Shown piece after piece: positions 1 through 64,000 of a DNA stretch of 64,000 nt. The notes under the pieces were generated by a model, which was not told the origin of the DNA, made no database searches, and saw only the letters and a list, made by a program, of their open reading frames with translations. A program made the position numbers and the translations under genes. This DNA is from Candidatus Eiseniibacteriota bacterium (GTDB lineage: Bacteria; Eisenbacteria; RBG-16-71-46): positions 128,001-192,000 of the forward strand of contig CAVQXP010000002.1 of NCBI GenBank assembly GCA_963717935.1. Direction: 5' to 3'. Numbering within the stretch: position 1 is the stretch's first letter; each line of letters begins with the position of its first letter.

Positions 1-1001
1 GTCCAGCGTTCGGGCGCCGGGTCCCTCAGGTCCACGCGCAGGATGCGGCTCTTCGGGGCCTTCCAGTTGGTCTGCACGTAGAGCTGGTCGCCCACCACGC
101 TGCCGACGAAGAACCCGGCGAGATCCTTGATGACGGCGGTCAGCGGGCCGTCCGCAGCGAGGTCCTTCACCCACACCTCGCTGCGCTCCCCGGACGAGCC
201 GAAGTAGACGGTGACGATCAGGTAGCGGCCCTCCTCGGAGAGCCCCAGGTCCACGTACTTGTCCGGGCCGTAGCCTTCGCCGAAGACCGCCCGGTCCTCC
301 GCCGCGTCGGTGCCCATCGCGTGATGGAGCACCCGCGGCCCCTCGGGCGTGAACTTCGAGTAGTAGACCCCCTCGCGGTCGGGGGTGATGGCCAGGTTGT
401 AGAACAGCGTGCTCGGCAGCCGGTCGGGCAGGTCCCGGCCGCTGTCCACGTCGCGGAAGGTCACGGTCACCTCGTCGGCGCCGCCGTCGCGCGTCCCGAT
501 GGCGACCAGCTTCCCGTCGAGCGAGATGTCCATGAAGAGGACCGACCTCGAATGGTCGGCCGTCAGCGCGTGCGGATCCACCAGCACCTCGTCCTTTCCG
601 TCCGGGCCCCGGCGCATGTACAGCACGTTCAGGTCCTGGTCGGCGCGGCGCCGGGTGAAGAAGTAGCGCCCGCCGTGCTCGGTGGGCGTGCCCATCGCGT
701 CCACCTTGAGCAATCGCGCGAGGCGCGCCTGGATGGCCTCGAGCCCCGGGACGTCCGCCATCACCGACTTCCGGTAGCGGTTCTGCGCATCGATCCAGGC
801 GCGCGTCTCGGGGGCGTCCTTGGCCTCGAGCCAGCGGTACGGGTCCTCGATCACCACGCCGTGGAGCGTGTCGCGGACGACCTCCACCCGCGTGGGCGGA
901 CAGGGAGGCAGGGCCCGGGCGGGCAGCGCGGCCGCGAGGGTGAGGGCGAGCAGGAGGAGGGGCGCCGGGAAGCGGGGGACGGGACGCTGGATCGTCGGCA
1001 T
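1..1001 (-). CDS. Prolyl oligopeptidase (S9A), secreted; N-terminal part only, runs off the left edge of the window
   Basis: Manual translation from ATG at 1001 gives a signal peptide (LLLLALTLAAALPARA), then PPTRVEVVRDTLHGVVIEDPYRWLE..ETRAWIDAQN, the typical S9A N-terminus and beta-propeller. Not in the ORF track because the stop lies outside the window. Confidence 0.9.
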   Translation of the reverse strand, partial: MPTIQRPVPRFPAPLLLLALTLAAALPARALPPCPPTRVEVVRDTLHGVVIEDPYRWLEAKDAPETRAWIDAQNRYRKSVMADVPGLEAIQARLARLLKVDAMGTPTEHGGRYFFTRRRADQDLNVLYMRRGPDGKDEVLVDPHALTADHSRSVLFMDISLDGKLVAIGTRDGGADEVTVTFRDVDSGRDLPDRLPSTLFYNLAITPDREGVYYSKFTPEGPRVLHHAMGTDAAEDRAVFGEGYGPDKYVDLGLSEEGRYLIVTVYFGSSGERSEVWVKDLAADGPLTAVIKDLAGFFVGSVVGDQLYVQTNWKAPKSRILRVDLRDPAPERW

Positions 1002-1129
1002 GGTCGGGTCTCCGGGGTGGGACAGAGGACGCCGCAGGCTACGCGCCGGATCGGCAGCGAGGCAAGAGCGGCGGGCTGAGCGCGGCATCGGGGAGGGCGG
1101 TCGCGGCGCGCCTTCGCGCGCGCCGATGA

Positions 1130-1165
1130 TTAGGTTTGACGAAATGCCGGATTAGCTTAGGCTAA
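1130..1165 (+). promoter_or_regulatory. Two DtxR/MntR-type operator boxes overlapping a sigma70 promoter
   Basis: TTAGGTTTGACGAA (1130-1143) and near-palindromic TTAGCTTAGGCTAA (1152-1165), 22 bp apart; -35 TTGACG 1136-1141, -10 TAGGCT 1158-1163. Confidence 0.7.
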
Positions 1166-1172
1166 GGCCGCG

Positions 1173-1853
1173 ATGCCTCCGCTCACCAGTTCGAAGCAGG
1201 ATTACCTGAAGGCGCTCTGGGCGCTGGCGCCCGGCGGTGAGCCCGTGCCCACCTCGCGGCTCGCCGCGCAGCTCGGCGTGTCCGCGCCCTCGGTCACGAA
1301 CATGCTCGGACGGCTCGCCGCCGAGGACCTGGTCGCACACGCGCCGCGCGCGGGAGCGCGCCTGACTCCGCGCGGGCGCCGCGCGGCGCTCGGCATGGTG
1401 CGGCGGCACCGCATCCTCGAGACCTTCCTGGTGAAGGTCCTGGGCCTCGACTGGGCCGCGGTCCACGATGACGCCGAGGTGCTCGAGCATCATGTAAGCG
1501 ACCGGGTGCTCGAGGCCCTGGACCGCGTGATGGGACACCCGGCCGAGGATCCGCACGGCTCGCCCATCCCCGACGCGAACGGCCGCCTCGCGCGGCGCAT
1601 CCTGGCGCCGCTGGCGAGCCTGCCGGGTGGGGCGCGCGCCCGGGTGCGCGAGGTGCGCGAGACGGACGGCCGGCGGCTGGCGCGCTGGAAGGAGCTGGGG
1701 CTCGTGCCCGGGGCGCGCGTTCGGGTGTGCGAGGTGCGTGAGGCCGACGGCGTCATCGAGCTGGAGGTCGGAGGCCGCCGCGTCGTGACCGCGGGCGCCA
1801 CGCTCGAGGGCGTGCTGGTCGAGACCGCGCGGGGGGGGACGCATGGGGCCTGA
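1173..1853 (+). CDS. mntR: DtxR/MntR family Mn/Fe-dependent repressor with C-terminal FeoA domain
   Basis: QDYLKAL, wHTH VSAPSVTNML, RRHRILETFL, DAEVLEHH, DPHGSPIP; FeoA-like tail LGLVPGARVRV. Confidence 0.93.
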   Translation: MPPLTSSKQDYLKALWALAPGGEPVPTSRLAAQLGVSAPSVTNMLGRLAAEDLVAHAPRAGARLTPRGRRAALGMVRRHRILETFLVKVLGLDWAAVHDDAEVLEHHVSDRVLEALDRVMGHPAEDPHGSPIPDANGRLARRILAPLASLPGGARARVREVRETDGRRLARWKELGLVPGARVRVCEVREADGVIELEVGGRRVVTAGATLEGVLVETARGGTHGA

Positions 1854-3852
1854 GCGGGGCGGCTCCTCGCTGCCCGAGATGCACGGCACGGTGCCCGTGC
1901 CGTCGGGCGGCCGCTGGCTGCGGCGGATGCTGGCCTTCTCGGGGCCGGCCTATCTGGTGAGCGTGGGCTACATGGACCCGGGCAACTGGGCCACCGACCT
2001 GGCCGGCGGCGCTCGCTTCGGCTACCAGCTCATCTGGGTGCTGCTCGCGAGCAACCTGATGGCCGTGCTCCTGCAGACGCTGTCGGCGCGGCTCGGCGTG
2101 GTGACCGGCAAGGACCTCGCGCAGGAATGCCGCGACTCCTACCCGCGCGCGGTCGCCATCCCGCTCTGGATCGGCGCGGAGGTCGCCATCGTGGCCTGCG
2201 ACCTCGCGGAGGTGCTGGGGGCCGCGATCGGGCTCAAGCTGCTCTTCGGCCTGCCGCTCCTCTGGGGCGTCGTCGTCACCGCGCTCGACGTGCTGCTGCT
2301 GCTCGGGCTCTCGCGCCTGGGCATGCGGCGGCTCGAGGCCGTGATCCTCGTGCTCATCGCCACCATGGGCGGCTGCTTCGCCTTCGAACTCGCGCTCTCG
2401 AAGCCGGTGCTCGGCGAGGTCCTGCGCGGCTTCCTGCCGCGTGGCGAGGATGGCCGGCCCAGCCTCTTCGCGCCGGCGCCCGGCGGCGGCTGGTCGGTGC
2501 TGGGGCTCCACGGCGGCTCGCTCTACATCGCGATCGGGATGCTCGGGGCGACCGTGATGCCGCACAACCTCTACCTGCACAGCGCGCTGGTGCAGAGCCG
2601 CTCGGTCGCGCAGTCGAACCGGGGCAAGCGCGAGGCGGCGCGCATGAACCTGGTGGACTCGGTGGTGGCGCTCAACGCGGCCTTCTTCGTGAACGCCGCG
2701 ATCCTGGTGCTGGCGGCCGCGACGTTCCACGGCAGCGGCCACCAGGACGTGGCACGCCTCGAGGACGCCCATCGCCTGCTCGCGCCGCTGCTCGGCTCCG
2801 GCGCGGCCTCGGTCGTCTTCGCGATCGCGCTGCTCTCCTCGGGCCAGTCCAGCACCATCACCGGGACGCTCGCCGGCCAGGTCGTGATGGAGGGTTTCCT
2901 GCGGCTGCGCATCCAGCCCTGGCTGCGCCGCGTCATCAGCCGCGGACTCGCCATCATCCCCGCGGGACTGGTGATCGGCCTGCACGGCCCGGACGCCGTG
3001 GACGCGCTGCTCGTGCTCTCCCAGGTGGTGTTGAGTCTGCAGCTCTCCTTCGCCGTGATCCCGCTGGTGACCTTCACGGGCGACCGGCGCCGGATGGGCG
3101 ATTTCGTGAATCCGCCCTGGCTCTCGGGGCTGGCCTGGTTCGTCGCCCTCTTCATCGCGGCGCTGAACGGCAAGCTGGTGCTGGACTTCGGCGGGCAGTG
3201 GCTCGCCACCGCGGGGCCCGGCGCCTGGTGGCTCCGCTTCCTCGTGCTGCCCGGGCTCCTCGGCGCCGTCGTCCTGCTCGTCGTCGTCGCGCTCATGCCG
3301 CTCCTGCGGCGCCTGGTTCCGGCGATCGCGCACCTGCCGGTGCGTGTGGGGCCCGCCATGCCCACGTTGCCCATGCTGGCCGAGCGCTCCACCGGCGTGC
3401 GTGTCCTTTCGGCGGTGGGCCCGCGGCGCGTGGCCCTGGCGCTGGAACTGGGCAGTGCCGACGCCGAGGTGCTCGAGCAGGTGCACGGGATGGCGCTGCC
3501 GGCCGACGTCCGCGTCATGCTCATGCACGTGGCCGAGAGCGCGGCGAGCCGCTATCTCGGCCAGGAGGCCCTGGACGAGGAGAGCCGCACCGATCTCGCC
3601 ACCCTCGAGCGGTTGGCCGCCGAGTTGCGCGCGTTCGGGATCGAGACCGGGGTCACGCTGGGCAACGGCGACGTGAAGACCGAACTGGCGCGCCTGGTGA
3701 AGGCATGGGACGCCGACCTGCTCATCACCGGCTCGCACGGTCACCGGCTGCTGGGCGATCTGTTCCTGGGCTCGACCGCCTCGGGGCTGCGGCACCGCGT
3801 CTCCTGCCCGGTGCTGACCATCCGCTCGCGCCGGCCGCAGCCTTCGCGGTGA
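1843..3852 (+). CDS. mntH: Nramp divalent-metal transporter fused to a C-terminal universal stress protein domain
   Basis: YMDPGNW, MPHNLYLHS, GQSSTITGTLAGQ; USP tail ADLLITGSHGH..GSTASGLRHRVSCPVLTI. Confidence 0.93.
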   Translation: MGPERGGSSLPEMHGTVPVPSGGRWLRRMLAFSGPAYLVSVGYMDPGNWATDLAGGARFGYQLIWVLLASNLMAVLLQTLSARLGVVTGKDLAQECRDSYPRAVAIPLWIGAEVAIVACDLAEVLGAAIGLKLLFGLPLLWGVVVTALDVLLLLGLSRLGMRRLEAVILVLIATMGGCFAFELALSKPVLGEVLRGFLPRGEDGRPSLFAPAPGGGWSVLGLHGGSLYIAIGMLGATVMPHNLYLHSALVQSRSVAQSNRGKREAARMNLVDSVVALNAAFFVNAAILVLAAATFHGSGHQDVARLEDAHRLLAPLLGSGAASVVFAIALLSSGQSSTITGTLAGQVVMEGFLRLRIQPWLRRVISRGLAIIPAGLVIGLHGPDAVDALLVLSQVVLSLQLSFAVIPLVTFTGDRRRMGDFVNPPWLSGLAWFVALFIAALNGKLVLDFGGQWLATAGPGAWWLRFLVLPGLLGAVVLLVVVALMPLLRRLVPAIAHLPVRVGPAMPTLPMLAERSTGVRVLSAVGPRRVALALELGSADAEVLEQVHGMALPADVRVMLMHVAESAASRYLGQEALDEESRTDLATLERLAAELRAFGIETGVTLGNGDVKTELARLVKAWDADLLITGSHGHRLLGDLFLGSTASGLRHRVSCPVLTIRSRRPQPSR

Positions 3853-3915
3853 CCGGGGCGAGCGGAGGAGACCGGCGTTTGGCGCGCGCCCCGGGCGCGA
3901 CGTAGACTGCGCGCC

Positions 3916-4404
3916 GTGAGCGAGAGGATCTACTTTGGTTGCCTGGGGGGGACGGTGTCCGACGTGCTCGACGCCGGGCTCGAGATACTGCCCGCCTTCG
4001 AGCTGGCGGCCGTCCCGGTGCTCGACGGCACCGACCGGCCGGGCGAGTGGCCCGCCGTGCGGCGGCGCCTGCGCGCCGAGGGGATCCGCTGCACGCAGAA
4101 CCGCGGCGTGCTGCTGCTTCCGCCCGGCGAGTTGGACCAGTGTGCCTCGGTCGGCCTGTTCCGTGGATTCGACGAGGTCTACCTCTGCACCGAGTGGAAC
4201 GAGGAGTTCGAGACCTTCCCCGTGCGCATCACCTCGGACCTCTCCGACTTCAGCGAGAGCACACCGCTCGGGCTCGAGGACTGGATGCTCGAGGCGGGCT
4301 GCCTGCTCGCGCTGGGGGACGGCGCCGGCCTGAACTTCGCGACCCCCGACCCCGAGATCGCCGAGCGCCTGCGCGCCCGCTTCAAGCCCGCGCGCGGACG
4401 ATGA
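3916..4404 (+). CDS. Hypothetical protein (acidic, 162 aa)
   Basis: Host-like codon usage; -10 TAGACT (3903-3908) 7 nt before GTG; ATGA overlap with the next gene. Confidence 0.7.
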   Translation: MSERIYFGCLGGTVSDVLDAGLEILPAFELAAVPVLDGTDRPGEWPAVRRRLRAEGIRCTQNRGVLLLPPGELDQCASVGLFRGFDEVYLCTEWNEEFETFPVRITSDLSDFSESTPLGLEDWMLEAGCLLALGDGAGLNFATPDPEIAERLRARFKPARGR

Positions 4405-5057
4405 GCTGCGAGGGCGCGTCGCGGCTGGTGGCGCTCGAGCTCGCCGGGCCCGCCGGACCGCTCGAGGCGCTGCTGCAGGAGTGCGACAGCGGGCCACCCG
4501 CCTTCGCGGCGCTGGTCTGCCATCCGCACCCGCTCTACGGGGGCACCCTGCACAACAAGGTCGTGCACCGCGTCGCCTCCACGCTGCACGACCTGGGCGG
4601 CGCCACGCTGCGCTTCAATTTCCGCGGGGTAGGCGGGAGCGCGGGCCGCTTCGACCACGGCACCGGCGAGTTGGAGGACGCCCGCGCGGCGCTCGTCTGG
4701 CTGCGCGCGCACCTGCCCGGCACGGCGCTCCTGGTCGCCGGATTCTCCTTCGGTGCCTGGGTGGCCGCGCGCCTGGCGGCTTCGGAGCCCACGGTGGGGC
4801 GGCTCGTGCTGGTCGGACCGCCCGTGGCGGACGCGGACTTCGCGGCGCTGCGGACCGCGCCGGTCCCCAAGCTCGTCATCCAGGGGACGGCCGACGAAAC
4901 GTGCCCCCTGTCTGCGCTGGAGCCCGAGTTCGCGACCTGGGCCACGCCCCGTCGCCTGGAAACGGTCGAAGGCGCGACCCATTTCTTCGATCGGCGGCTG
5001 GGCGAGCTGGCGAAGGCACTGCGCGAGGGCCTGCGGGGTCCGGGCCCCGTGCTATAG
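4401..5057 (+). CDS. Alpha/beta hydrolase
   Basis: CHPHPLYGGTLHNKVV, LRFNFRGVG, nucleophile GFSFG, QGTADE, GATHFF; start moved to ATG 4401. Confidence 0.88.
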   Translation: MSCEGASRLVALELAGPAGPLEALLQECDSGPPAFAALVCHPHPLYGGTLHNKVVHRVASTLHDLGGATLRFNFRGVGGSAGRFDHGTGELEDARAALVWLRAHLPGTALLVAGFSFGAWVAARLAASEPTVGRLVLVGPPVADADFAALRTAPVPKLVIQGTADETCPLSALEPEFATWATPRRLETVEGATHFFDRRLGELAKALREGLRGPGPVL

Positions 5058-5079
5058 TCCGAGTTCCTTCCATGAACCG

Positions 5080-6159
5080 GTGCCGCGCGTGAGATTCGAC
5101 TGGGGCCGCCTCAAGGCGGTCGTCCTCGAGAGCGACGACTGGGGGCTCTGCGCCTGGTCGGCGGACGACGAGGCGCACCGGGCATTGGCCTCGACCCCCG
5201 TCTTCACGCGCCCGGCCGGATGTGTTTACGGCCGTTCCACGCTCGAGAGCGCCGCCGACGTGCGCGCGTTGCGCGAGACGCTGCTGGAGTTCCGCGGCGC
5301 GGACGGCTCCCCGCCCGTGTGGCAGGCCAACACCGTGATGGCCTCCCCTGACTTCGAGCGGCTGGCCCGCGAGGGCTTCGAGGTCGACGAGCCGCCGCTC
5401 GTGATCTTCCCCGAGACCCCCTCGCGCTGGCGGCGGCCGGGCCTGTGGGACGAGGTGCGGGAGAGCATCGCGGCCGGCGTCTGGTGGCCGGAGCTCCACG
5501 GCCTGCACCACCTGCCCGGACGGGCCTGGCTCGAAGCCCTGCGGCGCGGCGCCGCCGACGCACGGCTGGCCTTCGCCCAGCAGTGTCCGGTGTGCGAGGC
5601 CGTCGAGGCGAGCGGCGAATACGACGCGTCCGAGCCCGTGGCGTCCCGGGAGCGCTCTCTCGAACAGGCGTTCGCGCTCTTCACGCGACTCTTCGGCCGC
5701 CCGCCCGGATCCCTCTGTCCGCCCGACTACCGCTGGGACTCGGTGCTCGAGGCCCAGGCGTCCCGGCTGGGCGTGGCCGTCCTGCAGGGCGCTGCCGAGC
5801 GCGCCGGCGGCTGGCCGCGCGCCCGGCGGCTGCTGCACCGCTGGCGCTGGCCGGAGCAGCGTGGCGGGCTTCTCCGCATGCCGCCGCGCATCGCCTTCGA
5901 GCCGCGCGGCGACGCCGCACCCGGCTCGCGCCTGGGCGCCGGGCGGACGCGCGCGGCGGTGCATGCCGCCTGGGGCCGCGGTCAGCCCGCGGTCGTGAGC
6001 ACCCACCGCCACAACTACGCGCACCTGGACCCGGCCTGGTCCGAGGCGGGCCGCGCGGCGCTCCGCGACTTGCTGCGCGGGCTGTGCGAGGATGGAGCCG
6101 TGTTCCTGACCGATGCGAAGGTGCGCGATCTGGTCACCGGTGGGCGGAGGCCCGGGTGA
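5080..6159 (+). CDS. Polysaccharide deacetylase-like (NodB/CE4-fold) protein
   Basis: VVLESDDWG, ELHGLHH, CPPDY and STHRHNY resemble CE4 motifs; start approximate (GTG 5080 or 5089). Confidence 0.6.
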   Translation: MPRVRFDWGRLKAVVLESDDWGLCAWSADDEAHRALASTPVFTRPAGCVYGRSTLESAADVRALRETLLEFRGADGSPPVWQANTVMASPDFERLAREGFEVDEPPLVIFPETPSRWRRPGLWDEVRESIAAGVWWPELHGLHHLPGRAWLEALRRGAADARLAFAQQCPVCEAVEASGEYDASEPVASRERSLEQAFALFTRLFGRPPGSLCPPDYRWDSVLEAQASRLGVAVLQGAAERAGGWPRARRLLHRWRWPEQRGGLLRMPPRIAFEPRGDAAPGSRLGAGRTRAAVHAAWGRGQPAVVSTHRHNYAHLDPAWSEAGRAALRDLLRGLCEDGAVFLTDAKVRDLVTGGRRPG

Positions 6160-6869
6160 GCCCCGGTGCGGGCTTCGAGGGCCAGCTGCCCTGCGGCCAC
6201 TGGTCGGTGTGGCGCTACAACTGGCTCCCCAACCACAAGCTCGTGCGCGGGCTCGAGCGCGCGCGCCGCCACGCGCACGGCACGCTGCTCGACGTGGGCT
6301 GCGGCTCGCGGCCCTTCGCGCCACTCTTCCGCGGCTTCGCGACGCGCTACCTCGGGCTGGACCTGCCCGGCTCTCCGGAGTACAGCCGCGGCGGGCCCGA
6401 CGTCTACGGCGACGCCGGCAGGCTGCCCATCCGCAGCGGCAGCGTGGACACCGTGCTGAGCCTGTCGGTGTTCGACCTCGTGCACGAGCCTGCCCGGGTG
6501 CTCGCCGAGATGCGGCGCGTCCTGGCTCCGGACGGCGTGCTCATCGTGGAGTTCGTGCAGACCGTGCCGGTCTACCGGTCCTCGCCGGACCTGTGGCGCT
6601 TCACGCGCCTGGGCGTCGAGCGGCTGCTGAGTGACGCTGGCCTCGATGCGGTCGAGATCATCGCGCTCGGGAGTCTGCCCGGCTACGTCGGCTCCGCCAC
6701 CATCGGCTGGCTCAACCGCCTCAACCGGGGCCCCTGGCGCTTCCTCACCGAGCTCCCCGTGCGCCTGCTCTACGTGCTCATCCAGTCCGCCGCCGAGTTG
6801 CTGGACCGGCTCTGGGTGGGCTCGAACGAGGTCATGGCGTTCGTGGTCGTGGCGCGCCTCGGTCCTTGA
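6156..6869 (+). CDS. Class I SAM-dependent methyltransferase
   Basis: LLDVGCGSRP, GDAGRLP..SVDTV, EMRRVLAPDG; GTGA overlap with the upstream gene. Confidence 0.85.
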   Translation: MSPGAGFEGQLPCGHWSVWRYNWLPNHKLVRGLERARRHAHGTLLDVGCGSRPFAPLFRGFATRYLGLDLPGSPEYSRGGPDVYGDAGRLPIRSGSVDTVLSLSVFDLVHEPARVLAEMRRVLAPDGVLIVEFVQTVPVYRSSPDLWRFTRLGVERLLSDAGLDAVEIIALGSLPGYVGSATIGWLNRLNRGPWRFLTELPVRLLYVLIQSAAELLDRLWVGSNEVMAFVVVARLGP

Positions 6870-6902
6870 CCCTGTTCCAAAGCCGATGCTAGGGTCCGAG
6901 TC

Positions 6903-8645
6903 GTGCCTTCGGCCTCACAGAGTCCGCCCCGGCCCGTCGTCCGCCTCCTGCCGCAGCTCGCGGACTTCGCTGCCCAGCACTACGGCGACCTTCCCTTCCT
7001 CCTGCGCTGGACGCCCTCGGGCTGGGAGCCCTGGAGCTTCTGCGAGGCTGCCCGGCGGCTGCACGCCTTCACGGCGCTGCTCGAGCGGGAGGGTGTGAAG
7101 GCCGGCGATCGCGTCGCCATCCAGAGCGAGAACCGCCCGGAGTGGGGACTGGCCTACCTGGCCGCGCTCGAGGCGGGGGCGGTGGTCGTGCCTCTGGACG
7201 CGCTGCTCAAGGAGCACGAGGTGGGCGAGATCCTCGCCCAGTCGGGGGCCCGCTTCTGCGTCGTGAGCGCGCGGCAGCGCCCCGTGGTCGAGAGCGTGCG
7301 GGACTCGCGCCTGCCCGACCTCAGGCTTCTCTCGCTGGACCCGTGCGACGACCTGCCCTCGTGGCCCGTGGCGCAGGAGCGCTTCCCGGACGAGCGGCCG
7401 CGCCCCGAACGCGCCTCGCCCGACGACCTCGCGGTGCTGCTGTTCACCTCCGGGACGACCGGGCAGGCGAAGGCCGTCATGCTGTCGCACTCGAACCTGC
7501 TCCACAACGTCGAGGCGCTGATGCGCGCGATCCCCTACGGGCCGGGCGACCGCATGCTCTCGGTGCTCCCGCTCCACCACACCTTCGAGACCACGATCGG
7601 CTTCCTCTGCCCGATGCGCGGCGGAGGCAGCGTGGCCTACGCCCGCGGGCTCAAGTCGAACGAGCTGCGCGAGGATCTGCGCACGGCGCAGGCGACCATC
7701 CTGGTCGGCGTGCCGCTGCTCTACGAGAAGCTGCTCGCCGCCATCCGCCGCGGCGTCGCCGACGCTCCGCTGGCGAGCCGCCTGCTGGTGCGCGGGCTGC
7801 TCCTCGTGGTGCAGGTGGCGAGCCGCCTGACCGGCGCGCGGCTCGGCGCCCGGCTGCTCCGGCCGCTGCGCGTGAAGGCCGGCCTGGGGCGCATGCGCCT
7901 GTTCGTCTCGGGGGCGGCCGCGCTGCCCCGGGGCGTGTTCTGGGGTTTCGTGAACCTTGGTATCCCCGTGGCCGAGGGCTACGGCCTGACCGAATGCTCG
8001 CCCGTGGTGGCCGCGAACCGCACGGACCGCCCGGAGCCCGGCGCCGTGGGCTACCCGCTCCCGGGCATCGAGGTGCGCATCGACCAGCCGGACGCCGAGG
8101 GCGACGGCGAGATCAAGGTGCGCGGGCCCAACGTGATGCTGGGCTACTTCGGCAATCCGCAGGCCACGGCCGAGGTGCTGCGCGACGGCTGGTTCCTGAC
8201 CGGGGACCTGGGGCGCATCCTCGCCGACGGGCGCCTGAAGATCACCGGGCGCGTGAAGAACATGATCGCGACCGCCGCGGGGAAGAAGATCTACCCCGAA
8301 GAGGTCGAGATCCACCTCGGCAACTCCCCCTACATCCTCGAGGTCGTGGTCGTGGGCGGACGCGACGTGCGCGGCGAGCGCGAGGAGGTGCATGCCCACG
8401 TCTTCCCGGACTTCCAGGCGCTCGGGGCGCTGGCCCGCAGCCAGGGCCGCGCGTTCGACGGAGCCTACGCCGAGGAGGCGCTGCGCCGCGAAGTGGAGAC
8501 CCGCTGCCAGTTGCTGGCGCCCTACAAGCGGGTGAAGCGCGTCATCGTGCGGCGCCAGGAGTTCCCCAAGACCACCACGGGGAAGATCCGGCGTCAGAAC
8601 CTCTCCGCCGAGGCCGCCGAGAAGCAGGCGAACGCGGTCGCGTAG
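6903..8645 (+). CDS. Long-chain acyl-CoA synthetase (AMP-binding family)
   Basis: FTSGTTGQAK, EGYGLTE, GWFLTGDLG, ITGRVKN, PKTTTGKI; promoter TTGACC 6866-6871 / TAGGGT 6890-6895. Confidence 0.9.
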   Translation: MPSASQSPPRPVVRLLPQLADFAAQHYGDLPFLLRWTPSGWEPWSFCEAARRLHAFTALLEREGVKAGDRVAIQSENRPEWGLAYLAALEAGAVVVPLDALLKEHEVGEILAQSGARFCVVSARQRPVVESVRDSRLPDLRLLSLDPCDDLPSWPVAQERFPDERPRPERASPDDLAVLLFTSGTTGQAKAVMLSHSNLLHNVEALMRAIPYGPGDRMLSVLPLHHTFETTIGFLCPMRGGGSVAYARGLKSNELREDLRTAQATILVGVPLLYEKLLAAIRRGVADAPLASRLLVRGLLLVVQVASRLTGARLGARLLRPLRVKAGLGRMRLFVSGAAALPRGVFWGFVNLGIPVAEGYGLTECSPVVAANRTDRPEPGAVGYPLPGIEVRIDQPDAEGDGEIKVRGPNVMLGYFGNPQATAEVLRDGWFLTGDLGRILADGRLKITGRVKNMIATAAGKKIYPEEVEIHLGNSPYILEVVVVGGRDVRGEREEVHAHVFPDFQALGALARSQGRAFDGAYAEEALRREVETRCQLLAPYKRVKRVIVRRQEFPKTTTGKIRRQNLSAEAAEKQANAVA

Positions 8646-8696
8646 GACGGAGCCCGCCCGGGCTCGTCTCCTCCGCGCCGTCGGTCCGCGGCGCGG

Positions 8697-9071
8697 TTAC
8701 TTGTTCTCCGGCCGGTAGAGGACCGCGCCGTCTCCGTCCACGGTCATGATGTGCCGCTGGAGCATGGGCCCCCTGGGCACCATGCCGCCCGACCAGGACT
8801 GCTCGTGGGCGGCGTTGTCGAAGCGCCAGACCAGCACGAACGTGGCGTCGCGGTCCACGCGGAACGGGAACTCCGCCTTCCCGTCGTCGGGGATGGATTC
8901 CCTCACGAAGGTCTGGCCGCCCACGCTCAGGCGCACGCGCGTCATCTCGCGGCCGCTGGTGTTCTCGACGACGGCCTCGTGGCTCGACGGCCTGTTGAGC
9001 AGATCGCCCCGGTGCTGCCAGCCGTACCAGCCGGCGACGACGAACAGGAGAAGGATGAGGAGACGCTTCAT
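8697..9071 (-). CDS. Hypothetical small membrane-anchored or secreted protein
   Basis: N-terminal hydrophobic stretch MKRLLILLLFVVAGWYGW; GGAGG RBS. Confidence 0.7.
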   Translation of the reverse strand: MKRLLILLLFVVAGWYGWQHRGDLLNRPSSHEAVVENTSGREMTRVRLSVGGQTFVRESIPDDGKAEFPFRVDRDATFVLVWRFDNAAHEQSWSGGMVPRGPMLQRHIMTVDGDGAVLYRPENK

Positions 9072-9148
9072 GGATCCCTCCGGGGGGCGCGGCGTCCTGC
9101 GCGAGGCCGGTGCCGCACCGTGGACGCACGCGTCGCGGTGCGCATGGG

Positions 9149-9754
9149 CTAGCCTGGCGCTTCCAGGGGCTTCCGGTCCGGTGCTGCCCGCCGCTCACCC
9201 TCGCGCGGTACCGGCTCGAAAGCCGCCAGCGTCCTCGCGATGAGTACCCGCGCCCCGGCGGGGCCCGGGTTCTCGATCGAGTGCGGGATGTGGCCGTCGA
9301 AGTGGCACGAGTCGCCGGTCCCGAGCATCACCTCCTGCTCACCGTGGAGCAGGCGCACGCTCCCTTCGACGCACAGGAGGCACTCCTCGCCATGGTGGAA
9401 GTGGGACTGCTTTCCGGCCACCGGGTCCGGTGGCAGCTCCAGCATGAGCAGCTCGAGGTTGCGCTTTGGCAGGGCGGACAGCACCTCGGTCCGCGAGGTG
9501 TCGCCGTCGGCCGGGAGTTGCGGCCGCTCCGCCGCGCGCACCACGTGGAGGGTCAAGTCGCCCTCGACGACGAGGTAGGCCACGGAGGTTTGCAGCGCCG
9601 CGGCGAGGTCGCGCAGGGTGGAGAGCGACGGCGAGGTGCGATCGTTCTCGACCTGGCTGATGAAGCCCTTGGACAGGTGGGTCGCGTCGGCGAGCTTCTG
9701 GACCGTCAGGCCGTGGCGCAGGCGCAGGTCCCGGATCTTCCTGCCGAGCTGCAT
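9149..9754 (-). CDS. XRE-family HTH regulator with cupin domain (PuuR-like)
   Basis: LGRKIRDLR..SKGFISQVENDRTSPSLSTL; cupin HFHHGEE..GDSCHFDGHIPHS. Confidence 0.9.
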   Translation of the reverse strand: MQLGRKIRDLRLRHGLTVQKLADATHLSKGFISQVENDRTSPSLSTLRDLAAALQTSVAYLVVEGDLTLHVVRAAERPQLPADGDTSRTEVLSALPKRNLELLMLELPPDPVAGKQSHFHHGEECLLCVEGSVRLLHGEQEVMLGTGDSCHFDGHIPHSIENPGPAGARVLIARTLAAFEPVPREGERRAAPDRKPLEAPG

Positions 9755-9954
9755 GGTCGCATCTCCCGTGGGAGAGGAGGTGGAGGGTGCGGCTTGGATG
9801 CAGGCTAGGATGCGCCGTGCCCGGTGTCAACGGCCGGGGCGGTCCCCATGATTCCGCTTCGGGGAGCCGGGAACAGGGGGCGGCGACGCCGCAGCGGCGT
9901 GGGGGATCGAGGCCGGCGCGGCAGCTTCCGCCGCCGCGCCGGCCCCTCGCACCC

Positions 9955-12525
9955 CTACTGCACCAGCACGACCTTCACGGTGCGGGCCGCGCCGTCGGCA
10001 ACGAACCGGGCGAAGTACACGCCGCTCGGCACGCGCGCGCCCCGCGCGTCGGTGCCGTCCCAGCGCACCGTGTGGGGGCCGGCCGGCAGCGTGGCGCCGG
10101 CGAGCAGCGTCCGCACGCGCCGGCCGCGGGAATCGAACAGGGCCAGCGACACCGCGCCCGACGTCGCCACCGTGAAGCGCAGTTCGGTGCGCGGGTTGAA
10201 CGGATTCGGCGCCGCGCTGAACTCCAGCCGCGCCCCGGGCTGCGTCCCCTCCGCGCCGGCCGCCGCCGGCTGCGCCACGTGGATGACGAAGTCGTCGAAG
10301 TAGAATCCGTCGTAGGTCTGCGACGCGTCGCTGCTCAGCCGGAAGCGGAAACGCACGTCCGCCAGACCGAGCCACGGCGCCAGATCCACGCTGTTCTGCA
10401 CCCAGTCGGTCTGGGTCCCCTCGAACAGCGGCGCCGCGGCCGGGATCTGCCCCCCCTGGCCGGCGGCCGGCTGCGTCCAGGCCGTCGCCAGCGGGGCCCA
10501 GACGCCGCCGCCGTCGGTCGACGCCTCGAAGAAGACCGCGTCCCAGTCCGCCTCGATGTCCCAGCGCGCCCAGAAGCTGACGGTGCCCGCGGTGATCCCG
10601 GTCAGATCCACCGGCGCCAGCGTCACGATGTTCGTCGCGTTGTTCGTGTAGCTGCCGGTCGGACTGTCGGCCAGCGAATGCGTCGGGCTGTGCGCCTGCT
10701 CCGTGGAAAGTCCCCAGGTGCCGCCGCTCCAGGTGCCCGTACCGCTTTCGAAATCGTCGGTGACGAGGTCGCTCTCGTCGACCGGCAGCAGCGTGAAGTC
10801 CTCCGCGCGCGCGGCCGTGTCCAGGGTGACGCGCCGCGTGACCGTGGCGTACCCCGCGGCGGCCACGCTGAAGGTGTACTCGCCGTACGCCAGATGCGCC
10901 GTGTAGGCCCCGCCCGCGCCGGCGTCGCTCGCCAGCGTGGCCGCGGCCTGGCCCAGCGGCCAGGTCGTGACGGTGATCGTGGCGGCCAGGCCGTCCAGCG
11001 CGGCGTTGCGCACCGTGCCCGACACATCCGCCCACGCGGCCGGGCTCAGCTGCACGTTCAGCACCGTCTCCGTCCCCCAGGTCGTGCCGACGTCGCTGAA
11101 GGTCCGGGGCGTGCAGCCGGGTGCCTCGAACGTCAGTTCGTAGACGCCGGTCGGCAGCAGCTTGTAGTAGTCACCGAGGTCGGGATCGGTCACGACCGGC
11201 TTGCTGATCCCGGTCACGGTCACGGTGGCCGGCAGCGGCAGTCCGGTGCCGGCCGCGGTGACCAGCCCGTGCACGCCGTAGCGCGCCGCCCGGATGAAAT
11301 GGAGCAGGCTCTCGCGGTTGTCGTCCCAGAAATCGACGAGCTTGCTGGCTGCCGGGGTCTTGACGTCGCTCACCTCGATCGTGAAATCCCAGCAGCCGGT
11401 CTCGTGGTACGCCCAGTCCTGCAGGCTCCCCTTCACGATGTACCAGTCGGCGCCGTTGGTGATGCCGAGCGGGAACGTCTTGCTCTCGTACATCGGCAGG
11501 TTGTACTGGCTGTACTCGAGCGCCATCTTCTGCAGCCCCGCGTCGTCCGACGTCCGCGTGTAGGTGTAGTCCCACAGGTAGTTGGTCACGAGCGCGCCGC
11601 CGTGCCCCACCTCGCTGAGGGCGAAGTGGTGCGCGGCGCCGTGGTCCTTCACGAGGACCGTCTCGAGCTCCTCGACGTAGCTGCCATCGTCGCCGACCGA
11701 GCCGTCGGGCACCGGATAGTCACGGTTGAGGTCCTGACCGTTGGCGTTGTAGCGCTCGCCGGCCGCGTTGCCGTCGGGGTTGAGGCAGGGCACGATGTGG
11801 ATCTCGGTGTGGTCGACCAGATCGGTCACGACCGGATCGACGCCGTAGTTGTTGGTCAGGTACTCCACGAGCGTGACCAGGTTCTCCATCTGCACCGGCT
11901 CGTCGCCGTGGATCGTCGCGGCGAGCCGTACTTCAGGCTCCGCCTCCTCCACGCCGACCTGGTCGGAGATCACGATGGCGTGGAGCGGCCGCCCCTCGAT
12001 GGAATTGCCGAGGCTGTAGTACGCGGCGATGGCCGGGTGGTCGATCTGCGCCTGCTGCAGGATCTGCCCGATCTGGGCCTGGGTGTGGTAGGCCGCGGTC
12101 TCGCTGACGAGCGGCTCCAGCGCGGCCTGCGCCGCCCACGCCGCCTCCATCGCCTCGCGCCCCTCGCGGTCGAGGTCGCGCAGCCGCGTGAAGGGGACTC
12201 CGGCGGCGGTCAGCGCCGACGCCTCCGCCTCCGTAACCCGCGGCTGCCACACCACGCGGCGTGACTTCGGACCGGTGGCCACGAACGCCACCTGCTCGCG
12301 GTCGAACGACGCCACCGGCACCCGCGCCAGCAACGCGGCCAGCGCCGCCTGGTCCGGCAGTTCGATGCGCACCGGGAAGTCGGTCCAGACCCGCGTCACC
12401 CACTGCGGTCGGCCCATCGCGTCCAGGGGGGCGGTCGCCGCCGCCAGGGCCAGCGACGGGAGCAGGAGCAGGCAGACGAGCGGGGCGGCGGCGCGCCGCG
12501 CCGCGACAAGGTGACCGTGCCACAT
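9955..12525 (-). CDS. Secreted M14 zinc carboxypeptidase with regulatory beta-sandwich repeats, a jelly-roll domain and a C-terminal FlgD-Ig sorting domain
   Basis: IHGDE, RYNANGQDLNRDY, GHGG, NGADWY, TIEVS; tail APNPFNPRTELRF..WDGTD..VPSGVYF; -10 TATAAT upstream on the minus strand. Confidence 0.9.
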   Translation of the reverse strand: MWHGHLVAARRAAAPLVCLLLLPSLALAAATAPLDAMGRPQWVTRVWTDFPVRIELPDQAALAALLARVPVASFDREQVAFVATGPKSRRVVWQPRVTEAEASALTAAGVPFTRLRDLDREGREAMEAAWAAQAALEPLVSETAAYHTQAQIGQILQQAQIDHPAIAAYYSLGNSIEGRPLHAIVISDQVGVEEAEPEVRLAATIHGDEPVQMENLVTLVEYLTNNYGVDPVVTDLVDHTEIHIVPCLNPDGNAAGERYNANGQDLNRDYPVPDGSVGDDGSYVEELETVLVKDHGAAHHFALSEVGHGGALVTNYLWDYTYTRTSDDAGLQKMALEYSQYNLPMYESKTFPLGITNGADWYIVKGSLQDWAYHETGCWDFTIEVSDVKTPAASKLVDFWDDNRESLLHFIRAARYGVHGLVTAAGTGLPLPATVTVTGISKPVVTDPDLGDYYKLLPTGVYELTFEAPGCTPRTFSDVGTTWGTETVLNVQLSPAAWADVSGTVRNAALDGLAATITVTTWPLGQAAATLASDAGAGGAYTAHLAYGEYTFSVAAAGYATVTRRVTLDTAARAEDFTLLPVDESDLVTDDFESGTGTWSGGTWGLSTEQAHSPTHSLADSPTGSYTNNATNIVTLAPVDLTGITAGTVSFWARWDIEADWDAVFFEASTDGGGVWAPLATAWTQPAAGQGGQIPAAAPLFEGTQTDWVQNSVDLAPWLGLADVRFRFRLSSDASQTYDGFYFDDFVIHVAQPAAAGAEGTQPGARLEFSAAPNPFNPRTELRFTVATSGAVSLALFDSRGRRVRTLLAGATLPAGPHTVRWDGTDARGARVPSGVYFARFVADGAARTVKVVLVQ

Positions 12526-12728
12526 CGAGGGGCCCCTCTTTCGCTATTTGTTATTCGTTGGTAGACCGACCGGCGCCCGACACGGACGCCGGCCAATCGC
12601 GGCCCATCGATTATATACCCTGCCGAACCCACCCAGCCAGACCGGCAGGTCGTGCTCTGAGGATCGTGTCCGTGGGGGAGCCGGGGGGCGCAGCGCGCTC
12701 GGGCGCCTGGCTCAGTCGGCGAGCGGAA

Positions 12729-14585
12729 TCATGGCGGCCCCGGCCCGCCCGCGCGCCCGGCGTCGGCGCCGGGCGGCGTGCGCAGGCTGCGGTCGCCGAG
12801 GTACTGGAGCTGGTAGAGCCGCGCGTAGATGCCGCCGCGGGCCAGCAGGTCGGCGTGGGTCCCCACCTCGCGCACGCGTCCGTGGTGCAGCACCACGATG
12901 CGGTCCACGTCCTGGATGGTCGAGAGCCGGTGCGCGATCACGAGCGAGGTGCGCCCGTGCATGAGCCGGCGCAGGCCATCCTGGATGAGGGTCTCGGTCT
13001 GCGTGTCCACCGAGGAGGTGGCCTCGTCCAGCACCAGCACGCTCGGGTCGGCGGCCAGGGCCCGGGCGAAGGCGAGCAGCTGGCGCTCGCCTGCGGAGAA
13101 GGTCGCGCCGCGCTCGTGCACCTCGGCGTCGTAGCCGTCCGGCAGACGCTCGATGAATCGGTCGGCGTGTACCTCTCGCGCGGCCCGCTCGAGGGCCTCG
13201 CGGGGCAGCGTGGCGTCGGCGAGCGCGAGGTTCGAGGCGATGCTGCCCGAGAACAGGAAGGGGTCCTGCAGCACGAGCCCGACGTGGCGGCGCAGCTCGC
13301 GGATGTCCCACTCGGCCAGCGGGCGGTCGTCCACGCGGATGACACCGCGCTGCGGCTGGTAGAAGCCCAGCAGCAGGCTCACCGCCGTGGTCTTGCCCGA
13401 GCCCGTGGCGCCCACCAGCGCGACCTTCTCGCCGGGCTCGACCGCGAACGAGACGTCCTCGAGCACCCGGGCCCCGCCGTCATAGGCGAAGGTGACGCCC
13501 TCGAACTCGATCCGCCCGCGGAAGCCGCCGCGGCGGGTCCGGTCCGGCTCCGCGGGCGCACCCGCCGCGGGCAGCGCAGCGGCCGGGTCGGCCGGCGCAT
13601 CGAGCAGATCGAAGATGCGCTCCGAGGAGGCCATGGCCTGCTGCAGGATGTTGTACTTCTCGCTCAGGTCCGAGATGGGACGGAAGAAGCGCTGGGTATA
13701 CTGGATGAAGGCCACCAGCGTGCCCAGGGTGATCCCGGTCCACATGACCTGCCGGCCGCCGTACCAGACGATGAGCGAGACGGCCAGGGCGCTGACCAGT
13801 TCCAGCACCGGGAAGAAGATCGCATGGTAGAAGTTCGCCTGCAGGTTGGCGTCACGGTGCCCGGCGTTGATGGCGCGGAACTCCGCGTGATTGCGCTCCT
13901 CGCGGTTCAGCAACTGCACGGTCGCCATGCCGGTCAGGTTCTCGTTGAGGAAGGCGTTCAGGCGCGCGAGGCGCGTGCGCACGTCGCGGAACGAGCGGCG
14001 CACCTTGATGCGGAACGTGAGCGTCACGAGGAAGATGAGGGGCACGACCGAGAACGCCACGCCCAGCAACTCGGCGTTCAGCCGCCACATCACGATGAGG
14101 ATGCCCACGAGCGCGAACACGTCGGCGAACAGCGCGACGACGCCCGAGGTGACGAGTTCGTTCAGCACGTCCACGTCGTTCGTGACGCGCGTCATCAGCC
14201 GGCCCACGGGATTCCGGTCGAAGAAGGCGAGCGGCAGGCGCTGCAGCTGGCGGAAGATCGCCATGCGCAGGTCCATCATGACGTGCTGGCCCACGCGCTG
14301 CATGATCTGGTTCTGCACGTAGCCCAGGCCGAAGCTGACCAGCAGCACCGCGAGGTAGAGCACCGCCACCTGGTCCAGGCGCACCAGGTCGTGGCGGCGG
14401 ATGCCGCGGTCGATGGCCTCCTTGGTCAGCATGGGGCCGGCGAGCTGGGCCAGGGCGTCGATCATCACCACCACCCCGGCGAGCCACACCTGCCCGCGGT
14501 AGGGCCGCAGGTAGCGCAGCAGCCGCCGCATCAGGCGGTGGTCGTAGGTCCGGCCGGCCGCTTCCTCCTCGTGGAACGGCGTCAC
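12729..14585 (-). CDS. Heterodimeric ABC exporter subunit (TmrA/YheH-like)
   Basis: TMD+NBD; GATGSGKT, non-canonical signature FSAGERQ, canonical Walker B VLVLDEATS, IAHRL. Confidence 0.92.
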   Translation of the reverse strand: MTPFHEEEAAGRTYDHRLMRRLLRYLRPYRGQVWLAGVVVMIDALAQLAGPMLTKEAIDRGIRRHDLVRLDQVAVLYLAVLLVSFGLGYVQNQIMQRVGQHVMMDLRMAIFRQLQRLPLAFFDRNPVGRLMTRVTNDVDVLNELVTSGVVALFADVFALVGILIVMWRLNAELLGVAFSVVPLIFLVTLTFRIKVRRSFRDVRTRLARLNAFLNENLTGMATVQLLNREERNHAEFRAINAGHRDANLQANFYHAIFFPVLELVSALAVSLIVWYGGRQVMWTGITLGTLVAFIQYTQRFFRPISDLSEKYNILQQAMASSERIFDLLDAPADPAAALPAAGAPAEPDRTRRGGFRGRIEFEGVTFAYDGGARVLEDVSFAVEPGEKVALVGATGSGKTTAVSLLLGFYQPQRGVIRVDDRPLAEWDIRELRRHVGLVLQDPFLFSGSIASNLALADATLPREALERAAREVHADRFIERLPDGYDAEVHERGATFSAGERQLLAFARALAADPSVLVLDEATSSVDTQTETLIQDGLRRLMHGRTSLVIAHRLSTIQDVDRIVVLHHGRVREVGTHADLLARGGIYARLYQLQYLGDRSLRTPPGADAGRAGGPGPP

Positions 14586-16315
14586 GAGGCCTCGAGCTCC
14601 TCTTCCAGTTGCTGGCGGCGGTGGAGCGCGGCGTACAGGCCGCCGAGCTCGAGCAGTTGCTCGTGCGTGCCCCGCTCGGCGACCGCGCCGGCCTCCAGCA
14701 CCACGATCTCGTCGGCGTCGCGCACCGTGCTCACCCGGTGCGAAACGATGAGCGTCGTGCGCCCCGCGCTCACGCCCCGCAGGCCGTGCAGCACCGCCTC
14801 CTCGGTCTGGGTGTCCACGCTCGAGAGGCAGTCGTCCAGCACCAGCACGGGCGTGTCCCGCAGGACCGCGCGGGCGATGGCCGCGCGTTGTCGCTGCCCG
14901 CCCGAGAGGGTGATGCCGCGCTCGCCGACCATCGTGTCGTAGCCGAGGGGGAAGCCGCGCACGTCCTGGTCGAAGTGGGCGACCCGGGCCGCGCTCTCGA
15001 TGGCCGCCGGGTCCGCGTGCGCGACGCCGTAGGCGATGTTCGCGGCCACCGTGGTCGAGAACAGGAACGTGTCCTGCGGCGCGACCGCCAGGCTCTCACG
15101 CAGCGCGTGCAGGCCGTACTCGAGCACGTCCACGCCGTCCAGGAACACCGTGCCGGGCGGCGGCTGGAAGGTCCGGGCGAGCAGCGCGAGCAGCGTGCTC
15201 TTGCCCGAGCCCGTGTGTCCGACCAGCGCGACGGTGCGGCCGGCAGGCACGCGGAAGCTCACGTCGCGCAGGGCCGGCTGCGTGGCGCCGGGGTAGGTGA
15301 AGGTCAGGTGCCGGAATTCCACCGCGCCACTGTCCGGACGGTCCCGGCCGCCTGCGGCCACGGGCGGTGAGTCGAGCACCTCGACGATCCGCTCCCAGGA
15401 GGCGAGGCCGCGCTGGAAGATGCTGATGACCCAGCCCAGCGCCACCATGGGCCAGTTCAGCATGCCGATGTACACGGTGAAGGCCACGAACTGGCCGAGC
15501 GTGATGCGGCCGGCAACGACCTCGCGCCCGCCGAGGTAGAGCACCAGCAGCGCCGCCAGCCCCGAGAGGAACGCGAGCATCGGGTAGAACAGCCCCGAGG
15601 TGTGGATCAACTGCAGGTTGCGCTCGAGGTACCCCTGGTTGAGCACGCGAAAGTCCTCGAGCTCGCGGCCCTCGCGCGTGAAGGCGCGCACCACGCGTAC
15701 GCCCGCCAGATTCTCCTGGGCGTGCGCCGAGAGCGAGGAGAAGTACGCCTGGATCTCCTCGAAGCGGCGGTGGATGCGGTCGCCGAAGTACCAGACCGTG
15801 AGCGAGACCAGCGGCAGCGGCAGGAGCGCGAGCGCGGTGAGCCGCGGGCTGATCGCGAGCATGAACCCCAGCGATGCCAGCGCCGTCACGAAGGTGTTGA
15901 CGGAGTACATCACGCCCGGGCCCAGCATCATGCGCACGGCCGCGAGGTCGTTCGTGGTCCGGGACATGAGGTCGCCGGTGCGCCCGCGCTGGAAGTACGC
16001 GATCGGCAGCCGCTCGAAGTGCGCGAAGAGGTCGTTGCGCAGGTCGTATTCGATGTGGCGCGAGATGCCGATCACCGCCTGGCGCATCCCGTACTTGAAG
16101 ACGCCCGCGATCACCGCGATGCCGAGCAGGAGGAGCGCGTAGCGGCCGAGTTTCTCCGCCGTGACGCCGCGGTAGAGGTCGTCCACCGCGTGGCGCAGGA
16201 CCTGCGGCTGCGTGAGGGCGATCAGGTCGGCGAGCGCCACGCACGCCAGGCCCCACGCCAGGCCGCGCCGGTAGCGTGCCAGATAGGGGAGGAGGCGGAG
16301 TCTCAGGTCACGGAT
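14582..16315 (-). CDS. Heterodimeric ABC exporter subunit (TmrB/YheI-like)
   Basis: GHTGSGKS, LSGGQRQ, degenerate Walker B VLDDCLS; frame extends to ATC at 16315 (IRDLRLRLLPYLARYR) behind a GAGGAGG RBS. Confidence 0.9.
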   Translation of the reverse strand: MRDLRLRLLPYLARYRRGLAWGLACVALADLIALTQPQVLRHAVDDLYRGVTAEKLGRYALLLLGIAVIAGVFKYGMRQAVIGISRHIEYDLRNDLFAHFERLPIAYFQRGRTGDLMSRTTNDLAAVRMMLGPGVMYSVNTFVTALASLGFMLAISPRLTALALLPLPLVSLTVWYFGDRIHRRFEEIQAYFSSLSAHAQENLAGVRVVRAFTREGRELEDFRVLNQGYLERNLQLIHTSGLFYPMLAFLSGLAALLVLYLGGREVVAGRITLGQFVAFTVYIGMLNWPMVALGWVISIFQRGLASWERIVEVLDSPPVAAGGRDRPDSGAVEFRHLTFTYPGATQPALRDVSFRVPAGRTVALVGHTGSGKSTLLALLARTFQPPPGTVFLDGVDVLEYGLHALRESLAVAPQDTFLFSTTVAANIAYGVAHADPAAIESAARVAHFDQDVRGFPLGYDTMVGERGITLSGGQRQRAAIARAVLRDTPVLVLDDCLSSVDTQTEEAVLHGLRGVSAGRTTLIVSHRVSTVRDADEIVVLEAGAVAERGTHEQLLELGGLYAALHRRQQLEEELEAS

Positions 16316-16431
16316 GGGACGCCCTCCTCAAGGCCCGGGCCTTCGGGAGAGGCCGGATCAGGGGCGCAGCGGAAGACCCGCCGGGTGTCCCGCTGCGCGT
16401 GACGGATCCGCCCGCGGTCCGGGCCGGCCCG

Positions 16432-17427
16432 TCAGGGGGCCTTGGTCCCGCCGAGGAAGCCCTGCAGCCGGTTCAGCTTGGTCTGCTTGAAGTTCACGGC
16501 CACGTAGAACTGGTCGTAATGCAGTGCTTCCTTTGCCATCGCCGTGGACCAGGAGCCGGCCACGAGGTCGAGGCGGTCATCCACGCGCAGGAGCACGTAG
16601 GGACCCATCAGGTGGATGGTCTGCGCGAGGACGCTGTCCCCATGGGCGAGCGTCGACATCCCCGAGTAGCGGCCGCCGACGAGCAGCGAGCGCGTGACCC
16701 ACCACCCCAGGTCGGCCGACGCGAGGAAGGGGATGGAGTGCGCTTCCGCGGCGTACGAGCGCCGGTTGACCGGCAGCGGATCCCCGGCTGCGTCCAGGAG
16801 GTAGGTCCCGGTCCCCGTGGAGTCCTCCGGCGACAGCGACAGGAAACGGTAGCCGGCGCCCGCACCCATCTGCAGGAAGCCGCGCTTCCCCAGCGGGGTG
16901 CCGTACAGCAGCGAGGCGGAGAGTTGCTGTAATCCGCCGCCGTAGAACGGATCCGCGAACAGCGAGCGGGGACGCGCGGGTATGCCGGCCACCAGGTCCG
17001 CCGGCAGATCCCGCTGGCCGTAGCCGAGCGGCGTCTTCCAGTCGAACTCCAGCGCCAGCGCGGAATTCCCCTGGTGGAGGCCGCGGCGCAGACCGATCGT
17101 GAGATCCTGCAGGCCGGTGCTGGTCTGGCTCCCGAAGGCGTCGCGGCGGGTCACGCTCATCACCGGCGCAGAGAGGACGAAGCTCATCCGCTTCTTCCAG
17201 CCCAGCTCCACCGTGCTGAGGAGCGAGCGCTCCTCCCACTCGCCGCCGAGGGAGACACGGTCCCCGGCGTCGTTGTGGTACGAATTGGCGGAGAACAGCC
17301 CGCCGCGCAGTTCAGTGTAGTACTCGCCCGGAGCAGGCAGCCAGGGCCCGGCCTGGGCCGGGCGGAAGAAACCGGGGGCGATCAGCAAGGACAGGATCAG
17401 GGCGGATGACGCGGCACGCGCGCTCAT
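16432..17427 (-). CDS. Hypothetical exported protein, probable outer-membrane beta-barrel
   Basis: Signal peptide ending AQA; alternating aromatic/Gly strands (STVELGW, GLQDLTIGLR, ADLGWWV). Confidence 0.6.
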   Translation of the reverse strand: MSARAASSALILSLLIAPGFFRPAQAGPWLPAPGEYYTELRGGLFSANSYHNDAGDRVSLGGEWEERSLLSTVELGWKKRMSFVLSAPVMSVTRRDAFGSQTSTGLQDLTIGLRRGLHQGNSALALEFDWKTPLGYGQRDLPADLVAGIPARPRSLFADPFYGGGLQQLSASLLYGTPLGKRGFLQMGAGAGYRFLSLSPEDSTGTGTYLLDAAGDPLPVNRRSYAAEAHSIPFLASADLGWWVTRSLLVGGRYSGMSTLAHGDSVLAQTIHLMGPYVLLRVDDRLDLVAGSWSTAMAKEALHYDQFYVAVNFKQTKLNRLQGFLGGTKAP

Positions 17428-17591
17428 GGGCGGCGATATCCTCCGAAAAAGGCGTGTAAATGACGACCGGTCCGGGTGACTGTAGCCACGCGGAGTCGCG
17501 CGCGCAAGTGGGGGGCGCTCCCGGGCCGTGGGCGCCGCCAGGCCGGGCAGCGCATGGAACCGGCCCGCCGCATGTGGCACCATCCCGCGTC

Positions 17592-18584
17592 GTGACACCG
17601 CTCACCGTGCTCGAGTTCATCCGCGACGGGGAGGGCGTCTGGACCCTGCCCGCCCGCCTGATCGCGGACCTGGCCCTTCGCCATCCCGGCGTGCGCTTCG
17701 AGTCGCCGTCCGACCGCGCCGCGGCCGAACGGCTGCTCCCCGGGGCCGACGTGGTCTACGGCGTGCTCGTGGACGCGGAGAACTTCCACCTCGCCCGCCG
17801 CCTGCGCTGGATCCATGTCAGCGCCGCGGGCGTGGGCTCCCTGCTCTTTCCGGCCCTCGCCGAGAGCGATGTCGTGCTCACCAACGGACGCGGCCTGCAC
17901 GCCGTCTCGATGGCCGAGCACGCCCTCGGCCTGATGCTGGCCTTCGCGCGCAAGCTCCACCTGGCGCGCGACCTGCAGCGCGAGCGCCGCTGGGACCAGG
18001 TCGGCCTGTGGACGGAGCCGCCGCCCTTCGGACAGCTGGCCGGCGGCACGCTCGGGCTCGTGGGCCTGGGGGCGGTGGGGTCGGCGCTGGCGGAACGCGC
18101 GGCGGCTCTGGGAATGCACGTCATCGCCGTGCGCCCGCACCCCGCTCCCGACCCGCGGCCCGCGCACGAGCAGTGGGGGCTGGGGCGTCTGTCCGAGCTG
18201 CTCGAGCGCGCCGACTGGGTGGCGCTGGCCGCCCCGCACACCGACGCGACCCGCGGGCTGATCGGCGCGGCCGAGCTGGCGCGCATGAGACCCGGGGCGG
18301 TGCTCGTCAACCTGGGCCGGGGCGCGCTGGTGGACGAGCCCGCCCTCGTCGCCGCCCTGCGCGCGGGGCGCATCGCCGGTGCGGCGCTCGACGTGGTGCG
18401 CGGGGAGCCGCTCGCCACCGACAGCCCGCTCTGGGACCTGCCCAACGTGATCCTCACGCCTCATGTCTCGGGGCTCGGACCGCTCTACTGGGAGCGCGCG
18501 GTCGAGCAGTTCGCCGGGAACCTCGAGCGCTTTCTCGCGGGGCGGCCGCTCCTGAACGTGGTGGACAAGCGGGCGGGATACTAG
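17592..18584 (+). CDS. D-isomer-specific 2-hydroxyacid dehydrogenase
   Basis: LGLVGLGAVG, VNLGRG, ALDV..EPL, ILTPHVSG; start approximate. Confidence 0.9.
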   Translation: MTPLTVLEFIRDGEGVWTLPARLIADLALRHPGVRFESPSDRAAAERLLPGADVVYGVLVDAENFHLARRLRWIHVSAAGVGSLLFPALAESDVVLTNGRGLHAVSMAEHALGLMLAFARKLHLARDLQRERRWDQVGLWTEPPPFGQLAGGTLGLVGLGAVGSALAERAAALGMHVIAVRPHPAPDPRPAHEQWGLGRLSELLERADWVALAAPHTDATRGLIGAAELARMRPGAVLVNLGRGALVDEPALVAALRAGRIAGAALDVVRGEPLATDSPLWDLPNVILTPHVSGLGPLYWERAVEQFAGNLERFLAGRPLLNVVDKRAGY

Positions 18585-19225
18585 AGCGACGGACGCGGCC
18601 GGCCCGCGACCAGCACCGTGGCGGGCACGGACGAGCGGCTGGCGTAGGAGTGCTCGCAGTGGGCGCGGAAGTGGATGGAGTCGCCCTCGCGCAGCACGTA
18701 GGGCTCGCCGTCCACGCGCACCTCCACCGTGCCGGTGAGCGCCGTGGCCCACTCCTCGCCCTCGTGCTGGTGGCGGAAGGTGGGTTCGTGGCCGGGGGGG
18801 AGCATGAGCAGTTGCGCGCCCAGCACGGCTCCCAGCGCCGGTCCGGTCACGGGTTCGACCGTCGCCGTCCCCAGGCGCAGGCGGCACGCCGCACGCTCGG
18901 CGGCGCGCATCAGCGACACCTCGGGCAGCACGTGCGGTTCCAGCAGGGAGGCGGGCCTCATGCCCAGGGCGCGCGCGATGCGCCCCAGCGCGCCCACGGT
19001 CGGCGACGCGCGACCGCGCTCGATCTCGGAAACGTGCGTGGCCGAGATGCCGCCGCGCAGCTCGAGGTCCTTCAGCGTGAGCCCGTGCGCGATGCGCAGC
19101 ATCTTGATGCGGTGCCCGAGCTCGGCGGGCGAGGGATCGCGCGGACGGAGGTCCGTCCCCTTCGCGCCGGGCGGCTCCGGTGACGCGGGCGACGGGTGAC
19201 GGGGCGGAGGCGTGCCTCGTGGCAT
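18581..19225 (-). CDS. XRE-cupin regulator (metal-binding cupin intact)
   Basis: SATHVSEIERGRASPTVGAL; HQHEGEE..GDSIHF..EHSY. Confidence 0.88.
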   Translation of the reverse strand: MPRGTPPPRHPSPASPEPPGAKGTDLRPRDPSPAELGHRIKMLRIAHGLTLKDLELRGGISATHVSEIERGRASPTVGALGRIARALGMRPASLLEPHVLPEVSLMRAAERAACRLRLGTATVEPVTGPALGAVLGAQLLMLPPGHEPTFRHQHEGEEWATALTGTVEVRVDGEPYVLREGDSIHFRAHCEHSYASRSSVPATVLVAGRPRPSL

Positions 19226-19226
19226 G

Positions 19227-19805
19227 TCAGCCGGTCTCCTCGATCCGGTGCGTGAGCAGGGTGATCACTTCGGCCGGGTCTTCCCCCAGCGCGCGCAGCA
19301 CGTGGTCGCACCGGAGCAGGCCCTGCACCGCGTCGCCCGGCTCGAGGGTCAGATGGGTCTCGCCGAACGTGGCCTCGACGCGACCCTGACGCACGAGGTA
19401 GAGCGCCTCGCCCGGGGTCTCCCGGGATGCGAGCGTGAAGGGCCCGGCGGGCGGGACCCCGAGGCTCAGCCGGTAGGCGAAGAGACGGCTGCCGGGCACG
19501 CCCGGCGTGAGCGGCTCCACGCAGGTGCCGCACGCCGTCAGGAAGCCCGCGAGCCTCTCGCGCGGCAGGTGCGCCACGTCGCGCAACTCCTCCGCCTCGA
19601 TGAAATAGGACACGTCCCGGCCCAGGGCCCGCGCGATGCGTGTCAGCGCGCCGACGGTGGGCGAGGTGCGCCCGCGCTCGATCTCGGAGAGGTGCGTGGC
19701 GGAGAGCCCGCTGACCTCCTCCACCTGCTTGAGCGTCAGGTGCCGCTCCGCACGCAGGCCGCGGATGCGCCGTCCCAGCTCCTCGTTGCCGACGATCGAG
19801 TTCAT
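19227..19805 (-). CDS. XRE-cupin regulator (degenerate cupin)
   Basis: SATHLSEIERGRTSPTVGAL; cupin lacks the HxHxGEE motif (SRETPGEA). Confidence 0.88.
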   Translation of the reverse strand: MNSIVGNEELGRRIRGLRAERHLTLKQVEEVSGLSATHLSEIERGRTSPTVGALTRIARALGRDVSYFIEAEELRDVAHLPRERLAGFLTACGTCVEPLTPGVPGSRLFAYRLSLGVPPAGPFTLASRETPGEALYLVRQGRVEATFGETHLTLEPGDAVQGLLRCDHVLRALGEDPAEVITLLTHRIEETG

Positions 19806-19909
19806 CGCGGGCTGCGCGGTGCGTCAGCGAGGGTGGAAACGTGGATGTCCAGGCAGGGCCGGCCGTTCTCCTGCAGGGGAAACCGTGGGATCTTCATCGA
19901 GTCCGCCAT
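19802..19909 (-). CDS. Possible 35-aa upstream ORF coupled to the XRE pair
   Basis: MADSMKIPRFPLQENGRPCLDIHVSTLADAPRSPR*; its TGA overlaps the XRE ATG (ATGA). Confidence 0.35.
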   Translation of the reverse strand: MADSMKIPRFPLQENGRPCLDIHVSTLADAPRSPR

Positions 19910-19978
19910 GGGCGCATGACTTCGCTCTCGTGGCGGCCAGCCGGGGGCCTGCAGGTGGCCGGGGGATCAGGCACGCGG

Positions 19979-20124
19979 AGTCTGCCACAGCGTTTCGCGG
20001 AGCGTCAAGGAACGCGCGCCGCGCCGCGCGCTCGCCAGGCAGCGGACTCGACGTCGCTCGTCCCGCGATGCGACGGAAGGATACCGCCATTGCCTTGACA
20101 CCCCGCGCCCGCCCCGGGCAGACT
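19979..20124. promoter_or_regulatory. Divergent sigma70-like promoters (XRE pair on minus, etf-nuo on plus)
   Basis: Minus: TTGACG(20008-20003)-N18-CAGACT(19984-19979); plus: TTGACA(20095-20100)-N18-CAGACT(20119-20124). Confidence 0.5.
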
Positions 20125-20242
20125 GCGCCGCCGGAGTGACCGTGATGGTCCGACGCCGGGTACGCCCGCGCTTCGCGGAGGCGCCGGGCTGCATCGTGAG
20201 TGCTGGAGTCCTGCCGCGTGTTCGTGGCCGGGCGATCCCGAG

Positions 20243-21001
20243 GTGCGCGTGATCCAGGTGGTCTGCATCAAGCAGGTGCCCGACACCGAGACCCGGGTCA
20301 AGGTGGCCGCCGATGGCCGCAACCTCGACCCCGCCGGCGTGACGTGGGTGCTCAACCCCTACGACGAGTACGCTGTGGAGCAGGCGCTGCGCGTCCGTGA
20401 TCAGCAGGGTGGGGGCGAGGTGGTGGCGGTCTCCGTGGGGGGCCCCGGGGTGCTGAGTGCGCTGCGCAACGTGCTGGCGCTCGGCGCCGACCGCGCGGTC
20501 CACCTCAAGACCGACGTGACGGCGCCCGACCCGCTGAGCCTGTCCCGCGCGCTGGCCGCCGAGTTGCGCGGCCTGGACGCCGGCCTGGTCTGGTTCGGCA
20601 AGCAGGCGGTGGACGACGACCAGGCCCAGGTGGGCCCGATGACGGCGGAATTGCTGGGCCTGCCCTGCGCGACCGTGGCTGCGACCTTCGTCCTCGAGGG
20701 CGACCGGGCCACGGTGGAGCGCGAGATCGAGGGCGGCCGCGAGGTCGTGGAGTTGACGCTGCCGGCCGTGGTCACGGCGGAGAAGGGCCTGAACGAGCCG
20801 CGCTACGCCTCGCTCAAGGGCATCATGGCTGCCAAGAAGAAGACGATCGAAGAGAGGCCTGCCGAGTTGGGCGAGCCCAGCCTCGAGGTCGTGGCTCTGG
20901 TGTTGCCGCCGCCGCGGGCCGCGGGCCGCATCGTCGGGCAGGGCCCGCAGGCGGTGGCCGAGCTGGTGCGGGTGCTGCGCGAGGACGCGAAGGTCATCTA
21001 G
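20243..21001 (+). CDS. etfB: Electron transfer flavoprotein beta subunit
   Basis: CIKQVPDT, NPYDEYAVEQA, GKQAVDDD, NEPRYASLKGIMAAKKK. Confidence 0.96.
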   Translation: MRVIQVVCIKQVPDTETRVKVAADGRNLDPAGVTWVLNPYDEYAVEQALRVRDQQGGGEVVAVSVGGPGVLSALRNVLALGADRAVHLKTDVTAPDPLSLSRALAAELRGLDAGLVWFGKQAVDDDQAQVGPMTAELLGLPCATVAATFVLEGDRATVEREIEGGREVVELTLPAVVTAEKGLNEPRYASLKGIMAAKKKTIEERPAELGEPSLEVVALVLPPPRAAGRIVGQGPQAVAELVRVLREDAKVI

Positions 21002-21017
21002 GGGGCGGGGGGCAAGG

Positions 21018-21995
21018 ATGAGCATCCTGGTCTTCATCGAGCAGCGCGACGGTCAGCTGCGCGCGGTCTCGCGCGAAGCGCTGGGCGAGGCCACGCGTCT
21101 CGCGGCCACGCTGGGCGGGCCCGTCGTGGGCGTCTGCCCGGCCGCGGCGGACCCGGGCCTCGCCGCGCTGGGCGAGGCGGGCGCGGAACGCGTGCTGCTC
21201 GCCGCGCATCCGGCCTTCGCCGTCTATGACGCCGCCGGCTACGCCCGCGCCGTGGCGGCCGCGGCGGAAACGCTGAAGCCGGCGGTCGTGCTGTTCGGTG
21301 CCTCGACGATGGGCCGCGACCTGGCGCCCCGCGTGGCTGCGCGCCTGGGGGCGGGACTCGCCACCGACTGCACCGCGCTGACCGTCGAGGATGGGCGCCT
21401 GGTGGCGTCGCGGCCGGTCTTCGCGGGCAAGGCGCTCCAGAAGGTGGCCTTCCCGAAGGCTCCGGCCCTCGCCTCGCTGCGTCCCAAGGTGTTCGCACCG
21501 GTGGCGCTCGGTGGGAAGAGCGCGGCCGTCGAGCCGATGGCGGTGGACTTCGACGCGGCTGCCTCGCGCGCGAAGGTGCTGCGCGTGACCGCGGCGGGTG
21601 CGGGCAAGGTGGACCTGACCGAAGCCGAGGTCATCGTCTCGGGCGGGCGCGGCATGAAGGGCCCGGAGCACTTCCGGCTGCTCGAGGACCTGGCCGCGGC
21701 GCTCGGCGCGAGCGTCGGCGCGTCGCGCGCCGTCGTGGACGCGGGCTGGCGGCCGCACTCGGAGCAGGTGGGGCAGACCGGCAAGACGGTCTCGCCGAAG
21801 CTGTACGTGGCGGTGGGCATCTCGGGCGCCATCCAGCACCTGACCGGCATGACGTCCTCGCGCTGCATCGTGGCGATCAACAAGGACGCCGAGGCCCCCA
21901 TCTTCAAGGTGGCGGACTACGGGATCGTGGGCGACCTCTTCGAGGTCCTGCCGGCGCTCACGGAAGCCGTGGAGAAACTCAACGCGCACCCCTGA
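21018..21995 (+). CDS. etfA: Electron transfer flavoprotein alpha subunit
   Basis: DLTEAEVIVSGGRG, QVGQTGK, GISGAIQH, AINKD. Confidence 0.96.
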   Translation: MSILVFIEQRDGQLRAVSREALGEATRLAATLGGPVVGVCPAAADPGLAALGEAGAERVLLAAHPAFAVYDAAGYARAVAAAAETLKPAVVLFGASTMGRDLAPRVAARLGAGLATDCTALTVEDGRLVASRPVFAGKALQKVAFPKAPALASLRPKVFAPVALGGKSAAVEPMAVDFDAAASRAKVLRVTAAGAGKVDLTEAEVIVSGGRGMKGPEHFRLLEDLAAALGASVGASRAVVDAGWRPHSEQVGQTGKTVSPKLYVAVGISGAIQHLTGMTSSRCIVAINKDAEAPIFKVADYGIVGDLFEVLPALTEAVEKLNAHP

Positions 21996-22034
21996 GCCGG
22001 GCAGTCGCCGGCCGGGAGCGCAGGGTGGAGTCGA

Positions 22035-22388
22035 GTGACCGAGTATCTGCCGATCCTGATCGCGCTGCTGGTCGCCGTGGGCTTCGTCGTGGTCGTGATG
22101 GTCGCGTCCTCGCTCGTCGTCCCCATGCGGCGCAACGCGATCAAGAACAGCCCCTACGAGTGCGGCATCGAGCCGGTCGGTGGCGCCCGCCAGCGCTTCC
22201 CGGTGAAGTTCTACCTGGTCGCGGTGCTCTTCATCCTGTTCGACATCGAGGCGGTCTTCCTCTACCCCTGGGCCGTGAGCTTCCGCCAGCTCGGACTGTA
22301 CGGGCTGATCGAGATGGTGCTCTTCATCGTCATCCTGTTCGTCGGTTACCTGTATCTGCTGAAGAAGCGGGCGCTGGAATGGGAGTGA
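22035..22388 (+). CDS. nuoA: NADH-quinone oxidoreductase subunit A
   Basis: [20 protein letters not shown]. Confidence 0.96.
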
Positions 22389-22431
22389 GCCGGGTGGTCG
22401 TCCCCGTCGGCCCCCGCGCCGGAGGCGTGTC

Positions 22432-23040
22432 ATGACGGAGCGCAGGGAACCCGGAGCCGCCGACCCCCTGCGGATCCTCGGGGCACTGCCGTCGCCGCCG
22501 GTCGGCGAGGAGGACGCGCTGCGCGAGGAGCTCGAGCGCGCCCTGTTCTTCACGAAGGCCGACAGCCTGATCGGCTGGGCGGTGAACCAGTCGCGCGCGA
22601 ACTCGATCTGGCCGCTGGGCTTCGGCCTCGCCTGCTGCGCCATCGAGATGATGTCCACGCTCGGCCCGGGCTTCGACCTGTCGCGCATGGGCGCCGAGGT
22701 CATGCGGCCCTCGCCGCGGCAGGCGGATCTCATGATCGTGGCCGGGCGCGTGAGCCTCAAGATGGCGCCGGTGCTGCGCCAGCTCTACGAGCAGATGCCC
22801 GACCCCAAGTGGGTCATCTCGATGGGCGCCTGCGCCTCCTGCGGCGGGATCTTCAACAACTACGCGATCCTGCAGGGCGTGGACAAGATCGTGCCCGTGG
22901 ACGTCTACGTGCCCGGTTGTCCGCCGCGGCCCGAGGCGCTCATCTACGGCATCATCAAGCTGCAGGAGAAGATCCTCGCCTCGGGCGTCGAGCTCGGGCC
23001 GCTCTGGCGCCGGAGCCGGAAGAAGAAGGGGGCCGCGTGA
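22432..23040 (+). CDS. nuoB: NADH-quinone oxidoreductase subunit B
   Basis: [31 protein letters not shown]. Confidence 0.96.
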
Positions 23041-23603
23041 CGCCGCTGACCCCGGAGCGCATCGAGGAGCGGCTGCGCGAGCGCTTCCCCGGCGTGGAGT
23101 TCCGCCGCCAGAGCGGCGAGGCGGTGCGCGACCACACGATCCACCTGCCGGCCGGGAACCTGGTCGAGGTCTGCACCTTCCTGCGCGACGACCCGGAACT
23201 GGACTTCGCCATGCTCTCGTGGATCTCCGGCGTGGACTGGCTGCCCCGCGAGCCGCGCTTCGAGGTGGTCTACGGGCTGCTCTCGCTCTCACGGGCCGTG
23301 CGCCTGCATCTCAAGGTGCGGGTCGGGGAGGAGAACCCGCGCGTCCCCACGGTCACCGGCGTGTGGCCCACGGCCGACTGGCTCGAGCGCGAGACCTGGG
23401 ATTTCTACGGGATCGAGTTCGCCGGGCATCCGAACCTGGTGCGCATCCTGCTGCCCGAGGGCTGGGTGGGCTGGCCGCTGCGCAAGGACTCGCCGCTGGG
23501 CTACGAGGAGGTGGCCTTCACGCACAACACGCCGGACCGCGAGAAGCCCTCGCCCGGGCTCAGGAAGCTCGGGCCGAAGAAGGTGAGATACCGTGCGCAG
23601 TGA
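23037..23603 (+). CDS. nuoC: NADH-quinone oxidoreductase subunit C
   Basis: [32 protein letters not shown] 23037 overlaps the nuoB stop. Confidence 0.94.
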
Positions 23604-24772
23604 GACGATGATCCTCAACATGGGGCCCCAGCACCCCGCGACCCACGGCGTGCTGCGCGTGGCGCTGGAGCTGGACGGCGAGACCATCGTCAGGGCCCAG
23701 CCGGTCGTCGGCTACCTGCACACCGGCATGGAGAAGCAGGCCGAGTACAAGACGTACACGCAGTCCATCCCCCAGACCGACCGGATGGACTACCTGGCGC
23801 CCATGTCGAACAACCTGGGCTTCTGCCTGGGAGTGGAGAAGCTGCTCGGCATCGGGCCGCCGCCGCGCGCCCTGCACGCGCGCGTGCTGCTCACCGAGCT
23901 GACGCGCCTCGCGTCGCACCTGGTGTGGCTCGGCACGCACGCGATGGACATCGGCGCGATGTCGATGTTCTTCTACACCTTCCGCGAGCGCGAGCGGATC
24001 CTGGGCATGTACGACCAGGTGTGCGGCGCGCGCATGACCGCCACCTACTTCCGCGTGGGCGGCCTGGCGATGGACCTGCCGGCGGACTTCCTCGAGCGGG
24101 TGAGCCGGTTCCTGGACACCATGCCCGCGCACTTCGCCGAATACGAGAAGCTGCTCACCGGCAACCCCATCTGGCTGGCGCGCACCAAGGGCGTGGCTCT
24201 GCTCTCGAAGGAAGACGCCATCGCGCTGGGGGTCACGGGCCCGGTGCTGCGCGGCTCGGGCGTGAAGTGGGACCTGCGCAAGAGCATGCCCTACGCCGGC
24301 TACGACCAGTACGACTTCGAGGTCCCGGTGGGGGAGCACGGCGACGCGTTCGACCGCTACCTGGTGCGCCTCGAGGAGATGCGCCAGGCCGTGCGCATCT
24401 GCCGCCAGGCGATCGCGAAGCTCCAGCGAGATCGGCCCTGGCGACTACCGCCTGCGCGACTACAAGTACGTGCTGCCGCCCAAGGAGGACGTGAAGACCT
24501 CGATGGAGGCCCTGATCCACCACTTCAAGATCGTGGCGCATGGTTTCTTCCCGCCGGTGGGCGAGGCCTACCAGGGCATCGAGGCGCCGAAGGGCGAGCT
24601 GGGCTTCTATTTCGTCTCGGACGGCACGCCGAAGCCCTGGCGGATGAAGGTGCGCTCGCCGTCCTTCACGAACCTGCAGGCCTTCGACACCATGGTCCGC
24701 GGCCGCCTGATCGCGGACGTCATCACGACCATCGGCACGCTCGACATCGTGCTCGGCGAGGTGGACCGGTGA
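23593..24772 (+). CDS. nuoD: NADH-quinone oxidoreductase subunit D (one extra base near 24423-24427)
   Basis: [26 protein letters not shown]-terminus [17 protein letters not shown] lies in the shifted frame. Confidence 0.92.
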
Positions 24773-25290
24773 GCGGCGCGCCCGCACCGCACGCCGCGCC
24801 GGCCGGGCCCACCGGGCCCGTCGCATGGCCCGCGGCCCTGCAGCCGAAGGTCGAAGAAGCGCTCGCGCACTACCCGAACCGGCGCTCGGCCATCCTGCCG
24901 CTGCTGTGGATCGCCCAGCGCCAGTGGGGCTGGCTCCCGCCCGAGGTGCTGCGCCTGGTCGCGCGCACGGTCGAGCTGCCGGATCCCGAGGTGTTCGGGG
25001 TGGCGACCTTCTACACCATGTTCAACCTGAAGCCGGTGGGGAAGTACCACCTGCAGGTCTGCATGACGCTGCCGTGCTCGCTGATGGGCGCCGACCGCCT
25101 GTTCCAGCACCTCAGCCGGAAGCTGGGCATCGGCCACGGCGAGACCACGCCCGACGGCCGCTTCACCCTGCGCCGGGTGGAGTGCCTGGCCGCCTGCGGC
25201 GGCGGGCCCTGCCTGCAGGTGAACGAGGAGAAGTTCCACGAGAACCTCGACGAGGCCGCGGTGGACCGCCTCCTGGAGACGCTCAAGTGA
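24769..25290 (+). CDS. nuoE: NADH-quinone oxidoreductase subunit E
   Basis: [20 protein letters not shown] (N1a ligands). Confidence 0.94.
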
Positions 25291-26594
25291 ACACTCCGCG
25301 GGGTCCTCTCCTCTTCAAGGACATCGACACGCCCGGACTCGCCGGGCTGGAGACCTACCGGCGCCTCGGCGGTTACGCCACGGTCTCGAGCGCGCTCGGC
25401 AAGCAGACGCCCGACCAGTGCATCGAGGTGGTGAAGGCCTCCGGCCTGCGCGGGCGCGGCGGCGCCGGGTTCCCCACCGGGCTCAAGTGGAGTTTCGTGC
25501 CGAAGGGGACCGAGCGGCCGAAGTACCTGGTCTGCAACGCCGACGAGAGCGAGCCGGGGACGTTCAAGGACCGCGAACTCATCGAGAAGAACCCGCACGG
25601 CCTCATCGAGGGCATGATCCTCGCCGGCTGGGCCATCCAGGCGAACACCGGCTACGTCTACCTGCGCGGCGAGTTCGGCTGGCTGCAGCGGATCCTCGAC
25701 CAGGCCATCGCCGAGGCGTACGCGGCCGGCCTGCTGGGCCGGGACGTCGCCGGGACCGGCTTCCGCTTCGATCTGCACACGCACCTGGGCGCGGGCGCCT
25801 ACATCTGCGGCGAGGAGACCGCGCTGCTCTCGTCGCTCGAGGGCTGCCGCGGGCAGCCGCGGCTGAAGCCGCCGTTCCCCGCGGTCGAAGGGCTCTACCG
25901 CTGCCCGACCATCGTCAACAACGTCGAGACCCTGCTGAACGTCCCGCACATCCTGGGGCAGGGCGCAGCGTGGTACCGCCAGTGGGGGACCGAGAAGAGC
26001 GCAGGGACCAAGATCTTCAGCGTCTCGGGCCCGGTGAAGCGCCCCGGCAACTACGAGCTGCCGCTCGGGGTGCCGCTGCGGGTGCTGCTCGAGGAGCACT
26101 GCGGCGGGATGCGCGATGGCCTGAAGCTGAAGGCCGTGATCCCGGGCGGCTCGTCGGTGCCGCCGTTGCCGGCCGGCCTGCTCGACACGCCCCTGGACTT
26201 CGAGTCCATGAACGCCGCGGGCACGTTCCTCGGCTCGGGCGGCGTCATCGTCATCGACGAGCAGACCTGCATGGTGGACTCGCTCTGGAACCTGATCCGC
26301 TTCTACGCGCACGAGTCGTGCGGCAAGTGCACGCCCTGCCGCGAGGGCACCTACTGGATGACCGGGATCCTCGAGCGCCTCGAGCACGGCCAGGGCCGCG
26401 CCTCCGACATCGATCTGCTCGCGGACCTGGCGGACAACATCCTGGGCCGCTCCTTCTGCCCGCTCGGCGATGCCGCGGCCATGCCGGTCCAGGGCTTCCT
26501 CAAGCACTTCCGCGCGGAGTTCGAGCACCACGTCGAGCAGAAGCGCTGCCTGGCGAACCGGCGCCGCGAGTCGCGGACGGAGGTCCCGGCATGA
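25287..26594 (+). CDS. nuoF: NADH-quinone oxidoreductase subunit F
   Basis: GRGGAGFPTG, NADESEPG, GAYICGEETAL, ESCGKCTPCREG. Confidence 0.96.
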   Translation: MNTPRGPLLFKDIDTPGLAGLETYRRLGGYATVSSALGKQTPDQCIEVVKASGLRGRGGAGFPTGLKWSFVPKGTERPKYLVCNADESEPGTFKDRELIEKNPHGLIEGMILAGWAIQANTGYVYLRGEFGWLQRILDQAIAEAYAAGLLGRDVAGTGFRFDLHTHLGAGAYICGEETALLSSLEGCRGQPRLKPPFPAVEGLYRCPTIVNNVETLLNVPHILGQGAAWYRQWGTEKSAGTKIFSVSGPVKRPGNYELPLGVPLRVLLEEHCGGMRDGLKLKAVIPGGSSVPPLPAGLLDTPLDFESMNAAGTFLGSGGVIVIDEQTCMVDSLWNLIRFYAHESCGKCTPCREGTYWMTGILERLEHGQGRASDIDLLADLADNILGRSFCPLGDAAAMPVQGFLKHFRAEFEHHVEQKRCLANRRRESRTEVPA

Positions 26595-29293
26595 GCGCGA
26601 AGGTCCGGGTCACCATCAACGGCCGCACGGTCGAGGTCCCGGCCGGCACGCTCGTCACCGACGCCGCGCGCGCGGCCGAGGTGCACATCCCGGTCTTCTG
26701 CTCGCACGCGAAGCTCCCGCCGCTGGGCGCCTGCCGCATCTGCCTGGTCGAGCTCGGCCTGCCGAGGAAGGACCGCGACGGAAAGCCCGTGCTGGGCGCG
26801 GACGGCAGCCCCGAGATCGCCTGGAATCCCAAGCCCCAGACCGGCTGCACCACGCCGGTGAGCGAGGGCATGGTGGTGGTGACCGACTCGCCGGCCGTGG
26901 TCAGGGCGCGCAAGGGCATCATGGAGTTCCTGCTCGTCAACCACCCGCTCGACTGCCCGGTCTGCGACGAGGGTGGCGAGTGCCAGCTCCAGGATCTGGC
27001 CTTCGCCTTCGGCGCCGACTTCTCGCGCATGAGCGACGCCAAGCGCACGTTCGTCTCCGAGAGCCTCGGCCCGGTGGTGAAGAAGGAGGCGAACCGCTGC
27101 ATCGTCTGCATGCGCTGCGTGCGCTACTGCGACGAGATCATGGGCGAGGACGCCCTCACCGCGCACCAGCGCGGCGTGCGCACCGAGATCTCCTCGTTCG
27201 ACCGCCGGCCGCTCGAGTGCGAGCAGTGCGGCAACTGCGTCGAGGTCTGCCCGGTGGGCGCGCTCACCGCGCTGCCCTACCGCTTCAAGGCCCGCCCCTG
27301 GGATCTGCGCCAGCACATCACCGTCTGCCCGTGGTGCTCGAACGGCTGCTCGGTGCGGCTGGGCGTGCGCGGCATGGAGATCCTGCGCGGGCGCGGCACG
27401 GAGCGCCGCGGCGTCAACCAGGAGTACCTGTGCGTGCGCGGGCGCTTCGGCCACGGGTTCGTGAACGACGCCGCGCGGCTGACGAGCGCGCTGGTCCGGC
27501 CCCCGGGCGGGGCCGGGTCGGAAGGCGCGCTGGAGCCGGCCTCGTTCGAGGAGGCGGTCGCCCATGCCGCGGCGCGGCTCGGGGAGATCGCCGCGCGCGA
27601 CGGCGCGGACGCCATCGCCTTCCTCGGCGGCGAGAAGCTCGGCCTCGAGGAGCAGTACCTCTTCCAGAAGCTCGCGCGCGCCGTGCTCGGCACGAACCAC
27701 GTGGACTCGCGCACGCGTCTGGTCGCGCCGCTTCCGGGCACCGCCTTCCTCAAGGCCACGGGCGGCGGGCGCCCGTCGATCTCGCTCGACGAGCTGGGCC
27801 GGACGAAGGAGGTGCTGGTCCTGGGCGACGACCTGCAGGGCGAGTCGCCGTTCCTGCAGGCCGTGCTGATCCGCGGGCAGCACCAGCAGGGCGTGCACCT
27901 GACCGTCGCGCACCCGCGGCGCGTGAAGCTGGCGCGGTCCCGGTTCGGCGGCGAGTGGCTGGGCCTCGGGCCCGGCAGCGAACTCGCGCTCCTGAACGGG
28001 CTCACGCGCGCGGCGCTCGACCTGGGCGATCCGGCGGGGCTGCCCGCCGAGGTCGCGGCCGGGCTCCCGGCGCTCCGGAGCGCGCTCGCGGCGTGGACGC
28101 CCGAGCGGGCGGCGCAGGCGACGGGCGTGCCGGCGGCGGCGATCGTCGCGACCGCCCGGCGGCTGCGCGAGGCGCCGAGCCGAGCCATCCTGTTCGGCCG
28201 TGCCTACGCCGAACACCCGCAGGCGGCCGCCCTGCTGCAGGCGGTCGAGAACCTGGGCTGGGCGACCGGCGCCCTGACGGCCGGCCGCTCGTGCGTCCTC
28301 TTCGCGGGCCCGCAGAGCGGCACGCAGGGCGCGCTCGACATGGGCCTCGCGCCCGACGTGCTCCCGGGCTACGTGCCGCTGGCCGACGCGGCCGCGCGCG
28401 CGCCGTTCGAGAAGCAGTGGAACGCGAAGCTCGGCCCGGCGCCGGGCCTGACCGCGCCCGGGATCCTCGCGGCGGCGGCCGCGGGCCGGGTGAAGGCGCT
28501 CTGGATCGTGGGTGACGAGTGGGTGAGAAGCGCTCCCGACCGCGCGCTCGTGGAGCAGGCGCTGGCGCGCGCCGAGCTGGTGATCGTGAGCGATCTGTTC
28601 CTGACCGAGACCGCGCGCCGCGCGCACGTGGTGTTCCCGGCCGTCTCCTTCGCCGAGAAGGAGGGCGTGGTCGTCAACTGCGAGCGGCGGCTTCAGCGCA
28701 CGGCGCGGGCGCTCTCGCCGCGGCGCGGGGCGAGGAGCGACGGGGAGATCTTCCAGGCGGTCGCGCGCGCGCTGGGGGCGGCCTGGTCCTACCGCACGAA
28801 CGAGGACGTCTTCCGCGAGATCGCGCGCCTGGTGCCCGGCTACGAGGGCCTCTCCTGGGCCACGCTGCTGCCGCTCGGACCGCAGTGGGCGAGCGAGCCG
28901 GCGAGGGTCGCCGCGTCGCTGCTGCCGGCGGCCGACGAACGGCCCGCGGCCGGTGACGGCCTCTGGCTGCTCTCGGGGGCCGTGCTCTTCCAGCAGGGGA
29001 GCCTCGGGCACCGCATCGAGCTGCTCGCCAGACTCGCGGGAGCGGCGTCCGCGCGCCTCCATCCGGAGGAGATCCGGCGCCTCGGCCTGGCCGCGGGCGA
29101 CGCGGTCCTGCTCGAAGGGCCGGGCGGCAGCCTGACGCTCCCGGCGGCCGTGGACGAGGGCGTGCCGCCGGGGGCCGTGTTCGTGCCCCACGCCCACCGT
29201 GACGTCGAGATCAACCGCCTCGGGAGCCCCGGGGGCGCGGGCCTGCGCGTGAAGGCGCGCAAGGCCGGTGTCGCCCTGCGGGCGGGAGTCTGA
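26591..29293 (+). CDS. nuoG: NADH-quinone oxidoreductase subunit G
   Basis: ACRICLVE, HPLDCPVCDEGGEC, CIVCMRCVRYC, CEQCGNCVEVCP, CPWCSNGC; molybdopterin-oxidoreductase-like body. Confidence 0.94.
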   Translation: MSAKVRVTINGRTVEVPAGTLVTDAARAAEVHIPVFCSHAKLPPLGACRICLVELGLPRKDRDGKPVLGADGSPEIAWNPKPQTGCTTPVSEGMVVVTDSPAVVRARKGIMEFLLVNHPLDCPVCDEGGECQLQDLAFAFGADFSRMSDAKRTFVSESLGPVVKKEANRCIVCMRCVRYCDEIMGEDALTAHQRGVRTEISSFDRRPLECEQCGNCVEVCPVGALTALPYRFKARPWDLRQHITVCPWCSNGCSVRLGVRGMEILRGRGTERRGVNQEYLCVRGRFGHGFVNDAARLTSALVRPPGGAGSEGALEPASFEEAVAHAAARLGEIAARDGADAIAFLGGEKLGLEEQYLFQKLARAVLGTNHVDSRTRLVAPLPGTAFLKATGGGRPSISLDELGRTKEVLVLGDDLQGESPFLQAVLIRGQHQQGVHLTVAHPRRVKLARSRFGGEWLGLGPGSELALLNGLTRAALDLGDPAGLPAEVAAGLPALRSALAAWTPERAAQATGVPAAAIVATARRLREAPSRAILFGRAYAEHPQAAALLQAVENLGWATGALTAGRSCVLFAGPQSGTQGALDMGLAPDVLPGYVPLADAAARAPFEKQWNAKLGPAPGLTAPGILAAAAAGRVKALWIVGDEWVRSAPDRALVEQALARAELVIVSDLFLTETARRAHVVFPAVSFAEKEGVVVNCERRLQRTARALSPRRGARSDGEIFQAVARALGAAWSYRTNEDVFREIARLVPGYEGLSWATLLPLGPQWASEPARVAASLLPAADERPAAGDGLWLLSGAVLFQQGSLGHRIELLARLAGAASARLHPEEIRRLGLAAGDAVLLEGPGGSLTLPAAVDEGVPPGAVFVPHAHRDVEINRLGSPGGAGLRVKARKAGVALRAGV

Positions 29294-29298
29294 ACGGG

Positions 29299-30324
29299 AT
29301 GACCGCGTTCTTCCAGGACCCCACGGTCCAGGTCGCCTTCTGGGGGCTCGTCAAGATCCTCGTCATCCTGTTCGTCATGCTCGGGATCGTCGCCTACCTG
29401 ACGTTCTTCGAGCGCAAGATCGCCGGGCACATCCAGTCGCGGCCCGGTCCGAACCTGGTGGGCCCCCGGGGGCTCTTCCAGCCGTTCGCGGACATCCTCA
29501 AGCTCTTCCTCAAGGAGGAGTTCATCCCGGCCCGCGCGAACCGGATCCTCTTCCACGTCGCCCCGATCCTGGCGGTCGCGCCCGCGCTCACCTCGTTCGC
29601 GGTCGTGCCGATCGGGCCCAACTTCTTCGTCACCGACGTGAACGTGGGCCTGCTGGTGTTCCTCGCCATGTCGAGCCTGGGCGTCTATGCGCTGACGCTG
29701 GCCGGCTGGTCCTCGAACAACAAGTACGCGCTGCTCGGCGGCCTGCGCTCCGCGGCGCAGATGGTCTCCTACGAGCTGGCGCTGGGGCTCTCGACCATCG
29801 GCGTGATCCTGCTGGCCGGCTCGCTCTCGCTGGTGGACATCGTCCACGCGCAGAGCGGGGTCCTCCAGCTCGGGCCGCTGGCGCTGCCGCGCTGGTTCGT
29901 GTTCACGCAGCCGCTGGCGTTCGTGATCTTCCTGATCTGCGCCTTCGCCGAGACCAACCGTGCGCCCTTCGACCTGCCCGAAGGGGAGTCGGAGCTGGTG
30001 GGCGGCTTCCACACCGAGTACTCGAGCATGAAGTGGGCGATGTTCTTCCTGGGCGAGTACATGAACATGCTCACCATCTCCTCGATCACGGTGACGCTCT
30101 TCCTGGGTGGCTGGAACGGGCCGTGGCTGCCCGATTCGCTCAAGTTCCTCTGGTTCTTCGGCAAGCTCTTCGCGCTGATCTTCCTCTTCATGTGGGTGCG
30201 GTGGACGTTCCCGCGCCTGCGCTACGATCAGCTCATGGCGTTCGGCTGGAAGGTGCTGCTCCCGATCGCGCTCCTGAACGTGCTGGCGACCGGCGCGGCC
30301 GTCTACTGGGTGGGCAACCGATGA
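29299..30324 (+). CDS. nuoH: NADH-quinone oxidoreductase subunit H
   Basis: [39 protein letters not shown]. Confidence 0.96.
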
Positions 30325-30893
30325 TCACGGTCCTGTTCGTGGCGTTCGCGGCCATCCTGGTGGTCTCGAGCCTGCTCGTCATCCTGCACCGCAGCCCGGT
30401 GGCGAGCGCGCTCTTCCTGGTGCTGGCCTTCTGCTCGCTGGCCGCCATCTACCTGCTGCTCCACGCGGAGTTCATCGGGCTCGTGCAGGTCGTGGTCTAC
30501 GCCGGCGCCATCATGGTGCTGTTCCTGTTCGTCATCATGTACCTGAACCTGGGCCACGACGTCGAGAGCGGCGTGACCCTCGTGCTGCGGCGCGGACTGG
30601 GCTGGCTGCTGGGCGCGGCGCTGGTGGCGGAGGGTGCGCTGCTGATCGCGGGCCGGCTGGCACCCGGGCCGGCCACGCCGCCGGACCTGGCGGGCGCCGC
30701 CGCGGGGCTGGGCAACACGCAGCAGGTGGGCCTGCTGCTCTACTCGCGCTACCTGTTCCCGTTCGAGATCACCTCGATCATCCTGCTGGTGGCGATGATC
30801 GGCGTGGTCGTCATCGCCCGGGGCCGGCGCGAGGAAGTCCCCGCGCCCGCCGCGGCCCCCGCACCGGAAGACGCGCCCGGGGAGGACGCATGA
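30321..30893 (+). CDS. nuoJ: NADH-quinone oxidoreductase subunit J
   Basis: [28 protein letters not shown] overlap with nuoH. Confidence 0.94.
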
Positions 30894-31192
30894 TCCCGCT
30901 CTCGTGGCTGCTGCTGCTGAGCGCCGTGCTGTTCTGCATCGGCGTCGTGGGCGTGCTCGTGCGGCGCAATGCGATCGTCATCTTCATGTCCATCGAGCTG
31001 ATGCTGAACGCCGCGAACCTGGCGTTCGTGGCCTTCGCGCGCCACCTGAACTCGCTCGACGGGCAGGTGTTCGTCTTCTTCGTCATGACCGTGGCGGCCG
31101 CCGAGGTGGCGGTGGGCCTGGCCATCATCGTGAACCTGTTCCGTCTGCGGGAGACCGTCTTCGTGGACGAGATCAACCTGCTGAAAGGCTAG
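30890..31192 (+). CDS. nuoK: NADH-quinone oxidoreductase subunit K
   Basis: [28 protein letters not shown]. Confidence 0.96.
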
Positions 31193-31201
31193 GCCGGCTC
31201 G

Positions 31202-33130
<1,929 letters not shown>

Positions 33131-33133
33131 CCC

Positions 33134-34687
33134 GTGAACTTCCCCTGGCTCTCCTGGCTCGTCTTCCTCCCGCTCGCGGGGGCCGTGCTGCTCCTGGCCA
33201 CGCCCGCCGCGGCCGATCGGTGGCACCGGCGCTGGGCCACGACCGTGGCGCTGGCCGAGTTCGCGCTGTCGCTGCCGCTGTGGTGGCGGGTCATCCCCTG
33301 GCAGCCGGGCTGGCAGCTGGTCGAGAAGCGCGCGTGGCTGCCGGCGCTCGGGGCGCAGTACTACCTGGGCGTGGACGGCATCAGCATGCTTCTCGTGCTG
33401 CTCACCACGCTCATGACCGTGGTCGCGATCATCGGGGCGTTCGGCGCGGTCCGGGAGCGCACGCGCGAGTTCTACGCGCTGTTGCTGGCGCTCGAGGCCG
33501 GGATGATCGGCACCTTCCTCGCGCTCGACCTGCTGCTCTTCTACGTGTTCTGGGAGGCCATGCTCATCCCCATGTACCTGCTGATCGGGGCCTGGGGCGG
33601 GCAGCGCCGCGTCTACGCCGCGGTCAAGTTCTTCCTCTACACCATGGCGGGCAGCGTGCTGATGCTGGTCGCGATCCTCTCGCTCTACTTCATGCAGAAG
33701 GGGCTGACCGGCGTGCCCACCTTCGAGCTCGACGCCTTCTACGCCATGCCGCTGGCGCCCGCGTCGCAGGTCTGGCTGTTCCTGGCGTTCGCGCTGGCCT
33801 TCGCCATCAAGGTGCCGATGTTCCCGTTCCACACCTGGCTGCCCGACGCGCACGTCGAGGCGCCGACCGCGGGCTCGGTCATCCTGGCGGCCGTGCTCCT
33901 GAAGATGGGCACCTACGGCTACCTGCGCTTCGCCATCCCGCTCTTCCCGACGGCCTCGATCCAGTTCACGCCGTGGATCGTGGCGCTCGCGCTGATCGGC
34001 ATCGTCTACGGGGCGCTGGTCTCGATGGTGCAGCCCGACCTGAAGAAGCTCGTGGCCTACTCGTCGGTGAGCCACCTGGGCTTCTGCATGCTGGGGCTCT
34101 ACGCCATGAACCCGCAGGGCTTCGCGGGCTCGATGATGCAGATGCTGAGCCACGGCGTCTCGACGGGGGCGCTGTTCCTCCTCGTGGGCGTCGTCTACGA
34201 GCGCCGCCACACCCGGCTCATCGCCGACTTCGGCGGGCTGTGGAAGCCGCTTCCGGTCTACTCCGCCATCTTCCTGGTGGTGATGCTCTCGTCGATCGGC
34301 CTGCCCGGCACGAACGGCTTCGTGGGCGAGTTCCTGGTGCTGCTCGGGGCCTTCCGCGCGAACTGGTGGTGGGCCGCGATCGCCGCGACCGGGGTGATCC
34401 TCTCGGCCTGCTACATGCTGTGGATGTTCCAGCGCGTGGCCTTCGGGCCCGTCACGCACGAGGAGAACCGGGACCTCAAGGACCTCTCGCTGCGCGAGCG
34501 GCTGGTGTTCGCGCCGCTGCTCATCCTCATCTTCTGGATGGGCGTGATGCCGCAGCCGTTCCTCGACCGCATGCAGCCGGCGCTGAACCGCACGCTCGAG
34601 CTCTCGAAGCAGCGCGTCGCGGCGGCCGCGGCCATGCACACGCTGCCCGGGGCGTTCTTCCAGCTGCCGGCCGGAGGTGAGCGATGA
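33134..34687 (+). CDS. nuoM: NADH-quinone oxidoreductase subunit M
   Basis: FYVFWE, PFHTWLPDAHVEAP, AYSSVSH. Confidence 0.96.
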   Translation: MNFPWLSWLVFLPLAGAVLLLATPAAADRWHRRWATTVALAEFALSLPLWWRVIPWQPGWQLVEKRAWLPALGAQYYLGVDGISMLLVLLTTLMTVVAIIGAFGAVRERTREFYALLLALEAGMIGTFLALDLLLFYVFWEAMLIPMYLLIGAWGGQRRVYAAVKFFLYTMAGSVLMLVAILSLYFMQKGLTGVPTFELDAFYAMPLAPASQVWLFLAFALAFAIKVPMFPFHTWLPDAHVEAPTAGSVILAAVLLKMGTYGYLRFAIPLFPTASIQFTPWIVALALIGIVYGALVSMVQPDLKKLVAYSSVSHLGFCMLGLYAMNPQGFAGSMMQMLSHGVSTGALFLLVGVVYERRHTRLIADFGGLWKPLPVYSAIFLVVMLSSIGLPGTNGFVGEFLVLLGAFRANWWWAAIAATGVILSACYMLWMFQRVAFGPVTHEENRDLKDLSLRERLVFAPLLILIFWMGVMPQPFLDRMQPALNRTLELSKQRVAAAAAMHTLPGAFFQLPAGGER

Positions 34688-36150
34688 GCGTGCTCCCCGC
34701 GCCGTTCCTGCTGCCGGTGGACTGGTGGGCGCTGGGCGCCGTGCTGGCCCTGAGCGTGGGCGCCATGCTGCTCCTGCTGCTGGAGTTCCGGCCGGCGAGG
34801 TCGGGGTCCAGCCGCGCGGCGGTGGTGGCGCTGGCGGCGCTCGCCGTCTCCGCCGTGGCCGCGACGGTGACGCGCGACGCCCGGCGCACCCTTTTCGGCG
34901 GCATGTTCGTGCACGACGGGTTCACGGTCTTCTTCACGCTGCTGTTCTGCGCCATCGGGGCGTTCGCGGTGCTGCTGTCGTGGGACTATGTCAAGCGCAC
35001 GCGCATCAACCACGCCGAGTACTACGCGCTGCTGCTGTGCGCCACCCTCGGCATGGTCCTGATGGCCGGCTCGAACGACCTCATCACCGTCTTCCTCGGC
35101 CTCGAGCTGATGTCGCTCGCGCTCTACGTGCTGGTGGGCTTCCGGCGCAACCGGCTCGAGTCGAACGAGGCGGCGCTCAAGTACTTCCTGCTCGGCGCCT
35201 TTGCGAGCGGCTTCTTCCTCTACGGCATCGCGCTGCTCTACGGCGCCACCGGCACCACGAGCCTCTCGAAGATAGCCGAGTTCCTGGCCGCCTCGCCCCT
35301 GCGCCCGAACCCGCTGCTGCTCACCGGCGGGCTGCTGCTGCTGGTCGGCTTCTTCTTCAAGGTGGCGGCGGTGCCCTTCCACATGTGGACGCCCGACGCC
35401 TACGAGGGCGCGCCCACGTCGGTGACGGCCTTCATGTCGGTGGGGGCGAAGGCCGCGGCCTTCGCCGCGCTGCTGCGCTTCGGCCTGCGGGCGCTGGGTG
35501 GCTTCCCGGCGGAGTGGGTCCCGGTGCTGAGCGCCGTGGCGATGCTCACCATGACCGTGGGCAACGTCACCGCGCTGCTCCAGAACAACCTCAAGCGCAT
35601 GCTGGCGTACTCGAGCATCGCCCACGCTGGCTACGTGCTGGTGGCCGTGGCGGCGGGCGGGCCCGACGGGGCATCGGCCGCGCTCTTCTACCTGGCGGTC
35701 TACTCGGTCATGAACCTGGGAGCCTTCGGCGTGCTCACGATCCTCGGCCGCGGGGCGCAGGAGCGCGTGCTCATGGCCGACGTCGCGGGCCTGGGCTTCC
35801 GCCGGCCGCTCGTCGGGCTGGCGCTGGCGGCGTTCATGATCTCGCTCGGCGGCATCCCGCCCACGGCCGGCTTCATGGGCAAGGTCACCGTGTTCGCCGC
35901 GGCGCTCAAGGCCGGGCTCCTGCCGCTGGTCATCGTGGGCGTGCTGAACAGCGTGGTGTCGGTCTACTACTATCTGCGCGTGACCGTGGCGATGTACATG
36001 CAGGAGCCGCAGGGCGAGCCGACCGAGGTCTCCTGGGCCGCGCCCGCGGCCGTGGCGATCGTGCTGGCGCTGGCGCTCACGCTCTGGTGGGGCGTGCAGG
36101 CCGGCGGCCTGCTCGCGCAGGCGCAGCGCTCGGTGCTCTGGCTGCTGTAG
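34684..36150 (+). CDS. nuoN: NADH-quinone oxidoreductase subunit N
   Basis: EAALKYF, PFHMWTPDAYEGAP, KRMLAYSSIAHAG. Confidence 0.96.
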   Translation: MSVLPAPFLLPVDWWALGAVLALSVGAMLLLLLEFRPARSGSSRAAVVALAALAVSAVAATVTRDARRTLFGGMFVHDGFTVFFTLLFCAIGAFAVLLSWDYVKRTRINHAEYYALLLCATLGMVLMAGSNDLITVFLGLELMSLALYVLVGFRRNRLESNEAALKYFLLGAFASGFFLYGIALLYGATGTTSLSKIAEFLAASPLRPNPLLLTGGLLLLVGFFFKVAAVPFHMWTPDAYEGAPTSVTAFMSVGAKAAAFAALLRFGLRALGGFPAEWVPVLSAVAMLTMTVGNVTALLQNNLKRMLAYSSIAHAGYVLVAVAAGGPDGASAALFYLAVYSVMNLGAFGVLTILGRGAQERVLMADVAGLGFRRPLVGLALAAFMISLGGIPPTAGFMGKVTVFAAALKAGLLPLVIVGVLNSVVSVYYYLRVTVAMYMQEPQGEPTEVSWAAPAAVAIVLALALTLWWGVQAGGLLAQAQRSVLWLL

Positions 36151-36177
36151 CGAAGGCCCGCAGGGGACGGACTGGCT

Positions 36178-37422
36178 TCAGGGGCTCTCCTGCGGCCATC
36201 GCAACAGCAGGGCCCGCGCCGCGTCGCCCGGCTCGAGACTCCCCGCTTCCTCGGGCACGACCACCAGCGCATGCGCGCGGGACTGGGGCGTGAGGTAGCC
36301 GGAGACCTGGGGGCCGGCGGGCGCCGCCCACCAGCCGCCGTCGCGCCGCGAGAGCGTGGCGCGAGCGAAGTCCCGGCGCCCGGCCCGCGAGCCGAAGGAC
36401 GCCGCAGCGCGCACGTCGAGCCAGGGGCGCTCGAGCCCGGAGAAGCCCTGGAGTTTCCGCAGCGCGGGCCTCACCAGGGTCTCGAAGACGCACGCCACCG
36501 AGCCGGGATTGCCGGGCAGTCCGAAGAAGAGCCTGCCGCCCGGCGTGCCGAAGGCCTGCGGCCTGCCCGGCCTCATCGCGACCTGCCACAGCTCGACGTC
36601 CCCGATCGCGTCCAGGCTGAGCTTCACCGGGTCGTGGTCCCCGGCCGAGACGCCGCCGATGGTGAGCACGGTGTCCGCGAGCGCGAGCGCGTCGCGGATG
36701 GCGGCCGTCACCGCGGCGACGTCGTCGGGCAGGCGACGACGCCAGGCGACCGTGCAGCCGCACTCCTCCAGCAGGGCCGCCAGTTGCGTCGTGTTGCTCT
36801 CGCGGATGGCGCCGGGCCGGAGCGGCTCGAGGGGCGCCAGCAGTTCGTCGCCGGTCGACAGGAGGGCCACCGCGGGCCGCACGCCGACCGGGACCTCTGC
36901 GAATCCGAGCGCGGCGAGCAACGCGAGGTCGTGCGGGGAGAGCTCCTGCCCTGCGGCGAGCGCGATCGCGCCCGCCGGCAGGTCCGCCGCCGCGGGACGG
37001 ACGCAGTCGCCACGGGCCACGGGCCCCGCGACGCGGACCCGGGCGGGCGCCTCGAGACCCTCGGCATCCTCGAAGGGGATCACGGCGTCGGCGCCCTGCG
37101 GCAGCATGGCGCCCGTCATGATGCGCATGGCCTCGCCGGGGCCCAGCGGACGGGAGGGCACGCGCCCGGCGGAGAGGACCTCGACCACCGCCAGCGTCAC
37201 GGGAGCGGCCGCCGTGGCGCCCGCGAGGTCGGCCGAGCGCGTCGCCCAGCCATCCATGGAGGCGTTGTCGAAGGGCGGGAGCGGATGCGGCGCCGTCAGC
37301 GTCTCGCGCAGGGCGCGCCCGCGGGCGGCCGCCAGGCTCACGCGCTCGACTGGCCCCGGGCGCACGGCCGCGAGCACGCGCTCCCGCGCCTCGGCGTACG
37401 AGAGGGAGCGGGGAGCGGTCAT
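36178..37422 (-). CDS. moeA: Molybdopterin molybdenumtransferase
   Basis: PPFDNASMDG, IMTGA, STGDEL, GGVSAG, GLPGNP. Confidence 0.93.
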   Translation of the reverse strand: MTAPRSLSYAEARERVLAAVRPGPVERVSLAAARGRALRETLTAPHPLPPFDNASMDGWATRSADLAGATAAAPVTLAVVEVLSAGRVPSRPLGPGEAMRIMTGAMLPQGADAVIPFEDAEGLEAPARVRVAGPVARGDCVRPAAADLPAGAIALAAGQELSPHDLALLAALGFAEVPVGVRPAVALLSTGDELLAPLEPLRPGAIRESNTTQLAALLEECGCTVAWRRRLPDDVAAVTAAIRDALALADTVLTIGGVSAGDHDPVKLSLDAIGDVELWQVAMRPGRPQAFGTPGGRLFFGLPGNPGSVACVFETLVRPALRKLQGFSGLERPWLDVRAAASFGSRAGRRDFARATLSRRDGGWWAAPAGPQVSGYLTPQSRAHALVVVPEEAGSLEPGDAARALLLRWPQESP

Positions 37423-37461
37423 CGCGTGCTGGGTCCGGCGGCGGGCGGATGCGACGGGGTC

Positions 37462-37941
37462 TCAGCGCCGGCGGTAGACGCCACTGCGCCCCCCGCGCTT
37501 CTCCCAGAGCGCGAACTCGCCCATCACCATGCCGCGGTCCACCGCCTTGAGCATGTCGTAGAGCGCGAGCGCGGCCACCGTGACCGCGGTGAGCGCCTCC
37601 ATCTCGACGCCGGTGCGGCCCCGGGTGCGGACCCGCGACTCGATCTCCACGGCCGGGCTCTCCTCGTCGAAGCGGAAGGCGAGCTCCACGCCGTCGAGGG
37701 CCAGGGCGTGGGCGAGCGGGATCAGCTCGCTCGTGCGCTTGGCGGCCATGACGCCCGCGAGGTGGGCGGTGGCGATGACGTCGCCCTTGGGCGCCCGGCC
37801 CGAGCGCAGCAGGTCGAGTGTGTCGCGGTGCATGAACACCTTGCCGCGCGCGACCGCCTCGCGCAGGGTGACGCGCTTGCCGCTCACGTCCACCATGCGC
37901 GCGCGTCCGGAAGCGTCCAGATGCGAGAGTCTGCGCGCCAT
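37462..37941 (-). CDS. moaC: Cyclic pyranopterin monophosphate synthase
   Basis: LSHLD..ARMVDVSGK, TGVEMEALTAV, YDMLKAVD, EKRGGRSG. Confidence 0.95.
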   Translation of the reverse strand: MARRLSHLDASGRARMVDVSGKRVTLREAVARGKVFMHRDTLDLLRSGRAPKGDVIATAHLAGVMAAKRTSELIPLAHALALDGVELAFRFDEESPAVEIESRVRTRGRTGVEMEALTAVTVAALALYDMLKAVDRGMVMGEFALWEKRGGRSGVYRRR

Positions 37942-37946
37942 GCGGC

Positions 37947-37978
37947 TTGACATTAGGTAGACCCCTCCGTAGTGTCAA
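37947..37978. promoter_or_regulatory. Symmetric overlapping bidirectional sigma70 promoter
   Basis: Plus: TTGACA(37947)-N17-TAGTGT(37970); minus: TTGACA(37978)-N17-TAATGT(37955). Confidence 0.7.
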
Positions 37979-37994
37979 TCGCTCGAAGCCCTCC

Positions 37995-38864
37995 ATGCCA
38001 CTCGATCGCGCCCTCCGCCGCCCCGTCTCGACGCGCCACGCCTTCGCGCTGGCGTTCGACCTCACGCTGCTGCGCGACCCGCTCCACTCGCTCGTCGTGC
38101 CGTTCCTGCTGCGCGCGCCCTGGATCCTGGCGGTGCTCCTGCTGCCGGCGACGGGCGAGGGGCGGCCGCTCACGCCGGTGGTGCTGGTGAGCTCGATGGC
38201 CCTGCTGGGGGGCTCGGTCTCGTGGTGGGCGGTGGACGCGATGCTGCGCGTGCGAGCGCGCTCGGTCTACCACACGCCGCACAGCATGCCGCCCGCGCCC
38301 GCGCTCGAGTGCTACGAGCACGGGCTGCGGCGCCTTCCGTGGCTCTACCTGACCGAGTGCGTGCGCGGCTTCGGCCTGGCCCTCGGCTTCGGCATGTTCG
38401 TGCTGCCCGGCGTCTACCTTGCCTACAAGCTTGCCTTCAGCACCGAGGCCGTCGTACTGGATGAGCGGGACATGGCCGGAGCGTTCCAGCACTCGTTCCG
38501 CCTGAGCCGCGGCCGGCTCGAGCGCTGGCTCGAGATGGTCGTGGTCTCCGTGCTGCTGGTGCTCGGGGTGCTCTTCTTCGGCACGGTGCTCTCCCTCGTC
38601 GTCCGCTGGCTCTCCTTCGAGACCTGGAAGACCGTCACGCTCCTGCTGCTGGTCGCGCTGTGGCCCATCTTCCAGTACGCCTGGACGTTCTTCTACCTGC
38701 GACTGATCGAGCTGGAGGAGCCGCGGATGCAGGAGGCCGGCCCCTTCTTCGCGTCGAGCGCGCTGGGTGGCCCGTGGCGTGCCCCCGGGGGCGGCCCGCT
38801 GCGCCTCACGCTGGTGCCGCCGACCCACCCGCTCTCCGAGAAGAACGAGGACGGGACGGCCTGA
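37995..38864 (+). CDS. Hypothetical integral membrane protein
   Basis: Five to six hydrophobic segments; ..VVLDE..AFQHSFRLSRG pattern; start placed downstream of the promoter. Confidence 0.7.
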   Translation: MPLDRALRRPVSTRHAFALAFDLTLLRDPLHSLVVPFLLRAPWILAVLLLPATGEGRPLTPVVLVSSMALLGGSVSWWAVDAMLRVRARSVYHTPHSMPPAPALECYEHGLRRLPWLYLTECVRGFGLALGFGMFVLPGVYLAYKLAFSTEAVVLDERDMAGAFQHSFRLSRGRLERWLEMVVVSVLLVLGVLFFGTVLSLVVRWLSFETWKTVTLLLLVALWPIFQYAWTFFYLRLIELEEPRMQEAGPFFASSALGGPWRAPGGGPLRLTLVPPTHPLSEKNEDGTA

Positions 38865-38975
38865 CGCGCCTCGGGCGCCCCCGCGGCGCCTTGCCCCGGA
38901 CACTCCCCGCCCCACCGGCCTTGACCACCCTGACGGGGCGTGGCATTTTGAAACGGTCAAAGGTCGCCTGGGGGT

Positions 38976-40052
38976 ATGACGATGCCCTTCTCCACCGGGG
39001 CGGCCCGTCCGGGCCGGTCCGTTACGGCCGACCCGGCTGGCCGGGACCCCTTCCTGCGCAACATCGTGGGGGCGAGCCCGAAGATGCAGCGCATCTTCCG
39101 GCTCGTGACCAAGGTCGCCCCCACGGACAGCAGCGTCCTGTTGCTGGGGGAGAGCGGCACGGGCAAGGAGTTGATCGCCCGCTCCATCCACCTCCAGTCG
39201 CGGCGGGCAGCCGGCCCCTTCGTGGCCGTCAATGTGGGCGCCCTGCCCGAGTCGCTCATCGAGAGCGAGTTGTTCGGCTACGTGCGCGGGGCCTTCACCG
39301 GGGCTGCCAGCGACCGCGAGGGCCTGGTCGAGAGCGCGGATGGCGGCACCCTCTTCCTCGACGAGATCGGCGACATGCCGCCCACCACCCAGGTGAAGCT
39401 GCTGCGCACCCTCGAGAGCAGCGAGTTGCGCCGCCTCGGGGACAACCACCTGCGGGTGGTGGACATCCGCGTGATCGCTGCCACGCACCGCGACCTGCTG
39501 GCCGAGGCCGGGGCCGGGCGTTTCCGGCAGGATCTCTACTACCGGCTCAACGTGGTCCAGATCGAGTTGCCCCCCCTGCGCGAGCGGCGGGAGGACGTCG
39601 GGTTGCTGGCCTCCTACTTCCTCGACCGCGCGGCGCGGAAGAACGGCCGCCCGCCCATGCGCTTCGCGCCCGAGGTCGAGGACCTGCTCGAGCGTTACGA
39701 CTGGCCGGGCAACGTGCGGGAGCTGGAGAACGCGATCGAGCACGCCGCGGCGGTCACCGAGGGCCCGGTCGTGCGGCCCGCCGACCTGCCCACCGCGGTG
39801 CGCTCGCCGCGCCTGCTCGCACGCGGCAGCGGGGCGGTGACGGCGGCCGCGGCGGCCGCGGTGGCGCCGGACGCGGCCGGGGCCGACGCGCGCGAGGTCT
39901 GGCCGCTCACCCGGGTCGAGGAGGAGCACATCCGCCTCGTGCTCGCGCGCCACCGCGGCAACGCCGCGGCGGCGGCGCGGCAGCTCGGCATCTCGCGCAC
40001 CACGCTGTGGCGGAAGCTCAGGCAATACGGCATCCCGCGCACTTCCGGCTGA
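38976..40052 (+). CDS. Sigma-54-dependent enhancer-binding protein with no N-terminal regulatory domain
   Basis: GESGTGKE, GAFTGA, LFLDEIG, FRQDLYYRL, WPGNVRELEN, Fis-HTH LGISRTTLWRKL; only about 25 aa precede the AAA+ domain. Confidence 0.92.
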   Translation: MTMPFSTGAARPGRSVTADPAGRDPFLRNIVGASPKMQRIFRLVTKVAPTDSSVLLLGESGTGKELIARSIHLQSRRAAGPFVAVNVGALPESLIESELFGYVRGAFTGAASDREGLVESADGGTLFLDEIGDMPPTTQVKLLRTLESSELRRLGDNHLRVVDIRVIAATHRDLLAEAGAGRFRQDLYYRLNVVQIELPPLRERREDVGLLASYFLDRAARKNGRPPMRFAPEVEDLLERYDWPGNVRELENAIEHAAAVTEGPVVRPADLPTAVRSPRLLARGSGAVTAAAAAAVAPDAAGADAREVWPLTRVEEEHIRLVLARHRGNAAAAARQLGISRTTLWRKLRQYGIPRTSG

Positions 40053-40062
40053 GAGGGGACCC

Positions 40063-41259
40063 ATGGCCTCCGAGCGTCTCTACCACGACGATCCCTACAC
40101 CACGCACTTCCGAGCGCGCGTCGCCGCGGCCGGCGAGCACGCGGGCCGTCCCGCCGTCGAGCTCGAGGCCACCTGCTTCTACCCGGAGGGCGGCGGCCAG
40201 CTGGGCGACCGCGGCACGCTGGGCGGCTTGCGGGTCGTGGACGTGCAGGCCACCGGGGAAGGCCGCATCTGGCACGTGCTGGAGAGCGCGGACGCGCCCG
40301 CGGGCGAGGTGGACGCCGAGGTGGACTGGGCGCGTCGCTTCGACCACATGCAGCAGCACACCGGGCAGCACGTCCTCTCGGCGGCCTTCGAGCGGGTGGC
40401 CGGCGCGCCGACGCTCTCCTCGACGCTGGGGGAGGAGCACAGCGTCGTCGAGGTGGCGCTGGCCGGCGCCGACTGGCGGCTGGTCGAGCGGGTGGAGGAG
40501 GCGGCGAACCGCGTCGTGTGGGAGGACCGCCCGGTTGCGCTCCACTGGGTGGACCCCGGGGAGGTGGGGCGCTTCCAACTGCGCAAGGCGCCGGCCGTGG
40601 CGGGGCGCATCCGGGTCGTCGAGATCCCGGACTGGGACGCCTCGGCCTGCGGCGGTACGCACGTGCGGCGGTCGGGCGAGGTCGGCGCGATCAAGGTCAT
40701 CCGCTGGGAGAAGCTGCGGGGCAACGTGCGCTTCGAGTTCCTGTGCGGGGCTCGCGCCCTGCGCGACCATGCCTGGCGCACCGAAGCGCTGGTCGAGGCG
40801 GCGCGCCGGCGCACGCTCAAGGACCGCGACGTCATCGCGCAGCTGGAGCGCGCCGCAGCCGAGCGCGACGAGCTCAGGAAGGGCCTTGCCGCCCTCACCG
40901 CGCGGCTGATCGAGGCCGAGGCCCGCGAGCGCGTGGGGGTTCCGCCGCAGGGTGTGGCCGGGTTCGATGCGCGGCGTCCGCGCGAGGAGGTGCGCCTGCT
41001 CGCGCTCAAGTCGCTCGAGGCGGGGGCGCCGTGGGTGGCGCTCGGGGCCGCGGAGCCGGACGCGTTCGTGATGGTCGGGAGGGCGAAGCGCCTCACCGCG
41101 GACCTGCGGACGTTGCTCCCGGGGTTGCTGGAGCACGCGCAGGGCAAGGGTGGCGGTTCGCCCGACCTCGTCCAGGTCACGGCGCCGGACGGCAGCAGGG
41201 CAGAGGTGGCGTGGCGCTGGGCCGTCGAGGCCGTGCGCCAGGCGGCGGAGGAGTCTTGA
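40063..41259 (+). CDS. alaX: AlaX-family alanyl-tRNA editing protein with DHHA1 tail
   Basis: FYPEGGGQLGDRG, HMQQHTGQH, CGGTH, GKGGGS. Confidence 0.9.
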   Translation: MASERLYHDDPYTTHFRARVAAAGEHAGRPAVELEATCFYPEGGGQLGDRGTLGGLRVVDVQATGEGRIWHVLESADAPAGEVDAEVDWARRFDHMQQHTGQHVLSAAFERVAGAPTLSSTLGEEHSVVEVALAGADWRLVERVEEAANRVVWEDRPVALHWVDPGEVGRFQLRKAPAVAGRIRVVEIPDWDASACGGTHVRRSGEVGAIKVIRWEKLRGNVRFEFLCGARALRDHAWRTEALVEAARRRTLKDRDVIAQLERAAAERDELRKGLAALTARLIEAEARERVGVPPQGVAGFDARRPREEVRLLALKSLEAGAPWVALGAAEPDAFVMVGRAKRLTADLRTLLPGLLEHAQGKGGGSPDLVQVTAPDGSRAEVAWRWAVEAVRQAAEES

Positions 41260-42734
41260 GGCTCGCGACGGCGGTGCTCGTCACCTCGACGGCGCTGGCG
41301 CTGGCGTGGCCGGCGCGGGCCGCCACGTGGGGCGAGGTCTTCTCGAGCGTCCCCGACACGGTGGTCTTCCTCGGCGAGGACGGCTCGCTTCTGCGGGCGC
41401 CCTTCGGTCTCGCCACGCGCGAGACGCTCTGGCTGCCGGCGGGTGGTCAGCGCCTCGTGCGCATCCGCGTGAGCCCCGACGGGCGGCGCGTGGCGTGGCT
41501 GACACGCGCCCACGACCGCGACACCACGCGACTGTGGGTGGATGGGCCGGGGGGTGGCGTGCAGCGCATGCGTTACTTCGCGTTCCAGGCGCAGCGCTAC
41601 GGCCAGGTCCACTCGGAGGCCGCGATCCCCACAGCCGAGGACCGGAACTCGCAGGGTGGCCGGTTGATCCAGCCCGGGGCGCTCATGAGGCGCGCTGCGT
41701 CGAATACCCTCGAGTGGACGCCCGACAGTCGCGCGGTAGTCTTCGGCTACGACGATGGCATCGCCGCGGTGGCGGCCGACGGCGGCGATGGCTTCGTCGT
41801 GAGCAAGGCGTTCGCCGTGGGACTCGAGGCCCTCGATCCAGCGCCGATCTACCTGGTGGACGCGATCGTATTGCGCGATCGCCTCAAGTCCATGCCGCAG
41901 CAGGCGAGCGGGATGCACCCCTCCGAAGCACCCGCAACCCTGGAGAATGGCGTGCCGCTCTACACCACGCTGGAACTCGGGCACGTCGACGCCCTGGAGA
42001 GCCGTGTGGCCTACCCCGGCAGTTACCTGCTCTACCCTCTGGCCGGCCGCTGGCGCGTTTTCACCGCCGGGGGGCTTTCGTCGGCACGGTTGCGTGCGGT
42101 CAGCCCCGGCACGGTCTGGTGGGCGGTCGGGCCCGTCATCCATGCGATCCGGACGCACGATCCGAACCCCACGGTGGAAGTGCGGTCGCTGGGCACGGTG
42201 GCATGGCTGGGTTACGACGAAGGACACCGGGCGCTGGTGTGGGCTGCCGGCAGGGAGGTGTTCCGCAGGCCCGAGGATGGCGGGGACGCCTCCACGGTCC
42301 TGCGCACGGGCGCTCCCATCCGTGCGGCGTTCCGCTCACGGGCGGGTCACCGCGTGTGGTTCGTCACCGGAGACAGCCTGCTGGTCTGGCATCTCCGCGA
42401 CGATTCGGTACGGGGCATCGCGCTGGACGGTCTCAAACCCGCGGCCCTGTTCGAGACACCGTTGGGGATGGCGCTGGTCCAGACCGAGGGAGGCCGGCGT
42501 GCCCCGCCCGGACTTGCGCGCGCCGACTTCGCAGCCGGGCGCTGCGTGCCCCTCGAGGTGCCCCCCGTCAAGGGCGGGGTGTTCGTGGCCGCCCCGGGGA
42601 GCGCGCACCTGCTGCTCTTCGATCCCGCGCCGAAGCCTCCGGCCACGCTGCACGTCCTCGACGTGGCCACGGCGCGCTGGGAGGCCGTGGCGAATCCGGG
42701 CATCGTCGGCTGGGAGCCGCTCGAGCCGAGATAG
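41256..42734 (+). CDS. Hypothetical secreted protein, probable beta-propeller
   Basis: TTG start overlapping the alaX stop; signal peptide ..ALAWPARA; VSPDGRRVAW and WTPDSRAVVF PD40-like blades. Confidence 0.65.
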   Translation: MRLATAVLVTSTALALAWPARAATWGEVFSSVPDTVVFLGEDGSLLRAPFGLATRETLWLPAGGQRLVRIRVSPDGRRVAWLTRAHDRDTTRLWVDGPGGGVQRMRYFAFQAQRYGQVHSEAAIPTAEDRNSQGGRLIQPGALMRRAASNTLEWTPDSRAVVFGYDDGIAAVAADGGDGFVVSKAFAVGLEALDPAPIYLVDAIVLRDRLKSMPQQASGMHPSEAPATLENGVPLYTTLELGHVDALESRVAYPGSYLLYPLAGRWRVFTAGGLSSARLRAVSPGTVWWAVGPVIHAIRTHDPNPTVEVRSLGTVAWLGYDEGHRALVWAAGREVFRRPEDGGDASTVLRTGAPIRAAFRSRAGHRVWFVTGDSLLVWHLRDDSVRGIALDGLKPAALFETPLGMALVQTEGGRRAPPGLARADFAAGRCVPLEVPPVKGGVFVAAPGSAHLLLFDPAPKPPATLHVLDVATARWEAVANPGIVGWEPLEPR

Positions 42735-42821
42735 CGGCGAGCGGGTGCCGCGGGGCCAGCGAACGCGCCGCGCCTGCCGGAGGGTCTTCCGGCTGGCGCG
42801 GCCCGGCTCGCAACCCCGCCG

Positions 42822-44417
42822 CTACCTCTTCTTCCCCTTCTGGCGCGGGGGAGGTCCCTTCTTCACCGCGTGGCCGGTCGGCTTCCCGCGCCGCTGTGCG
42901 GCCGCCCCCGCCTTCTTCGCCGCCGCACTCTTCTTCGCGGCGCCGGAGAGAGGTCTCTTCGCGCCGGCCGAGCGCTTTGCGTGGGACGACGGGCTCGGCT
43001 TGGGCGGTGAGAGCCAGGGTCTCCCGGGGGTCGCCGACGGCTTCTTCGGCGGAGACGGGGCGAGGGTGCGCAGCGGCGGCGCCGAGGGCGAGGAGAACGC
43101 GGGCCGCGATGGGATGGCAGGTGGGGGGGGCGCGGGGATCCGGGGGGGCGCGGGGACGCGCGCGCCGGCGCCGCCTGCGATGCGCGCCGCGGCCGACTGG
43201 AGCCCGCCCGCCGGCCGCTTGGGCCGCGTCCACTCGTCATCGTAGGAGAGCACCGGCTTGACCTCGCTGGGGCGCATCCCGTAGTCGAACGCGGGCAGGA
43301 ACGAGCGTTCGATCGTGCGGCCCAGCAGGCGCTCGATGCCGACCAGGTCCTTCTGTTCCTCGGTGCTCATGAGCGTGAACATGTTGCCGGGCGCGTCGGG
43401 CCGGCCGGGCCGGCCCAGCCGGTGGGCGTAGTCCTCGGGCGTCTGGGGCACGTCGTAGTTGACCACGTGCGACACGCCCGACAGATCGAGGCTCCGGCCC
43501 GCGCCGTCGCTCGCCACCAGGATCTGCGTGCGCCCGCGGCGCAGATCCTCGAGCGCCTGTTCGCGCTCCTGCTGGCTCGGGAAATCGTCCAGCACCGTGG
43601 CCACGTAACTGCGGCGGTGGAGCATGCGCGCCAGGCGGTCAGCCCCGTAGCGGCCGCGCGTGAACAGCACCAGGCTGCGCACCTCGCTGCCGCCCCACAA
43701 CTCGCGCTCGGCGAGCATGTGGTTGAGGAAATCGGGCTTGAGGTCGCGCGGCACCGGGTAGATGACCTGCCGGATCCCCGTGCCCGGACGGGGCGCGGGG
43801 GCGAGGTCCACGCGCACCGGCTCGATGAGCGCTTCCTTGGCGAGGCGATTCAGCTCGGGGGGCAGGCTCATCGTGAACATCAGGGTCTGGCGCGTCTCGG
43901 GCAGCAGCTTGAGCAGCCGGCGCAGTTCGGGGCCCATGCCCAGGCTCACCATACGGTCGGCTTCCTCGAGCACGAGCACCTCGATGTACTCGAAGTTGAC
44001 CGCCTTGCGGTCCTGCAGTTCGAGCAGCCGGGTCGGGGTCGCCACCAGGATGTCCACCTCCTGATGGCGCAGGACGCGCTCCTGGGCCGGCAGGGGGCCG
44101 CCGCTGAAGACCACGCCGACCTGGATGTCGGTGTAGCGGGCGTAGTCACGGCAGCGCGTCTCGACGTAGGCCGCCAGCTCCCGGGTCGGGACCAGGATGA
44201 GGCAGCGCAGTCGCGCGGAGGAATCGAGCAGACGCGCCAGGATCGGGATCAGGTAGGTGCCGGTCTTGCCCGAGCCGCTCGGGGCCACGCCGATGAGGTC
44301 ATTGCCCTGGAGGATGGTGGGGATGGCCTTGCTCTGGATGGCGGTTGGTTCGCTCAGGCCGGCGGCCCGGATGCCCTTGAGGATGGTCTGGGGCAACCCC
44401 AGTGATGCGAAGGTCAC
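42822..44417 (-). CDS. RhlE-like DEAD-box RNA helicase homolog with degenerate motifs (EEAD)
   Basis: Q motif, APSGSGKT, PTRELA, LEEADRM, HRLGRPGR; Pro/Lys-rich tail; GTG 44417 after GGAGG. Confidence 0.88.
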   Translation of the reverse strand: MTFASLGLPQTILKGIRAAGLSEPTAIQSKAIPTILQGNDLIGVAPSGSGKTGTYLIPILARLLDSSARLRCLILVPTRELAAYVETRCRDYARYTDIQVGVVFSGGPLPAQERVLRHQEVDILVATPTRLLELQDRKAVNFEYIEVLVLEEADRMVSLGMGPELRRLLKLLPETRQTLMFTMSLPPELNRLAKEALIEPVRVDLAPAPRPGTGIRQVIYPVPRDLKPDFLNHMLAERELWGGSEVRSLVLFTRGRYGADRLARMLHRRSYVATVLDDFPSQQEREQALEDLRRGRTQILVASDGAGRSLDLSGVSHVVNYDVPQTPEDYAHRLGRPGRPDAPGNMFTLMSTEEQKDLVGIERLLGRTIERSFLPAFDYGMRPSEVKPVLSYDDEWTRPKRPAGGLQSAAARIAGGAGARVPAPPRIPAPPPPAIPSRPAFSSPSAPPLRTLAPSPPKKPSATPGRPWLSPPKPSPSSHAKRSAGAKRPLSGAAKKSAAAKKAGAAAQRRGKPTGHAVKKGPPPRQKGKKR

Positions 44418-44594
44418 GAACCCTCCGTGAGTGGATGAGCCGAACCGCTGTTCGCGGCCGGGCCGATGCCGGGCGTCTCCTGCCCGGCTCCCTGGATGGG
44501 GCAACGTGGCACAGATTAGGGGGCAATGCCTTGCGGAGCAATGGATATTGCTGGGAGAAAGACAGGAACGTGAAAAGACTCGGCGATCGGCGGC

Positions 44595-45479
44595 TCAGCG
44601 GGCTTTGCGGGCGGAGGGTGCCCGTGGAGTCCGGGCCCCGCGGGGGCCGGACCCGCCGCCCTGGCAGGAGGGACAGTAGAAGGTGGAACGCTGTCCCTGC
44701 ACGATGCGGCGGACGGGAGTGCCGCACCGGCGGCAGGGCTCGTTCGCCCGGTCGTAGACCTGGAGCAACTCGCCGTACTGCCCCGGCTCGCCCCAGACCG
44801 TGCGGTAGGTGCTGAAGGTCGTGCCCATCCGCGCGATGGCCTCGGCGAGCACGGCCCGGATCTCGGTCGCCACCGCCTCCCACTCGCGCAGCGCGAGCCG
44901 CCCGGCATGGCGCCGCGGATCCAGTCCGGCCCGGTGCAGCACCTCGCTCGCGTAGATGTTGCCGAGTCCCGCGATGCGCCGCTGGTCCATGAGGAACGTC
45001 TTCACGGCCACCCGGGACCCGCGGGCCACGGCGCGCAGTCCCGCGCCCGTCGGTGGCGCGGCCACCGGGTCGGGGCCGAGCCGCGCGAGCGCGGGATCGC
45101 GCCCGAGGTCCGCAGTAGGCACGAGACGCAGCAGGCCGAAGCGCCTCACGTCCTGGAACCAGAGCCCGATGCCGTCGGTGAATCGGATGCGGGCGTGCAC
45201 GTGGGGCAGCGCCGGGCGCTCGCCCGGGCGCAGGACCAGCCAGCGCCCGCTCATGCCGAGGTGGGAGAGGAGCGTGAGGCCGCCCTCGAGCCCGAAGAGC
45301 AGGTACTTCGCCGTGCGCTCCACGCGCTCGAGGGTGCGCCCGCGCAGCAGGCGGGGCAGCGTGGCCGGGATGCGCTCGCGCAGCCTGTGCCCCGAGAGCG
45401 TGACGGAGCGGATCGTGCGCCCGCGCACGCTCTCGTCCAGCATGCGGCGCACCGTCTCGACCTCGGGCAGCTCGGGCAT
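44595..45479 (-). CDS. mutM: Formamidopyrimidine-DNA glycosylase
   Basis: MPELPEVET, HLGMSG, GLGNIYASE, zinc finger CRRC..YCPSCQ. Confidence 0.96.
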   Translation of the reverse strand: MPELPEVETVRRMLDESVRGRTIRSVTLSGHRLRERIPATLPRLLRGRTLERVERTAKYLLFGLEGGLTLLSHLGMSGRWLVLRPGERPALPHVHARIRFTDGIGLWFQDVRRFGLLRLVPTADLGRDPALARLGPDPVAAPPTGAGLRAVARGSRVAVKTFLMDQRRIAGLGNIYASEVLHRAGLDPRRHAGRLALREWEAVATEIRAVLAEAIARMGTTFSTYRTVWGEPGQYGELLQVYDRANEPCRRCGTPVRRIVQGQRSTFYCPSCQGGGSGPRGARTPRAPSARKAR

Positions 45480-45571
45480 GGCGCGACGGTAGGGGCGCGA
45501 GTGGGAGGGGCGCAAGCGGCGTGCGAATGGACCGGCTGCCCCAGTGTACGCCGTCAATTCACGGGTGCCGG

Positions 45572-46287
45572 TTGTCCACCGATCCTCCGCTAACTACAGC
45601 TCACCTGCGTCTGCTGCGTATGCACCGCGGCCGGATCACCGATCCTGAGCAGCACATCGAAGCGCCCCGGCCCGGCTTCCTGCTCTGCCAGGACACCTAC
45701 TTCGTCGGCACCATCAAGGGCGTGGGGCGGATCTACCAGCAAACCGTGGTCGACGCTCACTGCTCGCTGGCCTTCGCCAAACTCTACCTGTCGAAGGTGC
45801 CGATGACCGCGGTCGATGTGCTCAACGATCGCGTGCTGCCGTTCTACGACGAGCATGGCGTCGAGGTCGCGCACCTGCTCACCGACAATGGAAGGGAAAC
45901 CTGCGGGAAGCCGCTGTCGCACCCCTTCGAGCTCTTCCTGGCGATCAGCCGAATCGAGCACCGGCGCACCCAGGTGGGCTCGCCGGAGACCAATGGCTTC
46001 TGCGAGCGATTCCATCGGACGGTGAAGGAGGAGTTCTACGCCGTCACCTTCCGCAAGAAGGTCTACGAGAGCATGGACGAGCTGCAGCGGGACCTCGACG
46101 CCTATCTCGCGTTCTACAACCGCGAGCGCACTCACCAGGGCTACCGGACCCAGGGCAGGACGCCCCACCAGGCGTTCCTCGACGGCATCGAGGCGATGCG
46201 GAAGACGGAGGTGACACCCGAGGCCGCTTAGGCCAGAATCAGCCGCCACCGGGGCGCCGTTTGTCCACCGATCTTCCGCTAACTACA
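45572..46287 (+). mobile_element. 5'-truncated IS481-family element bracketed by two direct copies of its right end
   Basis: Transposase core QDTYFVGTIKGVGRIYQQT, LTDNGRE, PETNGFCERFHRT, YNRERTHQG (stop 46231) without the N-terminal HTH; TTGTCCACCGATCYTCCGCTAACTACA at 45572-45598 and 46261-46287. Confidence 0.85.
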
Positions 46288-46300
46288 CATGAGGGCCGGG

Positions 46301-47306
46301 ATGAGCGCAACGTCCTTTTGGGTACAAGGGGAGCCGGCCACCTTCGCGACTTCGGGCGAGGCGTCTTGGAAGGAGCGGCTGCTCGAATGTGCTCCGCCTC
46401 CAGCGCTCGCCGGACGTGAGACAGGGATGGACTTGCGCTTTTCAGTTTCATCCCTCCGGCGGAACGGTCAGCCATTTGACGTCGACAACCTCTGCGACCC
46501 GGTGTTCGTCGTTGTCATCCGCAAGGCGGGTTGGTTCGGGGGTCGCAAGACGGGACTCTCCTGGTGGTCCGCGACCAAGCGCCTTGGCCAGCCACCTGGT
46601 TGCCAGATCGCTATCCACGTGACGCGGACCATATCTCTTCCCACGCAGAGCCCGTTCTTGGGACCAGCTCTATTCCGGGCCGATGCCCGAGAAGGCGACA
46701 TCTCTCGAACTTCCTCGCTGGGCGCTCGAACTTCGAGCCGCTCGGGCCGTCGACTGGATTCCCGAGAGCTGCTTTCTCTACCTCGGCTTCGCGGACCCGA
46801 AGGTGAACATCGGCGAGATCTCTACGGGTCGCGTCAAGGCAGTCGTCGACTGCCTGTACCCGTGGCTGGGTGGCACCGCGAAAGACCCGGAGGATTGGCG
46901 GGTAGAGACCCTCGTGGTCGAACGGGGGCTCGACAGTCTTCCACGGGGCACCCTCCATATTCGCCTGTGGGAGAAAGGTCGTATTCCTGCAACCCTCCCC
47001 GACGTGGCGCTCGTGTCAGCCAGTAGAAGCCGGAGTGCCCATGTGCCCATCATGTCCGGCCACGCGCAACCACCAGGAAGACTCGCCACGCAAAACCCTT
47101 GCCGTGAGGGCACTGCGATGTGGATTGTCTGTGAAGCTGCGCTCGCGCGGAAAAGCCTCGCGGAAGTGCGCGCCGACTTGGAACGTCACGCGACCGGCGC
47201 GGGCGCACGGCTCTTCGAGTACAAAAGTGACCTACGGAACGAGAAGAGGCTCGACATCCGGATCGAAGGCGACCGCATAGTGTGCTATGGCTCGCTCAAG
47301 CGATAG
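46301..47306 (+). CDS. Tandem RusA-like protein with C-terminal helical domain (one extra base near 46661)
   Basis: Repeat 1 FWVQGEP..WKERL..FDVDNLCDPVF..KAGWF..KRLGQPPGCQIAI; repeat 2 ..KAVVDCL..PEDWRVETLVVER..GTLHIRLW; removing one G of GGG 46660-46662 joins ORFs 46289 and 46683 into 334 aa. Confidence 0.6.
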
Positions 47307-47381
47307 AGGCTGCTGGCGGGGGACGAGTGGTCTGGCCGCGCGCTGCAGCGCCAGCGTTGGGCGGAAGATTGAACATCGCGC

Positions 47382-47897
47382 ATGGTGATTCTCAGAGCGA
47401 CGCGAAAGCTCGAAACACAGCTCTTGGGCTTCGGCACTACACCCGACGTGTCTGACACGGCGCTCGGCGATTGGTATGCCAACCGCCTGGTCGTGGACCG
47501 TCGGCCATTGCTGCTTCTGGTGAGTTCGGCGTCCCTGCTTTCCGTGGTGTCGCTCGCTAGGGACGTCCGTGGCTTGCCCGCACGCTTGCCCGCCATGGTG
47601 AGTCGAAGGCTCCGCGCCATGGGGTTAGCAGCGTCCCTCATTGAGGCGGAGTTGGCGGCAATGGACCCTGTCCAGGTCGGCCGGACGACCGATCGGTCTG
47701 TTCTCGGTAGCATGGTTGACTTCGCGAAGGCAATAGTGGCCTACCTTCCGCACGGAACTTGGGGGGAGCCGGACCTGCCCCGGGTTGAGGAGCTTCTTGC
47801 GCAGACCCCGTGTCGCGTGACCAGCCGCTTAGAGGACACGGTGTATCCGGACAGGAAGACCCGGGAGGTTCTTGCGGCCCGGTGGCGTACTGCTTAG
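47382..47897 (+). CDS. DUF6933-like protein
   Basis: MVILRATRKL..ALGDWYAN..RRPLLLLV..TTDRSVLGSM..LAQTPC pattern, recognised from memory of the family. Confidence 0.65.
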   Translation: MVILRATRKLETQLLGFGTTPDVSDTALGDWYANRLVVDRRPLLLLVSSASLLSVVSLARDVRGLPARLPAMVSRRLRAMGLAASLIEAELAAMDPVQVGRTTDRSVLGSMVDFAKAIVAYLPHGTWGEPDLPRVEELLAQTPCRVTSRLEDTVYPDRKTREVLAARWRTA

Positions 47898-48118
47898 CTT
47901 CCCGCCGCCGCGGACGCTCGCGGGCGCGGCGGGGAACTCTCCCCCCTTGTTGGACGCGGGAGTCTGACTCTTCCAGCAGCCGCCCGCGGCGCGACTCCCG
48001 CTCCCTGCACGTCCGTTCCCGGCGCCCTCGGCCCACCCGCCCTGTTCGTTGCACTGCGCTCGCGCTCCGTGGCATCCTGCGCTCGTCCACGATGGACCCT
48101 TCCCGCACGGGAGAGCGC

Positions 48119-49039
48119 ATGGAAGACCCTTCCCGCTTCGAGGAGTTCGCCCGCCTCGCCACCGAGCAGCGGAACCCGCGCACCCTCGACCTCGACACCC
48201 TCGACATCGCCGGCATCCTCGAGCGCATCTCGGCCGAGGATCGTACCGTGCCCGAGGCGGTGGCGAAGGAGATCCCGTACATCGCGCGTGCGGTCGAGCT
48301 GGTCGTGGCCTCGTTCCGCGCGGGCGGGCGGCTGTTCTACGTGGGCGCCGGCACGAGCGGGCGGCTGGGGGTGCTCGACGCCTCGGAGTGCCCTCCCACC
48401 TTCGGCTCGGACCCGGAGACGGTGCAGGGCGTGATCGCGGGCGGCTACGGGGCCCTGGTCCGCGCCATCGAAGGCGCCGAGGACCGCGCTGCCGAGGGTG
48501 AGCAGGCGATGCTCAAGTGCGGCGTGGGCCCGAAGGACACGGTCATCGGCCTGGCCGCGAGCCGGCGCACGCCCTTCGTGGTCGCGGCCCTCGCGCAGGC
48601 CCGGGCACTCGGGGCGCGCACGGCCTACATCACCTGCACCCCGCGCGCGGAGTTCGGGCTGGAGGTGGACGTGGCCGTCTGCCCCGAGGTCGGTCCCGAG
48701 GTGCTCATGGGCTCCACCCGCATGAAATCGGGAACGGCGCAGAAACTGGTGCTCAACATGATCACGACCGCCGCCTTCGTGCGCATGGGCAAGGTCTACG
48801 AGAACATGATGGTGGACCTGATGGCCACCAGCGAGAAGCTGGTGGAGCGCGGCCGGCGCACGGTCATGACCGTGACGGGCGCGGACCGCGCGACGGCCGC
48901 ACGCATCATCGAGGAGGCGGGCGGAAGCGTGAGGACCGCCATCGTGATGCTGAAGCTGGAGTGCACCCGCGCCGAGGCCGAGGCCCGGCTCGCGCGCGCG
49001 GGTGGGTTCGTCCGGGGTGCGCTGGGCGGGCCCCCGTGA
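48119..49039 (+). CDS. murQ: N-acetylmuramic acid 6-phosphate etherase
   Basis: TEQRNP, GAGTSGRLGVLDASECPPTF, EGAED, GSTRMKSGTAQKLVLNM; alternative ATG at 48092. Confidence 0.95.
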   Translation: MEDPSRFEEFARLATEQRNPRTLDLDTLDIAGILERISAEDRTVPEAVAKEIPYIARAVELVVASFRAGGRLFYVGAGTSGRLGVLDASECPPTFGSDPETVQGVIAGGYGALVRAIEGAEDRAAEGEQAMLKCGVGPKDTVIGLAASRRTPFVVAALAQARALGARTAYITCTPRAEFGLEVDVAVCPEVGPEVLMGSTRMKSGTAQKLVLNMITTAAFVRMGKVYENMMVDLMATSEKLVERGRRTVMTVTGADRATAARIIEEAGGSVRTAIVMLKLECTRAEAEARLARAGGFVRGALGGPP

Positions 49040-50275
49040 AGCGCCAGGTCTCCTGGTTGCGGTTCGCGCTCTTGGCCGCGGTGCTGGCCGCGCTCTCCTG
49101 CGCGCCGGCGCGCAAGCCGCCCCAGGTGCAGGAGATCGTCTTCTGGCAGTCCTGGCCCGTCGAGGCCGTGGGCCCGATCGTCGCGGATTTCGAGCGCGAG
49201 CGCCCCGGCCTGAAGGTCCGTCTCGAGCGGCTGGAGGGGCCGGCCGGGCGGGAGCGGATCCTCGCGGCGGCGGCGGCCGACTCGGTGCCCGACCTGTGCG
49301 CGATCGGCTCGGACTCGCTGCCCGCGGCTGCTCGCGGGCAACCGGCTCGCCGACTGGAGCGCGGGGGTCGCGGACCTGCGGTCGCAGCTGCGCGGCTGGG
49401 AGTTGTGCTCGGTCGGCGACGCCATCTACGGCGTGCCCTGGGTGCTCGACACCCGCGTGCTCTTCTGCAACTCGCGACTCCTCGCGCGTGCCCGGCTCGA
49501 TCCGGACCGGGGGCCGGAGACCTGGGACGAGCTCTACCGGGCCGCGGCCGCGGTCCAGCGGCTCGGGCGCGGCGTGCGCGGCTTCGGGCTGCCGGTCGGC
49601 GAGCCCGGGGCGCTCCGGGAGCAGTTGCTGCCGTTCCTGTTCGCGAACGACGGAAGCCTCCTCTCCGCGGACCTGAGGCGCGCCGTGTTCGACTCGGCCG
49701 CGAACGTCGAGGCGCTCGAGTTCCTGCTGCGCCTGCGCCGCGTCGGTGTGATGGGCACGCCGGACTCGATCGAGCGGGAGTTCCTGGCGGGCCGCCTCGG
49801 GTTCGTCCTGGCGGGCCCCCGATTGCTCGAGGCGCTCGGCCGGGGTGCGCCGGATCTGCAGTACCGCGCAGGCCTGGTGCCGCGCCCCCGGCGCGACACG
49901 CTCCCCGCCGCCTCCTGGGCGGACGGCGAGGTGCTGGTCTCGTTCAACGCCGCGAAGCGCAAGCACCTCGCACTCGATCTGGCGCGTTTCCTGGTCCAGC
50001 CGGAGAACGCGCTGCGCCTGGCCGCGGCGGTGAGGGGCGTCGTGCCGGTGACCGCCGGCGCGGACACGCTCGCCCGCTTCCGCGACCGCCCCGGGGATGC
50101 GATGCTGATGCGCCAGCTCGCGGGCGCGCGCTACGCCCCGAACCACCCGGCCTGGGGAGAGATGGAAGCCGCCATCGAGGACGAGGTGGAGCAGGCGCTC
50201 GACGGCCGCAAGAGCGCGGCCCAGGCGGTGAAGGACGCCCAGACGAAGCTGGCGGCGCTCGTGGGGAAGCGGTGA
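49036..50275 (+). CDS. Sugar-type ABC solute-binding lipoprotein (one extra base near 49321-49323)
   Basis: Lipobox LAALSC, IVFWQSW, IYGVPWVLDTRVLFCN, PETWDEL; N- and C-terminal halves in different frames. Confidence 0.8.
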
Positions 50276-50352
50276 GCCCGGCCTGTCCTTGCCGGTCGGA
50301 TTCCCTGATCCCCAGCGACAGACCCGATCAAGCCTCATCGGGGAGCGGAGAG

Positions 50353-51573
50353 ATGGGCCTATCGTCCAGACATGATGCGCTCGCTCCGGTGCGCGGTTAC
50401 ACCGCGCGGAAGGAGCACCTGATCGTCGGCCTCATGACCGGCACGTCGGCCGACGCGGTGGACGCGGTGCTGGTGCGCTTCAGCGGCCTCGGGCTCGAGG
50501 CCCGGCACGAGGTGCTGGCGTACCGCGAGACCCCGCTCGAGCCGGCGCTGCGGCGCGAGGTGCTGGAGGTCGCGGCCGCCCTGGAACTGGCGCCCGAGCG
50601 CCTGATGCGCCTGGACGCCGCGCTCGGCGAGCGCTTCGCGGCCGCGGTGCTGGAGTTGCTGGCCGAGGCGAAGGTGGACCGCGGCCGCGTGGACGCCGTG
50701 GGCTCGCACGGGCAGACCGTGCGCCACGTCCCGCGTCACCGGGGTGACGGGCAGGCGCTCACGCTCCAGCTGGGATCGGCCGCGCTGCTCGCCGAGCACA
50801 CCGGCCTGACCGTGGTCTCGGACTTCCGCACGCGCGACACCGCCGCGGGCGGCGAGGGCGCCCCGCTCGTGCCGCTGGCCGACTGGCGGCTCTTCCGCTC
50901 GAAGAGCGAGGCGCGGGCGCTGCTCAACCTGGGCGGGATGGCGAACGTGACCTGGCTCGCGCGCGGCGGGAGCCTGGCCGACGTGCTGGCCTTCGACACG
51001 GGACCGGGCAACTCCGTGCTCGACGCGTTGATGTCGCTCAGGAGCGGCGGGCGCGAGACGCACGACCGCGATGGGGCGGTGGCCGCGCGCGGCCGCGTGA
51101 ACGAGGCCCTGCTGGCCGAGTTGCTCGAGGACCCGTTCTTCGCAATGCCGCCGCCACGCTCGACCGGGCGCGAGCACTTCGGCGACGCCTACGCCGTCCA
51201 ACTGCTCGACCTGGGGCGCTCGCTGGGGCTCTCGGAGGAGGACGTGCTGGCCACGGCCGTGGAGTTGACCGCGGCCTCGGTGGCCGGAGCCCTGCAGCGC
51301 TTCATCGTGCCGCGCGGCCGGCCGGACGCCGTCTACGTGAGCGGGGGCGGGGTGCGCAACCGGACGCTGATGCACGCGCTCGAGCGCCGCATCGCCGGCG
51401 TGAGCCTGCAGCCGCTCGCCGTGCTCGGCGTGCCGCCCGAGGCCAAGGAGGCGCTGGCGTTCGCCTTCCTGGCGCACCAGACGCTCTGCGGGCTGGCGGG
51501 CAACGTCCCCAGCGCCACGGGCGCGGCGCATCCCGTCGTGCTCGGGCACATCACGCCGGGGGCGCTGCGATGA
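50353..51573 (+). CDS. anmK: Anhydro-N-acetylmuramic acid kinase
   Basis: GLMTGTSADAVD, GSHGQT, DFRTRD..GGEGAPL, NLGGMAN, FDTGPGN, KEALAFA. Confidence 0.94.
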   Translation: MGLSSRHDALAPVRGYTARKEHLIVGLMTGTSADAVDAVLVRFSGLGLEARHEVLAYRETPLEPALRREVLEVAAALELAPERLMRLDAALGERFAAAVLELLAEAKVDRGRVDAVGSHGQTVRHVPRHRGDGQALTLQLGSAALLAEHTGLTVVSDFRTRDTAAGGEGAPLVPLADWRLFRSKSEARALLNLGGMANVTWLARGGSLADVLAFDTGPGNSVLDALMSLRSGGRETHDRDGAVAARGRVNEALLAELLEDPFFAMPPPRSTGREHFGDAYAVQLLDLGRSLGLSEEDVLATAVELTAASVAGALQRFIVPRGRPDAVYVSGGGVRNRTLMHALERRIAGVSLQPLAVLGVPPEAKEALAFAFLAHQTLCGLAGNVPSATGAAHPVVLGHITPGALR

Positions 51574-52910
51574 GGGCGGCCCTGCGCGCGGCCACCGCCG
51601 GACTGTTGCTGGCGTCCCTCGCGGCGTCGTGCGCCCAGCTGCCACCGCCCCGTCCGGCGCCGCCGCCGCCGGCGGCGATGCCGGGGGAAAAGCCGGCGCC
51701 GCCCGTGGCGCAGGCGCCCGGGCCGCCGCCGCAGCAGCAACAGCCCCCGGGAGAGCCCACCATCTGCGTGGGACTGGCGTGGGATCTGGACAGCCTGCTG
51801 ATCGACGGGGAAGCACTGGGCCTCGGTGCTCCCGGCGTGACCGACCTCCAGGGCATCCCGAGTCCGATCAAGGTGGGCGCCGCCGCGGCCGGCATGCGGT
51901 TCGGAAGGGGGACGGACCCGGTGTCGCTGCTGCCCATCGCGCTCTCGGACACGCTCTGGGTGGCGGCGCGGAGCGGCCCGCTGCGCTGGAACGGGAAGTC
52001 CTGGCGCGGCACCTTCAAGATCTTCCTCAACCCCCGCGGCAGGCTCACGCTCGCGAATCACCTCCCCCTCGAGACCTACCTGCTGGGCGTCGTGCCGGGA
52101 GAGATCGGCGGACTCTCGGAGGCCCTGATCGAGGCCGGGCGCGCGCAGGCCATCGCGGCACGCTCCTACACGCTCTTCTACCGCGGGCGCCGCGCGAGCG
52201 AGGGTTTCGATCTCTACGGCACGGTCGAGGACCAGGTCTACGGCCCGGTCGAAAGCGAGCGCCCGCTGGCGACCCGGTGCGTCGAGCAGACGCGCGGCAA
52301 GGTGGCGCTCTACGACGGCGAGCCGATCCGCGCCAACTACTGTTCCACCTGCGGCGGCGTCAGCGCCGAGGTCTGGGAGGCGTGGCCCGCGGCGGCGCTG
52401 CCCTACCTCGAGAGCCGGCGCGACGGCAGGCGCGGCAGGGAATCCTGCGAGTCGTCGCCGCAGTACCGCTGGCGCGAGCGCTGGAGCGAAGAGGAGTTCC
52501 TCGGCAACCTCGAGCGCTTCGGCCCGGCGCTGAAGCTCCGGCTGCCGCCCGGCGGGCTCGGCGACCTGGTGGACGTGCGGGTCGACGCGCGCTCGCGTTC
52601 AGGCCGGGTCTGGCGGCTGCTCGTGCGGACCACGGCCGGCGACGTGGCGATCCCCGCCTACGCGATCCGGGGAGTCCTGCGGCGTGGCGGGAACCCGGGC
52701 GCCATCCTGCGCTCCACCCTCTTCAAGATCGACGTACGGCGCCACCGGGTCACGGGGCGGGCGATGGAGGTCCTGGCGAGCGGTGCCGGTTCGGGCCACG
52801 GTGTGGGTCTGTGCCAGACGGGCGCGCTGGGGATGGCCCGCGCGGGCGCGAAGGCCGAGGCGATCCTGGAGCACTACTACCCGCACATCGTGCTTGAGCG
52901 GCTCTACTGA
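51570..52910 (+). CDS. SpoIID/LytB-family lytic transglycosylase lipoprotein
   Basis: Lipobox LAASC, YLLGVVPGE, AQAIAARSY, DQVY, GSGHGVGLCQTGA, ILEHYY. Confidence 0.92.
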   Translation: MRAALRAATAGLLLASLAASCAQLPPPRPAPPPPAAMPGEKPAPPVAQAPGPPPQQQQPPGEPTICVGLAWDLDSLLIDGEALGLGAPGVTDLQGIPSPIKVGAAAAGMRFGRGTDPVSLLPIALSDTLWVAARSGPLRWNGKSWRGTFKIFLNPRGRLTLANHLPLETYLLGVVPGEIGGLSEALIEAGRAQAIAARSYTLFYRGRRASEGFDLYGTVEDQVYGPVESERPLATRCVEQTRGKVALYDGEPIRANYCSTCGGVSAEVWEAWPAAALPYLESRRDGRRGRESCESSPQYRWRERWSEEEFLGNLERFGPALKLRLPPGGLGDLVDVRVDARSRSGRVWRLLVRTTAGDVAIPAYAIRGVLRRGGNPGAILRSTLFKIDVRRHRVTGRAMEVLASGAGSGHGVGLCQTGALGMARAGAKAEAILEHYYPHIVLERLY

Positions 52911-52981
52911 CCGTCGCGGCCGCGCGGTGGTCCTGGTTCACGGTGCCGGAGCCGCTCCCATGAGCTCTGCAGCCCCGGGGA

Positions 52982-53010
52982 TTGACACTGTGGCACGCCG
53001 CGGGTAATGT
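52982..53010 (+). promoter_or_regulatory. Sigma70 promoter of tRNA-Asp
   Basis: TTGACA-N17-TAATGT. Confidence 0.75.
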
Positions 53011-53048
53011 CCCCCGGCTCAAGGGCACACAAGCGGCCCTTTTCCCGC

Positions 53049-53125
53049 GGGGTTGTAGTTCAGTTGGTTAGAACGCCTGCCTGTCACGCAGGAGGTCGCG
53101 GGTTCGAGTCCCGTCAACCCCGCCA
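53049..53125 (+). tRNA. tRNA-Asp (GTC)
   Basis: 77 nt; acceptor stem GGGGTTG/CAACCCC, anticodon arm CCTGC-CTGTCAC-GCAGG, T loop GGTTCGAGTCC, encoded CCA. Confidence 0.97.
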
Positions 53126-53159
53126 TTCACAGAAGACTTCGGGCCAAGCAAGTACATGT

Positions 53160-53189
53160 CGCCCCCGTGGGTTACGACCCCCGGGGGCG
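53160..53189 (+). terminator. GC-rich hairpin after tRNA-Asp
   Basis: CGCCCCCG..CGGGGGCG stem followed by a weak T tract (TTCGT). Confidence 0.45.
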
Positions 53190-53342
53190 TTCGTGCGTCC
53201 GGGCCGGTTTGGGAGCATTGAGGAGCGGTTGGGCAGGGAAGGGTGAACCGCGTGGTGGTAGGGTCACCTACGTCCACGACCTCGGACTGGCTTGCGGTGC
53301 CGAGCGGACCCGTATTGTGGAGCAATCACCTTTGGAGAACCA

Positions 53343-53372
53343 ACACGTGCAGGTACGACACGTGCAGGTACG
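53343..53372. repeat. Perfect 15-bp tandem duplication
   Basis: ACACGTGCAGGTACG x2. Confidence 0.9.
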
Positions 53373-53507
53373 AGATCGACCGTCGCCGACTACAAGCGTC
53401 GCCGTGTATTGCAGGAGCGCCGCTGCTGCCATCGGAGTGTGGGCTCTGCGTTTCGCATGCTTCCAACGCTCAGCCTGTTGGAGTGTCCCCATTCTTCGGG
53501 CCACCGG

Positions 53508-54443
53508 TCATGACAGGGTTCCCGGCGTGATGGGGTGAACTTCGACCGGTTCGTCTTCGACCGCGGCTTCCAAGGTTGCCCCAGGATCCGAGATCTCGAT
53601 CGCCCGCGACTCAGACTTCAGGGCTGCGCGGGCCTCGGCGCCGACCTCGGCCGGCGTTCGATAGCCCAGGCTGCTGTGCGGCCGCTGCGTATTGTACTCC
53701 CACCGCCACTGCTCGATCAGGATGCGTCCCTCGCGCAGATGCGCGAACTCCTCGGCATCGAGGCACTCGCGCCGGAACGTCCCGTTGAAGCTCTCGACGC
53801 TGCCGTTCTGCCACGGCTTGCCCGGGTCGATCGTCGCCGTCTCGCTGTGGTGGAACAACGCCCAGATCCGCAGCGCCCGGGCGATGAACTCGGGTCCGTT
53901 GTCACTGCGCAGGACCTGCGGCGCTCCGTACTGCACGAACAACCGCTCGAGCACCGCGATCACCCGTTCCGCCGTGAGCGACGAGCCCACCTCGATCGCA
54001 TGGCACTCCCGGGTCCACTCGTCCACCACGGTCAGCGCCTTCAACGTCTGCCCGTTTGCACAGGTGTCGTGCACAAAGTCGTAGGCCCAGACCTGGTTCG
54101 CTCCGGTCGGCGCGAGGACACGCGGCTGGCCAGTGCGGATCTTCCGACGTCGCTTCTTGCGCACGTGCAGTCCCAGCACCCGCCAGACCCGGCGCACCCG
54201 CTTCTTGTTCACCGGCGTGCCCGCCCGGCGCAGCAGTGCCCAGGCAAACCGGTGGCCATAGGCCGCATGGGCCGCCGAAATCTGCTCCAGCTTCCCCGCC
54301 AGCTCGGCATCCCGGGCCAGCAGCGTGCTGACGTAGCCCAGGGCCGACCGACTCACTTGCAGCAGCGCACAGGCGCGGCGGACTGATCGCCCTCGTCCCA
54401 CGGCGTAGTCCACCTGTTCGCGGCGAGCCCGTGCGCTCACCAT
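53508..54443 (-). CDS. IS3 OrfB DDE transposase
   Basis: WAYDF, VVDEWTRE, RSDNGPEF, PGKPWQNGSVESFNG, YNTQRPHSSLGY. Confidence 0.93.
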   Translation of the reverse strand: MVSARARREQVDYAVGRGRSVRRACALLQVSRSALGYVSTLLARDAELAGKLEQISAAHAAYGHRFAWALLRRAGTPVNKKRVRRVWRVLGLHVRKKRRRKIRTGQPRVLAPTGANQVWAYDFVHDTCANGQTLKALTVVDEWTRECHAIEVGSSLTAERVIAVLERLFVQYGAPQVLRSDNGPEFIARALRIWALFHHSETATIDPGKPWQNGSVESFNGTFRRECLDAEEFAHLREGRILIEQWRWEYNTQRPHSSLGYRTPAEVGAEARAALKSESRAIEISDPGATLEAAVEDEPVEVHPITPGTLS

Positions 54444-54706
54444 TTTCGGGAGTTGATCTCCTTGAGGATCTCGATATCCAGGTCGCGCTCGGCCACCAGC
54501 TTCTTCAATCGGGCGTTCTCGTGCTGCAGCCGCCGCAGCTCGGCCGCCTGGCTAGCATCGAGCCCGCTGAAGCGCTTGCGCCACCGGAACAGCGTGGTCT
54601 CGGTGATGCCGTGCTTCTTCGCCACCTGGCCGACCGTCACGTCCTCGCGTTCACTCTCACGCACGATGGCGACGATCTGGGCTTCCGTGAACCGGCTCTT
54701 GCGCAT
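54437..54706 (-). CDS. IS3 OrfA
   Basis: MRKSRFTEAQI..HGITETTLFRWRKRF..ENARLKKLVAE; overlaps orfB at CGAAAATGGTGA. Confidence 0.92.
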   Translation of the reverse strand: MRKSRFTEAQIVAIVRESEREDVTVGQVAKKHGITETTLFRWRKRFSGLDASQAAELRRLQHENARLKKLVAERDLDIEILKEINSRKW

Positions 54707-54772
54707 GCAGGATCCTCCGGGGACCGGGGCATCCTGCCATAATCCGTGGCCTCAGGAACGGGGGACACTCCA

Positions 54773-55104
54773 GGCTATGCACAACAGACGACGTAACCGG
54801 CGATGGCATCGGCCCGGTGACCGTGACTGTGCCACCACGCGATCTGGCGCTGGGACTCGTCATCAGCCCCAATCCGGCGTCGGGACCTGTCACACTGGCG
54901 CTTGCAGCACCATCGAGAGACCCGGTGGTAGTCGAGTGTGTTGACGTTGCGGGAAGGCAGGTATTGTCCCGGCGGGTCGAGGGCGGAGCCTACGGTAACC
55001 GTTTGATCCTGACCGAGCTGGACCAGGTGCCTGGCGGCGTCTACGTCGTGATGGCCACGCAGGGGGCTGATAGGGTCGTCCGGCGAATCGTGGTATTGCG
55101 TTGA
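54773..55104 (+). pseudogene. 3' remnant of a secreted protein with a T9SS/FlgD-like sorting tail, cut by IS3
   Basis: Frame open back to the IS end; ISPNPASG..DVAGRQV..PGGVYVV..RRIVVLR. Confidence 0.7.
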
Positions 55105-55106
55105 GG

Positions 55107-55241
55107 AACCAACGTGCGGCCATGGCCTTCATCGACCACGTGATCGAGCAGCCCCCCTTCCGCGTGCGGTAGATCCGGACCGATCGCGGGCATGAGTTCC
55201 AAGCCCAATTCCACTGGCACGTCGAGGATCTCGGGGTCCGT
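55107..55241 (+). pseudogene. IS481-family transposase fragment with internal stop
   Basis: NQRAAMAFIDHVIEQPPFRVR*IRTDRGHEFQAQFHWHVEDLGVR. Confidence 0.75.
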
Positions 55242-55438
55242 CCTCACCGGCCGGCTCCTGCCGGCCGTTTTCGCGTGCCCGGCACGCCCTCCCCACGTCC
55301 TGCCTTCTCCCGGCCGCCCCGCGAAGCCGCGGCGTGCCCGCCTTGCCGGCCTGCCGCGCGGGATCCCTTCCCGGAAGCCGGTGGGCGGTCCGTCCCAAAC
55401 CCGTCCTGGGGTTGCCTTTGGCGCGCTCCGTTTTCCCA

Positions 55439-55466
55439 TTGACGGGGGGGGCGCGCTCCGTATACT
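55439..55466 (+). promoter_or_regulatory. Near-consensus sigma70 promoter
   Basis: TTGACG-N16-TATACT (spacer contains a G homopolymer). Confidence 0.65.
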
Positions 55467-55587
55467 GCCGGTGCCTTTTCGCCTGGGCGCGGATTCGCGG
55501 GTGTGCCCGGGCATCCGATGCGCGTCACCAGGCTGGAGCGACGTCAACGGCGCGCGGGTCACGCCAGGGCACATGCCTGAGGGAGTC

Positions 55588-55818
55588 ATGATCAAGAAGA
55601 AGGGGATCCCCGACGACGATTTCGGTCCGATCCCGGACGACGAAGCCGACAAGTACGATGAGGACGAGGAACTCTTCGACAACGACCTCGACGACGACGA
55701 CCTCGACGACGACGACGAGGACGACGACGACGACTTCGATGACGAGTTCGAAGAGGAGGAGTACGACGACGACGAGGACGACCTCGAGGACATGGACGGG
55801 GGGGACAAGGAGCGGTAG
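55588..55818 (+). CDS. Small polyacidic protein (76 aa; 33 Asp, 13 Glu)
   Basis: GGGAG RBS, ATG, MIKKKGIPDDDF..; upstream promoter; palindrome GGTCCCCGGGGACC at 55827-55840. Confidence 0.8.
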   Translation: MIKKKGIPDDDFGPIPDDEADKYDEDEELFDNDLDDDDLDDDDEDDDDDFDDEFEEEEYDDDEDDLEDMDGGDKER

Positions 55819-55992
55819 CGAGAAGGGGTCCCCGGGGACCTGAGCGGCGCACGCCGGCTCGCCCGGGCCGGGCGCTGGCGTGTCGCGCGTCCCACCATGC
55901 CGCGGTTCACCTGGAGGGACGATCCCATCATCACGGGCCCTGATCCGGCGTCCGGCCGGTCAGGGCCCTACGTGTCTGCGAGGGGGGGCTGC

Positions 55993-56897
55993 ATGGAACA
56001 TCCCGACTGGCCGACCGGCCTGCCGCTGAACTTCGGCGGGCTCGGCGAGGAGTTCGCGTCGCTCGATCGGGCGCGGGCCATCGTGCTGCCCGTGCCGTAC
56101 GACTTCAGCACGACCTACCAGGGCGGCACGCGCTGGGGCCCGCGCTCCATCCTCTCCGCCTCGCAGAACATGGAGCTCTGGGACGACGAGCTGGGTGCGA
56201 CCTACCGGTCGGGGATCCACACGCTCCCCGAGGTCGAGCCCACCGCGCTGGGCCCGGAGGCCATGGCCGCGCGCGTCGAGCGGGCCGTGGGCTGGATCCT
56301 CGACCAGGCGCGCCTGCCGGCCGTCCTGGGGGTGAGCACAGCATCACCGCGGGCGCGGTGCGGGCCGCCGCGCAGCGCTTCGGCGGCCTCTCGGTGCTGC
56401 AGTTCGACGCGCACGCCGACATGCGCGACTCCTATCTCGACTCGCCGTACAGCCACGCCTGCGTGATGCGTCGCGTGCGCGAGCGCGTCCCGGCCGCGTC
56501 GGTCGGCATCCGCTCCTGCAGCGAGGAGGAGGCCGCCCTGCTGCGCGAACACCCGGTGCCGATCTGGAGCCCGCGCGCCTTCCGGGCGCTGGGAGGTGAC
56601 TGGGAGCCCATCCTCTCCGCGCTGACCGACACGGTCTACGTGACCTTCGACCTCGACGCCCTCGACCCCTCGGTGCTGCCCGGGACCGGCACGCCCGAGC
56701 CCGGTGGCCTCGACTGGTACGAGGCCGTGGACCTCCTGCGCGCCGTGGCCGCCCGCTCCCGCATCGTGGGCTTCGACATCGTGGAACTGGCGCCCATCCC
56801 GGGGCAGGTCGCCTCGGACTTCCTGGCCGCGCGTCTCGCCTACCGGCTCATCGGTCTCGCGCTCGCGAGCCCGGGCGCCGGCGGGCCGAAGACGTAG
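55993..56897 (+). CDS. speB: Agmatinase (one base missing in the G run at 56328-56332)
   Basis: PVPYDFSTTY..GTRWGP, (G)GEHSIT, FDAHAD, TFDLDALDPS..GTGTPEPGG. Confidence 0.9.
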
Positions 56898-56912
56898 CAT
56901 CGGAGATCCTTC

Positions 56913-58098
56913 ATGACCACTGCGACGAAGCGCCTCGTGCTGCGCAAGAACCAGGACCGCCGCGTGCGCGGAGGGCATCCCTGGATCTTCAGCAACGAGG
57001 TGGCCACGCTCGAGGGCGCGCCCGCGCCCGGAGACCTGGTCGAGGTGGCCGATGTCCGTGGCGCCTTCCTGGGCCGCGCCTACTACAACCCGCAGAGCCT
57101 GATCTGCGCGCGGGTCGTCACGCGCAAGCGCGACGAGGTGGACGCGGATCTCTTCGTGAAGCGCATGGAGCGGGCGGTGCGGCTGCGCGAGGCCGCGCTG
57201 CCGGGCGAGCGCGCACTGCGCGTCGTCTACGGCGAGTCCGACTTCCTCCCCGGCCTGGTCGTGGACCGCTATGGCGACCATCTCGCCGTGCAGGTGCTCA
57301 CGCTCGGCATGGAGGTCAGGCAGGACCTGGTGCGCGAGGCGCTCGAGCGCGTGTTCGCGCCGCGCGGGGTCGTGCGCGTGGCCGATTCGCCGCTGCGCAC
57401 GCTCGAGGGCCTGCCGCTCGAGCGGGGCGTCTGGTGGGGCGACGTGCCGGAACGCGTCGAGGTCGAGTTCGAGGGCTTCCAGCTCGAGGCCGACCTGCTG
57501 CACGGGCAGAAGACCGGGCTCTTCCTCGACCAGCGGCTGAACCGGCGCGTCGCCGAGCCGCGTGCCGCCGGCAAGCGGGTGCTCGACCTCTTCTGCTACC
57601 AGGGCGAGTGGGCGATGCACGCCGCGCGCGGGGGGGCGAGTCTCGGTGCTGGCGGTGGATTCCTCGGAGCCGGCGCTCGCCGCCGCCGCGCGCAACCTCG
57701 AGCGCAACGGCCTCGTGGACCGCGTGGGCCTGAGGCGTGGGGACGTCTTCGACGTGCTGCGCCAGCTCGAGCGGGCGGGGGAGCGCTTCGGGCTCGTGAT
57801 CCTCGACCCACCCGCGCTGGTCAAGTCGCGCAAGCACCTGGCGGCCGGCGCCCGCGCCTACCGCGAGCTGAACCGCGCGGCGATGGCGGTGCTCGAGGAG
57901 GAGGGCGTGCTCATGACCTGCTCGTGCAGCCACCACCTCGACGACGCGCTCTTCCACCAGGTGCTGCTCGAGTCGGCCCGCGCCGCGCACCGGCCGTTCC
58001 GCGTCGTGGAGTGGCGCGCGGAGTCGCCCGACCACCCGCAACTCCTCGCCGTGCCCGAGACGCACTACCTGAAGTGCGCGGTGCTGCAGGCGGTGTAG
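56913..58098 (+). CDS. rlmI: RlmI-like rRNA m5C methyltransferase (frameshift near 57630-57642)
   Basis: PUA domain GHPWIFSNE, ESDFLPGLVVDRY, GQKTGLFLDQR, VILDPPA, TCSCS, YLKC. Confidence 0.88.
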
Positions 58099-58116
58099 GC
58101 GGCTGGGAGCGCCTGC

Positions 58117-58404
58117 CTACTCCGGCTTCTCGCCCGCCTTCTTCACCTCGTCCAGGTAGTTCATCCGCAGCTCGGTCAGGACCTGCTGGAGCACGCGCGC
58201 CTCGTCGGGCTCGAGGTTGCCGCGGGTGCGCGTCTCGAGGGCGGCCAGCGTGTCGATGGTGTCGCGCGCGGCCTCGAGGTTCTTGTCGATCTGGCGGGTG
58301 AGCGGGTTCATGAGCTTGCCGAGCGCCATCATGCCGCTCTGCTGCAGCCCCAGCAGGAGCTGCAGGAACAGCGCGGCCTGGCGCGAGGGGTTCGTCTCGG
58401 TCAT
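58117..58404 (-). CDS. DUF1844-like protein
   Basis: ALGKLMNP..LEAARDTIDTLAALETRTRGNL..LTELRMNY. Confidence 0.75.
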   Translation of the reverse strand: MTETNPSRQAALFLQLLLGLQQSGMMALGKLMNPLTRQIDKNLEAARDTIDTLAALETRTRGNLEPDEARVLQQVLTELRMNYLDEVKKAGEKPE

Positions 58405-59237
58405 CGGATCTCTCCTCCGGTCTGCGGTGGCGGGGCCAGGGCCTTGGCCTCCTCCCAGAGCGCGTCCAGTTCCTCGAGCGTGGCCTCGCCCGGACGGCGG
58501 CCCTGGGCGGCCAGCCGGCGTTCGATGTGCTGGAAGCGCTCGCGGAAACGGTGCGTGGCGGCGCGCAGCTCGCGCTCGGGGTCGATGGTGAGATGTCGCG
58601 CCAGGTTCACGACGGCGAACAGCAGGTCGCCGACCTCGCGCGCGAGCGCGGGGTCGGTGTCGCGGCCGAGCTCCTGCTCGAGCTCGCCCAGCTCCTCGTG
58701 GACTTTCGCGAGCGGCCCCGAAGAGTCGGGCCAGTCGAAGCCGACCGCCCCGGCCTTCTCCTGGATCCGGTAGGCGGCGACCAGCGCGGGCAGGCCCTTG
58801 GGCTGCTCGCCCAGCAGCGAGGCCTGGCCGTCCGCGCCGGTCTTCTCGCCCTTCTTGATCTCCTGCCACTGGCGGTAGGCGGCCTCGCCGTCCTTGACCG
58901 CCTCGCCGCCGTAGACGTGCGGGTGCCGGCGGATGAGCTTCGCGGCGGCACGCTCGAAGCCCTCGGCGATCCCGGGCCCGCCCTTCTCGCCGCTCAGTTC
59001 CAGGCAGAACAGGGCAAGGAAGCCGAGGTCGCCCAACTCCTCGACGGTGTGGTCCACGTCGCCCGAGCCGATGGCCTCGCCCGACTCGACGGCCTCCTCG
59101 ACCAGGTAGGGCGTCATGCTCTCGAGGGTCTGCTCGCGGTCCCAGGGGCAGCCCTCGGGGCCACGCAGCCTGCGGCAGACCGCGACCAGATCGGAAAAGG
59201 CCTTCCGCTCGCGCTCGGTGGCTCCAGGATCGCTCAT
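58401..59237 (-). CDS. mazG: Nucleoside triphosphate pyrophosphohydrolase
   Basis: LRGPEGCPWDREQT, EELGD, RRHPHV, GFDW, EVGDLLF. Confidence 0.93.
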   Translation of the reverse strand: MSDPGATERERKAFSDLVAVCRRLRGPEGCPWDREQTLESMTPYLVEEAVESGEAIGSGDVDHTVEELGDLGFLALFCLELSGEKGGPGIAEGFERAAAKLIRRHPHVYGGEAVKDGEAAYRQWQEIKKGEKTGADGQASLLGEQPKGLPALVAAYRIQEKAGAVGFDWPDSSGPLAKVHEELGELEQELGRDTDPALAREVGDLLFAVVNLARHLTIDPERELRAATHRFRERFQHIERRLAAQGRRPGEATLEELDALWEEAKALAPPPQTGGEIR

Positions 59238-59414
59238 GCCTGCAGCATAACGGAGGGCTGCGCGAGCATCCAACGAACAGCCGGTGGGGCTTGGCACCGC
59301 AATGAGCCGCGCGAGGTCCGGGACCGGGAGCCATGCAGCGAACGCCCGCGGGTCGGCCATCCCGCAGGATGCGGGAAGGCCGACATGCGGTAGGCGCCCG
59401 GCGGCGACAGGATG

Positions 59415-59533
59415 TCGCCGCCAGCCGTGTTCGCGGAATGCCGCCCGGTCCCGGACCCCGCCCCCGAGAAAGCTCGCCGCCAGCCGTGTTCGCGGAATGG
59501 CGCCCGGCCCCGGACCCCGCCCCCCGAGAAGGC
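59415..59533. repeat. Tandem duplication of about 59 bp in the mazG-alr intergenic region
   Basis: TCGCCGCCAGCCGTGTTCGCGGAATG..CCGGACCCCGCCCCCGAGAA at 59415 and 59474, with few mismatches. Confidence 0.9.
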
Positions 59534-59616
59534 GCGCCTTCGTTTGCGCGTCCGCAGACGGCTCCCTATGCTACGTAACTTCTCCGGCGCATCTACGCCT
59601 TTCGCGGGGGATTCGC

Positions 59617-60894
59617 ATGGGCATGCCCGTCTCGACCTGGGTCGAGGTGGACCTCGACCGCTTCTCGGCCAACCTGCGCGCCGTGCGCGCGCTGGTGGGC
59701 CTGGACGCGCCCGGCGGGGGCGACGCAGCGGGCCCCGTGGCGGATCCGGCGCGCGGCCTCCTGCTCGTGGTGAAGGCGGACGCCTACGGCCACGGCGCGG
59801 TCGAGATGGCCGAGGCGGCCGAGGCCGAAGGTGTGGCGTGCCTCGGGGTCGCCACGCTCCACGAGGGCATCCAGCTGCGCCAGGCGGGCTGCCGGCTGCC
59901 CATCGTGGCGCTCTCGCCGCTCCTGCCGAGCGAGATCAGCGAGGCGGTGGCGCACGGGCTCGACCCCACGGTGTGCGACCTGGGCTTCGCCCGCGAGCTG
60001 TCGGCCGAGGCGGTGCGCACGGGTCGCGCGGTGCGCTGCCACGTCGAGGTGGACACGGGCATGGGACGCACGGGCGTGGGCGAGCGCGAGGCGGAGGGCT
60101 TCCTCGGCACGCTCGCCGCGTTGCCGGGGCTGAGGCTCGCGAGCCTGTTCACCCACTTCCCCGACGCGGATGCGGAGGACCTCTCCTTCGCCGAGGACCA
60201 GGTGCGCCGCTTCCGCGCGCTGGCCGCGCGGTTGGCGGCCCGCGGCCTCGAAGCGCCGCGGCTCCACGCGGCCAACAGCGCCGGCACCGTCAACCTGCCC
60301 GATGCGCGCTTCGACTGGGTGCGCGTCGGACTGCTCGCCTACGGCCACCGCCCGCCGCACGCACGCGCAAGACTCGACCTGGGCCCCGTGATGTCGTTCA
60401 AGAGCCGGCTCGTCCAGGTCCGCGACCTACCCGCGGGCGTGCCCATCAGCTACGGCCGCTCCTACGTCACCGAGCGCCCGATGCGCGTGGGCGTGGTGGC
60501 CGTGGGCTACGGGCACGGCTACTCCTGGTTGCTCTCGAACCGCGGTCAGATGCTGGTGCGGGGGCGGCGCGTGCCGATCGTGGGGCGCGTGACGATGGAC
60601 CTCACGATGGTGGACCTCACGCCGGTCCCCGAGGCGGGCGTGGGCGACGACGTCGTCCTCTTCGGGGACCAGGACGGGGCGTCGTTGCCGCTCGAGGAGG
60701 TCGCCGAGGGGAGCCGCACGCTCTCCTACGAGATCATGTGCACGATCGGCAAGCGGGTGACGCGCATCTACGTGCGCGGCGGCCGGCCGGTGAAGCTCAC
60801 CTCGCTGGTGGGCGAGCGCGCCGAGTGGGTGGCGCAGGCCGCGGACCATTTCCGCATGCGGGCCGAGGCCGTGATCGCGGCGAAGCGGGGCTAG
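59617..60894 (+). CDS. alr: Alanine racemase
   Basis: VVKADAYGHG, VDTGMGRTG, HAANSAG, SYG, GRVTMD. Confidence 0.95.
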   Translation: MGMPVSTWVEVDLDRFSANLRAVRALVGLDAPGGGDAAGPVADPARGLLLVVKADAYGHGAVEMAEAAEAEGVACLGVATLHEGIQLRQAGCRLPIVALSPLLPSEISEAVAHGLDPTVCDLGFARELSAEAVRTGRAVRCHVEVDTGMGRTGVGEREAEGFLGTLAALPGLRLASLFTHFPDADAEDLSFAEDQVRRFRALAARLAARGLEAPRLHAANSAGTVNLPDARFDWVRVGLLAYGHRPPHARARLDLGPVMSFKSRLVQVRDLPAGVPISYGRSYVTERPMRVGVVAVGYGHGYSWLLSNRGQMLVRGRRVPIVGRVTMDLTMVDLTPVPEAGVGDDVVLFGDQDGASLPLEEVAEGSRTLSYEIMCTIGKRVTRIYVRGGRPVKLTSLVGERAEWVAQAADHFRMRAEAVIAAKRG

Positions 60895-60897
60895 GGC

Positions 60898-62064
60898 ATG
60901 CGCATCTTCCTCGTCATCCTGGACGGAGTCGGGATCGGCGCCCTGCCGGACGCCGCCGAATACGGCGATGCCGGCACGAACACGCTGCTGCACGTGGCCC
61001 AGGCGGTCGGTGGCCTCAGGCTCCCGCAGCTCGAGAGGCTGGGCCTCGGACGTCTGCTCGACCTGCCCGGCGTCCGTCCGCTCGCGGACCCGAGCGGAGC
61101 GCGCGGCCGGCTGGGGCAGCTCTCGAAGGGCAAGGACAGCACGACCGGGCACTGGGAACTGGCGGGGCACGTCACGGAGAAGCCCTTCCCGACCTACCCG
61201 CACGGGTTCCCGGAGGCGCTCCTCGAACGCTGGGTCAGGCGGGTCGGGCGCGGCTGGATGGCGAACGTCGTGGGCTCGGGCACGGACATCGTCGTGCGCC
61301 ATGGCCTGGAGCATCAGCGCACCGGCCGGTACATCGTGTACACTTCCGCCGACAGCGTCTTCCAGGTCGCGGCGCACGAGGAGACCGTGCCGCTAGAGGA
61401 GCTCTACGAGGCCTGCCGCCGTGCCCGCGTGCTGCTCGACGGCGAGCACGCCGTCGGCCGCGTCATCGCGCGGCCCTTCACCGGGGAGCCCGGGAGCTAC
61501 CGGCGCACGCCGAACCGGCGGGACTTCTCGCTCGAGCCCCCGGAGCCCACGCTGCTCGACCGGCTGGTCGCGCAGGGCGAACCGGTGGTCACCGTGGGCA
61601 AGGTGGACGACCTGTTCGCGGGACGCGGCGTGAGCGAGTCGCTGCACACCACGAGCAACGCCGAGGGGGAGGAGATCCTCGCCGGACTCGTCCGGCAGAG
61701 CGGGCGCGGTCTGGTGTTCGCCAACCTGGTGGATTTCGACCAGCAGTACGGCCACCGCAACGACCCGGTCGGTTTCGCCCGCGCGCTGGAGGAGTTCGAC
61801 GAGCGCTTCGGGGAGCTGCGGGCCCACCTGAGGAGCGACGAGATGTGCCTGATCACCGCCGACCACGGCAACGACCCGACCGACGCGAGCACGGACCACT
61901 CCCGGGAGTACGCGCCGCTGCTGGTGGCAGGCCCGCGCGTGCGCGCGGGCGCCGACCTGGGCACGCGCGAGACCTCCGCGGACGTCGCGGCCACGATCGC
62001 CGAGGCGTTCGGCGTGGGGCGCGTCGCCGCCGGCCGGAGCTTCCTCAAGGAGGTGCGCTCATGA
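60898..62064 (+). CDS. deoB: Phosphopentomutase
   Basis: [41 protein letters not shown]. Confidence 0.95.
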
Positions 62065-62465
62065 ACATGACCCCCAAGGCGCTGATGGCGGAGGCGGTCA
62101 AGGCGCGCAAGCGCGCCTACGCGCCCTACTCGCGCTTCCCGGTGGGTGCCGCGCTGCTGGCGAAGGACGGCCGCGTGTATCTCGGCGGAAACGTGGAGAA
62201 CGCCTCCTACGGGCTCACGATCTGCGCCGAGCGCAGCGCGGTGTGGAAGGCCGTGAGCGAGGGCGTGACCGAGTTCACCGCCATCGCCGTGACCGCCCGC
62301 GACGGCCGCGGTGCCCCGCCCTGCGGCTCGTGCCGGCAGGTGCTGCACGAGTTCGCTCCGAACGTGTGGGTCTACTGGCGCGACGCGCGCGGGCGCATCC
62401 TCAAGCGGAAGCTCACGGAACTGCTGCCGAACGCCTTCAACCTGGCGGACCTGAGGAAGCGATGA
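62061..62465 (+). CDS. cdd: Cytidine deaminase
   Basis: [30 protein letters not shown]. Confidence 0.95.
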
Positions 62466-63406
62466 GCCGCGAACGCGAGGATCTGGTCGAGCTGATCACC
62501 CGGCAGGTGCTGCAGGCCCTGAAACGCGGGCCGGCGGCCGCCGGGAACCCGCCGGCAGCCCCGCGGGACGCGGCCGCGTGGCGCGCGACGCACGCGGTGC
62601 AGGACGCGGACCCCGCGACCGCCGACCGCTACCGTCTCTTCGGCGTCTCCACCTCGAGCGGGCCCGAGCACACGCGCGCGCTGCACGAGGCCGGTGCCGC
62701 GCGCGTGGTCGCGACCACGGGGTACAGCCCGGGCACGGACGGCCTCGCCTCGCTCATCGACCACACCCTGCTCAAGCCGGACGCGACCCGCGCGGACATC
62801 GAGAAGATCTGCCAGGAGGCGGCGCAGAACCACTTCGCCTCGGTCTGCGTGAACCCGGTGTGGGTGCCGCTCTGCCACGACCTGCTGAAGGGCAGCGGGG
62901 TGAAGGTGTGCACGGTGATCGGCTTCCCGTCGGGCGCGCACGCGCCCGACGTCAAGGCCTACGAGACGCGCCGCGCGGTGGAGCAGGGCGCCGAGGAAGT
63001 GGACATGGTCATCAACATCGGGGCGATGAAGTCCAAGGACTACGCGCTGGTCGAGCAGGACATCCGCGGCGTGGTGCAGGCCGCCGCTCCGGGCGCCCTG
63101 GTCAAGGTGATCCTCGAGACCTCGCTGCTGTCGCGCGAGGAGAAGATCATGGGCTGCACGCTGGCCAAGGCCGCGGGCGCGGACTTCGTCAAGACCTCGA
63201 CCGGTTTCGCGGGAGGTGGCGCCACGGTCGAGGACATCGAGTTGATGCGCGAGACCGTGGGCCCCGAGATGGGCGTGAAGGCCTCGGGCGGGGTGCGCAC
63301 GAAGGAGGACGCGGAGGCCCTGGTCGCCGCCGGGGCCACGCGCATCGGCGCCTCCGCGGGCGTGAAGATCGTGCGCGGCGAGAAGAACGAAGGGAAGGGT
63401 TACTGA
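62462..63406 (+). CDS. deoC: Deoxyribose-phosphate aldolase with an N-terminal extension of about 95 aa
   Basis: [43 protein letters not shown]. Confidence 0.95.
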
Positions 63407-63411
63407 CCCCG

Positions 63412-64000
63412 ATGCTCGATCCCCGCGAGTTCATCCGCGCCAAGCGCGACCGTCGCGTCCACGCTGCCGGGGACCTGCGTGAGTTCATCGCGGCCTACCT
63501 GCGCCGCGAGATCCCCGACTACCAGGTGAGCGCCTGGCTCATGGCGGCCTACCTCAACGGCCTCGACGAGTCCGAGACCGAGGCGCTGACCCTGGCCCTG
63601 CTGCACTCGGGGCGGACCTTCGACTGGAAGGGCCTCGGCCGTCCGTCCGCCGACAAGCACTCGACCGGCGGGGTGGGCGACAAGATCTCGCTCATCCTCG
63701 CGCCGCTCGTCGCGGCCTGCGGCGTGCTGGTCCCGATGGTCTCGGGGCGCGGGCTCGGCCACACCGGCGGCACGCTCGACAAGCTCGAATCCATCCCCGG
63801 CTTCCAGACCTTCCTCGAGCCCGACGTGATGCGTGCCCAACTCGACCGCATCGGCGTGGTGATGGTGGGGCAGGGGCCCGACCTCGCGCCCGCCGACGGC
63901 CTGATCTACGCCCTGCGCGACGTGACCTCCACGGTCGAGCGCGAGTACTTCATCGTGCCGAGCATCGTGAGCAAGAAGGTGGCGGAGGGAGCCGGGTCGC
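63412..64000 (+). CDS. pdp: Pyrimidine-nucleoside/thymidine phosphorylase, partial (runs off the right edge)
   Basis: IRAKRD, DYQVSAWLMA, DKHSTGGVGDK, SGRGLGHTGGTLDKLESIPG. Confidence 0.93.
   Translation, partial: MLDPREFIRAKRDRRVHAAGDLREFIAAYLRREIPDYQVSAWLMAAYLNGLDESETEALTLALLHSGRTFDWKGLGRPSADKHSTGGVGDKISLILAPLVAACGVLVPMVSGRGLGHTGGTLDKLESIPGFQTFLEPDVMRAQLDRIGVVMVGQGPDLAPADGLIYALRDVTSTVEREYFIVPSIVSKKVAEGAGS

What the first reader, a model, noticed from the sequence alone, without database searches (positions are those of the whole stretch)
46301..47306. Single-chain tandem RusA-like protein with catalytic motifs split between its two repeats
Seen: removing one G at 46660-46662 fuses two ORFs into a 334-aa protein with two RusA-shaped repeats and a C-terminal domain of about 70 aa. 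Repeat 1 reads FDVDNLCDPVF..KAGWF (compare E. coli RusA [20 protein letters not shown]). It keeps the D70/D72/N73 equivalents but lacks K76, D80 and the DD90-91 pair. Repeat 2 lacks DxDN but keeps KAVVDCL..PEDWRV (K76, D80, D91 equivalents). Known: RusA is a homodimeric Holliday-junction resolvase. Inference: a fused pseudo-dimer in which each half kept complementary residues could form one composite active site, making a monomeric junction nickase or branched-DNA sensor with an added DNA-binding tail. It sits in an IS-associated accessory patch, so an anti-MGE role is possible.
Basis: partly seen in the sequence, partly recalled or inferred. Interest (0 to 1): 0.75.

Follow-up and report, generated by a model that had tools for sequence, protein, structure and literature searches.

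The report
Frameshifted single-chain tandem RusA-like gene
One extra base breaks a gene whose intact relatives make a single protein chain holding two copies of the fold of RusA, a DNA-junction-cutting enzyme; each copy keeps a different part of the catalytic residues, which points to an undescribed family of probable one-site DNA-nicking enzymes.

Summary
Window 46301-47306 (+) is one gene of about 334 codons broken by a 1-nt insertion. Unbroken relatives of 333-338 aa exist. They place the extra base at T 46658/46659 (TTC-T-TGG), not in the GGG at 46660-62.

The gene belongs to an unnamed family: 341 clusters at 50% identity, with no Pfam, NCBIfam, PADLOC or PHROGs model. In 127 of 148 aligned rows both halves sit in one chain.

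AlphaFold models are confident (pLDDT 92.6 and 96.7). They show two beta-alpha-beta-alpha-beta-beta units plus a winged-helix-like tail. RusA is the best-superposing solved fold (TM 0.52-0.65), and RusA resolvases dominate the viral hits.

The family conserves D60/D62/N63/E66 in half 1 and K179/D183/D198 in half 2. In the RusA D70N structure, residue 70 of one subunit hydrogen-bonds D91 of the other (PMC1636454). Complementary retention would therefore keep one of the two sites. Covariation weakly supports this. No coordinates were available, so the geometry is unmeasured and the activity is inferred.

Neighbours are often restriction, toxin-antitoxin or mobile genes, with no fixed partner. 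Verdict: new variant of a known kind, and broken in this window.

The parts
46291..46303 (+). Shine-Dalgarno-like GAGGG (46291-46295) and start codon ATG 46301
   Evidence: Sequence. Relatives start at the same point (MSTTLFWV..., MSVTSFWV..., alignment).
46301..46657 (+). Half 1 (residues 1-119): first RusA-fold unit with G10-x-P12, E20, D60-V-D62-N63, D66 and GWFGG
   Evidence: Translation. Alignment A1. Model elements E4-9, H20-30, E42-49, H61-75, E88-95, E100-106. hhalign against RusA: P 2.3e-4.
46658..46659 (+). Frameshift site: one T too many (TTC-T-TGG) in the linker between the halves
   Evidence: The window pieces abut at F|W against unbroken relatives. The coding phase switches here.
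46659..46997 (+). Half 2 (residues 120-232): second RusA-fold unit with Y-x-G-x-x-P, N169, E172, K179, D183 and D198
   Evidence: Translation. AlphaFold model of window 46659-47006: pLDDT 96.7. Foldseek: RusA prob 0.99-1.00, TM 0.52-0.57.
46998..47114 (+). Poorly conserved linker, low model confidence
   Evidence: In the P0002 model the 10-residue blocks 231-260 average pLDDT 43-76, and residues 248-259 are below 50. The region is not conserved in A1/A3.
47115..47306 (+). C-terminal three-helix, two-strand domain (winged-helix-like) and stop codon 47304-47306
   Evidence: Model H272-281, H286-296, H300-314, E317-322, E325-331. Foldseek: BlaI DNA-binding domain 1p6r prob 0.93, TMt 0.49; Fur 4ray prob 0.82. 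The same domain sits on an unrelated N-terminus in P0008.
45599..46231 (+). Context: remnant of an IS481-family transposase gene (C-terminal part only)
   Evidence: NCBIfam NF033577, E 3.6e-49, model positions 117-284 of 284. Pfam rve_3.
45563..46287 (+). Context: 36-nt direct repeat (45563-45598 and 46252-46287, 92% identical) bracketing the transposase remnant
   Evidence: 2 copies in the window, 0 expected.
47382..47897 (+). Context: downstream DUF6933 gene, a PADLOC candidate defence protein (PDC-S63)
   Evidence: Pfam PF22016, E 1.2e-28. PADLOC PDLC05054, E 3.8e-12.
45550..47900 (.). Context: low-GC island (0.62-0.65) between fpg and a SIS-domain (MurQ-like) gene; flanks are 0.69-0.78
   Evidence: Composition. 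Whole window 0.718. Flank families.

Best explanation
Window 46301-47306 is one gene, broken by a single inserted T at 46658/9. The break is either a recent inactivating mutation or an assembly error.

Its unbroken relatives encode a single chain of about 334 aa. Two diverged RusA-fold units are fused head to tail, forming a pseudo-dimer that stands in for the RusA homodimer. In this subfamily a flexible linker and a winged-helix-like domain follow.

Shown:
- the frameshift and its place;
- the single-chain architecture across the family;
- the RusA fold of both halves, in predicted models;
- family-wide conservation of D60, D62, N63 and E/D66 (plus E20) in half 1, and of K179, D183 and D198 (plus N169) in half 2.

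Inferred:
- In the RusA D70N dimer, residue 70 of one subunit touches D91 of the other. The complementary retention would therefore leave exactly one RusA-type Mg2+ site per chain: D60/D62/N63 from half 1 with D198 from half 2.
- The mirror-image site has been remodelled, to K179/D183/N169 with the basic GG-x-R loop of half 1.
- The protein would then be a Mg2+-dependent, structure-selective DNA endonuclease that makes one cut per binding event (a nickase), not a paired-cut resolvase. The tail would add DNA affinity.
- Its scattered position among restriction, toxin-antitoxin and mobile genes suggests an accessory role, possibly in defence.
For: Frameshift.

Family size and architecture: 341 clusters at E<=1e-3. 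127 of 148 rows carry both halves; of those, 89 are core only, 19 have an N-terminal extension, 18 a C-terminal one and 1 both. 28 of 32 genome loci are uninterrupted.

Fold:
- Model of P0002: pLDDT 92.6, pTM 0.74, two b-a-b-a-b-b units.
- PDB hits to RusA 1q8r_B: prob 0.99, TMt 0.65.
- Half 2 alone: pLDDT 96.7. RusA 2h8e, 1q8r_B and 2h8c_A at prob 0.99-1.00 and TM 0.52-0.57, the highest TM in the list.
- BFVD: 22 of the 50 listed hits are named RusA, Rus or Holliday junction resolvase, 25 are unnamed and 3 carry other names.

Sequence:
- hhalign of half 1 against RusA gives P 2.3e-4 with D60/D62/N63 on D70/D72/N73 and G80 on D90 (G81 then falls at D91). Controls: half 2 against RusA 0.034, tail against RusA 0.11.

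Conservation: D60 134/138; D62 128/139 (+4 E); N63 132/139; E/D66 128/139; E20 115/124; K179 137/142; D183 138/141; D198 135/137. 111 of 127 two-half rows keep all seven. The window copy keeps all of them.

RusA geometry: PMC1636454 section 6 names D70, D72 and D91 as the cation site, and reports a hydrogen bond between N70 of one subunit and D91 of the other.

Covariation (111 sequences): F59-W199, S51/G56-E202, F69-Y186, R82-A167. The block 56-62 x 196-202 lies in the top 3.1% (mean) and 0.8% (top three) of 11,025 inter-half blocks. The block 78-84 x 169-175 lies in the top 0.8%.

Context:
- Restriction, toxin-antitoxin, defence or transposase genes lie within 2.6 kb in 13 of 32 loci. McrBC is directly upstream in L026 and L027, an Eco57I-type methylase overlaps in L018, and the gene lies between FRG and HsdR in L024.
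- Fusions to HEPN_AbiU2, GNAT, DUF6946 and DUF7669 occur.
- In the window, the neighbour is a PADLOC candidate.
Against: - No sequence model sees RusA. Pfam gives 0 hits for the window ORFs at E<=1. Only 1 of 148 family members reaches PF05866, at E 0.13. A PDB profile search finds no RusA.
- Foldseek E-values are weak: 0 PDB hits at E<=1e-3 in either search. IspF and cyanuric acid hydrolase rank above RusA by E-value, though with TM of only 0.2-0.37.
- Half 2 has no detectable sequence similarity to RusA or to half 1 (prob 1.5%). K179=K76 and D183=D80 therefore rest on a motif only.
- The K76 position of half 1 is E/D. By helix geometry, K179 would belong to the mirror-image site, not the acidic one.
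- RusA's arginine-rich loop (66-69) and long flexible loop (15-28), which hold DNA and the junction centre (PMC1636454), are absent or about 11 residues shorter. The substrate may therefore differ.
- No coordinates were available, so no distance was measured.
- The covariation is weak and confounded by phylogeny. The same-half block 169-175 x 196-202 is also high.
- The copy in this window is broken, and no experiment exists.
Confidence: 0.5

Rival explanations
1. The pseudo-dimer is catalytically dead. It is a branched- or duplex-DNA binding module (sensor, adaptor or regulator) that uses the RusA scaffold and, in this subfamily, a winged-helix tail. Effector domains are supplied by fusion or by neighbours.
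For: Neither half has the full D70/D72/K76/D91 set. Fusions to effector-like domains exist: HEPN_AbiU2, GNAT and DUF6946 in 1 of 148 each. In RusA, the D70N variant still binds junctions (PMC1636454, section 6).
Against: Near-invariance of four acidic residues plus K179 across bacteria and archaea is the pattern of a metal site rather than of a binding surface. 89 of 127 two-half members are core only, with no effector domain. No partner gene is conserved.
Confidence: 0.2
2. The chain pairs with a second chain (a dimer of pseudo-dimers), giving two active sites, and acts as a true Holliday junction resolvase like RusA.
For: RusA-fold enzymes work as two-fold symmetric dimers (PMC1636454). Winged-helix tails often dimerise (recalled, not tested).
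Against: Nothing here shows self-association. Complementary loss of residues is hard to explain if symmetric paired cutting were still selected.
Confidence: 0.12
3. The conserved acidic cluster acts on something other than DNA, such as a nucleotide or another small phosphoester, or RNA. The RusA likeness would be only a shared two-layer alpha/beta scaffold.
For: IspF (a cyclodiphosphate synthase) has the best Foldseek E-values for half 2, at 1.7e-3 with prob up to 0.99. RusA's DNA-binding loops are missing.
Against: The IspF TM-scores are 0.24-0.37, against 0.52-0.57 for RusA. Half 1 aligns to RusA by sequence through DxDN. Named viral hits are nearly all RusA resolvases. The tail is winged-helix-like.
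Confidence: 0.08
4. The two ORFs are the natural state here. Either the two halves are made as separate polypeptides that reassemble, or the ribosome shifts frame at the site.
For: Half-only proteins exist in the database. P0038 (213 aa) starts with M directly before the W that opens half 2, and P0105 (117 aa) is half 1 only.
Against: The first frame runs on to 47026, giving an out-of-frame tail of about 125 aa. The only start in the second frame is ATG 46683, which loses the first strand of half 2. 127 of 148 rows are single chains. The site has no known shift motif, and all full-length relatives are unshifted. The half-only entries may be contig-end fragments.
Confidence: 0.05

Closest known systems
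E. coli RusA / Pfam PF05866 (crossover junction endodeoxyribonuclease, prophage-borne Holliday junction resolvase)
   Same: Each half has RusA's four-stranded mixed sheet with two helices on one side (description in PMC1636454 section 6). RusA is the best-superposing solved structure. Half 1 keeps D-x-D-N at the start of helix 2 and a G-x-P-A-T motif where RusA has P-P-S. Half 2 keeps an acid before strand 3, where RusA has D90/D91.
   Different: - One chain of two diverged halves instead of a homodimer of 120-aa subunits.
- No match to the Pfam model.
- Neither half has the complete catalytic set.
- The K76 position is acidic in half 1.
- The arginine-rich loop and the long flexible loop are missing.
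- Extra winged-helix-like tail.
- Found in chromosomes of uncultured bacteria and archaea. There is no tblastn match in 50,697 phage or 72,556 plasmid records, whereas RusA is typically carried by phages.
Monomeric LAGLIDADG homing endonucleases (such as I-SceI and I-DmoI) versus homodimeric I-CreI (recalled, not tested here)
   Same: A homodimeric nuclease turned into a single-chain pseudo-dimer by duplication and fusion, which allows the two halves to diverge.
   Different: Unrelated fold. Those enzymes usually keep both catalytic centres and cut both strands.
XPF-ERCC1 and Mus81-Eme1 type heterodimers (recalled, not tested here)
   Same: A two-fold nuclease scaffold in which only one catalytic centre survives, giving single cuts on branched DNA.
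   Different: Unrelated fold (ERCC4). Two separate chains. Eukaryotic or archaeal repair complexes.
PADLOC candidate PDC-S63 / DUF6933 (the downstream neighbour, not the target)
   Same: Lies in the same low-GC island, 75 nt downstream on the same strand.
   Different: It is not linked to the family elsewhere: 0 of 32 genome loci have DUF6933 within 2.6 kb.

Membership tests
RusA (PF05866) | Sequence match to the family model at or above its gathering score | tested here: not met
   0 Pfam or NCBIfam hits for the window ORFs at E<=1. 1 of 148 family members reaches PF05866, at E 0.13. A PDB profile search finds no RusA.
RusA (PF05866) | [quoted passage not shown] | tested here: met
   This holds for predicted models only. 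Half 2 alone against 2h8e, 1q8r_B and 2h8c_A: prob 0.99-1.00, TM 0.52-0.57. Whole chain against 1q8r_B: prob 0.99, TMt 0.65; the aligned range is not printed, but the differing statistics suggest this hit is to half 1. 22 of 50 listed BFVD hits are named RusA, Rus or Holliday junction resolvase.
RusA (PF05866) | D70, D72, K76 and D91 (D90) all present in each subunit | tested here: not met
   Half 1 has D60, D62 and N63, but E/D at the K76 position and G-G at D90/D91. Half 2 has K179, D183 and D198, but I/T/G at the DxDN positions by motif alignment. The set is complete only across the two halves.
RusA (PF05866) | Homodimer of subunits of about 120 aa | tested here: not met
   Single chain of two halves in 127 of 148 rows and in 28 of 32 loci.
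RusA (PF05866) | Arginine-rich minor-groove loop (66-69) and flexible loop (15-28) | tested here: not met
   The hhalign alignment shows an 11-residue gap opposite the RusA loop. There is no arginine run before D60 in the family consensus (RusA features from PMC1636454).
RusA (PF05866) | Mg2+-dependent symmetric cleavage of Holliday junctions | not testable with these tools
   Needs purified protein and junction substrates.
Single-chain pseudo-dimer with one composite RusA-type metal site (proposed here) | D60/D62 of half 1 within bonding distance of D198 of half 2 | tested here: inconclusive
   The tools return no coordinates. Indirect support: in the RusA D70N dimer, N70 of one subunit hydrogen-bonds D91 of the other, and the covariation block 56-62 x 196-202 lies in the top 3.1% / 0.8% of 11,025 inter-half blocks.
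Winged helix-turn-helix (C-terminal domain) | Three helices followed by a beta hairpin, with fold match to known wHTH DNA-binding domains | tested here: inconclusive
   Model H-H-H-E-E at residues 272-331. BlaI DNA-binding domain prob 0.93, TMt 0.49; Fur prob 0.82, TMt 0.32. The Atlas gives only weak leads, at 0.75, to MarR/HTH_5. No Pfam hit.
Anti-phage defence system | Match to a known or candidate defence model, or a conserved defence-island position | tested here: inconclusive
   The target has no PADLOC hit. 13 of 32 loci have restriction, toxin-antitoxin, defence or transposase genes within 2.6 kb. No background rate was computed.

The most novel reading that the evidence does not exclude
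An undescribed, widespread family of bacterial and archaeal enzymes. In it the RusA resolvase homodimer has been fused into one chain and made asymmetric, so that only one inter-half metal site remains. The result would be a monomeric, structure-selective DNA nickase. It would work as a stand-alone or restriction-associated weapon against the branched replication and recombination intermediates of phages and other mobile elements, with interchangeable targeting or effector domains (winged helix, DUF7669, HEPN, GNAT).
Probability: 0.2. Interest if true: 0.8.

Novelty: new variant of a known kind. Interest (0 to 1): 0.6.

Why it matters
RusA is a textbook minimal Holliday junction resolvase, and its two cuts depend on a symmetric homodimer. 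A natural single-chain version that kept only one of the two interface sites would matter for three reasons.

- It would show how a paired-cut resolvase can evolve into a one-cut enzyme.
- It would give function and structure to a dark family: at least 341 clusters at 50% identity, in both bacteria and archaea, with no model in Pfam, NCBIfam, PADLOC or PHROGs.
- It would offer a small monomeric scaffold for structure-guided nicking. RusA is already being engineered for programmable cutting (PMC12120656, search listing only).

The family's frequent position next to McrBC, type I and type II restriction genes, and its fusion to HEPN and other conflict-type domains, make a defence role directly testable in laboratory strains.

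For annotation, the practical result is simple. The two ORFs here should be called one frameshifted gene, not two hypothetical proteins.

Tried and rejected
- **Family libraries.** Pfam, NCBIfam, PADLOC and PHROGs scans of the window ORFs and of family members gave no family for the core.
- **PDB sequence search.** A profile search of PDB sequences gave only a chance match, Cdc37 at E 0.34.
- **Profile comparisons.** hhalign of half 2 against RusA and of half 1 against half 2 found nothing (prob 1.5%). The forced global alignments are unreliable in the helix-2 region. The RusA alignment was shallow: all 120 listed relatives are >=68% identical. A deeper RusA profile might do better.
- **Self-association.** Complex prediction on two copies of the core (residues 1-232 of P0002 with A3) returned no verdict, score 0.00. 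This is no evidence either way.
- **ESM Atlas.** The top hits are the family's own unnamed clusters. One lead at 0.83 is a 194-aa archaeal cluster in which 42% of members carry PF05866. The tail gave leads at 0.75 only. The Atlas holds no model, so no structure search ran.
- **Plasmids and phages.** tblastn of P0002 against PLSDB plasmids and INPHARED phages found no match.
- **Tail domain.** A region search with the tail (262-333) found only P0002 itself and one close relative.
- **Alignment too diverse.** It was repeated with the 30-row alignment A3.
- **Conserved partner.** None found among 183 neighbouring ORFs in 32 loci. DUF6933 occurs in 0 of 32.
- **tRNA.** None lies at the island border; the nearest is tRNA-Asp at 53049.
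- **Cyanuric acid hydrolase hits.** The 'Toblerone fold' top hits were rejected: TM 0.16-0.22 and rmsd about 13-14 A.
- **Not checked.** The DNA of the closest relatives (P0004, P0007; 76-83% identical) and their neighbourhoods could not be examined, and no reads were available for 46650-46665.
- **Literature.** Searches for a tandem or pseudo-dimeric RusA found nothing relevant. Searches for DUF7669, DUF6946 and DUF6933 gave two papers that mention DUF6946: PMC10584680, whose passages were read and only name it a new dark family, and PMC12654330, seen only in the search listing. No supplements were opened.
Full report
**1. What is in the sequence**

The region 46301-47306 lies in a window of 71.8% GC, inside a 2.4-kb stretch of only 62-65% GC (about 45550-47900).

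On the + strand, the phase with the highest third-position GC is that of ATG 46301 up to about 46620. From about 46760 to the stop at 47304-47306 it is the phase of 46659/46683. The first frame reads MSATSFWVQGEPATFAT...QSPF and then runs on without coding signal to 47026. The second frame is open from 46623 and reads ...WDQLYSGPMPEK... to the stop. A GAGGG lies 5 nt before ATG 46301.

**2. It is one gene with one extra base**

A search with the second ORF found 8 relatives. Three are unbroken proteins of 333, 338 and 337 aa (P0002, P0003, P0009) that also cover the first ORF.

In alignment A1 the window pieces 46301-46657 and 46659-47303 abut exactly at ...SPF|WD....

The second frame stays open for 228 codons. 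By my arithmetic for 63% GC, a random frame would do so with probability of about 0.002. The break is therefore recent, or it is an assembly error.

**3. The family**

A profile search of 1.84 billion representatives found 341 clusters at E<=1e-3, 254 at 1e-10 and 137 at 1e-30. Most are proteins of about 220-235 aa that match profile positions 5-224, meaning both halves and nothing else.

- Of 148 aligned rows, 127 carry both halves in one chain. Of those, 89 are core only, 19 have an N-terminal extension, 18 a C-terminal one and 1 both.
- The other 21 rows are half-only. Two of these are the window's own pieces.
- In 32 genome loci from bacterial and archaeal MAGs (Methanoperedens, Nitrosopumilus, Bathyarchaeota, Eisenbacteria, Planctomycetes, Bacillota, Chloroflexota, cyanobacteria and others), 28 have no stop in the matched stretch. 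One of these 28, L030, holds only half 1, followed by IS3 transposase genes. L026, L032 and L033 show frame breaks. The single stop in L031 lies where the alignment overshoots the gene end.
- No Pfam, NCBIfam, PADLOC or PHROGs model covers the core.

**4. Fold**

AlphaFold2 on P0002 with 148 aligned rows gave mean pLDDT 92.6 and pTM 0.74. The model has two units of beta-alpha-beta-alpha-beta-beta (4-106 and 120-229), a low-confidence linker, and a C-terminal H-H-H-E-E domain at 272-331.

- **Whole chain against the PDB.** No hit reached E<=1e-3. RusA 1q8r_B had prob 0.99, TMt 0.65, rmsd 4.1 A and 17% identity over 118 columns; 2h8e and 2h8c followed. The hits that ranked higher by E-value (cyanuric acid hydrolases, FBXO22) had TM 0.16-0.22 and rmsd about 13-14 A.
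- **Half 2 of the window alone** (46659-47006) folded with pLDDT 96.7. It hit RusA 2h8e, 1q8r_B and 2h8c_A with prob 0.99-1.00 and TM 0.52-0.57, the highest TM values in the list. IspF entries had slightly better E-values but TM of 0.24-0.37.
- **Which half the whole-chain hit covers.** Its statistics differ from those of half 2 alone, so it is probably to half 1. The tool does not print the range.
- **BFVD.** 22 of the 50 listed hits are named RusA, Rus or Holliday junction resolvase, 25 are unnamed and 3 carry other names at low probability.
- **The tail** matched the BlaI DNA-binding domain (prob 0.93, TMt 0.49) and Fur (prob 0.82). That makes it winged-helix-like, not proven.

**5. Sequence link to RusA**

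E. coli RusA was taken from the K-12 record.

| hhalign comparison | Result |
|---|---|
| Half-1 profile (136 rows) vs RusA alignment (106 rows, shallow) | P 2.3e-4, prob 44%, 61 columns |
| Half 2 vs RusA | P 0.034 |
| Half 1 vs half 2 | P 0.033 |
| Tail vs RusA | P 0.11 |

The half-1 alignment puts D60/D62/N63 on D70/D72/N73, E/D66 on K76 and G80 on D90; G81 then falls at D91. Half 1 is thus a remote sequence relative of RusA, and half 2 is recognisable only by fold. The two halves share no detectable sequence similarity, so the duplication or fusion is old.

Relative to RusA, the loop 15-28 is about 11 residues shorter, and no arginine run precedes D60.

**6. Conserved residues**

Counts over the 148-row alignment:

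| Half 1 | Count | Half 2 | Count |
|---|---|---|---|
| G10 | 121/123 | N169 | 128/140 |
| P12 | 118/122 | D/E172 | 110/140 |
| E20 | 115/124 | K179 | 137/142 |
| D60 | 134/138 | D183 | 138/141 |
| D62 | 128/139 (+4 E) | G190 | 136/140 |
| N63 | 132/139 | P196 | 131/134 |
| E/D66 | 128/139 | D198 | 135/137 |
| P67 | 132/140 | | |
| G81 | 118/142 | | |
| R/K83 | 130/142 | | |

111 of 127 two-half rows keep D60, D/E62, N63, D/E66, K179, D183 and D198 together. The window copy keeps all of them.

**7. Why the split fits one composite site**

I read sections 6, 11 and 13 and further passages of Macmaster et al. 2006 (PMC1636454). The paper states the following:

- The RusA monomer is a four-stranded mixed sheet with two helices on one side.
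- The dimer interface lies between the sheets.
- D70, D72 and D91 form the cation site.
- In the D70N dimer, N70 of one subunit hydrogen-bonds D91 of the other.

I infer that each RusA metal site spans the dimer interface. A fused pseudo-dimer that keeps DxDN in half 1 and the D91-like acid in half 2 would then keep one of the two sites. The mirror-image site has G-G-x-R (half 1) with N169, D/E172, K179 and D183 (half 2). It is remodelled rather than erased.

A covariation analysis of my own used APC-corrected mutual information on 111 rows. It recovered plausible strand pairings within half 1 (R46-C99, A48-G96, S5-D104). Among inter-half pairs it found F59-W199, S51-E202, G56-E202, F69-Y186, W89-V206 and R82-A167.

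| Block | Rank among 11,025 inter-half 7x7 blocks |
|---|---|
| 56-62 x 196-202 | top 3.1% by mean, top 0.8% by top-three |
| 78-84 x 169-175 | top 0.8% by mean |
| Same-half 56-62 x 78-84 | at the median |
| Same-half 169-175 x 196-202 | also high (1.4%) |

This is weak support, confounded by phylogeny, and the blocks overlap. The tools return no coordinates, so the decisive distance was not measured.

**8. Context**

Order of features in the window:

- DEAD-box helicase (-)
- fpg (-). The Pfam match starts at residue 27, so the true start is probably near 45479.
- The low-GC island, containing an IS481-family transposase remnant (model positions 117-284 of 284), the target gene, and 75 nt later a DUF6933 gene that matches PADLOC candidate PDC-S63 (E 3.8e-12).
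- A SIS-domain (MurQ-like) gene and a solute-binding protein gene.

A 36-nt direct repeat (92% identical) brackets the transposase remnant.

Elsewhere, 183 neighbouring ORFs in 32 loci showed no conserved partner and no DUF6933. However, 13 of 32 loci have restriction, toxin-antitoxin, defence or transposase genes within 2.6 kb:

| Locus | Neighbour |
|---|---|
| L004 | KwaB |
| L006 | Mrr |
| L009, L011 | PIN |
| L012 | RES-Xre |
| L014 | HsdR |
| L018 | Overlapping Eco57I-type methylase |
| L021 | CAP12-TIR and a transposase |
| L024 | HerA/FRG/HsdR |
| L026, L027 | McrBC directly upstream |
| L028 | YhcG nuclease and MazF |
| L030 | IS3 |

Four more loci are ambiguous: L002 (HD), L017 (phage-type HTH), L019 (Fic) and L031 (PD-(D/E)XK). 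No background rate was computed.

Fused domains in the family are DUF7669 (7 of 148) and HEPN_AbiU2, GNAT and DUF6946 (1 each). No member was found on 72,556 plasmids or 50,697 phages by tblastn.

**9. Mechanism, as far as it can be committed**

Most likely (0.5) this is a broken copy of a single-chain RusA pseudo-dimer with one composite acidic metal site. It would act as a Mg2+-dependent DNA endonuclease that makes single cuts, with the tail adding DNA affinity.

- Shown: the frameshift, the single-chain architecture, the fold (in models) and the conservation.
- Inferred: the composite site, catalysis, the substrate and the role.

Rivals:

- an inactive DNA-binding module (0.2);
- a dimer of pseudo-dimers that still resolves junctions (0.12);
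- a non-DNA substrate (0.08);
- natural split genes or ribosomal frameshifting (0.05).

The loss of RusA's arginine loop and long flexible loop argues that the substrate is not simply a RusA-type junction.

**10. Novelty**

No text in the library describes a tandem or pseudo-dimeric RusA. 'tandem RusA', 'RusA fold' and 'RusA domain' each have 0 occurrences. The single paper that holds both 'RusA' and 'pseudo-dimer' is off topic. Subscription journals and supplements were not searched.

The fold and chemistry are of a known kind. The single-chain asymmetric architecture and the family itself are new. I rate it a new variant of a known kind, with interest 0.6. That score is tempered because the copy here is broken and the key geometry and activity are untested.

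Noticed in passing
window 45563-45598 and 46252-46287: A 36-nt direct (not inverted) repeat, 92% identical, brackets the IS481 transposase remnant. There are only two copies in the window and none are expected by chance. It is too long for a target-site duplication, and its origin is unexplained; it could be an IS end or a recombination scar.
   Followed up: partly
window 47382-47897 (+): An intact DUF6933 gene (Pfam E 1.2e-28) matches the PADLOC single-gene defence candidate PDC-S63 (E 3.8e-12). It shares the low-GC island with the target but is not linked to the family in any of 32 other loci.
   Followed up: partly
window 45550-47900: A low-GC island (0.62-0.65 against 0.69-0.78 in the flanks) is inserted between fpg and a SIS-domain (MurQ-like) gene. 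There is no tRNA at its border; the nearest is tRNA-Asp at 53049.
   Followed up: yes
L026, L032, L033 (frame breaks) and L030 196-1712: Family copies are also disrupted in other genomes. Three show frame breaks. In L030 the gene stops after half 1 and is followed by IS3 transposase genes. This suggests frequent decay, or MAG assembly errors.
   Followed up: partly
proteins P0038 (213 aa) and P0105 (117 aa): Some database entries hold only one half. P0038 begins with M directly before the W that opens half 2, the same boundary as the break in the window. P0105 is half 1 only. They are either true split genes or fragments.
   Followed up: no
proteins P0008, P0146, P0149: The C-terminal domain of about 70 aa (NPCR.G...DLR.E..LD motif) also occurs on an unrelated N-terminal region (P0008, 231 aa) and nearly alone (126 and 138 aa). 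It is therefore a mobile module.
   Followed up: partly
proteins P0151, P0043, P0089, P0053 and others: The tandem core is fused in single cases to HEPN_AbiU2, GNAT acetyltransferase and DUF6946, and in 7 of 148 members to DUF7669 (at the N- or C-terminus). All of these are uncharacterised or conflict-type domains.
   Followed up: partly
window 44595-45557 (-): The fpg ORF as listed starts at a TTG 26 codons upstream of the MPELPEVE start expected for Fpg; the Pfam match begins at residue 27. The real start is probably near 45479, which leaves about 80 nt between fpg and the island.
   Followed up: partly
L007 2366-5647 and L006 4927-6654: In two loci the longest ORFs through the match are 1093 and 575 codons, with no Pfam domain in the extra part. 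The stop-to-stop frame through the L007 match is only 342 codons, so the 1093-codon call is doubtful. These are either large fusions or over-long ORF calls in high-GC DNA.
   Followed up: no
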